A stretch of DNA of 63,989 nt, the filler included, from Basidiobolus ranarum (taxonomy: Eukaryota), in assembly GCA_040143965.1 (NCBI GenBank). It is 4 parts of 4 records of this genome, joined end to end, with 100 filler letters (N's around TTAATTAATTAA, not from the genome) between each part and the next. Parts side by side here need not be neighbours in the genome. Positions count along the whole stretch, not along the records: positions 17,053 to 34,000 come from JASJQH010000323.1; 3 more parts are not named here. One strand, written 5' to 3'. Positions 1 through 63,989 of the stretch are shown piece after piece. Position numbers and translations under genes: made by a program. The notes beneath the pieces were generated by a model. That model searched no databases. It was not told the DNA's origin and worked only from the letters and a program-made list of their open reading frames with translations. Each line of letters starts with the position of its first letter. The stretch's first letter is position 1.

Positions 1-1366
1 CAAAGGATGACTGGCTATTTAATAATGGTAAGCGTCTTGGTTTTATAGGTTTAGCATAAGGTAGTAGCATGCAGGTAACTCGAGCTTTCATTGGTAAAGA
101 TATCACAAGCATAGCTCCCATGTTCGACATTTCCAAATGTATTTAGTGGCTAATAATCAAGGTAATAGGTGGAATGGTGATAAAATTACTTGAATCACCT
201 AGTACCAGCTTCATTTTGTACTAATTGTAATACAGGTTATTTGACCGATATGATCTTATTTCTCACTAAACCCCTTTGGTCAAATCGGTATCTAATCTCA
301 ACTGATGTTTTCAACAAATATAGTTTAGTAGCTTTGTATGTGAAAGTTCAAGATTTTCAGGCAGTTAATACATAATATACCATACTTGAATACAAAAGAA
401 TACTAGCTAAATCCACTTTACTAGCCTACGAAGTCTAGGTAATGATACGTCTCCTACCGGTCTTTAAGCATATGTGACTTTACCAAGTGTTTACACAATA
501 TTAGGGATTTTGAAATCATAAGGATGAATTACAAAAGGTCTCTCAATATTTTAACGTATATTAGTATGTTAATTCCAATACGATAATCCAAGTTTTGTTG
601 ATTTTTCCAGTGTCGAATAATGGTTAACTAAAGCGACTTTCATGGAAAGTGATTAAAACTGAACTCGTTTTTTATTTTCAACAAAGTTGCCACTATTAGT
701 ATATAAATGACTTATAAATGACTTCTCTGAAATCTAAATCCAGTAAATAACAGGTCTCTACAATTTGAAAATGCAGCGATGATTGGAGGTCATAAGTATT
801 GGTCGCTACACCAATTTAACCTCAATACTCCATATGGGAAAGAAATTAACTCGAACCAATGATTGTTCACAAATTAATAAATATTAGCCAGGCGATATAT
901 AAGCAAGACATGAAAAGAAAATGCATCCATGTTGTACGCGAAAAGGTGCATCATGGAGCGGTCGCTGCTCTCTTTCTCTCCCAGAGTTGATAGAAGTGTC
1001 ACTAATTTGGACATGTATCAATATATTGAATTTCAACCAAAATCGATCTCGGCTTTTCATGAGAACATGGCTACATACACCATTCGTTATACAATACAAC
1101 AAAACAAACGCCTGAGCATAAATGTTGTCATTAATCATACTAAATTGGGAATCAATTAAAAAGGTCAAATATTAGCATGGCATCCTGAGATATGATGGCA
1201 TGCATATTCACTATAGAATTCTGGTCGCATATCCTGAGTAACCATCAATAAGCTTGTATTTGTTTATTAGGAATGGAAAATCTCGAGTATGTACATATTT
1301 GTATATATATAACCTCTAGCGTAGAGGTTCTGATCCCTTGATTAGATTTCTCTTCAGTCTCTAACT

Positions 1367-2053
1367 ATGCTCTTCACTTTCCTTACCTCTGTCGCCCTTT
1401 TAGCGAACTCTGCTTTCGCTGGTTACTATATTACTCAACCTGTTGATGGTACCCGATGGGTTCCTGGCACGAACGTAACTGTGAGTTGGTAAGTTAACCC
1501 CAATTAATTTCGTATTATTACAAGTATTTAATCTTATATTGGACGTTACAGGACAGAGAGTAATGAGCCCGTTACCGCCAACACATTTGATATTACCCTA
1601 ATGTTTGGCAAAGCCGAAAATTTGGCGGAGGTTTCTACACTTGTTAAGGGATTATCCGGTAAGACTGGAACATACAAGTGGAAAGTTCCCGAGAATTTGT
1701 CTGCAGGCCCACAGTATGCTATTCGCATAGGCTCTGGCAGTGATGCGTTCTACTCTCACTTCTTCAGCATTGAGGCTTCCAAATTATCTTCTACCAGTGG
1801 TAAACCCACTACAACTGGAGCTTTCGGTATTAACAGTGTATCTGATGCCCCTTCACCCACCGGAGCATCTTCAGTCAGCTCAAGCTCCACCGCTGTTCGT
1901 TCATCCCCCGCCTCTACTTTATCTTCCACTCCTACCGCCGCTATCGCCGACGCCAAAGTTCCTACTGCTATGAACGGCTCTACTATCAATTTGGGAGCTT
2001 CAATCTTTGTTACTCTAATTCCAGCAGTTGTGGTTTCTTATATGAGCCGTTAA
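1367..2053 (+). CDS. Secreted Ser/Thr-rich, probably GPI-anchored cell-surface protein (Kre9/Knh1-like N-terminal domain)
   Basis: ATG at 1367 gives signal peptide MLFTFLTSVALLANSAFA, then YITQPVDGTRWVPGTNVTVSW; intron 1489-1551 (GT..AG); exon 2 has YKWKVP..GPQYAIRIG..YSHFF, an S/T-rich stalk and a hydrophobic C-terminus. Confidence 0.85.
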
Positions 2054-2368
2054 CTGTAAATTACCCTTTATACACAGTATTACTAGGCATGATGAGCCAT
2101 TTTGATGAATCTAATTTAATTAAACCTGTTATTAAATCACACAAACATTGGCCATCTATCAAGTTATATTCCAAGGTAATCAGATGGATGTAGGGATTAT
2201 AGGATATTGAGCCAGTCCAATTCACGTTGAATTCTAGGCCAGCCTTTAAAATTAGTCGCTAAAATTAGTCGCTAAAATTAGATGGTAACGTTTATTCCGC
2301 TCTATCATAACAATGTTCACTTCTAAGATCACCTGATTTCAATTCACCAATGTACATTATACAAATCA

Positions 2369-3685
2369 TCAAAATACTTGTCGAATATTTACGTTGATTC
2401 TAGCTTCGCTTACAAAGTCTGCGTAAATGTCCCAGTCTGGATCTTCAGGATTGGGCTTCAAATGGTCAGGTAAAGTATCTTCTAAGATGCGTGGAACGCC
2501 GTGGAATGCTGCTCTACAAGGGCCACACATAGCCATCATATCACCACTACGCAGGTAGATAGCAACTGGAGGAACATCGCGGGTTAAGCCTCCTAGGAGA
2601 TAGATACATGATTGACCTAGACTATATTATGGTTGCAGATTAAATTAATGTTATGGAAGGAATTGGGAATGGAATTAGGGATGAGACTGTACCTAAACGA
2701 AATCAAGGGAGCATCCATATTGATTTCACTCTTGTCAACATGCGCCATTAAACTGTCTTTCAATTGATAGTAATTGATAATACCAGCTTCAGCTTTGAAT
2801 TCATCTCCGCTATACTGATTCACATACCCACTTCCATCAGGTCCAATATAACCAACTCCTTCGATGGCCTTAGCTACTGATGTAGCAATATCCTTGATGT
2901 CCTCAGGGAATGGGAACCGCTTATCAACCGCATACTTCTTCTCTAGCCAATCATACTGATATCCACAAGTGATCCATCGGAGACGACGAATCAACTGTGA
3001 GGGAGGAAGTAGAACCAGGTTGGTTTCCTTTGGAGAGTCTTCATACACTCCTACGCCATCTTCTGTATTGGTTTTATCTTTGAGCGGAACAATACAACTG
3101 GGATCTTGGGGTGAAAGTTCGCCCTTGAATACTTTTTCATGGAGTTTCCAAATACCTTCGTCTGGAACTTCGTAATGAGTATCCAGGTTCGAAAGGTTAG
3201 GATGCTTGGAATGATCACGAAGGCAGCTCTTAATAATATTTCTTTGTGCATCTTCTGAGAATGCCTTGGGTATGAGGACAACTCCTATTTTATAAGAAAA
3301 TATGTTATGAGCAAGCTGGTATTAAACTAGAGGAATTTTTTATCCGAATTTTACCGGGAAAGTCTTTCAGAGTGTAACAAACTTTAGCCTTTTCACCTTT
3401 ACTTTCACCAAAGAAAGGTGACAATTGAGCAAGGTCGTGTTTAAGTTCCACCTTCACCAATCTATCTAAATTCTCTTGGGTATTGTTTTCGAGGTTAATA
3501 AGGTCGATGGCATTGGATAAGTCTGGTGGGGGCAAACGTGTACGATATATACGTTCGCAAGTTCTAAAAGCAGTTTGATTTACAAAAGAACCTTTACTCT
3601 TGGCATTTTTTAACGCCAGTTTTTCTTGTCTCTTGGACTTGAATTTACTGGCGGTAGGGTTACCAGAAACTGTACTGCTCACCAT
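2369..3685 (-). CDS. ALKBH1: 2-oxoglutarate/Fe(II) dioxygenase, AlkB homolog 1 family
   Basis: Motifs RLRWITCGYQYDW, AEAGIINYYQLKDSLMAHVDKSE (HxD), FHGVPRI and C-terminal RINVNIRQVF; 2 introns. Confidence 0.9.
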
Positions 3686-4069
3686 TTTCCACAAAATGAA
3701 GTTACAAGGAACTATGAGAAGTGACTATACAGAAGATACTTTATTCTTGAATATAATGTAGACGAATTAAAATACCTAGTAATCATTCATAAAGGGCTTA
3801 GACCTTCTATTAGAACAAATCCAGAATCTAGAATCTCAATGCTAATATGTGTATATTTTATAGTTGCAAGCCATTGGAAGAATGCTAACACGGAATTGAT
3901 TGATTCTACATTTTCAGTTTCCTTGGTAAAGGGAATTGAGTTTTTTTACAATGATTTTAGAAAGAAAAAAAATCCGAAATCATATTACTGAAATCACATT
4001 CTAGAATTTCTTAGTTCTAGAACACTTTCTGTTGGTTGATACTTTGTTGTCTTTCTATTAAACTTTGAG

Positions 4070-5262
4070 ATGCCCAAGCCCAACATACCAATTGTTGAAG
4101 ATTTAAGTATAAACTCTGCTAAAGAGGAAGAGCAGCATGTTCATGAAGTTTACGAAGTGATTGCACCACATTTCAGTCAAACTCGCTACAAGGTTGAATT
4201 GATTTTACGCACTTACAATAGTTTTCAACCCATTGATATATACAAAGTAGACGATATTTTAGCAAGCCACTTTTTTCTAATAATGTTTACTATGAATAGC
4301 CTTGGCCAGTGGTTGAAAAGTTCATGACATCCATTCCTACTGGACAAATAGGTGCTGATGTTGGTTGTGGAAATGGAAAATATCTCGGTTTAAACAAAAA
4401 TATATTCACCATAGGCTCTGACAGGTAGTTTACCACTGAATATAGTTGAACATTTTGAAGGCTTAGTTTGGTTTCTAAAAATATGGTTCATCGGTTTTAT
4501 AGGAGCTCCAATTTGATCAAGATTTGTAAAGACCGAGGTCTTGAAGCTATGGTGTGTGATAATCTTAATCTTCCATACCGTAATGAATGTTTCGTATCCT
4601 TTTTTACTTTAAAATTCCACTTCAAACGAAGCAAATGTAGTTTTTTCCACCTTAACTTCACACTCTAGGACTACGCCATCTCAATCGCAGTAATTCACCA
4701 TTTCACAACACCTGAGAGACGGATTGCAGCAATAGAGGTAGTTTTAAATTATTTCAAGAATTTATAAGCTTCCAATAACGAACCTTCTTTCTGTACAAAA
4801 GGAAATCCTTAGAGTTACCAAAAAATCCGGAAAAATATTAATCTTTGTATGGGCTCTTGAACAACAAGTATGTATAAAAAAATCCAAGAATTGATGCATT
4901 CAGTTTTGAAGGAAATGGTTTAGCGTGAACTAACTTATTCTTAGGGTAAACGTAAATTCGATCAAAATCATCAAGATGTCTATGTTCCATGGGCTTTACC
5001 CAAAGAATTGGCAAAGCAATATCGCGAGGAGAATAAAATCCCCGAAGAAGAGCAACAAGAGATTGTGTTGAATAGGTAATGTGTATGTTGGTAGTGTTAT
5101 GCTATTTGAAGCAATTTACTCATGAATCTCATGCTTTCAAGATACTATCACCTCTTCCGTGAGCATGAATTAGATGATTTGGTGTGCAGCACCAATGAAG
5201 CAGACATTATTGAGTCTGGTTATGATCGTGACAATTGGTATGTTATTGCCCAGAAGCGATGA
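4070..5262 (+). CDS. TRM9: tRNA (carboxymethyluridine-34) methyltransferase, Trm9/ALKBH8 MTase-domain family
   Basis: HVHEVYEVIAPHFSQTRYKPWPVV, SAM motif DVGCGNGKY, AISIAVIHHF, RYYHLF and YDRDNW across 7 exons. Confidence 0.9.
4594..4668 (+). other. U12-type (minor spliceosome) GT-AG intron in TRM9
   Basis: 5' site GTATCCTTT; branch CCTTAAC at 4650-4656, 12 nt before the end of the AG; removal restores the frame (ECF|DYAISIAV). Confidence 0.85.
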
Positions 5263-5843
5263 GCGAACACTGGATAATAAAGTCACTCTTTTACATCGAC
5301 GTTCAACCTGACATGACTAGTCAAGCTTATATTTCCATACAAGAATTTTGATTTCCAATCTTCAAGAGGGCGTAGGATTAATCATATGTAAGGATAGGTC
5401 ACTTTGATGCTGTCAACGAATTTGGATGTGAATGATTCGATTTAGTAGAAAGGCTAAATTCCGATTATGTCATATCTAAAAATACTCCTCTGAGTCCCGG
5501 AATCTATGGGCGTACCAATCACTAGACTGCATTAATATTTCTCTTTGTTTACCATCCCAAGTCTTTTGTTTTTATCAATTTCAATGGACTCAATGTGCAT
5601 ATCATGCTAACCGTCTTAATTGGGCTATAAATTGAGGTAAACAAACCAAGTGCAGATATAAAGTCAGTTCAGTCATTTCAATAGCAGAGAATTTTTTTTA
5701 GTTGTATATATTTTCCAGAGATCTAAACCCATATCTTCTTCACTCAACATCATCACATTACTGTTGTTCTCACTTGTCAATTGTAAAGTTATTAAAAGTG
5801 CTTTCATTAAACATTATCTTCCCCCAACTCTAATACTACAGCT

Positions 5844-7288
5844 ATGTTGAAAAGACTAAAGACGATTCATGAACGCATGAGTCCATCCCCTAAGAAACAA
5901 CGCGCGGATTCTATGATTTCTCCTCGACGCGAGTTCTCCATACCCTCTGCCCAAAACCCGCCACAACGAGCCAAAAGTTTTTATTGTGCCAGATCACGAG
6001 GGCCTGAGTTGGAACCGGCTGTTTCAGATTGGGTTTATGATCGATTAAAAAAGAAAAAGATCAATTCGCTAAACAAGAATAGCAAGAGTGACAGTAACAA
6101 TAACAATGAAGATAAAGACCAGAAGGAAAAGATAGTTAAAGGTCCTAGAAGAAGGACACGTAGGTCTTCGGTACCTTCGTGTCTTTTCAAAACAATCCGT
6201 AAACCTATCCAGCCTGGAGAATGTGGTGTACTTTACGTGCGTATTCATCAACTGCAATACAATAGTCTAAAAAAATCCTACGATCTACGTTTCGCATTAA
6301 AAGTGGGTGGCCAAGAGTGCTCTACATCCATAGTCAAATCGCAGAATCAAGGAGATACTTCCTACACGTTAACCTTTGACGAGATTTTCCTGTTTGACGT
6401 GGTGTCTGACTTCACCATACAAATCACCGCTATTGCTCAGGCCTCTCATAATTTAGTTAGAAAACCTAGTATTCTAAGCCCCAAGAAGCTGTTGAGGAAA
6501 ATCCAAGGTCGTGAGAAGGATCCTTACCCTATTGGAACTTTGGATTTACGTTTTCCGCTGGAAAAATCCGAGAAACGTTTTGTAACGCACAGTTTGTCGT
6601 TGGAGAAAAACAATTCTCTACATCATGCCCTTCTAACTTTAGAGATCGGTGTCATGATAGTTGGAAAACCACAAAAAATACCCGAGTTTGATGGTAAATT
6701 AAAGGAAAAAACTATGAAAGGGTCTTTTCAATGTGTTGTATACGAAGATTACCTGAAAATCTTTACCCGAACTGGTGTTTATTCGGTAGGATTTACTTCC
6801 ATTTTTTATTGAGTTCTCTTAACTGTTACTTAAAAAGGTTTCTTTTAAAGCAAACGTGGAGTAAATATTTCGTGGTGTTCAAGGACCGTAAGCTCTTATT
6901 GTACGCAGACAAGGATAAAGTAAGTCATCAAAAACCATCTGTTTTGATTAGAGATGTTTATTTATGAATGGTGTAGCAACAGGCACACATAGGTAGCGTG
7001 GATTTAGGACATCTCACCGACGTGTCATTTACACGTTCTGACATTATCAACATGGGAATGAATACTTTTGAACTGTCATTTTCTCCAGAAGCAGTCAACC
7101 CAAAGGAATTTCCTGAGTGGGACTTGTACGAGAACATAGATATTCAATGCAAAATGTATCTCGTTGCAGAATCCCGAGAATCTATGGAAAATTGGTTGCT
7201 TGTTTTCAAAAACCATTTAGAGTTTGCCCATTTAAGGCACAATGTCACTGGTGCCCAAGTAAGATCGCAGTATCTTTGGATTTCGTAG
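5844..7288 (+). CDS. C2/anillin-homology-like plus C-terminal PH-domain protein
   Basis: GVLYVRI..FDEIFLFDV beta-rich domain; PH-like YEDYLKI..WSKYFVVFKDRKLLLY..YLVAESRESMENWL; 2 introns near 6787-6850 and 6920-6976. Confidence 0.6.
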
Positions 7289-7831
7289 ACCGATTCATCA
7301 TTTGTACCACCAATTCTGAGTATTCTTCAGCCACAATCATCGTCTGTAGATCGCTATTGTCTCATTTCCTGTACACTCTTCTTGGTCACTTGATAGTCGA
7401 CTTGTATTTGTTATTGACAATGAAGTGACTTGATTATATATTATCGTTGACTCTGGATGTACCATAATTAATCAAGAATATCATAAACTCACCCCATTTG
7501 TGTAGATTATTATATATATGCATTGTTCAAGGTTATAGCTGTGTATTATCAGTGTATTATCTCGCATTGAAGGGAGATGCAATGCAAATCGATCATTATT
7601 GTAGCATGAGCATCGTAAGGGTCTTCACAGATATCATTCATTCATGAGTTCTAAAGAAAACCCTCTGCATTGAAGCAAAATCGTCTTATATTATATTTGT
7701 TAGATATTTGGAATGATTTTCATTTCTATATCCGGTTGATTAAGCCAGCTTATTCCCAAGCATTATTTCTGATCAGCCGCACTATATAAAATGACTGGCC
7801 TTGCCAATATGTAGCTACAGCCATTTCTAGC

Positions 7832-9310
7832 ATGAATAACTCGACTGATTCTTCTGCTACGAAAAAGTCTGTCCACGGCGTAGACATAGAGAAGGCCGTA
7901 TTAGAAAAACCTTATCAACACGAAGAAAACGCAATCCTACATAGGCAACTCATTCGAAAGCTTGACTGCACTCTTTTACCTTTGCTATGCATAATTTATC
8001 TGCTCTCATATCTTGACAGATCAAATATCGGTAATGCTAAACTAGGAGGGCTTGAGAAAGATATTGGGATAAATCAATATGAGTATCAATGGTGTTTATC
8101 GATCTTTTTCTTTGGATACGTGATATTTGAATTGCCTTCAAACATCGTTCTAAGAAGGTGGAAAGCGTCAAAATGGATTGCTATATTGATGTTTTGCTGG
8201 GGAACTGTTGCCGTCGCCATGGTTGGTATCAAGGATTTTGCTGGATTAGCAATTTGCAGATTTCTTCTAGGTGCATTTGAGGCTGGATTATTTCCTGGTG
8301 TTATTTACTATATGTCTTTGTGGTATCCGCGTAAAGAGCAAGCCGTTCGACTGGGCTTCTTTTGGTCTTTCTCGTCATTAGCGGGGGCGTTTGGTGGTTT
8401 GCTTGCCTATGGTATAAGTCAGATTAAAGGTTCACTTACCGAATGGCAACATATTTTCTTAATTGAGGGGTTACCGACGGTGATTTTAGCCATCTTGTGT
8501 TGGTTTATTCTTCCAGATTCCCCGGAGAGTGCGAAATTTTTAAACGAAAAGGAGCGTGCTTATGAGATCAGAAGATTAGCGAGTGATGCTGGAGTGGCAA
8601 ATGATCATTCCTGGTCTTGGTCGCAAGTGGGTTCTGTATTTAAAGATTGGAAAACATATGCATACATGGTTGTCTATATCACTGGAACAGTAGCTCTTCA
8701 AGGTGTCACCTTATTTCTGCCATCTATAGTTAATGGTCTTGGTCAATGGTCCGCAGTCAAATCCCAACTGATGACCGTCCCACCCTATATAGTGGCATTC
8801 TTCGCTACTATACTGCTTTGCTTGAGTTCGGATCACTTCGTAGAGCGTAGTTTTCATATGGTATTCATCAACCTAGTTACCATGGTAGGATTTCTGCTTC
8901 TTATGTTGGTCAAAGATAGCGAAGTTGGTATCCAATATTTTGGAGCTATCATTGTAACAGCAGGAGTCTACGCTAACGTATCAGTCAAAATAGCCTGGTT
9001 CAACAATAATTTTGGAGGGTTAACACGTCGTGCAGTGGCATCTGCAGCGATAGTGTCATTTGGTACAATAGGTGGAGCGATTGGTAGTCAGATCTACTAT
9101 GACCCACCGAAATACTTGCGCGGAAACATCATTGCTGTATCTTGTGTTGCGTTGCAAACAGTGATAGTAATCATTTTGAGAGTGGTTTTTATTCAAGAAA
9201 ACAAGAGGCGTTCTGAATTAACATCAGAGCAGATAGAACAGGAAGTGACGAGCTATGGTGGTATCGAGTTAGCTGGAGATAGACATCCAGCTTTCACTTA
9301 CACTTTATAA
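7832..9310 (+). CDS. MFS transporter, anion:cation symporter family (Dal5/Tna1-like)
   Basis: Intronless 492 aa; RKLD..LLP, YLDRSNIGNAK, RFLLGAFEAGLFPG, WQHIFLIEG, GDRHPAFTYTL; about 12 hydrophobic segments. Confidence 0.9.
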   Translation: MNNSTDSSATKKSVHGVDIEKAVLEKPYQHEENAILHRQLIRKLDCTLLPLLCIIYLLSYLDRSNIGNAKLGGLEKDIGINQYEYQWCLSIFFFGYVIFELPSNIVLRRWKASKWIAILMFCWGTVAVAMVGIKDFAGLAICRFLLGAFEAGLFPGVIYYMSLWYPRKEQAVRLGFFWSFSSLAGAFGGLLAYGISQIKGSLTEWQHIFLIEGLPTVILAILCWFILPDSPESAKFLNEKERAYEIRRLASDAGVANDHSWSWSQVGSVFKDWKTYAYMVVYITGTVALQGVTLFLPSIVNGLGQWSAVKSQLMTVPPYIVAFFATILLCLSSDHFVERSFHMVFINLVTMVGFLLLMLVKDSEVGIQYFGAIIVTAGVYANVSVKIAWFNNNFGGLTRRAVASAAIVSFGTIGGAIGSQIYYDPPKYLRGNIIAVSCVALQTVIVIILRVVFIQENKRRSELTSEQIEQEVTSYGGIELAGDRHPAFTYTL

Positions 9311-9931
9311 ATTCTATATATCCCTTCAACTGATATTTGTGCATTCATATCCCATCAATTATGAGATTAAAATACCTTCCATGTTTACTCGGTGTTTGAT
9401 ATTAATGTTGCTCTATAGCTGCTTGAACAATACTTCCACTAAAGCTCGTAATGAAACCTACTTGGCTTACGCATTGAGCAGTGTAATTGATACTTCCAAC
9501 AACTGATCTTGAACATATCTAGGGGAGTTTTAAAGAGTCTATCAACATATCTTACCCTGGCCAAGATTAAAATCACTTGGATCAGAACTTACGTACCACA
9601 CTTCATGTATGGTTCGAAGAGATAGATTGTCGTGAAATTTGACCCTTAATCATTAATGGAGCTATGGAAGTTCGAATTTCAGTCTAAAGATCAGGCTCTC
9701 TAAGTGTTTGGGTGGTTTGAGCCAGATATAGATAATCAGGGACAATTACCATGATTCAAACTGCTTGCGAATAATGTGAACAGAAAAGCATGCTTGATAC
9801 TAAACATGTAGAGGATTTTAGTATAAAATATGCCATTTGTATCTATAAACATTACTTTGCTCAATTTCAGCTACTCACTCTCGGTACTAATCCTAGTCTA
9901 TCTTATAATATAGTTGTGACTATTCTTTACT

Positions 9932-11111
9932 ATGGGTATCGCTGACACATTCATGTTGGAAGAAAATCGCCCTTTTAGACGCAAGGTCATCGTCACAATC
10001 TCTGCTCTAGTTTTGATAAATATCGGTCTATGGGTGGCTGCAGTGATAACTTTAAGATCCTATAACGGGCTCATCAATCAAGCAGTACTGGCATATACTC
10101 TTGGACTACGTCATGCTCTAGATGCTGATCATATCACAGGTATTTCTTCTTTCGATCGTTCTACACGCCACTCTAAGCTGACGTTACTGTTTGTTAGCCA
10201 TTGATAATGTTACACGAAAGTTGATTCAAACTGGAAAAAGACCGTGTCTAGTTGGACTCTTTTTCTCTTTAGGTCATTCAACCATCGTCATTGTTGCGTC
10301 CATTGCTATTGCCGCCACTGCTACCGCTGTTGCAGATAAATTCCCAGCATTCCAAGATGTTGGCGGGGTTATCGGTACTTGCGTATCAGGGGCATTTCTT
10401 TTACTTATCGGTATTATGAATGCAATCGTTCTAGTGAGTATCTGGAAGCAGTTACGAATTCTTCGTCGGGATAAAGTATTTCGTGAGATCGATATTGAAC
10501 AAATGCTAAATTCAGGTGGAGTCATAAGCCGCTTCTTCAGACCAGTATTCAATTTTATCGATGCCAGTTGGAAGATGTATCCATTAGGTGTACTTTTTGG
10601 GTTTGGATTTGACACTGCCACTGAAATCACCCTTTTGGCATTATCGGCTACTCAAGCGAATAACGGTTTACCTATCGGATTGATTCTGTTTTTCCCACTT
10701 TTGTTTACCGCTGGAATGTCACTTCTTGATACTTTAGATGGTATGCTAATGTTATGCACTTATAGTTGGGCTTTTATCTCGCCGATTCGTAAAATCTACT
10801 TCAACTTTACCATTACCCTTTTCTCGGTTATCATTGCTCTGATGGTAGGAATGGTTCAAGTATTTAATATTTTGGGAGAGAAGTTGAATTTACACGGGGC
10901 TTTCTGGAACTTCTTTGGAGAGGCTGGAGATCATTTCGACATCATTGGATACTGTATTGTCAGTCTCTTTGTAATCATCTGGATTATCGCCATCCTGATA
11001 TACAAATACGGAGGATTCAAAGACCTGGAGAAAGATATCGTAGTGATCCGTGGAGAAGAGGATGTGGAGAAGGGCGGAGATGAACTGAAGGAGACACCAT
11101 TACCTCTTTAG
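9932..11111 (+). CDS. nic1: High-affinity nickel/cobalt permease, NiCoT family
   Basis: Signature GLRHALDADHI, FFSLGHSTIV, GFGFDTATE, LFTAGMSLLDTLDG; one intron near 10140-10197. Confidence 0.93.
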
Positions 11112-11540
11112 TGTTACATAACACAATCATTCATCTTTGCATTCATGCATACATCGACTCGATGGCTATCCTAAAATATATACAATCGTAACTTCAATCG
11201 GAAATTGTGTCAGATTCATCTGTTAATGATTTTTCTTGTACTAGCCTTCATGCGATTGGTAGCAAAACATATCTTGAATCGCGGGTTCGATTTTCACCTA
11301 GGATTATTACGATACATGTGTAATAAAATGGTACATCTTTTCCCACTTCTAACTGAATCCTTGTGTTTGAAAACAAAGTATTACGTAAAGATGAGCAGAA
11401 TGGATGGATCAAGTAAGAATGATGAAAAAATCGGTGTAGGTATGAATGTTTTATAAAGTAAAAAGTCAATTACAGTTATGAGGCGTATCATATTCTAGAA
11501 GGAAGGGCGGCATTTTCAATGAATGGAGTACAAGGAGTAA

Positions 11541-13925
11541 TTACATAGATGGTGATGCAAAGTTGGAAAATTGATCAATGTAATTGTTCCATTCTTGCAT
11601 ATTGATGTCCATTTGATGATTATTGTAAAATTGGGGATTTCCGATGAACGGAACCGGTGTACAATCTTGTTGGTAGAACTCATTTAGAGAGTGCGATCCT
11701 ATCGATGAATGTGAGTTTGTGAGTGGATTTGCCTCTGATTGTGGACTCATGTAATTCACTGGAGTGCGATATGCTTCGGGGGCGAACAAATTCTTTGGTC
11801 CCTGCATTGTTTGTGAGATATTAGGATATTGGAATATAGGATCCGCAATGTTGATTTGGTTCGGGTTTGTACTCGAAGAAATCATCGGACCTACTGTTGG
11901 AGAGTGATTTGGTGGAGATCCACTCATACTTGCATTGTGTGTAGTAACGCTTACTGGTGAAAGAGATCCCGAATTACGATTCAAGGGTGAGTTAAACTGG
12001 TTTTCTGGAACAATCAATAAAGCTGCAGAATCACTTCGCTTCGGGGCTTTGCAAGATAATTCAGGTGAAATGGCAACTGGAGAAGGTATGAGAGGCTCTG
12101 CGGGAAGCTCGTCTATTTTATGAAATTTGCGATTCTGTACGATTTCTTTCATAAAGTTAAGACACCGTGCCGATCCTGAAGAAACCTCTTGATATTCTTG
12201 TAATAAACGAAGATTGAAAGATAAATTAATCTTTCCCGTCTGTGCAATTTCTGCGTTGCTTGACAGAGAGCTGATCAAATGAATCATAGAAGATGAGAAT
12301 GTGAAGAAAGTCTTGAAAATGACGCCATGTAATCTGTATCCATTAGGTGTATGGTAGCATACAAATGTCATGATACTAGCAGCCCTAGAACAGATTCGAT
12401 GAGCGGGGCTAATCGCAGTAGATTTCTTGTGTATGCTCGCTTTCGGAATAAATGGGCGATTCAGTAAGATGATGGCATATTGACAGAAAGTAGCGAGCAT
12501 AATAGAATGTACATTGTTTGCAATCGGGCGCGAGAAATCATACTTGAATTCCGATGGTAAGGTTGATTCCCAGTCGCGGATTTCTTTGTTCAAAGTCCAA
12601 AGAATCTTACCCGTCACAGCTGCAGTAGGCTGAGTATCAACCCCGTACACTTCTCTCATAATTCGACCAATAATACTTGTCAAACGGATGAGGTGAGTGA
12701 AATACTTTAGTGAGACTGTGGGGTTCGGTAGATTGCTATATACGTGTTTTGGGCTAGAAATTTCCATCGGCAGGCTAGTATCAAAATCGGACTCATTAAT
12801 GGACATTGGCTTTCCTAACACTGAGCTGTGAAAACGATCCATAACCACACAGCACCACCATAGCAGTCTGCGATCTTCTTTTTCAATTGGGTCCATGTTT
12901 TGTGATTCAATATTTCTATGCAAACCCAGATCTTGAGCCATCCGAATAGCCATTCCTAAGAAGAGCCATCCAGATATAGGGCTGAATGTCATTAGGAATA
13001 AAGCTTGAATGACGGGAATGGACGATGAGTGATACTCCAAATCAAGATACGATTTAGTACGAAGGAAGAACATCCTGGCATATTTCGTACAAGATTCGAC
13101 GTCAGGAAATATGTTATAATCTCCAGAGTGGATACATGCAAGACCGTACACTGCATTAAGAAGTATCGGGGGAACTGTCCCCTCCTGGTACTTTTTCATA
13201 AATCCGTTTGCATGAAATACTGGTAGGTACGGGTGGAACCGACAGAAGTAGCTCTTTAGCAACTTTTCACCTAACTCAGGTGGTGGGAAGCTATCCGGTA
13301 GATCCGGGATATCATTTGATACCTCAGGAAGGAGTTTTCGGATATCATGTATAGATTGACTCCTCTTGACATTATCGTTTAGTAAATACATTCCTGAACT
13401 ACTTCCAGCATAACGATATGGTATATCTTGAGGATATACTGAGTTCTGGTCAGTTCCCGGAACTTCCTCCTCCTCGTCGTCTTGACTTTCCTCCTCGCTC
13501 GATTCCTAAAGAGGTATTTTTAGTATTTGTGTCTTCGGGGTTTTGTTAATGAGCAATACCATTACCTCTAATTCGTCTTGATGAGGTGACTCTACATTGG
13601 AAGAATCATGGTTAATGGAGCGTAATTCGTTGGCAATCTGATTAGGCACAGAGCCACCATGATCCACGAGCGAAGTGAGTAAACTTTCCAAATGCTTTAA
13701 CCGAGCTTCTAGGGCTTTTGGTTGAGAAGTTTGAGGGCCACGTTTTCTAGGCTTATCGAGATATGTGCAATCGTGACTAAGAGTGCTACAATTGGAGCAA
13801 GTAGGCTTCAGACCATCACATTTGACTTTTTTCCTTCTGCACAGATCACACGCACGACTTGTTCTAGATTTCTTGTTTGCGCTGGATTCATTAGAAAAGC
13901 TAGCTTCTTGTGAAGAGGATAGCAT
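11541..13925 (-). CDS. Zn2Cys6 transcription factor with fungal-specific middle homology domain
   Basis: ACDLCRRKKVKCDGLKPTCSNCSTLSHDC; intron 13506-13565; YLGSSSG, AIRMAQDLGLHR, EDRRLLWW. Confidence 0.93.
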
Positions 13926-15007
13926 GAGAACAATTTATAAAGGGCTGAGAGAATATGAATAAAGTAGAAAGAATATTGCACTGAAAGATCGAGTATGCTC
14001 TGTTTGTGATTTCGAATAGACTAACTGAAAAAAGCAAAGGAGTAGTCAAAAATGGAAAAAGAAAGCCGAACTGTACAGAATATATCAGGTGAAGTTGTAT
14101 AGTATAATTTATGGTAAACCTCAAACGCTCACAGTTTGCGAGTATTTACGTATATATTATAGTTTGCTGGTGAGATTTTGCTGAGGTTCAATACTTTATA
14201 TATTTGTTTGAAATACAAATACAGAATGAACAGGATGGGAGCAGTATAGTGCCAAAGTACAGGGATTAATTATGTATGTAAACAGCAATTTATCATATAT
14301 AATGAATATACTAAATTCGAAAAGTAAAAATGATTTGAAAATTTTTCTAGCTTACTAATGACAGATGTGTTTCAAATGTGAAGCACCAATTATGTCAGAA
14401 ATAGATATATATATACATACTATACCACTAACTAACCCTATACTACATCTGGTAATTGTCCAAAGAAATGAACTGACATTATATGGATAGCTAGCATACA
14501 GCGAATGAGGCCGCGATGTGTCATATTGAGATGGTTTGCTTGAATTAAGTAATTTACCTAAGCATCGAAGAGAATTCAGTAACCAAGAACGCTTGTAAAA
14601 AAGGCAATATTGCTGTCCACTATATTAGTACATATAGTTGGCAAAGCAGAATACTAACTAATTTGGCATAGCACTAATTTCTTCTACCATCATACATTTC
14701 CTGAATTCACAACGGCTGAAAGGGGAAATTTTGGAAGCGAACAGACATGCTTTACACGCACCTTGATCTCAGGTGACTGCCTTCATTTTAGTAAAACACA
14801 CATATGGTGATGCATACCTGCTTACCCCACCATAACTTTAGTATCTTTTTGATTTGCTCAGCATTTCTTTATGAATGTTAGGACCGGCCGAGACTTACAA
14901 TTCGAGTCCCAACTCTATCCATGTGATCAATTTTATCTCAGTTAGAGTTATTATGTTGCAATGTGTAGAAACTAAGGTGCTAGCTAACGTTGGCTGATCG
15001 TAGGGGG

Positions 15008-15287
15008 TTAGGGTTAGGGTATGGGTATTCCAAATTAAACACCTACGGCTAATCGGGATCCTGTCTTAGGGTTAGGGGTACCCATTATGTTAATTCAAAT
15101 TACACAGGTGTATTTGATGATTTGCATTGGTGGGTGGCGAAAAAACGCCATTGATGTTTGAGAGCCTATCAGTAGAGATGTTGAGATATCTATCCCTATC
15201 TTGCCTTCCAGCCATTAAAACTCACTCGATTGAATGTGTAACAGCCATGCAGTAACATCAGCAATTCATCGTGACAACCCTAACCCT
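15008..15287. repeat. Cluster of short interstitial (TTAGGG)2 motifs
   Basis: TTAGGGTTAGGG at 15008 and 15066; AACCCTAACCCT at 15276. Confidence 0.6.
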
Positions 15288-15989
15288 CTCTTAGTTGTAC
15301 ATCGAAAGTGGCCAAAGATCGCTCTGCGGAAGGCTGGTGAATAAACAAAGCAATCAACAGATCTATTTAATACCTCCTGTGTAATCCCTAGCACTGGAAA
15401 TGGAGGTGTATGAAGAAATACCCCCCAGATCTATACGATAGTTTTGACTGCTTATGTCGTTACATAGCTCATAAAATCCCCTATTGATGTGTCTCATTTA
15501 ATGGAAAGATTCCGCAGATAAAGGTTATCATTACTAATCGATTGAAGCATCAGTGTTGTTAAACTAAATACTGCGATCTTTATCAAGAAAGGGATCGAAA
15601 TGATTTAAAATAATCAATAACAAATTAAGAGGTACTAACAGTCGGTGGGTAGAGTGTGTAAGAATAAACATCTATAGGCCCAAGTCAGTTCGAAAAGAGC
15701 AGTAGGTACAGTTACTTTCAGTATGCTCGTGAATTTCACAGGATGCAGTAGACGGCAGTAGTTAGGACTAACCACTGTAATCCCGACGCATCTAAAATTT
15801 CCCGAAAACTATATATCAATCGTTTGCTAACCTGGAGTCAAACCAAACAAGTAAATCAGCCATTAGCCTTCCAACAAATAACTAGAAGGCCTCTGAAACT
15901 CAACCAGCAAAAAACACGTTCAGAAATACAAGATACTCTACTACTACTATCTCTAGCACCACCCTCTGATCTCTCGTCGCTATTCAAGT

Positions 15990-16565
15990 ATGCTTTTCAA
16001 TCGTATCTGCCTCTACACCATCCTCTCTGCTGTCCTCTATCGTGTGGAAGCCAGCCCATCCATCACTTCTCCCCTGGGAAGCAACTGGCAAGCAGGAACC
16101 ACACAGACAATCACCTGGATAGATAATGGGGACAAGAAAGAGATGCCTGAGTATTTTGACTTGTATCTCATGGCCGGTAAGATGACTGCACTCCAACAAG
16201 TAGATATTATCGCCACCAACGTCACTTCAAAGCTAGGACAATATAAATGGGACATCCCCAAGGACACTCCATCCGGTAAGGATTACGCCATTCGTATTGG
16301 AGCACCACCTAGTATTTCATACAGCCCATACTTTGAGATATCAGGTGGCAATGGAACCAGATCGGAAAGTTCCACAGGAAATGGTGGCTCATCTAGCAAC
16401 ACAGAAACAAAACCCTCAAATAATACTTCCAAAACTGATGAGCAAGCGCCTAATTCCAGCATAATTTCAAGTGCTCATGCCAAGCCATCAGATGGGTTTG
16501 CCAGCAAATATAACTTGAATCACATGTGGATTTTATATGGATTAGCTATATCTATGTATGCTTAA
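15990..16565 (+). CDS. Secreted Ser/Thr-rich, probably GPI-anchored protein (Kre9/Knh1-like), paralog of 1367-2053
   Basis: Signal peptide, ITSPLGSNWQAGTTQTITW, YKWDIP..GKDYAIRIG..YSPYFEI, S/T/N-rich stalk, hydrophobic tail. Confidence 0.85.
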   Translation: MLFNRICLYTILSAVLYRVEASPSITSPLGSNWQAGTTQTITWIDNGDKKEMPEYFDLYLMAGKMTALQQVDIIATNVTSKLGQYKWDIPKDTPSGKDYAIRIGAPPSISYSPYFEISGGNGTRSESSTGNGGSSSNTETKPSNNTSKTDEQAPNSSIISSAHAKPSDGFASKYNLNHMWILYGLAISMYA

Positions 16566-16952
16566 CTTGTCTCCTACTTTATATTTACGCAATCTTCCGA
16601 TTAGAAATATTTATCTAAATTTAATAAAGCTCACTAATATCCCATATATATATGCGCACGAAGTGATTGTAACAATAGAATACTAGAATATTAAACTTAA
16701 TATACGAGAAAACGATTGATCGTGCATTTACTAGTTAAAATTAACAAAAAGTTAGTAGCGAAAGTGATGTATATTACAGTATGAATTAATGGGAACTTAT
16801 GATGCTCGTTTATGTTTAGTATGCCCGTAAAATTCTCCACCGCTAAGTTGCAGTCAATGGCAGTAACCAGGATTAACTGCTGCAATCCTGATGCACCTAA
16901 AATTTCCCGATGACTATATATCAACCACTCGCTAACCTGAAGTCAAATCAAA

Positions 16953-17052
16953 NNNNNNNNNNNNNNNNNNNNNNNNNNNNNNNNNNNNNNNNNNNNTTAA
17001 TTAATTAANNNNNNNNNNNNNNNNNNNNNNNNNNNNNNNNNNNNNNNNNNNN
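16953..17052. other. Artificial contig-joining spacer
   Basis: N44 + TTAATTAATTAA (stops in all six frames) + N44. Confidence 0.98.
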
Positions 17053-17053
17053 G

Positions 17054-17194
17054 AATTGTGGTACCGAAGGCAGATTCAAGTGCGAAGGAAACCAATTCCT
17101 TGTCTGTCAATTTGGTGAATGGGAACTGCAAAATGTTTGTGGAGATAACTGCTGCAGTGTAATTCAATACGCCCAATACTGTTACAATTGTTGA
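17054..17194 (+). CDS. 3' end of a Cys-rich protein (CBM19-like small disulfide domain), truncated by the contig start
   Basis: Open frame NCGTEGRFKCEGNQFLVCQFGEWELQNVCGDNCCSVIQYAQYCYNC* with 8 Cys in 46 aa; not in the ORF track. Confidence 0.6.
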   Translation, partial: NCGTEGRFKCEGNQFLVCQFGEWELQNVCGDNCCSVIQYAQYCYNC

Positions 17195-17278
17195 GAAAAG
17201 CAAGGAAAGAATTTCCACTCGTAAATATTGAAATTTTTATTGCTTAGTACATATATATCATTACAAGAGTGAATAGAA

Positions 17279-17539
17279 TCATTCTTGAATCAATTCTTCT
17301 TTAGAGATTCGTATTCTCGGACCAATCACTTGGTTATAGTTCTCTATCTTATTGATCCAATAAAAGTTCTGTCCTTCCTCAATATTTAAAGCATCTTCAA
17401 TTAAAACTAGATCGTTTTTCTTTATATCCCCATGAGTTGTTTTGATTCTGCGTACATTTCCAATAGTTGGAAGTCGTTGAAACTGATGATTTCTGTAGAT
17501 CGTTTTAGGATGATAGTGTTCCGGTCCTGATTGAGTCAT
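17279..17539 (-). CDS. Hypothetical 86-aa protein
   Basis: ATG start, TATATAAG about 65 nt upstream, AATAAA downstream, globular-looking composition; no family recognised. Confidence 0.45.
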   Translation of the reverse strand: MTQSGPEHYHPKTIYRNHQFQRLPTIGNVRRIKTTHGDIKKNDLVLIEDALNIEEGQNFYWINKIENYNQVIGPRIRISKEELIQE

Positions 17540-17945
17540 ATTGTTGGTTGTACGGTAAATTTGTAACTAGAAGTGTTTGCAGTAACCAGTCGAATCTTCT
17601 CCGCTTATATAGACAAGTGCGATTTAGTCGGAAACGGTCTAGGCTGGCTCTTTAACAACAGTGATCAAATGGTTGATTAACCCTCTAAATGTTGCCAAAG
17701 TCTGAGTATGTATGCATGCATGTTTCATTAGTCATGACATTCCTATACAAATTGGGTAGGATACTGTCAGACTACCTGTCAGGCTATATGTCAGATGCTA
17801 GGACTAGTCCGTCGAAAGTAAAAACCAAAGGCGCAATACTGATTGAAAACCACCAAAGGGGTCTCCAACAAATGTGTGCAGATAGCACCAAACCCCAACC
17901 ATCAATCTATACCACTAAATCTAACTATCATCAATCCCTTATGTT

Positions 17946-18003
17946 TAACCCTAACCCTAAACTAAGTGGCACTAGAAACATTCCAACTTTTAACCCTAAC
18001 CCT
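17946..18003. repeat. Pair of short CCCTAA telomere-like motifs
   Basis: TAACCCTAACCCTAA at 17946 and TAACCCTAACCCT at 17991. Confidence 0.6.
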
Positions 18004-18399
18004 TATTAAACCTGTGCATAAGCTACACTAAGTTGTCAAACAAACTTAGAGTTAGTCCGGTAAGAAACACCAATGAATTCTCTCGAATAATTATTACGGC
18101 TGTGATGCTCAGGGTGGCTCTGACGAGTATTTATTACGGTGGAATACAAATTAATAATACGACCGGCAGATACATGAGAATGCAGTAAACAGTTTCCCCA
18201 ATCAGCTCCTGAACCATGGGAATTTTTCTTAAAAGCCTGATTCATCTTTCCCCACGCTATGAATTACGTTTCTAAGGGATCATGTTGAATGAAGGAATTA
18301 TCATGTGATTAGTGGAAAATAGCCATTCCTTTATTACTTGCTCTGGGTGGAGTGGAATTTTGCTTATCTCACCTCTTTTGACTTCATTTTCCATTGAAT

Positions 18400-19608
18400 A
18401 TGTTTGCTGCAAGACGCCTCTTCGTTGCTCCTCAATTCACCCCCATTTTGACATCTTCTATTAGAAATGTAGGCCTTCACTTTTATTCAACCGTGATTCC
18501 AATCAAACGTGTTACTTATATTCTTTTCACTTGGGTTTATTTAGGTTCAACCTGGTCTCTTTACTCGTGGATATGCTAGTGCAAGTGAAGTGTCAACTCT
18601 ACTTCTTGTCGAACATAAAGATAACTTGGTAGCACCTTCCACCCTAAGTGCTTTAAGTGCTGCCGGTAAACTTGGTGGTAAAGTTACTGCCTTAGTAGCT
18701 GGTGAGAATCCCGAGGAAGTAGCCAACATTGTTAGCAAGTTAGAGAACGTAACCAAAGTACTTATCGCCAAAGATAAACTTTATGAACACGGTCTTCCTG
18801 AGACTTTCGCACCATTAGTGGTTGCCACTCAAAAGAGTCTTGGTTTTACTCATTTGATAACTGGTCATTCTGCATTTGGTAAAAATATATTTCCACGTGT
18901 AGCCGCTCTTTTAGATGTCGCTCAAGTATCTGACATTACCGCGGTGGAGTCTGCTGATACTTTCGTGAGACCTATTTACGCTGGTAATGGATTAGACTTA
19001 TTTTGAGTTTATCCTATCTCTCTTATCGCGGAACTAATGAAAATTCTATTGAAATTTTAGGTAATGCCATTGCTAAAGTCAAATCCAATGATGAAATCAA
19101 AATTATCACTGTTCGTGGTACTTCCTTCCCTGCTGCTGGTAGCCAGAGTGAAGCGGCCGCTAGTGAACAAGCACCTGATGCTGACAAACCTGAAACTGTT
19201 CAATGGATTAAAGAAGAAATCAGCAAGAGTGATAGACCCGATTTGAGTACCGCTACCAGAGTTATTAGTGGTGGTCGTGCATTGAAGAGCAGTGAAAACT
19301 TCAAGATTCTCTACGATCTTGCTGATAAGATTGACGCAGCAGTTGGTGCTTCTCGTGCCGCCGTAGATGCCGGATATGCTGATAATTCACTTCAAGTAGG
19401 ACAAACTGGTAAGATTGTCGCTCCTCAATTGTATATTGCTGTCGGTATCTCCGGAGCTATCCAACATTTGGCCGGTATGAAAGATAGTAAGGTAATCGTT
19501 GCTATCAACAAAGATGCCGATGCACCAATCTTCCAAGTGGCTGATTACGGATTAGTTGCTGATCTTTTCACTGCTGTACCTGAATTAACTGAGAAATTAT
19601 CCAAATAA
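18400..19608 (+). CDS. ETFA: Electron transfer flavoprotein alpha subunit, mitochondrial
   Basis: [64 protein letters not shown]; 2 introns. Confidence 0.97.
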
Positions 19609-20245
19609 TCTCACATCTTTCAATCCCCCCCTAACATATTCACTCATCTCATTGTAAGCTAAAATAAAGCACCTTTCTATATATTGGTGAAGATATTTTC
19701 ACTCTATACTCACTACTGTTTAGCGAATACTTTTGGAATGGGTAAATGGGACATAAATAATATACATTGTGTTGTACTTTTCAAATGACTCTTTGGATGT
19801 ACTAGAAAATTCGAATGGCATAAATATCTATCGCCATATACAGCCAATAAAGGTAGAAGATAGATCAGCAAAGTTATTCCCTTGGGCGGAAGATGAGGAT
19901 AGTATAGTATTATGACTTGAAGTCAGGGTCTAGTCGGGTAGGGTTAGGGTTAGGATTAAGGTCACGAGAATTTTAGATAGGGAAATGCGTGGTAACACAA
20001 ACTATTTGAGATTTTCCGGTTTACCAAATCCAGTCCAAGAATTCGACAATTCCCGAAGTCATAACAACATTCAAGATGGAATGAATAGGTAACAAGAGCA
20101 GAAAAGTGAAGAAATATGAGGAATCAATAGAAGATTTATTGAATGAGAATACCTAATCCCTAATGAATATCATCCAAGATTCCGAATAATTTACATGAAA
20201 CTCTTAGAGTAATGTACATATCTATGTTGGTATTGAGTCAACCGT

Positions 20246-20719
20246 TTACGAGCGTAATCGATTGATCAATGAAACTCTAGCTTGATTGTAAGGTACCTGA
20301 CGCTTTGAAGATATCTTGATGTGTTGCTTTAAGTCCTGCGAAAAGCAAGCCTCTTCACTGAAGGAAGATTTTCTAGATAATGATGATGTAGTTGAAGAAC
20401 GGCCCAGTAATCCATGTAAAAGTGATACACGAACACCTCTATGAGTGAAAGATTTTCTTTTCTTGAAAGTTAGAGTGGTGATTTTAGGATCAGTTGCATG
20501 ATCACCACATAATGGATCCTCTGTATTCACCACTGCTTCAACCGGGAAGTAGATGGAATATTCATTAGTGAGGAAAGAATTGAATTGAACTTTCTTTTGA
20601 ACGATATTTCCATTCAATTCTAATGATCTCTTTCTACACTCAAGAGGGATAGTCTCCTGGACGGGTTCTTGGTCATCTGTTAGAAAAGTAGAAGAAGTCA
20701 TATTGATAAGAATTCTCAT
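20246..20719 (-). CDS. Hypothetical 157-aa protein
   Basis: ATG-started ORF with TATAAA about 25 nt upstream; S/R-rich; no family recognised. Confidence 0.5.
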   Translation of the reverse strand: MRILINMTSSTFLTDDQEPVQETIPLECRKRSLELNGNIVQKKVQFNSFLTNEYSIYFPVEAVVNTEDPLCGDHATDPKITTLTFKKRKSFTHRGVRVSLLHGLLGRSSTTSSLSRKSSFSEEACFSQDLKQHIKISSKRQVPYNQARVSLINRLRS

Positions 20720-21563
20720 GGTGGGGGGAGTCTTCGTGGCTCTCTTTATATCCTCTGAATACCTTCTATTACCCAGATCTACTGTAGATTCGATCCTAGA
20801 TCACCAATGAATCTATTCATAACCATACACTTCAAGGTGCGCCACTACCATCAGTAGGCTACCTTGGGATCCTCACCCTGACTTTAGCGCTAGCTCCCAA
20901 CCATTCCTTGACCTACCATTGAACCCTGGTTGTTCTTCTACTTGATCGGGGATTTAATTTATCCAACTAAGTGAATTAGGAGTCAAGGTATTCATCCTAT
21001 CACACCCCATAAACCCCTTTTTACAACAAAATCCAAGAATTCCAAACAACTAATCCAGCACCAACACATCAATATGGATAAAATGTAAATGACAGTGTGG
21101 GTGTGGGTGTGCGAGTGGATGTGAATGGAGTGGAGAAAGTGGTGGTTATTGGTAATAAACATACCTAAAATTTCTACTCAGTTTCCCAGTCAAGCCGGCC
21201 ACAACATAGAGAGATGTTTTTTCACTGGCTGTCCAGAGCAGTATAGGTTGGGTGGCTTTCATGATTTTCTATTTTTATTAGATCTAACTATTTCCTAGGA
21301 TCAGTCTGCCTAGTCCCGTCTCGTTCGCTCTCGGGAAAATAATTCATGGTTGAAAGCAGCTAATATTAACCATTCTTAAGTAACTATATGATTCGTACCA
21401 ATCACTAGCCTTTGAACCAATGGAATGACTGAACCGATAACTCGTTAGTATTAACTCGCATTTTCTAGAATTGCAAATTTATTACGGAGAATACATAAAA
21501 TGGGCCTGAAAAATCAACATTATAATGAATGAATGTACATGATGAAAACCTTGGGAAATCTGG

Positions 21564-22950
21564 TTAATCCGATTTCTGAACTCTTGCGAGATACTCAGCC
21601 GAGGGAGTTTGATATTCATCGAGAAAATATTGTTTATCTTTTTGAAGATACCTTATGATGCAAAGAAACCCTACTTAGAACTAATGGTTGATGTGGCTCA
21701 AATACTAGACACTTACTTCAAAAAGCTGCTCAAATGTTCTCGCATAATGCTAATTCCATCCTGCTCCATGTTTGCATGAGAAAGTAACATCGGCATTTGA
21801 ACTAACATTTAGGAAGATATATTAATCTTTCTAGAAGCAATACTATAGCTAATTGAAAATTACCGAAAAGACGTAAAAGATGTTCAGCTCCATATATATC
21901 GGCTGCCTCTTTGTGTGGAAATTCATTAGAGATATCTACGAATTGCTCCCGCTCAAAACGATACAAAAGGATCGTCCCCAAAGCTTTGTTAAAGTAAAGC
22001 TTGATTCCCAGTAGTATCTCATTTAATATATCTGCGCTAATTCAACGATCAGTTTGGAACTGGTTAACAATAGCAGGTGGGTAGTGAATACCTTTCTCGA
22101 TTCCCATTTCTCGCATTAGAAAATTTACGATACTCTTCTAGGATTTCTGTGACATTTGGGGAACGTGGCAAAGGTACAAGCTAAAGTTTGAGATTATATG
22201 AGTGAACATTTGAACGATTGGATAAGATTATCTATAACACGTACACGCTGTTGCTTCACGACCCACTCCCAATCTGTGATCAGCCGTTCTTTCAATAATG
22301 AAGGGATGATAATTTTTATGTCCGGAGGTTTCCAGTAAGCCTCGTCAGCTTGCTAATGATCAACATTAATGCCATCTTTCCTAGTATACGCTATTGAGCA
22401 GTTGAAAATACCTTGGCTTTTTCACTGGACGTTTCTCTACTTCGTTTACGCGTCGTACTAATGGCCTCTTTATTTCTGCCTCCCTTTTTGATCTTATATA
22501 CTTGTTTAAGTTCGACTTGCTTAGCCAAGTTCTCTGCATTATGCTTTAAGGTACGAGATTCGGGAACCCATTCATCCCAACTTCATAACGAAAACCATAG
22601 GACATTAGTCAACGTTAAATACCAATACTAGCAACTTTTTAAAATAAAATTATCTTGAAACTTACGTTTGCTTCCAACCTTTATAATGAACAAAATAATG
22701 GGCCCCTTCTTCTAACTCTTCCCCAGTTTCAGGGTCTATACCTTCCTCCCACCATTCAGCTTTGAGAACCTAGAAGTAGGAAATGTTATTAAATAATTAA
22801 TCTGAAAAAAAATGAAAAAATTCAAGTCTCCGCATAAAAATTCAAATCAAAGGAAAGACCACCTACTTTTGCTTCATAGAGTAACGGTCCATGAAAACAT
22901 AGGATTTTTTCTTCTTTCTTAAAAGAAAGTTTACGTTCTTGATCAGTCAT
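21564..22950 (-). CDS. EAF3: Chromodomain + MRG-domain protein (NuA4/Rpd3S subunit)
   Basis: KILCFHGPLLYEAK, HYKGWKQTWDEWVPESR, LITDWEWVK, YFNKALGTILLYRFER, IYGAEHLLRLF across about 8 exons. Confidence 0.92.
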
Positions 22951-23390
22951 TGTTTGTTGACTCCGTTTTCGAAAAAGAGAGAAGAAATGCTTGCTTGATC
23001 ATTCAGAATTGAAATAAAGAGCAGTCATTTTCGTGATAATTTACATTGTCAAATTAACCATTTGATTGGGAGTTAGTTATGATGAAACCATAATGCATGA
23101 ATTATGTAAAAATTAATGGGTGTCTTATTATATACAATATAATCTGTAAAATATGTAGAAAATTGCGTTTCCAAATAGTGATGAGGTAGTTAGTTATGAT
23201 TATAACTTAACCAGGACAAATGTTTGAGTAAATAAAGGTAGCAGAGTAGAGAAGATAAAAATGCAAAGTAACAAGGAAAGGAAATGTGCGTGGATTAGAG
23301 GTGAATACAACGTTCAATCTGGAAATGCTTGGGAACCAGCACCAAAAAACGAGATAAATTAGATATTATTCGATGAGAAGTATCGGTATC

Positions 23391-26363
23391 TTATATGGTT
23401 GGCGCGGGAGTTTCAGGTCTATTTAGTTCTTCCTCAATTTCTCTACTGAAATCATTTAAAAAATCACTTTCATCTTCCTGATCGTCATCACCTTTGATTT
23501 CACTGTACTCACTAAAATGGTTGCCATCGCTTTCACCACTCTGGCACTCCACAAGAGCATCTGATTGGGTTTCAAATATATCGCCTTCCATAAATATAAC
23601 CGAGTTTTTCAGGGGAGATGTGTGGGTACGAAGAGCACACATCCGTTTGGTTCTGTTCTTTTCAGATTCTTCCGAGTTCACACTTCGCATATTTTCAGGA
23701 TTGAGAAAATCACCAAATTTACGTTTTCGATACGTAAACCTGTCGTCATCATCTCTTTCTGATTCAACCTCAGATGTGGCAGTGTTAAAGTCAGAATCGC
23801 CAAGAAAATCTTCAACTTCGCGTGCTGCATCACTCCAATCCATATGCATCATGTGCTCATTCATTTCGTTGAGGTCGAGTAAAGTAGGTTCTTCTTCAGC
23901 TTCGTTGGTGCCAATAGTTGATGGTTTATCTACAAAGCCGCGATCATTTCTGTTTAATTTCATATTTGAATTTACGACAGTTTGGGCTGGTGAAGTATCT
24001 TGAATTAGATACAATTTCTCATCTTGTCGCTCCCAGCGTGATATTGAATCAAACAACCTTAAAGACGAAACTTGTTATTGTGGAAATATACAAATTGGTT
24101 AAAGACTTGTTATCATACCATTCAGGCTTGACGATATGCACATGTGGAATTTTACAAGCATGGTTTACCTTGGCAGTTCCAGGCTACAAAACATAAAGTA
24201 TTAAAATATTATTATTAGAAAGTGGCCATCTTGATGTGGGGTACCTTACTGGCAACTACATGTGTAATTTGATTATTTAAGTTGGTTGAGCATTCGGCAC
24301 CAAAGCTACGGGCAAGACGCCAAATTTCTGATCTACAAGATTGCGATCAGTTAGGATTGGACAAATCGATGCCATCTTCAAAATTATATATATATATAAA
24401 AGGAAAACATACTTAGTGGGATCGCAATCAAATGGAATTATACTGCTGAAAACGATATTGGTGTGCTTGAGAACACGACTTTTCATGGATGCGATGATAT
24501 TCTAACGAGAGTTCTCTTATTAATAACAAGACGCTTGAAATTGAAGATTTTATATTTACTTTGACATCAGGAGGGTTGCTTTGCTTGACACCATTGTCTG
24601 TAATAGTTTTATGCTCACTGTAAAAGGAATGATGAATATCCTTCAACACCTTGAAGTTATTCAATTTAGCTCTTTTAATTCATCAAAATATTCAACAGTC
24701 ACAAGTTACCTGAAGTAATATCGGCAATTGTGTGTCATTGTCAATAAGAACAGGCTTTGTTTCAATTTGCCTTGGTACTTGCTGAGGTTGTTCTAATAGC
24801 TTGTTGTTTTCTCGATCTTCTAAATCCTCTTCTTGCTTACTCTCTGTCACAGCAATGGCCTAATATAGTTTATCGAAGAGTGTAAGGGTTAACTGAAGTT
24901 CGGGTCTTGCCAAACTGCAACAACTTACCCCTTGCTTAAGAAGAGACGATTCATTAATTCCGTCAGTGCCAACAAAGAATTTATCTATATTTGCAAAGAT
25001 AGTAAGTATTTAATCACATTTGGTTCCGAGTTTGGCAATCAATATTCTTACAAGGATTAACTCGGATGAGATTTGGAGACAATTGCCAAATATCTTCACT
25101 GTCATCAATGGCTACAACCATCGAACTACTACATGAAAAAAGTCGTTGAATTGTTTTGGGCGTCATGTCTAGAATATTCAATTTAGCAAATCACCACGTA
25201 TAACAAAAGTAAAATGGCATACCTTCACTTTCATCTCGTGAGTAGATTCTCTCTTTGAAGAACTCTTGCTCTGGATCAATAGCATCAGCAACGGCCGAAG
25301 CATAGGCACGAGTACCCATCGTGTATATGTGAAGTTCATAAAGCTCAGTAGCTTCTTTCAAGAACTCTCTTAAGCCAGGACTAAAAGAACATAGAGCGTC
25401 AGTTAAGGCTCATAAAGATACAAACAAACAATACTGACCGTAACTTAATGTAATACACAGTAGGACTATCTGGTAAGGTAAACGTTGAAATTTCCTATAT
25501 TTGTACAATTGCATTTAGATTTAAAAAGGTGTGATCAAAACTGGATCAACCTTACATTAATAGCCATGGAATTAATACTCTTTTCATCATTCATCCAATC
25601 CCCAACAATGGGATCTATGGTCGTATGTATGATAGTTTGGTCTAAATCTACAATCAACGAGAGTTTACGAGATTGTAGAAGCCTATCTGAAGCCTCATAC
25701 TCTAAATCTTCGGCTTCCTTAAAAGATATTTAAGTGACTTGCTTCTAAACAAATTTGGTTTGAGTGATACTTCTGTACTTACTTTGGGCCCATATGCGTC
25801 AGGAGTTATATTAACTCCAACTCCATTGAAATCAGAATCTTGAAAATCAAGACTAAATAGTGCCAATCAGCACCTTGGAACATTAAGAAGAAACTAGCGT
25901 TTGAAGAACACTTACATACTTAAATCTTTCGCGTTATAAACGCTCAAGTCGTTTAATTGCGCTCCGTGGTTACAAGGCTCCTTTATGTTTAGAATGGAAC
26001 GACTATACGTAAGATATCAAACGGTAAATAAATTTAGTAAAGGTTTTACGAATAAATCAAAATAGTCCTATAGGGTTACCTTTTTTCAGTTATTTTTTCA
26101 CCAACTGTCGTCAAGATAGTACTGATAGTTCCTTCGAATGGGCTAGAAAGCTCCTTTCGAGTATTCTTGACCACGACTTTGACTTCTGGCTCTTGGTCGG
26201 GGTCATTGGGGTTTGGTGTGGTGATTTCTTCTTCCGTAGTTATGTATTCGTATAGGCAAACTGGTTGATACTTTCTTATCTCCTCTTTGGAAGAGACTTT
26301 AAATGATATGATAGTTGCCGGTAAATGTTCTTCCGGTATGAATATCCCGTGCACAGTTTCCAT
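23391..26363 (-). CDS. FCP1: RNA polymerase II CTD phosphatase with BRCT domain
   Basis: LSLIVDLDQTIIHT (DxDxT), YYIKLRPG, ELHIYTMGTRAYA, VVAIDDSEDIW, BRCT with THVVA..GTAKV..W; many introns. Confidence 0.93.
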
Positions 26364-27833
26364 TAATTAAAATATCAAAAGAAGTTGTATATATGTTGAG
26401 GTTTTGTTAGGCTTCACCTGTAAAGTGCGGACACTTTGCTTCAATGAAAGATATCTAGATATTTCACTAAAGAATAAGTATGTAGTAAAAATGTGAATAT
26501 AGTGTACAAAGTCTGAAATCAAACTAGAACATATGTTGTGGAACAGACCGAATGTGGATTACTACTAGAATAATTTCTGACAAAATATTGAGAAAATCTC
26601 ACTTACCGTAATTTCTCGTAGTTTTTGGATAAAGTCTGAAGTGTTTGATAGACTATTTATATTAGCTCGAAGAATTGGAGGAAAGAATGTTCGTTCTAAA
26701 ATACCTCTTTCATATTGGATATGAATAGAGAGCATTTAGTCGGTGAAACCAGAATCCAGATCAATGCAGTCGAACGTCACGTATGAATGTTTAATCTGGA
26801 TCCAAGTCACCCGATCCGGACGGAGGTCTTTCTAATTGGTGAGAGTCGTGAAATGGTTTATAGCGCATGTTAAGTGCTGTCGTAGCAAGGGCTCTGGTTC
26901 CTATTTTTCAATTGATTATGACAGCATAACGTGATCTTTCATGTCAAGATAGATCATCGAAGATTGTATGAAGTGTCTGTAGATATGGTGATCAACAGAG
27001 AGGAGCATAAACTTTGCAACAGATCAACCACTTTTTAATAATATTATTTATCGTCCAATTTGCCCTAAAGAATACGCTGAAGGGCCATTTCTAGCGATAG
27101 GCTTCCTCGTGCTCGATGGAGATTACGCTGGTCATATGAAACAGCTCCGAATAAGTGAGTATTGCCAAATAGGTGTAATAGATCCTCATATAATCGTTGA
27201 AGAGTGCTATATACTTTTACTATTAGAGCCACTAAAGTACACAAGTCAAGCTAGAGGGATTTCTAAAATCCACACAGTTGATTACTGCTAGTGTTTCTAG
27301 AATATAATATTCCTTTATCGCATTACTTCTCTGGATTATATAAAGAAATCATTCATTCAAGCTTTGGTGTTATATAACCGCAATTTAAGTGTTGATTAAA
27401 CGACTCTCGCTTGTGCCACTTTCAGAGATAGAATTGATATAAAGAAACGTTCAGGATATATAAAAACTAGTGCATTTGTAAATGAAATCCGAATAATTGA
27501 TATCGTCAATGGTGGCAACGGCAAAAGTAGTCAAAAGTATAGGTAATAATGATGGTAGTTGTGTCAGTAGTGAACCAAGTAAAAAAGATAATGAGCGAAC
27601 AATAACAAACTTTCGACAAACAAGTGGAAATATACCGAGAAATTGCGAAATCAATGTAAAAGAAAGGAATATGTGTAAGTGAAAGCGCAGGTGTAGGTAA
27701 GGGTGAGAAATGTATAAAGAAAGGAAAGGAGATTCTTTAGCTACAGATAAACCATGTTTGAAACTGAACAATATAGGTTTGAATATATATGAGTGCATGT
27801 GTGTGCGTGCGAGATAACTATTAACATTCGTAG

Positions 27834-29050
27834 CTAAGCCCAAATCTAATGGAGTTGAAGTATTAGATAACATCGAAAGAATGACTGAACAGAACCAATT
27901 ACCTTTAGTAAGCTATCCCAACTACCCGTACACAAAGCCATACCATCAGCAGACACACCCAAGCAACTGACTCTATTTTCGTGTGCGGCCAAGACTCCGA
28001 CTCTATCACCTCTCATGGTGTCCCAAACATTGCAATTAAAATCGTCATAACCAGCAAACAGGAGTCTACCAGAAACGGAGAATGCCACCGAAGTAATTCC
28101 ACACAAGATATTATCGTGAGCGTACTGATTCAGCTCGCGATCTGCACGTAAATCAAATAGCCTACAAGTAGTATCATCTGAGCCAGTACCAAAAGCATCT
28201 CCGTTGGGAAAGAATTGAACTGCATTGATATCCGATTCGTGACCAGTAAATGTTTGAACGCATTTTCCTGTACGAATATCCCATACTTTGGCAGTAGCAT
28301 CACAGGCACCCGACACAAAAATATTCTTTTCTGGAGCAAGAGATAAGCTAATAACATAGTGAGCAAGAAAACACTTCAATATATCTTTTGACATCTACCA
28401 GAAATTTACCTCATTACATCTCCGGTGTGATCTGCGAAATCCATTAGCTTTACTCCAGCGTCAATATCCCAAAGCATGCATGTCATATCTCCTGAACTGG
28501 TCAAAATCTGACGGTCACTTAGAAATCTGCAACAGGATAAGTAACCTGTATGAGCACTCAGCTCTCTTGCGACTTTAACTGAGCCTTCTTTAGTTTTCAG
28601 ATTATAAATCGAACAGACATTATCTAATCCACCACACGCGACAAAATTTCCTGATGGCGCATATGCACATGTCATTACCCACGAAGAGCGTAATGGAATG
28701 GCGTGAATTTTGTTTGTTGTGTAAGCGTCCCAAACAATCAACTTTCCGTCTTGTGAAGCTGAGACTAGATGGCGTTCATCGTTAGCCCATTGCATTGCGT
28801 AAATCTTGGCGAGGTGGCCTTTTAGCGTCCGACGAACTTTCATGACTATTCTGGGCAAAGGCTCTAATTCTGCAGCAATGTTTTTTACTAGATTTGGATA
28901 AAAAGGTTACAAAAAGGTTCTTTGAAACAGTTAAAAAATTGGATTCTTACAAGTTGCATCGGCCAAACTATCTTTTTTCTGCCTAATCTTCTCTTTAAGC
29001 TGTTCTGCATCCCTTCTAGCGATGGCTATTCTCTCTGATATATCACTCAT
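27834..29050 (-). CDS. GPB1: Heterotrimeric G-protein beta subunit
   Basis: [49 protein letters not shown]; 3 introns. Confidence 0.97.
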
Positions 29051-29668
29051 GTTTATCAAATTGGGTATGTTATTCCAGATGTGTTATTTGGAGGTCGCTA
29101 AACAGGTATAGGCAGGGAGATGCAGAGAAATTTGGTTAATAATAATTTACGAGAGGGATTGAAAGAACAAGCAATTGTTAAGGAATAGAGACATTGAGGC
29201 TCTTCAAATAGTGGTAAGTATTTCACCTTCAGTTGCTCAAGTATGGCTCAACAATAAGCTTGGGAGAATATCGATGGTAATTTGAAAACGGTTTTGGATA
29301 TGAAAAGTGTGTGGAGGATGAAGTAAATCGACAGAGAATAATAAAATTACTCAAAAGGTAAGAAAACTAAGGTTCAGCAAGTCAGACTGAAGAAAGACAC
29401 CAACAAAGCAAGTCCTTGACCAAAAAGCAAAATGGGTTTGAAAAGATATCTCAAAAAAAGGGCTACTACAGATATATCAGTGGTTTTAAATTTGCCAATG
29501 GCGACCTATAGGCTAAAATAATCATTAATCAATGTTTCTAAACTCGTTGTATGTTTAAGGGATACGAGAACTAATAAATGTTGTATGAAAAATTTGGTAT
29601 CCTCTGAATAATGTGTGACAGACTAAGCCTAAACACCAATCACCAGCATCACTACTAGGGCTAATATC

Positions 29669-29873
29669 CAACGACCAATGCGAGGAATGTCCATTTTATG
29701 CATGTGCTTGACAGGATACCACAGAGACCTGCCTAGGTTCCTCATTTGTTTGTTGCTCTTCAGGGTTCGACTATCCCATAGGACTACTTTACTGTGGCTT
29801 GAGCTATCCATATATCCATATCGCTTTACAGATTTGAAGCGATTAAGCTAACAGTCCTGTGGGATTTGAGCTC
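29669..29873 (+). ncRNA. Candidate structured RNA (two long imperfect hairpins), family unknown
   Basis: ATCCCATAGGACT (29773-29785) pairs with AGTCCTGTGGGAT (29853-29865), extended by GGGTTCGA/TTGAGCTC; a second hairpin spans 29669-29755. Confidence 0.4.
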
Positions 29874-29952
29874 GCAAGATATTCATACTATTTGCCATAT
29901 ATTTGTACCGCACTTTAAATATTGTTTATTAAATGGTAGAGCGTAAATTCAT

Positions 29953-30971
29953 TTAGATATCAGTGAAGACTTGGGGTTCCTTGAACTCTTTAGCGATCTT
30001 GGCACCGGAGTCTTCGGAGGCATCACCGTGAAGTTCCATCAACTTACCAACATCAAACTTAGGAGCCTTGAGGATCTTAACCTTGTGAAGGTAGACGTTT
30101 TGAAGGGGGTAGATACCTTGGCAAGCCTTCTCGATTTCACGGCCAATAACTTCAGGAATGAACTTTTGAACCAAAGACTTGAGGTCGCAGGTGGAGGCCT
30201 CACGGGTCATGATCTCGAACATCTTCTTACGAATTTGACGGATTTGAGCTGATTGAGCGTAGGTGGTCTTCTTGAGTTGATTGGGTCTTCTACGGGTGAA
30301 ACCAATAGAGAAAAGACGAAGAAGGTAACCATCGGTAGTCTTAACATCGACATGGGCTTCGATAAGAGATTGCCATTTCTTGACAAGGGATCTCAACTTG
30401 TCGGAAGTGAAAGTCATACCGTGGAAGTTGGTGAGGCAGTTTTTGCCTTGAACTTCATCAACTCTGAGACGAATCTTACGGAAGGATTGCTCCTCATCCT
30501 TGTTCAAATCAGCAAGGGAGACTTCAAGAACACGGCCCTTCAAGTAATCAGTAGCGTTCTTCAAACCTTGGGTACGGTTGACAAGGGTCTTGCCAACGTT
30601 ACGAACTTCGAAAAGGGATGGTGCCTTGATATCGTACCAGTCCTTGCGGGTGAAGGGATCAACGCTAAAAACCAAACCATATGTTAGATACTGTATATTA
30701 TATTTCAATAGGCCACCATAGTCGTGTAATTGCGTTCAAAATCCATTCTCTAGTACTATTGCTACAGACTTAAACGACGACCATGGATGGATGGATAGAC
30801 TAGTAAAGATTGAATGAAACTTACATCTTCTTCTTCAAACCCTTCTTTCCTTTAGAGAGACGCCTATTTACATTAAAAAATGGAATCAGTTAATATCAAT
30901 TGGACTCTCTGATACGACACTTCTAAGAGATGTGATGAATTTGTCAATTACTTGTTCTTTCCAACGGCCAT
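29953..30971 (-). CDS. RPS1: 40S ribosomal protein eS1 (S3Ae)
   Basis: [42 protein letters not shown]; 2 introns; strong codon bias. Confidence 0.98.
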
Positions 30972-31361
30972 ATTGAACTAGTCTGCACTTAAACTTGGGC
31001 AAACGCGAAAGGGTTTGTTCAATTTGCAAAGAAGCATCTATTAAATGAGTTGGGGCTCATGTTTCCCCGATCACACATCAATCATTGGAATTTTTTTTGT
31101 TTTTTACATTTTATCCCGTGATCTTCCATACGTTATAAGAGGAGGAAAATAGTTGAATAATCATCAGATCGCGATAAATTTCCATCATCTCGATGAATAA
31201 ATTAGCTCATTGGTTTAGGTTACATTATGCCTATTTTTACTGTATTGACGAAATGATCGCGTTAACCGTCATGATTTATAATAAAGTATGTATAAAATAT
31301 ATATGAAATCTAATTTTTCAGTTTAGAAATGCTTTTATTGATCTGTCAGGGAAATGCAAGT

Positions 31362-31937
31362 TTAAAGCTTAGAAGATGAGGCAGCACGGTAGCCAGGAAT
31401 GTATGTCTTATAATCGCCACCGATCTCGACGATATTGCAATCATGTTGAGATACCTTATTTTCCCATACAATACAACCAAAGTCGGTGAGTTCCTCAAGT
31501 GCGACCATGGGATGATGCCAGATGCCAGCACCATAATTTACACCTTGGTTGCGAGCAAAAGTAAAGGCTTTCATGGTTGAGAGATCAGGTTTGTCATCCT
31601 TACCATTCAAAGCAACGATAACTAGGTAGCCTTTGGAGGGGCGTTCTGTGGCCATAGGGATGAAACATTGAGAGGAATAAGGGTGACGCTCAAGAAGCTT
31701 AATAGGGAATGGGATTTGTGTAGCTGGTTTGCATCTGAAAATGCACAGATTGGGGTTGGCTTTGGGAACATTGGATTGCTCAGCTTCACGATTGTTGGTG
31801 CAAGTGGCAACGTGGTTATAACGTTGAGCAGTTCCTTGATTAGCGCTGATGAAAGGGCCATCATGAGCGCAAACAACGTCACCATAGGCAGTAAAGTTTT
31901 CGCGGGTAACTGGGATAGCGGTAAGATACTGTGTCAT
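31362..31937 (-). CDS. DAL3: Ureidoglycolate lyase/hydrolase (AllA/Dal3 family)
   Basis: FTAYGDV, ANQGTA, LLERHPYSSQCFIP, QGVNYGAGIWHHPM; intronless; likely start MTQYL at 31937. Confidence 0.92.
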   Translation of the reverse strand: MTQYLTAIPVTRENFTAYGDVVCAHDGPFISANQGTAQRYNHVATCTNNREAEQSNVPKANPNLCIFRCKPATQIPFPIKLLERHPYSSQCFIPMATERPSKGYLVIVALNGKDDKPDLSTMKAFTFARNQGVNYGAGIWHHPMVALEELTDFGCIVWENKVSQHDCNIVEIGGDYKTYIPGYRAASSSKL

Positions 31938-33078
31938 GGTTGATAGTAAGAGAAAGGCTAGTGTGGAGGCACGCTGCTTGTTAAGTCGAATCAATTGGTT
32001 TTATATTTTGAAAAAGGTCACACCATCAAAGATCAAGATATAGATTCAGTGAGTGCCACCTATACCTTTGACCTCATCACACTTGGCTCATGAGCTTATG
32101 AAAACTAAACATGCGGGTGGAGGAGTAGTAAGTTTTGGGGTAGATGGAATCAAATCGATAATCTTAGGTTATATGGCTAAAGATTTTCGGGGCCTTATTT
32201 ATTTGCCCACAACGTTACGTTACTTCGAGTTATGCTTGGCATATTAGTAGCAGTTATTTTAAAGGTTCATAACAATTCGCCTGTATAAACAAGAAGATAC
32301 TTACTGGAGTTGAATAAACATCTTTCAGTTTACAAGAATGACGCGTTTAGCACACTTATCCTTATTCTAGGAAAACACAATCGTCTACTAACAGTTGTTT
32401 CAAGAATATTACTTTTTTGTAACGTTTTGATTTCTAGAATAGTTGACTTAGTATTTAGAAATTCTAAAGATCATTCGATTCCAATTTAATGAGGTAAACT
32501 TTGAAATGGTTTTGTTGTCTGGCGATTAAGTTGTGGTTTCACATTCACATGCAATATAACGATCATAGCATTCTCTTCTATTGTAAGTCAAATGCTTATG
32601 TTGGTGATAGCATAAACTTCATTTGGAGGTCGATACCGACTATCACCAAGGCAAAGGATATGATACTTCACAAGTAATTAATATACAACCACTACTAATT
32701 GTTTATCACTGAACAAATATTTAAATGGCTTATGTTATATCCTCAAGGTGGTAATAGCTGATGATTTTCACTTGTAATTTTGAATTCTCGTTACCTACAA
32801 AATAATTGAAACACGGTTAATATTCTAGTTTTAGTAGTAAAATTATTCGATCGTGACTGGAATTATATAATAGTTTTGTTGAAGCAAGGGTGAGATAACT
32901 GACTCTGGGTCAGTGATGAATGGCTTGATAAATTAGTAGATGAAATGTAGGATATGTCGTCCACTGAACTAATCATTTAACGAATTGTGAATGTCGCACT
33001 CACCAATAAATTCACACTATAAAACGGTAACTTTGTGTTACAGTCATCAACCATGTAAAGCTCTACACTTCACCTACG

Positions 33079-33291
33079 TCAATACTTTATACTTCCCTTG
33101 AGTTCAGACCTTGTATGATCACGTAGAGTGATGCCTCGCTTCTTAGTGTGGCCACAAAACCATCCACCAAAAAGGTCATGTAAATCCCGCTTGTTATTGG
33201 CAGTGGGTGACTGTTTGTGTGCTACCTGTTCCTCAGTCTTAGTAGGAGTTGTTGGCTTTAGTAAAAGTGAAATAGCTGCTAATATATGGTC
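33079..33291 (-). pseudogene. Detached copy of the repeat-peptide unit (pseudogene fragment or unrecognised exon)
   Basis: Frame reads ..SPTANNKR-DLHDLFGGWFCGHT-KKRGITLRD..*; no ATG, preceded by TGA TAG TAA. Confidence 0.65.
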
Positions 33292-33572
33292 TTACTATCA
33301 ACGTTTGATATTTTATCGTATACTTTACTTAGTTGATAGTTGGAGTAATTCAAAATTACAGTAAAATTTCTGACAAGTGGTTGCTAGGTACACACTCTTT
33401 GTAAAGTGGGTGTATTGAATTCTCAGCTCTCAGCATCAGAATACATTTATACTGGTATGATTTATTGTGATATCAAAATTGGAGAGAAAAACTACTACTG
33501 TCAAAGATTAAATGTTACATGCTCGTATTAGGTTTTGTAAGATATAAACTGTTAGATAAAAGGTCGAGTGTA

Positions 33573-34000
33573 TCAACAGGACCAGCCTCCACAAAAACGA
33601 TCAAGGCCAGGATGATTAACATCTTTTACTACTGCTGAGTCCGCTCTGTTATAAAGAGTTAGGCCATTCAGGTATTCTCCACTTCTCTGTATTGCAGAGA
33701 TGACGTTGTCACGTAGAGTGATACTCCTCTTCTTTGTGTGTCCGCAAAACCACCCACCACACAGGTCATGTAAATCTCTTTTGCCATTGGGTGTATAGAG
33801 TAGCTCTAGCGGCTCCTTCTCTTCATCTTTGATATGGATCTTGTTTTCAGAGTTGGTAACTGGTAAGCCTAGTCCACTCTCCTGAGGTATTTCCATACGC
33901 TTTGTATGGCCACAGAACCATCCTCCACATAGGTCATGTAAGTCTCGTTTATCTACTGTTGATGCCGTGTAGCCTTGTCCCATAGGTAGACTTTGAGCAG
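33573..34000 (-). CDS. Kex2-processed repeat peptide precursor (KEP-like), 5' end lost at the contig edge
   Basis: KR-DLHDLCGGWFCGHT-KR and KR-DLHDLCGGWFCGHT-KKR plus degenerate GLDRFCGGWSC*; frame stays open upstream of the ATG (AQSLP-MGQG) into the gap. Confidence 0.85.
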
Positions 34001-34100
34001 NNNNNNNNNNNNNNNNNNNNNNNNNNNNNNNNNNNNNNNNNNNNTTAATTAATTAANNNNNNNNNNNNNNNNNNNNNNNNNNNNNNNNNNNNNNNNNNNN
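34001..34100. other. Artificial contig-joining spacer
   Basis: N44 + TTAATTAATTAA + N44. Confidence 0.98.
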
Positions 34101-35820
34101 GGTACTTTTCAAAGTGTTCAAATTAATCCCAAACTTAACGGCAAGCAAAAAGCCACACAAACACCACAAAGCACCCTCAGTAGTGTCACAATACAAGGAC
34201 ATACAAAAATAGTCAAAGTGCTTGAGGTATATTTTCAAAAGTATGAGGGGAAAAATGCTGTGCTAGTCTGCAGAAAGTGGCTTCAGAAGAAGATTATTCA
34301 ACTTGACATTCAGTCTGGTGTTGACCATGCAGATATCTGGGAAGAACTTAATACAGAGTGGCAAAATATTGCAGGGTATCTGCCAGATAGCTGGAAGAAT
34401 GTTGATTCAGCAATATTAATATAATGGTGGGCTTTGATGGAGATATTGATACACACTTGTGTTGGGTATGAGCTAAACCTTGGGTATGAAGAACTCTATA
34501 AAAGTATTCAGGAGAATATATCAAAGAAACTAGGGATTTAAAAGGTGACAAATTAGCATTCAAGTGGTAAATGTGTAAAACTTGAGTTATGTTTTTTGCA
34601 CATGTGCTGATCCATAGTTTTCTGAGATTGTAGCCAATCATGTGCAACTATTTTGCAAGATCTTAAAATTTCACTCCTGAAACTGAAAAAATTGATTAAA
34701 ATCAAATCTTACTTGACTATTTTATGATGGTAAGTAAATAGTCAATCCCAAATGGTTTAAAATTGTGATGGTTTTCCTCCAATAACAATCCTCAAATTTT
34801 TGTTAGGGTATTTCTAGTTGGACATATTCATATCAAATCAACTACAAATCTTACATTTCATACTTGAGTCAAGTATATAGAAATTTCACATCATTGCATT
34901 AGAGTGACTATGTAAAGTATGTTAATTAGCTTGACTTATTGTTCTATAAAAGACACAATGGTGAATATGGTAACAAAGCCATTAGCGCAGCAAAAATTGC
35001 AGGCTTTTAGACCTTTCTTGGGTAAAGTTATATGAGTGTATAGTTGAACAAAAGTATTGAGACTAACATAGACTAAACATCTATATACTTGTATATTGCT
35101 TAGTACTTTGTCATCCTATATTTCTTCAATTGGTCACTCAATGTCCTCAATTGGAAGTTACTATAATATTTTTACCAACTTAGATGTTCTCAGATATATG
35201 TCAGCTGCCAAACTTTGCAAGCATGTTCCTGGGACATTCCTTAGCACATTCTAAACATATGTTTGCTTACATATTGGCAAGCCTATGAAAGTCAACTTTC
35301 AGCTCAACAAATCAATAAGTGAAAATCATGAATTCTTCTAGTCCACCAAATAGCATACCAGAAACTCTCTAATACTTCAACACAATAATCCAATTATTCC
35401 TATTGTATGTTTATCTCAATGTATTCAGCATTATTTATTAGATATTAGCTTTGAATAGCACATTTTCATACACATTTATCTGTCAAACTTTTGATAGCAC
35501 CAAGCCTAATTGCAGAGTCATTAGCAGAGTTAATAAGGCTGATAAATGCAGAGTACTTGCTATGTAACCAATTCTAATAAAATAAATGTACTATGAAAAT
35601 AAATAAGGACAATCATGCAATCATCACTTTTCAAATAGTATTCCAATAAAAAGATGTAGGAAATCTGGTTACTCAAATCTGTTACTTGTAAGTCAGACTA
35701 GCTTGCAATCTATAATGAGTTATGCTGATATTTGATAGTAATGAACAACTAAGCCACTAAATTGCTTCAATTACTATTCAGATATAGCAAATTTCTTTCA
35801 TATGTTACCTGACAGCCCAT
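34101..35820 (+). mobile_element. Degenerate, CpG-depleted repeat relic; first 324 nt possibly a Tc1/mariner-like transposase C-terminus
   Basis: One CpG found between 34141 and 35820; frame 34101-34424 contains YFQ..CRKWLQKKIIQLD and IWEELNTEWQNI. Confidence 0.45.
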
Positions 35821-36439
35821 CGGCATTAATAAATAGCTGAAAATTTCTTAACTCTGTTTTAACCATAAGGTCAAGCAAATTTGAGTTTACTACTTGGACA
35901 CAATAAATACATATACCCTACTCTCCAACTCAGCGGTGTTATCCTGGATGCTTAATATAGACGACAATAAATACATTTCTTATGAAAGGACAGTAGCAAC
36001 TTAAATTGCTGAATATTGAGTAGGAAATGATTTAAAAGCAATGACTGCTGTTAATTAAGTTAAAAATGCATTTACTACGGGTATAGTTAGCTAGAAAATA
36101 GTAATGCGAGATTAGAATGATTCTTCCAATGGAACCAATGAGAAATATGCATCTGGATTGTTTGTATTGCCGTCTGAAGGCAGTAAAATGGATCACCTTG
36201 TAGCCACATAAATGAATGCACTGATATATGAAAAAAATGTGGGGATGCATACCATGAAAATATACAGTCAAGTATCCAATGAGGTTCCCTATTTCAATGC
36301 ATATTTGTAGAAATTGTTTTTACTTTCAGTAACGAATTTAATTGGACTTATTTAGAAAGATTGAGAAATAGTGCGATTGAAGTATACTAAACAATAAATT
36401 AGTTTAGAGGTTACCTTTACTCTTATTAATTCTGTTGAT

Positions 36440-38674
36440 ATGACTCCCAAGTCAATGGCAACAACACCTTTGAGCAGAAAACGTTCGGCTAGTGTAGTTA
36501 CTGCTGAAGAAGCTGCAAGTGCATTAACAGAAAAGCTAGCTTCCCGTACTAGGACCCTTCGCCCTTTTCTCAAACCCAAACGTTCTAAACTCTCCACACC
36601 ACGAACCAACAGAGTGGCACTTACTCCAATCTCTACACCACGATCCTCACCCGAATTTTCTTCTTCAACTCCTACATCTACACCTACTGGAAGACCAACC
36701 AAATTTCGTCGAATTGTAGATGAAGCAAGTGTTTCAACAAATGTGGAAAACATAAAATCGGTGGAAGATAGTCTTATTGCTTCTGTCCCAAAGAAAAAAC
36801 GAGTATCCAATGTAAAGATCACTGAGACCTCTACAGGTAAGTTCATTTATTGGTTCGATTATAATGGAGTAACGAGTAATAAATGATTGATTTATTCCGC
36901 GTCAACTTGAGCATATGTTTATACTGGCAGCTTTTCTAAAGCAAGTCATACACGTTAGCTTGCTCGTACTTAACCTAGATACTAATCTCTTTTATCTTCC
37001 TCAGTAAATACACCAGTTGAAGCTCCACATGGCAGTTTCACCTTTAGAGTAGCAGAAGAGATCAAATCTACGTCGACAGGTAATTTTAACTGCTTTTTTT
37101 TATTAGACTTTGCTTTAATTTAATATGAAATAGAAGAAAAATTAATAGAAAAAACCGAAGCTGTATCAGCCACTTCTCTTCTTGCCAGCATCTTCTCTCC
37201 GGCCCTAAATTTTTTGAAGAAGGTTCAAACAGGTTTGCAAATACTCGTGTCTGAACACTATCATATTTCTTCTGACCTGGAAAATTTTATAGGAGAAACT
37301 TTAAGGAATTTCACATCAGACTTTGCGAATAGGCTAAGAGACAACTCCAATGAAGAAAATATTCCAGAGACAAACTTACCCCCTTCTGAATGTATGTCTT
37401 ATGAATTAAACGAAGGTATCCCGACATTTGGTAGGAGAACTCTTTCGAACTAAATGTAAATGTGCATGTATTAATTCTCAGTATATAGCGGAACATCAAA
37501 CCAATCTTGACGAACCAAGTCAATATTCCCTCGACGCGCCAGTGAATATTTCGACTCATCAGACTATGGATCCTATGGACGAAGAAAGCGATTTCGAAGA
37601 AGAAGAATTCAATCCGTGAGTACAGTATTTTTGAATTAATAATTAGAGTATGACTCTCTAACCTCCACGGAAGATATCAATTTATGGCCACTATTCCTCC
37701 ACCTCCAGCAGAAGCTCTTCAGCGCCCTTCAATTTTACCAAAGAAAACTCGCTCTAGTCCCAATATTACATTAGGTAATCCTTCAACAAGAACTCATTTT
37801 GTTTTTTCAAATACTTGTACTAAATACTGTTTCTTAAAGTATTGGATTTAGATGAAACGTTAGTTCATTGCAGCGTATCTGAAATGGGTAAGAGAGAAGC
37901 AAATTTTTCTTTTTGATTACCTTCTAAACTTTCTTTATTCAGATAACCCGGATGTTCGTTTTCCAGTAAGATTCCAAGGCATTGTACAAGAGGTACACAA
38001 TCTCTCATAAAATACACGCCGAAGCTACTTCTAACGCCTTATGATCCCTTAGGTACGAGGCCGCTTGCGCCCACATGCCGTGGAATTTCTGAAACGTGCC
38101 TCTGAACACTTTGAAGTTGCTATCTTCACCGCATCTCAAAAAGCCTATGCTGACCGCCTTTTGAATCTCATTGATCCCAATCGGAGCTACATCAAGTATG
38201 TCCATGAGTTTGCGTATAATATTGTCAGCAACGATTAACCTCATGTTCGATTAGATACCGACTGTTTCGAGACTCATGCGTATATGTTGAGGGAAACTAT
38301 ATAAAGGATCTTCGCGTTCTTGGCCGCGATTTAGCCAAAACTATTATTCTGGATAACTCGCCAATAGGTATCTATGATTTCATCTATCTTTGAGGCACTC
38401 AACTTACCTTTAAATTCTACAGCATTTTCGTATCAGATCACCAATGGTGTTCCTATTACAAGCTGGTATGATGATCCTGTAAGTATTGATCCAACGCTTT
38501 ACCATAATCTTCGCAAGCTTTACTGAATTGCTCCATTTTCGGCAGAATGATACCGAACTTTTACAGGTCTTAGAGTTTCTCCAAACTCTTGCCAACGTCG
38601 ACGATGTTCGCCCAATGATTGACCGACAATTCCAAATGACCAAGTTGGTTCAAGACTCGGCACCCTTTCCATAA
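36440..38674 (+). CDS. CTD small phosphatase-like protein (NIF/FCP1-homology domain, CTDSPL2-like)
   Basis: Low-complexity N-terminus, then [65 protein letters not shown]; about 11 introns. Confidence 0.9.
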
Positions 38675-39446
38675 ATGATTTCGCAACTTTTTGCCAAATG
38701 TTCTATTTTAGATATCTAGCATCAACTGGGACTGTTTCTGTATCCACTATTAGTAACAGCTTCGTCTTAATAGCTTTGTCGATAGCCGGTATCCATCTTC
38801 AATGATTATTGTATTCTTACTATCCAATTGGTTGAGTCTCAACATATAGCGAACAGTATCGAAGACAGGTTCCTGCTATTTTTTAGTTTTGTATTGAATT
38901 GCTAACCCCGGCCCGCCTATCATACTATTGTCAATCTGTTACTTCCCCCTAGTCTGTCTGTCATACCCAGTATTATTATTTGTTATTGGTTTCTTAGAAG
39001 GAAATAAAATATGTGTATATAGATCTTGGCTATTCCAACTGACATGTGCTCTTGGTAATACTCCCTAAGGTCTAGCTTTTGGCCAGGAATTGGACTTTCA
39101 ATACTTGTCATACACCGCCGTTCACTGCCCCAGACCCAGACCATTTGCTGCCTTGATTAATTACGCCAATATTGGTCATGGTATTAATTTAACGTCAATA
39201 ACGATTGGACCAAGACCTCGGGATAATGATAGTAGGACGGCATTTGGCATACGGTTTTTGATTTGCATTCTTGAGCTATTGAATTGGTACTGATTTGAAT
39301 GAATTAAACAATATCCTCCTCTAATTACTGACGAAATAGAGCAGTAGAGATTGACTGGAAATTTCTATCATGATACAGGGTTTATACAAATAAAGATACT
39401 GTTTATTTCACATCAAGATTGACACACGATGATGACAAAGGATGTG

Positions 39447-39666
39447 TTATTGAAGCTTGTCTCTACTTTGCTGCTTCTCCTGTTTCTGATAGAATGGGGT
39501 TGAACAAGTTAGAATCAGGTATACACAGAGATTAGCCACATAATTAACAAACCTTCAGCTTATGCTGTTTCTGCTCTTCCTTCTTCTCAGCTTTAGACTT
39601 GGGTCTGTTCTTGTCGGTTTTCATTTTCGGATTCTCCTTCTCCTTGGGGATTTGTTTACGTGGCAT
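39447..39666 (-). CDS. Two-exon 50-aa Lys/Glu-rich microprotein
   Basis: MPRKQIPKEKENPKMKTDKNRPKSKAEKKEEQKQHKLK|KQEKQQSRDKLQ*; intron 39486-39552 (GTTTGT..CTAAC..CAG); TATATAAA about 55 nt upstream. Confidence 0.7.
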
Positions 39667-42600
39667 TTTTCTTCACTTGATGTGCTTTGGAACGGTTGCC
39701 AGCCCTACTCGCTTCACTTCTTTATATACACATTGCCTATAATACCGAACCCACAGATAGACCACTTACTCATGAGAGTTTCAGCCACATGAAGTAACCA
39801 AGTGATTGGACATATGGACCGAGACTTTACGGTTTTAATATTCAGCCAGCTGACTTTGAACTAATACACTTCAGCATTGGGGTTGACTCTAATTGGTTTC
39901 TTGCAACCACTGTGATAATTAATTTTGATCGAGTTGGAGCTGATATCATTCTATCACATAGAGGCTTAATGAAGAGTAGGGACCCGTAACACACACATCT
40001 TGGTAACGTTCACCAATAGAGTTTAAAGTGGATACCCTCGACTTGAGTAGATTTGGGTGAACATCAATTTGGAACAAAGGAGGGTTGCTGTTTGAAGAGA
40101 ATAGGGATGAAGGATGATGTGATAAATGTAGCCGAATGGTAAGTAATGATATCCATTTATATTAGTTTGTTTAATGTCGAGATTTGGTTAGAAGAAAATG
40201 AGCTGTCAGTATGAGTAGGACGGATTTACTTGTCATTTGCAAAATCAAATGGCTTCTGGATCCGGAATAGATCACTCGGTTTTCCACTAGCATGTTGTAT
40301 TATCAACGCTTATCAAGATAGCTATTACTTTGATCCTAGTAGGATCTCACATTGGGCATGATTCGGATCTGGGATCTTCGCCTGCTTTGGAAATCCGAAA
40401 GAGGGACAAGGTATGAGGTGCTAAGATCATTTTCATTCCACTATCGACTATTACCAATTAGAGACAGCATGCATGATTAGAAGATCATGTCTGCTTATAG
40501 CATGGTGTCGGGAAAGTGAATAACCTAGTTATTTATTGGAGAAACGTTGCACGCAATTCTCTCTACTTGTAGATGGGGGAATTTTTCGGTGGGTTGTTAC
40601 CTCTCAATTCATAAAAAATAAAATTCAGAAGAATTACCATTTACACACTTGCCCAGCTGAAATAATCTAGACTAATGGTATCTGGCTCAATTAGACAACA
40701 ATAGATGGTATCGGGGGTTTCGAGGGAGTGTAGGAAGGTACAAGATTCAGTGGAAATTAGATGGAAGGATCAAAGTGCCGACAAGCGATTAACTTGGATA
40801 GAATTTTTTGGATTTTCAGCGTGGAAACACTGTCGAACATCTGATTGTATAATTACAACTAGAGTTAGACCAGAAACGGTTGGAATTCAACTGAAATTCT
40901 TTCCGTTGATGTACGGATAGGAAAATTAATGAAATAGAAAATATGGTTAAAGCGTGAGGATAAAGTTTATGAGCGGGATTTGGGAGATAATTACCTAAAA
41001 AAGAAGTATCCTCTCAAGTATTCGCTTGAGAGAACAGGGCTTTCCTGGAGAGCCAGACATACAGGGTTTGTGAAGCACTGAATATTACCAGAGTAAACTC
41101 GAGTCTTCTAGTTGTACCAATCTCTTCATTTAGGTTTATTGCTTATCGAACGAACAAAATATGGGGTGAGAAAATATTGAATCCTTTGCCAAACAGCAAG
41201 CGGTACAAACCCTTATTATCAACTTCGGGTGAATTGGAATAGGAAACTAGTAAATATGTGAATAGATGTTGAGCTCTATAGTATCGTTGCCTTGATGCTG
41301 AGCAAAATGGCATAAACATGGGTTGTACATGCTCTAAGGGCTCTTGCCATTGTCAACTCTAAAGGCAGACTTACCTTTTTTGTCCGTTAATTACTGATTA
41401 GGGCTATGGTTCAAAGAGGCGGATTCGTGTATGCTGGAGTGTATTGAATTTCATAACTCTAGTTACAAATGGCGAATATCCAATATCCCTGCAAGTGCGT
41501 AGTACGCCCATTCGTTTCCAGGTGCATGGTTTAACGATCAGATTTGAAACTTCATAGTGCTATCACGACTTATCCAAGTTGCTGTATCTGATACCTTTTC
41601 GTCAGGAAGAACACCAAATACAAAATTGATATCCATTGTATTGATTTCACGAAGAGCTGCACTATTTCTATCAGCAAACTACAAGAGTTGTGAGACCATG
41701 GTTGTAATACGCGAACAAATGGGGGTGGAGGCGATTAGATAATCTGTCAGGAATCTATTTCCTTGACAAGCTCATATTCTTAAAGCAGACAGGACTTGGA
41801 CCAACTATATCTCCAATAAGCATCAATATCAAACGAATGACAGAGATTTCCAAGAAACTATCCCATCATTACAAGGTTGGCCCACTGTTCCTGTTATGTA
41901 TATAGTATTATGATCTAGGTAATGGTTTAGATCCGTCAATATAATTCATGTGCCATATCGGATAAATTTGGTACTATTTCCAATGAAGGCAATGGACTAA
42001 ATCGAATTTGCTTTGTAATGTACATTTGACCAGATACTGATCAGCTGACTGCCGAGAGCGCACATTAAGGGTGAAAACCTTAACTTCAGGCACATTTCAA
42101 TTGCTGGGTATTTTGAGTTTTCTTGGTGTTTTAGGCATCTTGGCTATGTTGCAGTTGGGTGTAGAAACATACTTCTTGAGAGGGCAATTCACACTGCAAC
42201 GGCAAGCATCGACACTAACGATCAACACATACTGGAAGTGGATATATTGAACTACATCGACCGACAAAGGTATGTCTTGATAGCAATTCCTAGCTGATAT
42301 CGATTAGTTTGGCGATACATATATATATACGTATCCATGTATTTACAGAACAAGTAGCATTGACGGTTCGTATTTTCACACACTTTGAAATAACCTCAGG
42401 ATTAACCGAATTCGCGCATCACTAGGGAGAATGGTGTCATGCTAGTAGCAATATTGATACTATTTTGCTCATGGTATTATTGGTACCATTTCTTAGTGTG
42501 GAATATTTCACAACACCGTAGTTGGCTTGCGAATTTATGGGCTCATTCATTGGTGGGAGGCAGAGGCAAATTTAGAAAGTGGAATGGATCATTATGCTGG

Positions 42601-42756
42601 CCGAATGATAAGCTCTCTCTTTTTGGGGACTTTCGTTAGATTAAATCTGATGTAAATTAACTAGTCTTAAGAAAAATTTCATGAGCTATAAATACAACCG
42701 TCTCACGCATTAATATCTCAGCACCTTCTAGTTTTAATACTTTTACATATCTTCCT

Positions 42757-44315
42757 ATGACAGGTACAATCATTTGATCTTCTTTCTGCGTTCTGTTCTA
42801 ATAGCTCTGTTAACAGACAAAGTCGCCACTAGTCACGATTTTGAGCATCAATACAACGTTTCTCAAAAGAATGAGGACGGAGTTGAGATAACACCACAAG
42901 GTGAAAGATCTGCTTCAAGCATTTCAGCCTTCTGGCATTTACTCTGTATTCTTGCCGGCAGTGGTTCTGTATCCTTACCATCTATTGAAAATCATTTTGT
43001 CCGTTACATCGCTTTTTACTTCGTATATTGCCCTTAATTCAAATGCTTTAGCTGTCATTGCCATATGTACTTGGAAATGCTGGTTGGATCGGTGTCATTA
43101 TTATCGTTCTCTGTACTCTATTTGCTATCTACAACAACATACTTCTTGTCAGATGCCTCTACGCTATCCCGTAAGAATTTTATGTCACTAGGGCTTACTA
43201 CTATTTGCTAATATTAGATATCTCTTTTAGTGATCGCCGTCTAAGCTCATACACAGAAATTGGTTACGCTTCATTCGGTATTGTTGGCAAAGTTGCTGTT
43301 TGGTTCTTCCATAACTCAATCGTTATTGGAGGTCCAATTGTCTACATGATTCTTGCTGGTAGCAATATCGAGTCTCTCGTCAAGCCTCTTGGTGTAACTC
43401 TTACCGTTGAACACTGGATCATAATTTGTACTGCTCTAGTATTCATTCCCTTTGTTACCTTTCGTAACATCAGAGAAATCACTATTCTATCATTCTTCGG
43501 TACTTTCGCCACCATCTTTGCAATCATTGTTGTTGTAGTAGTCAGTTTCATGAATCTTGATAAGGCCAAGGAGCTACCCGAACGTAGTCACACATTTGTC
43601 AATTGGGGACAAATTCCTTTGACTCTTGGCTCCATTGGTTTCTCATTTGGTGGCAACGTAGTATTTCCTCACGTCGAAGCAACAATGAAAAATCCCAAAG
43701 CTTGGAACAAGGTCATGTCTTTATCCATTGCAACAGTAGCTGTACTCTATCTTTTGATAGCCGCTAGCGGCTACTACGTTTTCGGTAGCGAAGCCTTAGC
43801 ACCTATCTTCCAAAACCTTAATCCATATAACCCTGCCACCACTGTTGCTGTGATTTTAATTACCATCCATGTTCTCCTGGCTTCTCCTCTCTTCTTGTTC
43901 GGCTTTGTCAACGAAATTGAACACAATTTCAGGATTAATGAAGAACGCCTCTCCAAGGTTTCATACTATTCAATCCGTACCGCCATCCGTGTTCTCACCA
44001 TTCTCTTTGTCGGAGTGATTGCTGTGATTGTTCCTTTCTTCGGAGATTTCATGTCCTTAATCGGCGCTCTTTCCGAATGCATGACCGTTTTTGTAAGTAA
44101 TTCTGCAAACACAATATGTAATGAATCAGTTGCTCAACCATCCTTCTATTTAGGTTTTGCCTGTAGTATGCTATCTCAAGCTTTATGGATGGAGAAGATG
44201 CAACATCCCACAACTAATCTGGTTCGCTCTTACCATTGTAGTTGGTACTATCGGATGCATCTGGGGATCTATTGATGCGGTTATTACGCTCAAGAAAGAT
44301 TTCGATTCCAAATAA
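42757..44315 (+). CDS. Amino acid transporter, Aa_trans/AAAP family (AVT1-like)
   Basis: AFWHLLCILAGSGSLSLPY, SYTEIGYASFG, FSFGGNVVFPHVEATMKNPK, PFFGDFMSLIGA; 4 introns. Confidence 0.92.
42969..43051 (+). other. U12-type GT-AG intron in the amino acid transporter
   Basis: 5' site GTATCCTT; branch CCCTTAAT at 43031-43038, 13 nt before the end of the AG; splicing gives conserved AGSGS|LSLPY. Confidence 0.78.
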
Positions 44316-45822
44316 TTATATCATGGTTTTATGTACTCATAATCATTTTTCCCAGTTCTGAACAGCCATTTTTCAGACCTCAAATTTTCTTAACGCATAG
44401 TTGGTTATTCTGTAACCGAATAGACAATGTGAACATCTCAATGATAGTATCTAATATAGTAATATCCCGTAACAGTAATAGTTCCTTTTCCATTTCATTC
44501 CTTGGAGCAGCAATCCGATGCATCGTTTCTTCTACCTTATACTGCTGTTTCATGGACTTTTATTACTATTTCCAATAAACTACAATTTCCTGATATGTTT
44601 CTACTTTGGAAAGAAATCGTCGATCAATTATCACGCGGTGAATGTTCTAAAATTACTAATTTATACATATGATCGGAATGATGACATTGAGGATGATTTT
44701 CCTTCCTATCTATGACAAGTGAGAGTGCCACACAACTTTGGCAATGGAGTCGTGGGGTACTGCAACCTGAGTAGTGAAGTTTTTCTCCTACTCTTATGAT
44801 GATGGCATGATTGGTATTTATAGTGGGAGATGGTGCATTTTTGGAATTGGATGAGTACAGGTGGAGATATCTCTATAGTACGTCATTTGGATTTAATCTA
44901 CTTCAGATTATCAATCTCAATGTGTTCTCTAGTATATATATAATCCACTCTAATCCGTTGATTGCCGGTCTTTGTTAAAAGTAGCCGTAGGGTCCATACA
45001 TCAATTACCTGACGATATATCCATTCTTGTTAACCAATGGAGCTACGAATCTACTTGCGTTTGAATTCAAATATGGTAGTCAGTTGAACTAGTCCATCCC
45101 GGAAATCTAGAGAATGTGTCTTCAATGGATATTCATGTGCTTCTCCCTTTTTGGGAACTCAAAGCTCATGGTACAAGTTGTTGCTTTCCCTCTATAGCCG
45201 AGGTTGTTCATACTAAAAAGGGTAGATTAAATGAAAATTACTGCTGTATATCGTGTGAAGTTCTAGAGTTGGGTAAATCAGCCTTCTTGGTCTAGATACC
45301 ATCGTTTACTTTGATAGTGAGGATGACGGTAATCTGAATGTTATACTATTTAGTCAAATAGACTTAGCCTAAAAAGATTCAATATATAATATAATAACAG
45401 AACAAGCTACTGCAGTATAAAGATACTAGTAACATTTCATTCTTACTAAATCATTTGAAATTAAATGAGAGCATTCGAATGATTTGATGCAATCAAAATG
45501 CAGAAATTCGTTGTGTATCCTCAAAAGCTGGCATATAATATAGGTATAGAGATATAGATGAATGCCAAGCTCGACTACACGATGCCTCCCACATATACTG
45601 GTAAAGAAGATCATTGCTTGTCAAAAAGTCAGGAGAATTTTCATTGAGTTCCTTGAGGCGATGTAGGTAGTTGCATGTATCATTGACTTCCCTGGGTCAT
45701 TCATTAGCATCAGATATTCCGCTTATATTTTATTCATTTTCAAAATCATCAGAGAGTAAACAGTTTTAAGTTGATAATAGAGTCAATAGATCACACTTTG
45801 GATCACCTCTCAAATGGTAATT

Positions 45823-47322
45823 TTAAAGGTTTGCTCTCTTTTGTAACTCGGGTGCTCGTCGTAATTCTATCTGCGCGATTTGCATGAGATGAACAGCATC
45901 TGGGCCATCGACAATTCGAAGAGTTCTAGCATTGGCGTATAGATCTGCCAATAAAGAATCCGGTCCAACGCCAGCTGCTCCGTGTATTTGGATTGCTCTA
46001 TCGATAACTCGTAAGCAGATTCTTGGAACAGCTACCTTGGCCATGGCAATTTCTTTCATAGCCTTTTTAGCGCCAATTTTATCAATCATGTCTGCTGCTT
46101 TAAGCACCAACAGGCGACCTTGTTCGATTTCCATTCTAGAGATAGCTATGTCGTGCATGACGGTTCCGTGTTCAGCAATGTTTTTACCAAATGTCTTACG
46201 CTGAATTGATCTAGAGAGTATACTATCTAAAGCTCTTTCGGCAAACCCAATGGCTCTCATACAGTGATGAATACGTCCTGTTTCGGTATTTTTAAGTTTT
46301 TGGCTATACATGAAGTACTATATAGGAAATGAACATACCTGGTCCTAATCTTCCTTGAATGACCTCAAAGCCTCTTCCTTCACCAAGAATTAGATTCTCT
46401 TTGGGGACCTTTACGTTGTCAAATGTAACTTCGCAATGGCCATGTGGTGCATGATCATAGCCAAAAACCGTCAATGGTCTGACAACTTTAACACCAGGTG
46501 TATCCGCGGGAACAATTATAATTGTTTGTTGCTTATGCTTGGCCAGAGTAGTGTCTGATTTTCCCATTACTAAAAATACTTTGCAACGAGGATCACCAGA
46601 TCCACTAATCCACCACTTGTGTCCATTTACGATATAATGATCTCCATGACGTTTAATGGAGGTTTCGATATTGGTAGCGTCAGAGGAAGCTACTTTCGGT
46701 TCCGTCATAGCAAATGCAGATCTTATTTTCCCTTCAAGTAAAGGTTTAAGCCATTTTTCATTTTGTTCTTTGTTACCGTACTTTAAGAAAACTTCCATAT
46801 TTCCAGTATCTGGAGCGGCACAGTTACAGGCCTTTTAGATAAATAAGAGTAAGTCATCTGAGATGGATACCAAATGAATGTCATCAAACCTCAGGAGCAA
46901 GGTGTGCAGATCTTCCCATAATTTCGCAGACGTAAGCATATTCCAAGTTGGTCAAGCCAGGTCCTTCTGAATGTCCTTTAGGAATAAAAAGATTCCAGAG
47001 TCCAAGCTTTCGGGCCTTTAATTTTAGTTCTTCTATGATAGGAGGAATGGTCTATGGATATAGACAAGGTGAATTAGGGATTCTATTTGTATTGAGGACC
47101 ATCAATATATGTATGTATATATACCTTCCATCTCATTTCTCCAACTCCTAATTGCTTCTCATAGAGTTTTTCCACAGGTAGGCATTCATTCTAAAGTACT
47201 GTATTATCAGAAAGAGTCTCTTTAATAAAGTTAAGATTTCGCCAGCTATGACATACCTCCACAAAGTCTGAAAGTACTCTAGCAAGCTCCTGAACTTTGG
47301 GAGATAAATCGGTGATATTCAT
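45823..47322 (-). CDS. Acyl-CoA dehydrogenase (ACAD10/11-like, single-domain)
   Basis: [65 protein letters not shown]-terminal ANL (PTS1-like); 4 introns. Confidence 0.93.
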
Positions 47323-48523
47323 ACTAGAGATATAGTGTACTAATGAAAATGTTACTGAGGTGAATATCTGCTTCACTTCGCTTTATATGCTGTTTCAAAG
47401 CTCACGTGGGAATTTACTGGATGACTCTGTATCTAATGTGCAGTATAAACATCGTATATGGTCTATCCAAAGAGTAGCTTAAGTGTTGGTAAGTGTGGAA
47501 CATCAGTCAACGGCTTAGGTACGCATGGTTGGTTCAGAGTATTTATCATGACTAAAGAGCATTTCTCGAGATTCCTGATCGTGCGAAACAATCAGAATAT
47601 ATCGATGGACCAGTGGCTTAATAATTGACATTATTGGTGAGTAGGACACACATAGCTTTAACTGTTCAAAGTAAGGAAAATCCCACCAAGTGAGCAAATT
47701 CTGTGGATAACTGAGTCTTGAATTGGTATGTAAACAGTCACAAAATCTCGGATAATATTCGGGCGAGACAACACAGTGAAACTCTCATTGTTGCTGGCAA
47801 ATGACTTAGGTACAGTTTCAAAACTCAGCCACCATATGAACCAGTAAAATGCTCGAGGGAATGTTTCCAAAGCGTGAGTAATATTTCGCTTAGTTCATTG
47901 ACCAAGATGATTCACACTATTACTGAGCAGCAGAATTAGCGGTGAATAAAGCTGCAGTCTTTGAAGCAGTAGTGCGTAAGAATGTATTGTTAGAAATGTG
48001 TCCAGATGAATGCCATAATAGAGCACCAAATTGTAGCTAGTATCTTTACGGAAGTCAATACGATCTTAAGAAACGGTGTCTAGTTATGCTACAAGCTTAA
48101 TACATCCTTCATCAAATTAGTCATGCATGAAACGATGCTAGCCAGGGGATTTAATATGGATTCAAAAACCTGTTGATTCTTGTTCCTTGGGAAAACTCCT
48201 TTGATGTAGTCCAAGTTGACGCGTCTCAAAATTCCAGGATCAAGTATTACTGAATTCTTTGGTATGAGAAGTATTGGTTTATTGATTTTTCTAGACAAAA
48301 ATATTGAATCCTAAACCTGAACGACAGGAAATTTTTAATTAACGCAAGTAGCATTGATAGGAGAGGGGGCTTCTTAATAATACGGAGTTGCTAAATTTAA
48401 ACAAAGGGTGAACAAAAATTTAATACAGCTGCTTGGAGCCTTGAAGCAATCTATCAACCAGCTTGATGATGCCAAGGCCTTGAAGAAGCGCAAGAGCATT
48501 TATTTAGTGGGGGAATTTTTGGT

Positions 48524-49869
48524 CTATGAGGTATCGGATATTCTGTTGTTCCTGTACTTGTTTCTCAAAGACAAATATAGGGCTAGCTCTCTTCTTGTGG
48601 GGCGTCTAGAATTAACGGATCCACTGACAGTTTTGATCAAGATCGAGCATAGTGCTGCAACATCTACTATGACCCTAGTCATGATTTGTGGCAAATCATG
48701 AGTGGCCTTTTGTACAGACAGACTTTTTCTCAAGAAAGCAATCAAGTCTTCTTCCTGTGAACCTTCAAATCCCAATTTATCGACGTTTTGACTGGCATTT
48801 CTCAAATTTTTCTGACTTTCCGAAGTATCTTCTCCATTGAGGGTTTGAACGTCTTCATCAACTTCGGCAATCTCTTGGTCTTCTACAAGTTTGTCCATTT
48901 TCTTAAAATCTTTATGAACGCTTTCCCTTCGGAGGATGGTGCTTTCAACAGAGCTACGGCGACTACGACTAATGGTGACTACCGAAGACCTAGAGCCACG
49001 CCGAAAATGTAAACTTAATCCGGAAGACTCACCCCTTTCTAGTACGGTTTCTGCTTGATCAATGAGGTTCTGAAGAACTCCACTAAGACGATCATAACGC
49101 TCATCAACATCTTCCGAGTCCGATCCAGTTGCAAGGAAATCCTCAAGGAACGCTTCATTTAACTCCTGTTATACGTTGAAAGTAATGGAGTGCAACATTT
49201 CATTAGCTATAGTAGATTGAGAAAGTATAAACAAATATAATCGGTTACATCAAACACGATTCCTTCATCATCCTCGTACGTATCATCCTCATTTTCAAAG
49301 CCATCTTCCTCGTCGAAGCTATTTGTTAATGGATTTTTCTATCTTAGAATACTTTAACAAATTAGATTCAAAAGCAATCGCTACTCACAAAGAAAATGTG
49401 ATTTCTGGGGCTTCAGCTCTATTCCTAAGGAGATTCAGTAAAGTCAGCAACATAATTGAATACCGTAGGAGTAAAGACCACTACTAACTGAGCTAGTTTC
49501 TCCTGCATCCCGTCAATGACTTCCTGCTGCTTTTCAAGTTGTTGTTGGAGAGTCTGTATGAGATCAGTCATGGCAGTCATCTAACAGAGTAGTAGGAGTA
49601 GTTAGCAACATAGAAGTAACATTGATGTAAGCTAAAGTAATTTCGGGACAGAAATAACACCGTAAGGTACATATGAAGCCTACCTCTTGGCAGATATCCC
49701 CCGAGCCTGACGTATTGATGACCGGGCTGGTTGTTGATGAGATAGTGTTGCTCCTAATTATCCGTGGCCTCCCGACACCCACACTAACATAGAACGGAGC
49801 ATTCAACTTTTCTAGGTCATGTGGATCTAGCCCGACATGTGAAGGCTCCGAAGATAATAAATCAGACAT
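48524..49869 (-). CDS. Hypothetical multi-exon acidic/coiled-coil protein
   Basis: Several spliceable acidic exons (ERYDRLSGVLQNLIDQAETVLER); boundaries uncertain; 48089-48298 may be a further exon. Confidence 0.45.
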
Positions 49870-51043
49870 TCCAAGACCAGCAACTGCGTTGTTGAGCGGC
49901 AAGTATAGGGCGAAAAGAGTAAGCGCTAATGGAAGGGCTTTTGGGAAGTTATCCTGATATTTATGTGGAGGAGAGATGTAGGGTTATATGTAAATTTTAA
50001 CCCTAGATATGGTTAATTGATGCAAGTTACTCTGATTTCCTAAGCACAAAGCTATAGATCAGTTAAGGAATTAGTTAAGAGGAAGAAATACTGGACCAAA
50101 TTCTAAATGATTCGCTTTTAAATATGAAAGTATCCAACTCGAGTATGATACGCAATGAAATGCCATGCACACCAATGCACCAACACGTAAGAGAATTGTT
50201 TTAAGTCGGGAAATGGGTTACAAAGATATGTGTTGGTATCCGTTTCATACTAGCTTTGGATAGGAATCTTGCAAACGGAAATGTTTCCAATACAAGTAGG
50301 ACACACAGCAATGTATAAGAATAATGTACACATATGCATAAACACACTAGACAATTGCTATGATGCTGGGACTTTGGCTGATGACTACTGGTGTTACCCA
50401 TCCCAAATACTGATCGGAGAGTTTGATTATACTCTGACATTTAAGCAATCACTGTTGTCTAGCAAAACGAAATGGACTTCTACTTTTTCACTCCGGTATA
50501 TAGTGTATCAAAACCATTGTTTTATGTGTCATTAATGGAGCCTCATTACAAACGTAGATTTGTAGATTCAAACTTACAAAACAGTTTGAAATATGTATAC
50601 AATGAGAATTTGCGTCTAGTGTAGACGAGTCGGTGAGAAGTTGATTCAATTCAATTCATGCACTCTAGAAAACATACGGATTACTCAACTGGATTCAATA
50701 TTACCTTGTGTTTGGTTCATCTTTTTACAAATCTTATCAAGACACATTTAGTCAGCCACCAGTCAAGGATTATCAGTTAGGCTCACAGTCATACATGTAT
50801 CCTATCCAAGAAAGATGGGTTCCGAGCTCACGTGTAGAGATGTTGGTGCTGCGTACAAAGATCCACTCCCAAGCATTGCTGCAAGCAGAACATGAGGTTC
50901 AGGACTTGGGCTCTTTCTCCTCTCCATGGGTCCCAGAATTAGTGACCGACAGAGAAGCGCATCCCCAATAAAGTTAGTTCAGCCATATATCGTTTGTATT
51001 TGAGGTTTCAGAGTTTGCAGTAAGCGCACTTGCATTAGAGAAC

Positions 51044-51143
51044 NNNNNNNNNNNNNNNNNNNNNNNNNNNNNNNNNNNNNNNNNNNNTTAATTAATTAAN
51101 NNNNNNNNNNNNNNNNNNNNNNNNNNNNNNNNNNNNNNNNNNN
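51044..51143. other. Artificial contig-joining spacer
   Basis: N44 + TTAATTAATTAA + N44. Confidence 0.98.
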
Positions 51144-51672
51144 CTTAACATATTCTACACGTTAGTTTGTTTACATCTTGACAAAACTATAAATGTCAAC
51201 TTTCTACTCAATAAATCAACAAGTGAAAACCACCAATTCCTCTAAGTCTCCAAACCACTTCCAACAGGCTCCCAAATACTTTAACAGGATATACTGAAAT
51301 AGTCAATTTGCTTAGACTGCTGGATTCTCAGCATTGATATAATGAGTAGTGAATTTGTGACTTTGCGCATAGAGATAACTAAACAGGCCTTTTTCATGTA
51401 AAACTTTTGATATATCTGACTAGTTAACCTGGCTAGGCAGAAGCCACAGGATCTTATGATGAAACTCCAGTTGCCCTTTGGATTACTAAGGGTCTAGATT
51501 TGTAGCATATAAAAAAGCACTTAACATTATGAGTAAACTAACTCTAGAGTAATTTAATTAGTAGAAATAGTTGTGTTTCCTAAGATTTAGTTCCAAGCAA
51601 TCTACTCTACATACTCATTTTACTAAAACTAAGGTGCAAAATATCTATAAAAGCCCACACTGACGAATCTAT

Positions 51673-53057
51673 CTACTCTAGATCTGATATCAGACTAACT
51701 GTAACTGTTTGATCAAAGGCCACACTGGCACAAAGCCCAGGCTTATCGTGATTCCAATCAATAGCACACACTGGCTGAGCAGATATTTTGGATGTATCCA
51801 AAGACTTCACTTGTCCATTGGGTTCACTGTGAGTATTAAGTTAAGGAACTAAACACTAATCTGCGAAATAGGAAATGTCATCATTGTACTGAAAAGGATA
51901 CTACTTGTGAAGTGCTATGCATCCATCTCCACCAGATGTCATGAAAAAATCGGGGTTCTGAGGTAGATGTCGGATGCACCATATAGTGGACTCATGGGCC
52001 TAAGAATAAGAAAGGTTAGAGGAGACTTACTGATAATTTACCAATTGAAGTGTACACCAACTTTGTATTCATGATGCGCAACGTGATCTGTTTGCTGATT
52101 GAAAACATTCAATTTGGATTGAACAGTAGTAGCCACCAAGTTACAGTTCGGGGAAGTCTTTTGGCTGAACTCTAGAGAGCAAATCTTGAAAAGGTATGAG
52201 GAACAACGTGAATCAAAGTGAAGAACTATCTAGCGCTTATTTATCTCCTACCCCATCCTTCACATTATCGCCCCAAATAAAGCTCATATTTCTCAAGTCG
52301 ACAAGTTTGATGTCTCCATTGTCATAACCGATGCCCACACTACGTTCTTGATCACTCCATGAGTTTCCTATTAAATCACTCAACATAAATAGACGAAAAT
52401 TTCAGTTGATTTAAGAGAATCTTCTTACCAAATGCTACAGCCCAAACATCAGCCCCAGGTTTAGTTGGATTAATGATACCTACAGGCGTAGCTTTCTGCC
52501 TAGTGTCCCAAATTTTAACCGACCCTGTGATTTAATACATTCGTTGTTAACCAAGGTGAAGAGTCGATAGCAAGGGCTTCTATATCTACCATCTCTACTA
52601 CCGGTGGCGATTTCCGGTGGGCCGTTTTTGGCTATACTCCCTCCACAACCATCTATACAATTGATTATCTCTTTATGAGCTTGAACCGAGTAAACTGGCA
52701 TCTCCAATCGTTCCAGATTCCATAAAGATAATTTCCCCGAGAAATCTCCAGTTGCAAAATGACGTGTATGTAAACTAGAAGAAGCAAAGGTACCACACTT
52801 GAAGACCTCATGCTTTTCTGTCTAAATATCCGGTGTTGAATGTTTCAGCTCAAAGAATAAGTGGACTTATTGTAACATTCGAAAATTACCTCCTCTAATA
52901 GCGATATTCCGTTCGCATCTATATCATATATCTGTATACTACCCATTCCATCAATAGATTGCCCAATAAGGGTAAGCTTACTAGAGGATGGGATCCACTT
53001 GACATCAAAGGCGATGAAAGGTAGACTCTTGGTAGCGTAAGTGTGAAAGTTTGGCAT
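51673..53057 (-). CDS. WDR92: WD40 protein WDR92/DNAAF10 (R2TP/prefoldin-like associated)
   Basis: [79 protein letters not shown]; 6 introns. Confidence 0.88.
51827..51901 (-). other. U12-type GT-AG intron in WDR92
   Basis: Minus strand 5' site GTATCCTTTT; branch TTCCTTAAC 13 nt before the end of the AG; splicing gives HKY-EP. Confidence 0.9.
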
Positions 53058-54374
53058 TTAGTTTTGTTGCAGTGAACTGGCTAAGAGTTGAAGGATTGTA
53101 TTAACTAGAATATATTCCATGGGACAAAATCCGGTCCACATTCTAATATTGAATAATCCAGTCAAAATAATCTGGCAGAAAATCATCAGTTTTGAAGTTA
53201 AGAGGTGCGGTAAGCCAATCGATTGCAAGATTGTTGAGCTGTTTTGTCCAACTTTATTTGATCAAAAGATGCCAATAAAATTGGCCATATTATTTGACTC
53301 ATCCGACCCAACACACTCGTCCCGCCAGAGCATCTTAGTCATATCCAAGATTTGGATGTTGAAATTAGAACTTAGTGTATAGAATTAGATACCTTGGTAA
53401 TGGACTTCAAGAGGATTACTCGCGAGACAAGGGCTATACAAATGTCGCGCTTACATCTCGTACAGTTAGAGAGCTTGCTAGTCCTATCCTCAAGTTTGCA
53501 TCAAATAGAAATCAATAATCCGCATCTCAAGTAGGTAGCAGTGTATGAAGGACTAATGCTTGGCTTCAAATAAAGTAGGATCGTTAAGATCTACCTGGAT
53601 AGGGGACAACAAAAGTTATTCACTTCTTGTTCCGATGTTTGGCTCAACACTTGGAAGTTCAAGGTTTATGGAATGGACCTCCAATAACCTTTGGGTTGTT
53701 TGAATAATGATAATAATGTGAAAAGACAGGCAAAGAACTACTCACTCGGACCTAGTGCATCATCAGGGCCCAAACTGGATCTATTTTGTCACAGTGTCTC
53801 TCTGTGAGTTGCAAAATTATGTTTGCTTCAGGGTCTGATAACGGTCAGGTCGCTTTACCCTTCCACAGCTTTGAATGAGGATGGTTTCAGGAGTACATAA
53901 TTGTATGCATCTTGAGAGATAAGTGTAAAACCCACTCCAAATTTAGCCAAATTTCACTCATTCCACCGTCGATGTTATTACCATTTCAATTGAATAATCA
54001 AGAACTTAGCCATCGATGACCACGCAGTGTAGCCCAAATTAGTATCTAAAATTAAATCATCAACTTAACAGCTGTGACGTATTGTTAATTAGTAAATTGG
54101 CTTGATTGTAATATACATATTTGTCACACTGATCAATTCTCTAACCCTTTTTATCGGTGTCGTCATACGCTTATCGAAGTTTTAATGAGACAAGTGAGTC
54201 CCCTATCAAGCTATTGAACAAGATTAGTCAACTACACTATTGTACAGCCCAATTGGGTTCGTTTTGATTGCGTGATCTTTTTTTACACTACCCCGGATGC
54301 CGTAATACTCAAGTAGGGTAAATATTGAGCAACCACTTCATATTACCTACTATCAATACTACCTCTGCAAGAAT

Positions 54375-56163
54375 ATGACAACAGTTGACGAAAAACAAGT
54401 GTGGAGCAAAGACGAGCTAGAAGAACTAGGAAGTGAGATTCTGAAAGCTAGTGTCGAAGAAATCAGAAATAGAACTAGACTTTTTGATAATGACATAAAG
54501 GTTGGTAGCCTAACCTTGTAAGCATTTCTGCCTCTTTGCACAAACATGTCTCATTAACACCCACTTTTTTACCAGGTGATGCGCAGTGAACAAATGAGAC
54601 TTCAGCATGAACAAGCTGCTATGACTGAAAGAATTAGAGAAAACAAGGAGAAGATCAAAATGAACAAACAGCTGCCTTATCTAGTTGGAAATGTGGTCGA
54701 GGTAGGTAGTCTTAGCTCCATTTAGGTAGATGGAAGGTACTAATTTACATTCAAGATTATGGATATGGATCCAAATGAGGATGCGGAAGAAGAAGGTGCC
54801 AATATCGATCTTGATGCACATCGCAAAGGCAAATGCGCCGTTGTAAAGACCTCCACTCGCCAGGTATTCCCTTCATATCCAGTGCATACCTGTATATACG
54901 TTTGAAACCCACTGACCCTTAATTATAGACCATATTTCTTCCACTTATCGGTCTCGTTGATCATGACAAGCTAAGGCCAGGAGATTTAATTGGAATGAAC
55001 AAAGACAGCTATTTGGTTTTAGATACGCTTCCCGCGGAGTAAGTTTCATGTGCAATTGCCATTCCTACATTTATTCTTACCATAACTGATTATAGATACG
55101 ATTCTCGTGTCAAGGCGATGGAAGTCGATGAGAAGCCAACCGAAGACTATACCGATATTGGAGGCTTAGATAAGCAAATTGAAGAGTTAGTCGAAGCTAT
55201 TGTACTCCCCATGACACATGCTGAGAGATTCAAAAATCTTGGTGTCAAACCCCCCAAAGGTAAGCATCATCCAAAATCTTCTTGCATAGTTCGGTACTAA
55301 TTCGTTTGTTTAGGTGTTTTAATGTATGGCCCTCCAGGTACCGGAAAGACATTACTTGCTCGTGCCTGTGCCGCGCAGACCAACTCTACATACCTTAAGC
55401 TTGCCGGTCCTCAACTTGTCCAAGTAAGTAATTGCTTGCATACAAAAATTATTCCAATGGTTGACTTACAATATCCAATGTAGATGTTTATCGGAGATGG
55501 TGCTAAACTAGTGCGTGACGCCTTTGAGCTTGCTAAAGAGAAAGCTCCATCAATCATCTTTATTGATGAATTGGATGCTGTTGGTACCAAGCGTTTCGAT
55601 AGTGAAAAGAGTGGTGATCGTGAAGTTCAAAGAACTATGTTGGAGTTGTTAAATCAATTGGATGGCTTCAATAGTGATGATAGAATTAAGGTTTGTAGTA
55701 GTCAGATACTGTGATCGTTACTGTTACCGTCACCATTGACATTAAGAGTTCATTTTAGGTTATCGCTGCCACAAATCGTATTGATATCCTTGACCCAGCA
55801 CTTTTGCGTTCCGGGCGTTTGGATAGAAAGATCGAGTTCCCTTTGCCTACCGAAGAGGCACGTGCTCGTATTTTACAAATTCACTCCCGTAAAATGACGG
55901 TTGGACCAAATGTGAACTTTGAAGAGTTGGCACGTTGTTGCGACGAATTCAATGGAGCGCAATGTAAGGCGGTGTGTGTTGAAGCAGGTATGCTTGCTCT
56001 GCGTCGTGGTGCTGTCGAACTTAGCCACGAAGACTTTATGGATGGTAGGTTTTTTTTTTGAAAACACTGTTTATTTCTATTGAGCGTAGTTATTTACTCT
56101 TTGTTAACAGGAATTCAAGAAGTGATGGCCAAGAAGAAGACTTCTCTGAAATACTTCGCATAA
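54375..56163 (+). CDS. RPT5: 26S proteasome regulatory AAA-ATPase subunit 6A
   Basis: [61 protein letters not shown]-terminal KYFA; 8 introns. Confidence 0.97.
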
Positions 56164-57813
56164 AACTGAGATCTCATATATGCTATATTTATCGTCTCCC
56201 TCTGTCCTCGCCTCTCACCAATGGGCTCACTATTCTGTTGACGGCTGTAAAGCCAGTTTATAAAGTTTTTAGATCATGATATCTAGATTCGATTTGTAGT
56301 TATTTGAAATCATCTTTATTTTATGCAGTTCTGTGACTCAACATAAATGTATTGATATTACTATCGAGATCACGTGTAGCTCCCGTGTTATTTATGGAAT
56401 TGTAATAACGTTGAGTGAATCCTAGTAAACCCGTCAGATTACACAAGCAACTTGAATGAGTGGCAATGCACACTGTGTATAATCTGATACGTGAGAACGT
56501 CTACTTGTAAACCGTGCATATCTGCTCGGTTTCAAACCGAATCTATGATTTCTACTGAAATACGAGTTATTTGTGTATTAGAGATTGCTTGGTCAATGCT
56601 TGATGGACTTTCCAAGTACACCAGGAGCCTATTGTACCTGCGCCTTATCTTAAACCTGACACGATAGAACTACCTTTAGGGTGTGCCATGGGCACTGGCT
56701 ATGGACTACTCAATCGTCAGCCATCTCTCAATATTCAAGCTATGATGAGGGTGAATTTAGTCATTGGTAAACATAAAACTACTGGTATACCCTCCAATAT
56801 CAAGCATCTGAGATATCTCCGAGCTTTATGGAGTAATCAAAATTGTTCATACCTATCGTCTTGATCCCAAGCATCTCTTAACCTCATCCATGGTACTTTA
56901 CATCGATAGTCAAGGACTAGCGACCAATTTTCCAAAGCGCTTTTAACTTTCTCAAATACATAACAATACCAAAGATGAAAACAGATCGAAAGATGGGGAT
57001 GAAATATCTCAACATTCCATAGTATCCACGGTAAATCTCGGATGGATGATCCGACATCAAGAGGAAGTGAGTTTGGTTAAATCGGAGATTTGAGAGGCTT
57101 ATTTCAAATGAGTTTAAATAATTCCAAATTAAGGATGTATATATGCATCTAGCCGGAAGTGTTGATGTCAGCCAAGGGCGTAGAATGCACAAGATCGATA
57201 TTTTACATCGTATGATACAACTACGTTGAAGATCTCTGCCCTGGCTGATCGTCGTTTCTATTAAGAATCATTAGAGTCTAATCAATACTTCAGGCCTCCT
57301 AGCATACTTTGCCGGTGGATTACTGGAAAAGATATGAAGGAACTGTTTACTTTAGTAATCATGGTGCTGTTGAATCTAAGAATGATGCTTAAAGAATCCA
57401 GCACGAGGATCTTTAGATCTGCAAGATAGAGAGGAAAGATGTGTGAATAGTATCAACCGGACAATTCGTCAAATCTTTGAAACAGATTTGTAATGAACAT
57501 TTAAGCGCAATTATAATACTCCAGTTCGCGTTACTATGAGTGGATGAGATATATGATGCAGGTTGTAAATAACATGCCATACTTGGCTTCTCTTGCGCGA
57601 GTCTCTGCTACAGCTTGCAAAATAAACATATCAAATCGAAACTGCTTCCAAAATATCAATAGAAATGATTTTATTCGAGAGCGCACTTGTCTCTCCACTC
57701 TTGGAGTTCGGAGGGGTTGGTGTATGGATGTGGCATTACAAATGTGAAGATGATGCGATTTTGATCTTGATAGAAATAGTTGATGCTCTAAGACTTCGCT
57801 AGAAATAATGGCG

Positions 57814-59142
57814 TTAGTCTTTACCACTCATGGATTGTGGTAGCTTGATGAGTATCTGCTGAGCATCTGACGTAGGAAAGGAACGAGCAATATCGATGGC
57901 TTTCTGACAACAGGACTCAACAATCTCCGAGGTTCGTTCGATTGCTTTGGTCTGTCGTATGATATCATACATCTATATGGTGAACGTTGTTAGTTTCGGC
58001 CACCATGATTGCGAAGCAAATAAAGACTTACCTCAAATACGTCGCTATTGGATTCAAAAGATCCATGCTTAATCGAGATTTTCAATGCTTCGTGGGTTTC
58101 CATCGCGAGAATAAGAGGCCCCGAGAAGATAGATGGCTTGAAGTCACTCTTCTTCTCTTCGATAGCAGTTTTCCACTCTTGGACATCTTGATGAAGCTTT
58201 GCATGCTTGTTAGTGGTAAACCATCATCGTGAATAACAAGAAATCATTTACCTTAATGGCGATCCCTAGCTCCTTTCCATATAGATACGCCGAGTTTATA
58301 ACCTTAGATTCACAACGACCTAAGATAGCTGCCGCCTTACAGCTGTTCGCCATCAAAGAAGCATGCTTGAGGTATATCTGATCCAGGCAGCGTTCGAAGT
58401 TTAGGCTTTTCTCGGTCACTGCCTCAGTAGCCTTCATAAATTCCCCTTTAACTTGATTTTCGATGGCTAAGGCAATGAGCTCCACAACTTCTGGGACTCT
58501 TAACCGAGCAAGTCCCATGGAGGCGCGAGTTAGCAGAAAATCTCCTCCCAGGACCGACAGTTTGTTTCCCTTAGCGGCCTTTGCGGTTTCGGGAGTACTC
58601 TCTGACATAGAATAGTCCAAAACATCATCATGAATCAATGACGCGGTATGAATCATTTCAGTAATCTCCGAGAGGCTACGCTGTTCAGGTAAAATACCAT
58701 TCTGGAGTTTATCTTTTAATTCCGAACCGTTCACCGCACGAGACATCATCAAAACTATCAAGGGATGAATATGGTTGTAACCTTCTTCTAAATAATATTT
58801 ACTCATGGTTCGTAGTAATGGGTGCTCCAAGTCTAACCAGTCTGACATACTACTACCTAGCTCAGACACATCTTCACCAATCAATGTATCGGGATTGATG
58901 TATGAGCCACCTGGGTGCTTGATTAAGCACTCGGCATCTTGAACGGTCTGAGTCCAAGTATGAGAGTATCGCAGCAGAGCAGAAGTATGCTCTAATTTGT
59001 ATGAGCAAGTTGAGACGGGGAATAAAGAAGGTAACTCTCTAACGGGGAGAGACATGCTTTTGACCGGGGAGGAATGGAGCCTCGATGCTTGTCGAAAGAA
59101 TGCCCGACGAGTCTGAGAGGAAAGAAATGATATAGAGCTCAT
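57814..59142 (-). CDS. Mitochondrial trans-polyprenyl diphosphate synthase family subunit, degenerate (Dlp1/PDSS2-like)
   Basis: EITEMIHTASLIHDDVLD, GNKLSVLGGDFLL, YLKHASLMANSCKAAA; second Asp-rich motif replaced by LHQDVQE; 2 introns. Confidence 0.8.
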
Positions 59143-60272
59143 ATTTTAATAAAATAAACCTGGCTTCAAATATCTATATAAAAGAGTCTATAAAGAGACA
59201 TTTAGACATTGAGTTGCAATAGACAATAAGTTAACCTCGCAAGATATTATGAATCTAGGCTTACTTTCAATAATATCAGTTGCTTTGCGAAATATTGAGA
59301 CAGTCCCTTCGCTACGCTCCGCGTCCGACTGCAAAAAGTGACCAAGGTGATGGGCTGAAACGAAGAGCACAAAAATTTTGGCCACACTACATTGATAACC
59401 ATTCGCTCATCACAATTTTCAAATCAATGCCACCTAAATCGATTTTATGATCTCTGCCTTATTTATGGTTCTTACTATGCCAAACTAAGATTTAAGAATA
59501 ATTCTTAGAAACATGGCTCGAAATTGCCTATACAGCCAATGTTTAGCAGGATTCTGACTCGAAAACATAGAAACCCAAGCCATCTTAGACCAACCATGTG
59601 CGCAACACGTTGTGTTTGCAGTATAGACAGTAAGGCTGTATATAGTCTCTGCTGCGTCGGTCTATAGCACAGCCAGCATCGAAGAATCTTGAATCTACTT
59701 GGTCTCGTGTCCAGATACTAGGTGTAGTAGAATATATTGCGAGTTTGATGTTTGACTTCTTCCAATGTTAACAAGAGGCGACGGTATCTTGAGAGGACAC
59801 CATTCGGGTCTCCAACATCATAAATAGATAGACCATTGCTAAAGGAGCACTCTTGAATATATCTCACCAAAATCACTGGAGCAATCATCAAGCATATCAC
59901 CAAATCTTGATTTGTGTGTTCCAACTGATACTGAACCCTTAATCTTTAAGGAGTAACGATCTATGTATATTACATAGAAGCACATTTGTCTTGAACATAC
60001 ATTTAAATATCCCACCTCTACCTTACTCGCCCTCATAAGTATAAATGAGAAGCTGGGGGAAAATAGAACAATCTGATGCACTCTATAATATAAAATGATA
60101 ATAGTCGTCACATTTATCGAATCCATCTGATTTCAAATTCCCACACATCGAATCAATGCAAGGATTTTGAGTACGACAGCCCTATCATAGTTCACCAATT
60201 GTTTCACCATGTTTGCAATGCTTTATACATCAGAGTGGATGTTCTAACTCTTCAAAAAATACTGCAAACAAG

Positions 60273-60976
60273 ATGGTCATTCTAACTTCAGCAGATGGTA
60301 AAGAATTCACTACAGATAGAGAAGTCGTTCAAAGGTCCAAAGTTCTACGCGATATGCTTGAGGACGTTGGCGAGACCGACCAGCCTATTCCCGTACCCAA
60401 CGTAGACAGCTCTGTATTGGAAAAGGTGAGCTTTCGTTCATATAAAAATAGATACCCTACAATAACAGTGGAAATGATTAAACTTCACCTTTTATTCTAC
60501 TAGGTTTTGGAATTCTGCGAATATCATCGTAGCGACCCACTAGACATGGACGAGGAGTCAGACGACGAAGGTAATAAAATTGACGACATTTTGGATTGGG
60601 ATAGAAAGTTCATTCAAGTAGATGTGGAAATGTTGAAGCAACTTATTTTGGTTGGTTTTTAAACTGTCAGATATATATGTTCGTGAAAGCGAAATTTATT
60701 TCCATATTTTTAAATGCGTTTAGGCTTCCAATTACTTGGATATTAAGCAACTCTCGTAAGTTCAGCAACAAGTATTTTGACAACTCGCTCACCTCAACTC
60801 TTACACTTTTACTGTTCTCCAGTGACGTTTCAACTAAAACCGCGGCTAGCTTACTTAAGGGGAAGACACCGGAAGAGATCCGTCAGCTCTTTGGTATTGA
60901 AAATGACTTTACTCCCGCGGAGGAGGAGCAATTACGGAGAGATAATGAATGGGCAGACCCAAACCTGAAGTGCTAA
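60273..60976 (+). CDS. SKP1: Skp1-family SCF adaptor (divergent)
   Basis: [60 protein letters not shown]; 3 introns. Confidence 0.88.
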
Positions 60977-61259
60977 ATAAATGTCTACAAGCAATGATCA
61001 ATGAATGTGATAGTAAATGGGATTACCTAGATCATCTTTTTACTTGACCAAGCTAAATGTGCAATATAGAATCATGCCAAATGGTGGTTTTGCACAATAC
61101 TCGATTCATGGTTTATTTGAAAAAAGGGAATTTATTTACATCAAAAATAACGGCAGTGAATGAGTTTATTACTCAATGTATTTAGTAGTGCAAAATACCA
61201 AACAAACGTTGAACAGGTGTATCTCTTTCAAATAAGATGTCAAGACAAAACTAGTAAAA

Positions 61260-63987
61260 TCAAGTTCGTAATTCAAGTTCGATCCACGATCCGTCAACTC
61301 TACGGCCTCTAACATGGTTGGCGTGCGGTGAGAGCTCTAAATCCATAATGTATGGCCTAGACAAATGCAATGACAACAGATGCGAATTTAGTAGTGGATA
61401 TGGAAGCATGGTATAGAGAATAAATCATACTGGGTTAGCTCTGCAAGAATATTCTCCACCATCACATCACAGCGCAGCTCCTCAAGCGGTAAATCACGAT
61501 CACAAATGGGGCATTCCCATGTTGGCTTGACCGCATTCACTTGTAAGTAGGCATGAAGATCAAAACACTAGCAGATTACGAAAGCTCAATCGTTAGGACA
61601 TAATGACGAATAACGAGCATTTCAATCAAAAACATTACCCCAGCATGTCGGCATCGTACTCCTTTGACAGGTGTATGGATTCTTTGGTGATTAATTGGGC
61701 ATCGAAGACTAAGCCGAACCGAAGGTTGGAAAATCTTTAGCTCGTCAGCACTTTCGGCAGCGCACTCTGCAATGCTAGACTGAGGTTGGTCCTTATTGAC
61801 TGATGGTCTTATAGCTGGTCGATTTGAGCCACCGAATATATTGGAGTGTTTGGAAGCTAAACTTTGAACTGTAATGAAATGTTATGATAACGTCAAACAA
61901 GAAGTGGTCTTTCGCAGAATATATGTACCTAATGCCCTTCCCTCTTCAGCTTTGATACATCTGTTTACCAAATCATTCAGCAACAGATTGATGGATTTGT
62001 AAACGTTGACCTTGATGGCAATACAGACATTCTGTGGATAGCAAGGATCAACGAGTGCCGAATCAACTAGATCTCTATGAATTGAAATGTTACCTGTAAT
62101 AACTGCAAGCCGTCATCGTTGTTTTCGGTACTGAATCGCAAAGTATTTTTTTTCAAGCAAAGATTCGATATATCAATGTAATGTCGCTCACGGTGCTTTT
62201 GAAGCTCAGTCTCAAGTGATATGTCACTATCATTCAAGGAAAACTTCAACTTGGGCCATGGTAGATTGATGTCTTTCTTGGATATCGTTAGAAACACTCC
62301 AACAGGTTCAAGTGACTGCATCACCTCTCGACTTCTAGAACGGTCAAATTGGAAATGAATTTAGTTAAAATGAACCCGTAATCAGGAGTGCTCACCGAAC
62401 ATACTTAGATAAGGATTTTAATTCGACTTCGGTCATGGTAAAGTTTACCTGACTTTCTGTTTCAGGTAGACAGGAAGACAACGCGAAAAATGAAATGGGA
62501 AATCTTCGAAGAATCGGAAGCTCTTTGGCTGGCTCGATATGTGCGACGAGCTCATAGTTCTCTTCCTTGATCTCAATCGAGGAGTTTTCTCGTTTGAGAA
62601 GCTCTAGTATTTCGATCTCCGCCTCAGTATAATCTTCTTCTGTCTTTACGGCAACTGTTTCTTCCTGTTTCTTGGGATTCACGGCACCACCGATTCTTCG
62701 GAGCATCTCCCCGGTGTCTCCAATTGATAGAGCTGGAGAATCGGGAATTGTGTTGTTTATGGAAGTGTAGAGACTTGTGATACTTTGTTCGGGATTTCCT
62801 TGAAGGAAGTTGGAGTTGGGTACCGTCGAGGATGTTATTGGATCAGGGTTATACGTAAATTGCGAATCGTACTCCATTGAGGACAATATGGGTGGTAAAT
62901 CTACAGGGTTGTTCGAGAGCTCACACATCGTGTAGTACATACGAATAATGATATCTAAAAACAACCATTCAGCCTTTGTTATAGATCTTCTTGTTATCAT
63001 ATATACTTACCTCTACGTCGTGGCTGGAAATGAAGCAAATGCTGACACACAACTCGTAACACCTGCCAGCCATAATTTACGTTATAGCCGAGTCTTCTAC
63101 TTTTGCGAACGATAATCTGTCAAGAACGAGGTAAAAAAGCTTAGCCGTGAATTCATCTACCAAACAGCCAAAATACCAAATTTTACTTTTAAACAATGAA
63201 TGAGAGTCTTCTCAGTGTGGAAACAATACGCCGAGTTGGTCTGACACCAGGTATAAAGCTCCATACAAGCATGAAGATAAGTACGAGACCTACCCAATTT
63301 CTGGGCTAAACCTTTAAGTCGATTGTTGATTCCCAGAATGGTGGCGTTATCATATTGACTTCTTAGTTCCGACATATTTATTCGGCTGACAATTACATCA
63401 TCACCCTGACTTGAATTTAGTTCGACAATTCTCGGTTCTGCTAAAGGTGTATGAAACGTGGTTGAATTTCGAACGTTTTCAATAGGACTAGGTTCTCGCT
63501 GATTGTGTCGAGGACTATCGTTATCTGACGAACCCTCAACGTGAAAAGGAAGCGGTAAATCGCGTTGAAAATGATTCCTTTCAGTTCCGAATAAATTATG
63601 AAGTGAAGCATTTCGAGTGGGTAGGCACTCTGAGGTGGGATTCCTTTGAAAAGAAGGCTGAGCTCGAGAGCGCGCTGGAGAGGATAATCTTTGATATGGA
63701 TGTGGTCGAGAATTTGCGAAAGAGTTACCACGTCTATAAGAATCTAATCGACGACCCGAGCCGGATGTGCTCCAAAGTGGTGCTGGATGCTGAGAATATT
63801 CTTGAGTTCTATTGTCGGGTAGAGTGCTTGTTCGTGAAAAGGTATGAAATTCGGTTGATCCAGTTCGAAGTTGAGGTGAAGTTGGTGGGAATGCTATAGA
63901 TTCCTCGACAAGTGTCTCTTCATCAGAAAACTCCTCTTCTGGAGACCAGTGACCTTCCTTAGACTTGTTGTGCGCCTCAAAGTTCAT
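61260..63987 (-). CDS. MIZ/SP-RING zinc-finger protein (PIAS/Siz/ZMIZ-like SUMO ligase family)
   Basis: LSLRCPINHQRIHTPVKGVRCRHAGCFDL..WECPICD near the C-terminus; multi-exon; start may lie beyond the window. Confidence 0.8.
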
Positions 63988-63989
63988 TC

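Follow-up and report, generated by a model that had tools for sequence, protein, structure and literature searches.

A repeat precursor gene on the minus strand at 33573-34000, cut by a contig end in Basidiobolus ranarum, which inhabits the gut of frogs and reptiles, raised the question of which peptide it releases and on what this peptide acts. The window, i.e., the whole stretch of DNA analyzed (63,989 nucleotides, filler included), was composed of four unrelated contigs separated by N linkers, each having a short palindrome in its middle (16953-17052, 34001-34100, and 51044-51143), and for this reason adjacency across the linkers is meaningless. Position 34000 was the genuine end of the contig carrying the gene (G000:C323) and was followed by the artificial linker at 34001-34100; the DNA past 34100 belongs to another contig and is not the upstream region of the gene.

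The Precursor Encodes Two Identical Cores and a Degenerate Third One

The frame ran on the minus strand from 33998 to 33576, with the stop codon at 33573-33575, and 141 codons were visible before the contig end. Core 1 (33903-33944) and core 2 (33735-33776), both on the minus strand, were translated as the same peptide, DLHDLCGGWFCGHT, with the flanks KR/KR and KR/KKR, respectively. The Lys-Arg site ahead of core 1 (33945-33950) was invariant in the family alignment, and core 1 was followed by a further Lys-Arg site and an acidic spacer (33783-33902), which evolved fast when 18 paralogues were compared. Core 2 lay between a Lys-Arg site at 33777-33782 and a Lys-Lys-Arg site at 33726-33734. The codons of the two cores differed at 8 of 14 positions (1, 5, 7, 8, 10, 11, 12, and 13) through 8 nucleotide changes, all of them synonymous.

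Retranslation and codon comparison hence confirmed the two identical KR-bracketed cores with 8 silent codon differences that a preliminary description of this DNA had reported. The frame and both cores of that description stood; it had missed a degenerate third core, a broken gene copy, and the minority status of the core peptide in the family (see below). The degenerate core was located at the C-terminus of the precursor (33576-33605, minus strand), with no dibasic site ahead of it, and aligned with the last core of a three-core sister precursor. The broken copy was a remnant of a family gene at 32866-33257 (minus strand), which retained only the 3' part, had no start codon, and was 81% identical over 392 nt to a paralogue on contig C1080; its core, at 33145-33186 (minus strand), was without the first Cys.

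The 5' End and the Signal Peptide

The last 111 bases of C323 were found to be exactly the first 111 bases of contig C9816, and the same held for contig C8442. In C9816 the frame was completed by the start and the 16 missing signal-peptide codons (Met and 15 more, mostly hydrophobic), with no additional repeat. C9816 is probably a collapsed repeat and is common to two contigs; therefore, this assignment of the 5' end is true of both genes or of one. A third gene of the same subtype, on C1080, was complete within one contig and had the same kind of signal.

The C-region of the signal peptide (Ala-Gln-Ser) was placed by hand at 33990-33998 (minus strand), with the predicted cleavage before Leu-Pro. 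Small residues at -3/-1 before Leu-Pro were present in all 18 complete paralogues, also judged by hand, and the hydrophobic 10-mer at their N-termini had a mean of 1.8-3.3. The overlap with C9816 and these N-termini agreed with the earlier guess of a signal peptide beyond the contig edge; the repeats that had been expected there as well were not among the 16 codons.

A Tandem Family Under Selection on the Core

A genome search gave 42 matches, and 64 core-like matches (identity at 8 or more of 14 positions) were counted on the 12 contigs scanned, two of which were double counts from contig overlaps. These numbers, together with orthologues in a second species, indicate that the paired cores are not due to chance. 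Dibasic sites were present on both sides of 53 of the 64 matches. Among these 53 cores, 39 were DLHDLCGRWFCGHT (Arg8), 5 were the window core DLHDLCGGWFCGHT (Gly8), and 9 were single variants; the window core is thus a minority variant, and most family copies carry Arg8. A gene on C2 contained one core (L023:2198-2239) with Phe5 and Gly8, like the peptide of Basidiobolus meristosporus, beside an Arg8 core.

The family comprised 25 copies with a start codon, a signal, and a first core; 18 complete two-core ORFs were counted, and several copies were decayed. In the 18 complete genes the cores had a pN of 0.034 and a saturated pS of 0.77, as against a pN of 0.29-0.35 and a dN/dS of 0.34-0.44 for the signal, pro-region, spacer, and tail. 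The spacer alone showed an amino-acid identity of 0.42, a pN of 0.33, and a dN/dS of 0.41 across these paralogues. Judging by these rates, purifying selection acts strongly on the core, and the uniformity of the peptide reflects selection and not recent copying, because pN was low in the cores while pS was saturated. The purifying selection proposed earlier from two cores was thus borne out by the contrast between core (pN 0.034) and spacer (0.33) in 18 genes.

The contig ends suggested one array of approximately 20 kb in the order C8442-C9816-C1271-C1080-C9816-C323, with a centre in C1080 from which the genes diverge; the end overlaps were exact, except one with a single mismatch. This array would be bounded by a 2.8-kb inverted repeat that was collapsed in the assembly. 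C323 and C8442 were also considered as alleles, an option that was rejected, since they had only about 495 nt in common and their neighbours differed. Around four decayed family copies were clustered on C1228 (L028), next to a retrotransposon-like fragment.

Relatives Within the Genus Basidiobolus

Homologues were searched for at near lengths (22 matches among 49 candidates) and with a profile against 1.84 billion representatives (7 matches), and all matches were from Basidiobolus; none of the 177 longer candidate proteins was a match. All homologues found were named B. ranarum or B. meristosporus by their sources. The sequences point to a family of putative Kex2-processed repeat precursors that is tandemly amplified and restricted to Basidiobolus. 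The B. meristosporus core, DLHDFCGGWFCGHV, was identical to the window core at 12 of 14 positions, in line with the earlier expectation of an early-diverging fungal host and a core conserved in relatives. As this core resembles that of the window, Gly8 is probably ancestral and Arg8 derived.

Table S2 of Umemura 2020 (PMC7329392) groups two B. meristosporus proteins, ORX98272.1 and ORX98273.1, as KEP type 468; in the rows and passages available from this source, the type was given neither a function nor a pheromone label, and no DUF3328 neighbour was marked for it. ORX98273.1 (P0027) contained two copies of the orthologous core DLHDFCGGWFCGHV, each preceded by a KR site, and clustered with a protein matched by the family profile. 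ORX98272.1 shared the spurious zf-RING_13 label of the family; this Pfam label was rejected as a chance match, covering short stretches and lying above the cut-off in just one of six proteins. The family is not wholly undescribed, given that its B. meristosporus member is type 468; these rows and passages made no mention of the expansion to approximately 25 copies or of the variant with Arg8, nor of the pattern of selection, the promoter element, or the receptor link. The preliminary description had recognized the core from no described family, a claim that fails for the catalogue entry and holds for function, none being found in print. The literature searched, which covered few subscription papers, contained nothing on the core strings or the orthologue identifiers and nothing on Basidiobolus together with a G protein-coupled receptor and a peptide. 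Judged by title, publications on Basidiobolus and pheromones did not include this family, and those on TTCNNNGAA and fungi dealt with animal topics only. The family is therefore catalogued yet functionally uncharacterized in the literature searched.

Furthermore, a sister family with FWNMRYYCGG(W/F)xCxH cores was detected at two loci, on C7427 and C4, and was homologous to the precursor family (pairwise BLASTP E value of 2e-12). It shared with the window family the C-GG-W/F-x-C-x-H ring and the same promoter element twice per promoter, but differed in its 16-mer core with a basic aromatic N-terminus, in its three cores, and in the two gene copies found. Both sister genes (L030:6794-7420 on C7427 and L034:1501-2043 on C4) adjoined a gene that we take, from its motifs, to be a cytochrome b5-fused desaturase-like gene. 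In the C4 copy only the last core was intact, so that the segment may have been duplicated and one of the copies may now be in decay.

Processing and Peptide Class

Four kexin-type loci were present in the genome (L047-L050, on C6895, C2655, and C6903), two of them on one contig. Release from a polyprotein by Kex2/Kex1-type processing is established for candidalysin/Ece1 and the dikaritin precursors, and the layout of the Basidiobolus precursor is alike in this respect; candidalysin itself is a longer amphipathic helix without Cys. The precursor combined an ER signal peptide, assigned by hand from the C9816 overlap and the complete paralogues, with repeated cores parted by KR/KKR sites. Its two intact cores and one degenerate core remained below the three repeats given as the minimum in the available text on the pipeline of Le Marquer 2019 (PMC6339444). 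This minimum is a search cut-off rather than a biological limit. The signal peptide, the dibasic-flanked repeated cores, and the orthologue in the KEP catalogue together sustained the KEP architecture that had been proposed. KEP functions are described as mostly not known in the available part of PMC9769878.

The alpha-type pheromone precursors of ascomycetes, the partners of Ste2, among them those of the two-Cys pheromones in filamentous species, are similar in their signal peptide, short KR-flanked repeats, and two-Cys Trp-containing core, as far as the available text of PMC6339444 describes them. They differ in matching MF_alpha and in their Ste13 dipeptides: none of six family proteins matched the MF_alpha or MF_alpha_N Pfam models, and no X-Ala or X-Pro dipeptide followed KR in the 53 cores. 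No homologue outside Basidiobolus was matched either, so that neither MF_alpha nor homology assigned the family to this class. No Ste2 or Ste3 was found in the genome, in weak searches: the Ste2 search gave no match and its control matched nowhere, and the Ste3 search gave none over the cut-off with a control that was likewise empty. Ste2 is reported from Ascomycota only in the accessible part of PMC12842992. When Atlas clusters were ranked by features, an MF_alpha cluster came second at 0.83, which is a lead only, and an Atlas structure search with the precursor remained below a TM of 0.4.

A Palindromic Element in Peptide and Receptor Promoters

The 25 family promoters contained a TATA-like box 55-105 nt upstream, and the most conserved block besides it was the palindrome TTC-N3-GAA, which we take to match the STAT consensus. 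Loose sites occurred in 24 of the 25 promoters (51 sites), compared with a mean of 3.8 and a maximum of 11 after shuffling; as the family promoters are homologous, this is a footprint and not 24 events. A strict form, TTC-Y-N-R-GAA, was fixed before the receptors were looked at. At least two strict sites were present in 17 of the family promoters, one in 5, and none in 3, and both sister-family promoters had two, at about -128 and at -380 to -440. In the background of 700-nt tiles not selected for the motif, 36 of 472 had one strict site and none had two; none of 39 ordinary upstream regions had two. One single TTC-N3-GAA site lay in the window at 32365-32373, downstream of the gene remnant, and single sites were also seen near a cytochrome b5 reductase-like gene beside one family array.

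The 25 family promoters showed no enrichment of heat-shock spacing, the Ste12 PRE, or HMG boxes, and the Basidiobolus element differs from the pheromone-type Ste12 PRE and HMG box. A STAT_bind search of the genome gave no match, with an uninformative control, and the accessible part of PMC10406608 held nothing relevant on STAT. The sequence ATTCTRGGAAT was matched 147 times in the genome, 20 of them in family contigs, versus 62 times for the reversed control, an excess that was set aside because this control differs in dinucleotide make-up. The 100 of the 147 matches listed included 86 non-family loci, and a second site within 500 nt was present at 13 of these 86. A paired-motif scan returned 36 sites versus 24 in the control. 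No wider regulon was found among the 86 single-motif loci from the matches listed or among 28 paired-motif loci.

Two further contigs were recorded in this context. On C27 (L188:400-1041, 1501-1575), a short repeat with three strict sites was located some 490 nt upstream of the gene for a small, Ser/Thr-rich secreted protein similar to that at window 15957-16562; this gene may belong to the regulon, or the sites may be an artefact of the repeat. C2485 contained a tandem pair of secreted precursors of a different family, each with a terminal CaaX motif (L220, L221); an a-factor-like partner was not supported, as both of these loci were without a TTC-N3-GAA site.

Three Orphan Receptors Carry the Element

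At C378, one of the 13 loci with a second site, three sites were located directly upstream of a 375-residue membrane protein. This locus was chosen by eye from the 86 motif-selected loci, and two more, C1428 and C7116, were found through protein similarity and not through the motif; only the latter two are therefore independent tests. They were close paralogues of each other and the nearest relatives of C378 in the family. The protein search revealed at least 26 contigs or loci of this orphan GPCR family, 25 of which were examined, and other 7TM genes were present in the genome as well. Strict sites were confined to C378, C1428 (three), and C7116 (two). The remaining 22 loci had none; in 16 of them the ORF was long and lay in a single exon, with 440 nt or more of upstream sequence, 6 had uncertain starts or short flanks, and 4 had one loose site. 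When six promoters of peptide and receptor genes were compared, no stretch was alignable at E<0.01. The palindromic TTC-N3-GAA element common to both peptide families and to one GPCR clade is a new observation.

C378 is predicted to have a seven-helix GPCR fold (model with a pLDDT of 79 and a pTM of 0.77). The model matched GPCR folds with a Z of about 21 (19-21.5) and an rmsd of 2.7-4.2 over 213-260 residues, and the best 50 matches of both fold searches were all GPCRs or GPCR-like 7TM domains. Ste2 and Ste3 chains did not appear among the best 50 of either search, which excludes nothing. The nearest Atlas clusters of C378 were Dicty_CAR/Git3-like, and one of 19 receptor family members matched the Dicty_CAR Pfam model; in this the candidates differ from the Ste2/Ste3 pheromone receptors.

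A tree was built from two proteins of B. meristosporus and 19 of the 25 loci, six fragments being left out. In it, these two orthologues grouped with the three receptors that carry the element in a clade (support 97/93) with two old branches, and the orthologues of both receptor types were encoded on a single B. meristosporus contig at a distance of seven locus numbers. A label-clustering test on the tree (3 changes; 500 of 500 shuffles as low) was uninformative because the two B. meristosporus rows were unlabelled. A complex prediction for residues 1-305 of C378 with a 30-residue piece ending in core 2 scored 0.00 twice, in runs without alignments in which the controls did not fold either; for this one pair, the result speaks neither for nor against binding.

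The element-bearing receptors and their nearest relatives were without the TM3 and second-loop cysteines of most other members, and their second loop was shorter. Within the clade, Arg-His in TM2 was invariant, and acidic residues were present in TM3 as well as ahead of TM7. In C378, a 134-nt inverted repeat, 95% identical (L175:1-134, 718-851), duplicated the 5' end of the receptor at the contig start; the duplicated end had a changed start codon, and the promoter with the three sites may also serve a divergent second copy.

A Putative Self-Signalling Circuit and Its Alternatives

The preliminary description had offered a signal, a toxin, or an effector. The element shared with a GPCR clade and the anionic, non-amphipathic peptide would favour the signal, and we give an even chance to a Kex2-released, disulfide-ringed self-signal that is co-regulated with its own receptor, one other than Ste2 or Ste3. 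By analogy with established KEP processing, the precursor would enter the ER, where Cys6 and Cys11 would form a six-residue ring, kexin would cut after KR, a Kex1-like carboxypeptidase would trim the basic residues, and an anionic 14-mer with Gly8, or mostly Arg8, would be secreted. Co-regulation suggests that the peptide may act on the cells of the fungus itself via the cAMP-receptor/Git3-like GPCR of C378, C1428, or C7116. A dimeric factor binding TTC-N3-GAA might activate the peptide and receptor genes jointly, in the manner of pheromone feedback; yeast pheromone pathways induce ligand and receptor alike. Speculatively, the ring and the C-terminal His common to both peptide families could contact the receptor, with the N-terminus giving specificity. 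The output could be a developmental or density decision, e.g., whether to form zygospores homothallically or to change between yeast-like and hyphal growth. This is the best guess because the Basidiobolus group is described as homothallic in the accessible part of PMC3734969 and because autocrine pheromone density signalling, with control of germination, is described for Fusarium oxysporum in that of PMC13308352. Doubtful, although possible, is the broader reading of a self-amplifying peptide-pheromone circuit that would be independent of the Ste2/Ste3 of Dikarya and would join two ring-peptide families, two cAMP-receptor-like GPCR types, and a STAT-like palindrome. The absence of a further pathway gene among the 28 paired-motif loci stands against the circuit.

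The shared element is evidence of co-regulation at most and not of ligand-receptor pairing. The peptide could thus be a real self-signal or developmental product whose true receptor is another protein, the element marking one shared condition. The link between peptide and clade rests on the genome, co-regulation needs no binding, and the orphan GPCR loci (at least 26) and other 7TM genes offer ample candidates; nevertheless, this reading seems unlikely when strict sites are confined to three loci of one clade among 25 examined, and two related peptide families are paralleled by two receptor types, which is suggestive only. We are similarly sceptical of an outward product made in bulk in the gut, be it antimicrobial, anti-competitor, or a ligand of a host receptor, with the GPCRs sensing an inducing cue. 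About 25 gene copies are more than pheromone loci are known to have and also suit a bulk product, and the gene dosage is high, with approximately 50 near-identical cores. A six-residue Cys ring with aromatics recalls urotensin II and octreotide, but the likeness to vertebrate hormones is one of ring size alone. With only 14 residues and a net charge of -2 or -1, the peptide differs from lytic peptides of the cationic or amphipathic kind, and the paralogues are uniform and not diversified as arms-race effectors would presumably be. The genus lives in the vertebrate gut and is discussed for antibiosis and host modulation in the available part of a preprint (10.1101/2025.03.31.646025).

The remaining alternatives concern the chemistry of the core. 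Chelation of a metal through His3, Cys6, Cys11, and His13 would account for the two His and two Cys, each conserved in 52-53 of the 53 dibasic-flanked cores, and could be read into the weak zf-RING_13 matches; it is nevertheless very improbable, since cysteines in the secretory pathway are normally oxidized, the sister family retains only C-x4-C-x-H, and no transporter or reductase gene had multiple elements. A dikaritin-type RiPP precursor with enzymatically cross-linked cores would have the same precursor layout (PMC7329392, available passages). That reading is scarcely credible, as dikaritins need DUF3328 enzymes and usually a Tyr according to the same passages, and neither was seen in the Basidiobolus family: none of the 53 intact cores contained a Tyr for ether cyclization, a UstYa/DUF3328 search of the genome gave no match (with an uninformative control), and no such ORF was recognized by eye beside the arrays. 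The DUF3328 survey itself, in the part available, reported no case from fungi other than Ascomycota and Basidiomycota, nor any next to type 468 (PMC7329392).

The self-signal with its own co-regulated receptor derives its interest from amplification under strict selection and from a footprint in the promoters by which three orphan GPCRs stand out. The precursors in KEP catalogues number in the thousands and have no receptors assigned, whereas this genome proposes three candidates each for peptide and receptor, i.e., 3 x 3 combinations. If true, the circuit would show self-signalling in an early-diverging homothallic fungus, from a group in which no peptide circuit is known; a cAMP-receptor/Git3-like GPCR of fungi would gain a first peptide ligand, and the circuit would point to a new transcription factor. 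It would then be the first zygomycete-grade peptide ligand-receptor pair in the literature searched, with possible control over the homothallic formation of zygospores or over the sensing of density in the gut, and shared promoter elements could be a general way of pairing KEPs with receptors. If false, a strikingly amplified yet ordinary KEP family would be left. Fungal GPCRs are mostly orphans (PMC13308352), and reports of known receptors for peptide pheromones come almost exclusively from Dikarya (PMC12842992), according to the accessible parts of these sources.

Genomic Neighbourhood of the Window Gene

The nearest downstream neighbours of the precursor gene were a gene at 31365-32000 that is presumably ureidoglycolate lyase-like and one at 29956-30735 that we take to be ribosomal protein S1/S3a-like, both on the minus strand; given such neighbours, the gene does not belong to a biosynthetic cluster. 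Additionally, a gene at 27849-28906 (minus strand), which we assume from its similarity to be G-protein beta-subunit-like, was located on the same contig about 5 kb from the peptide gene, probably by coincidence.
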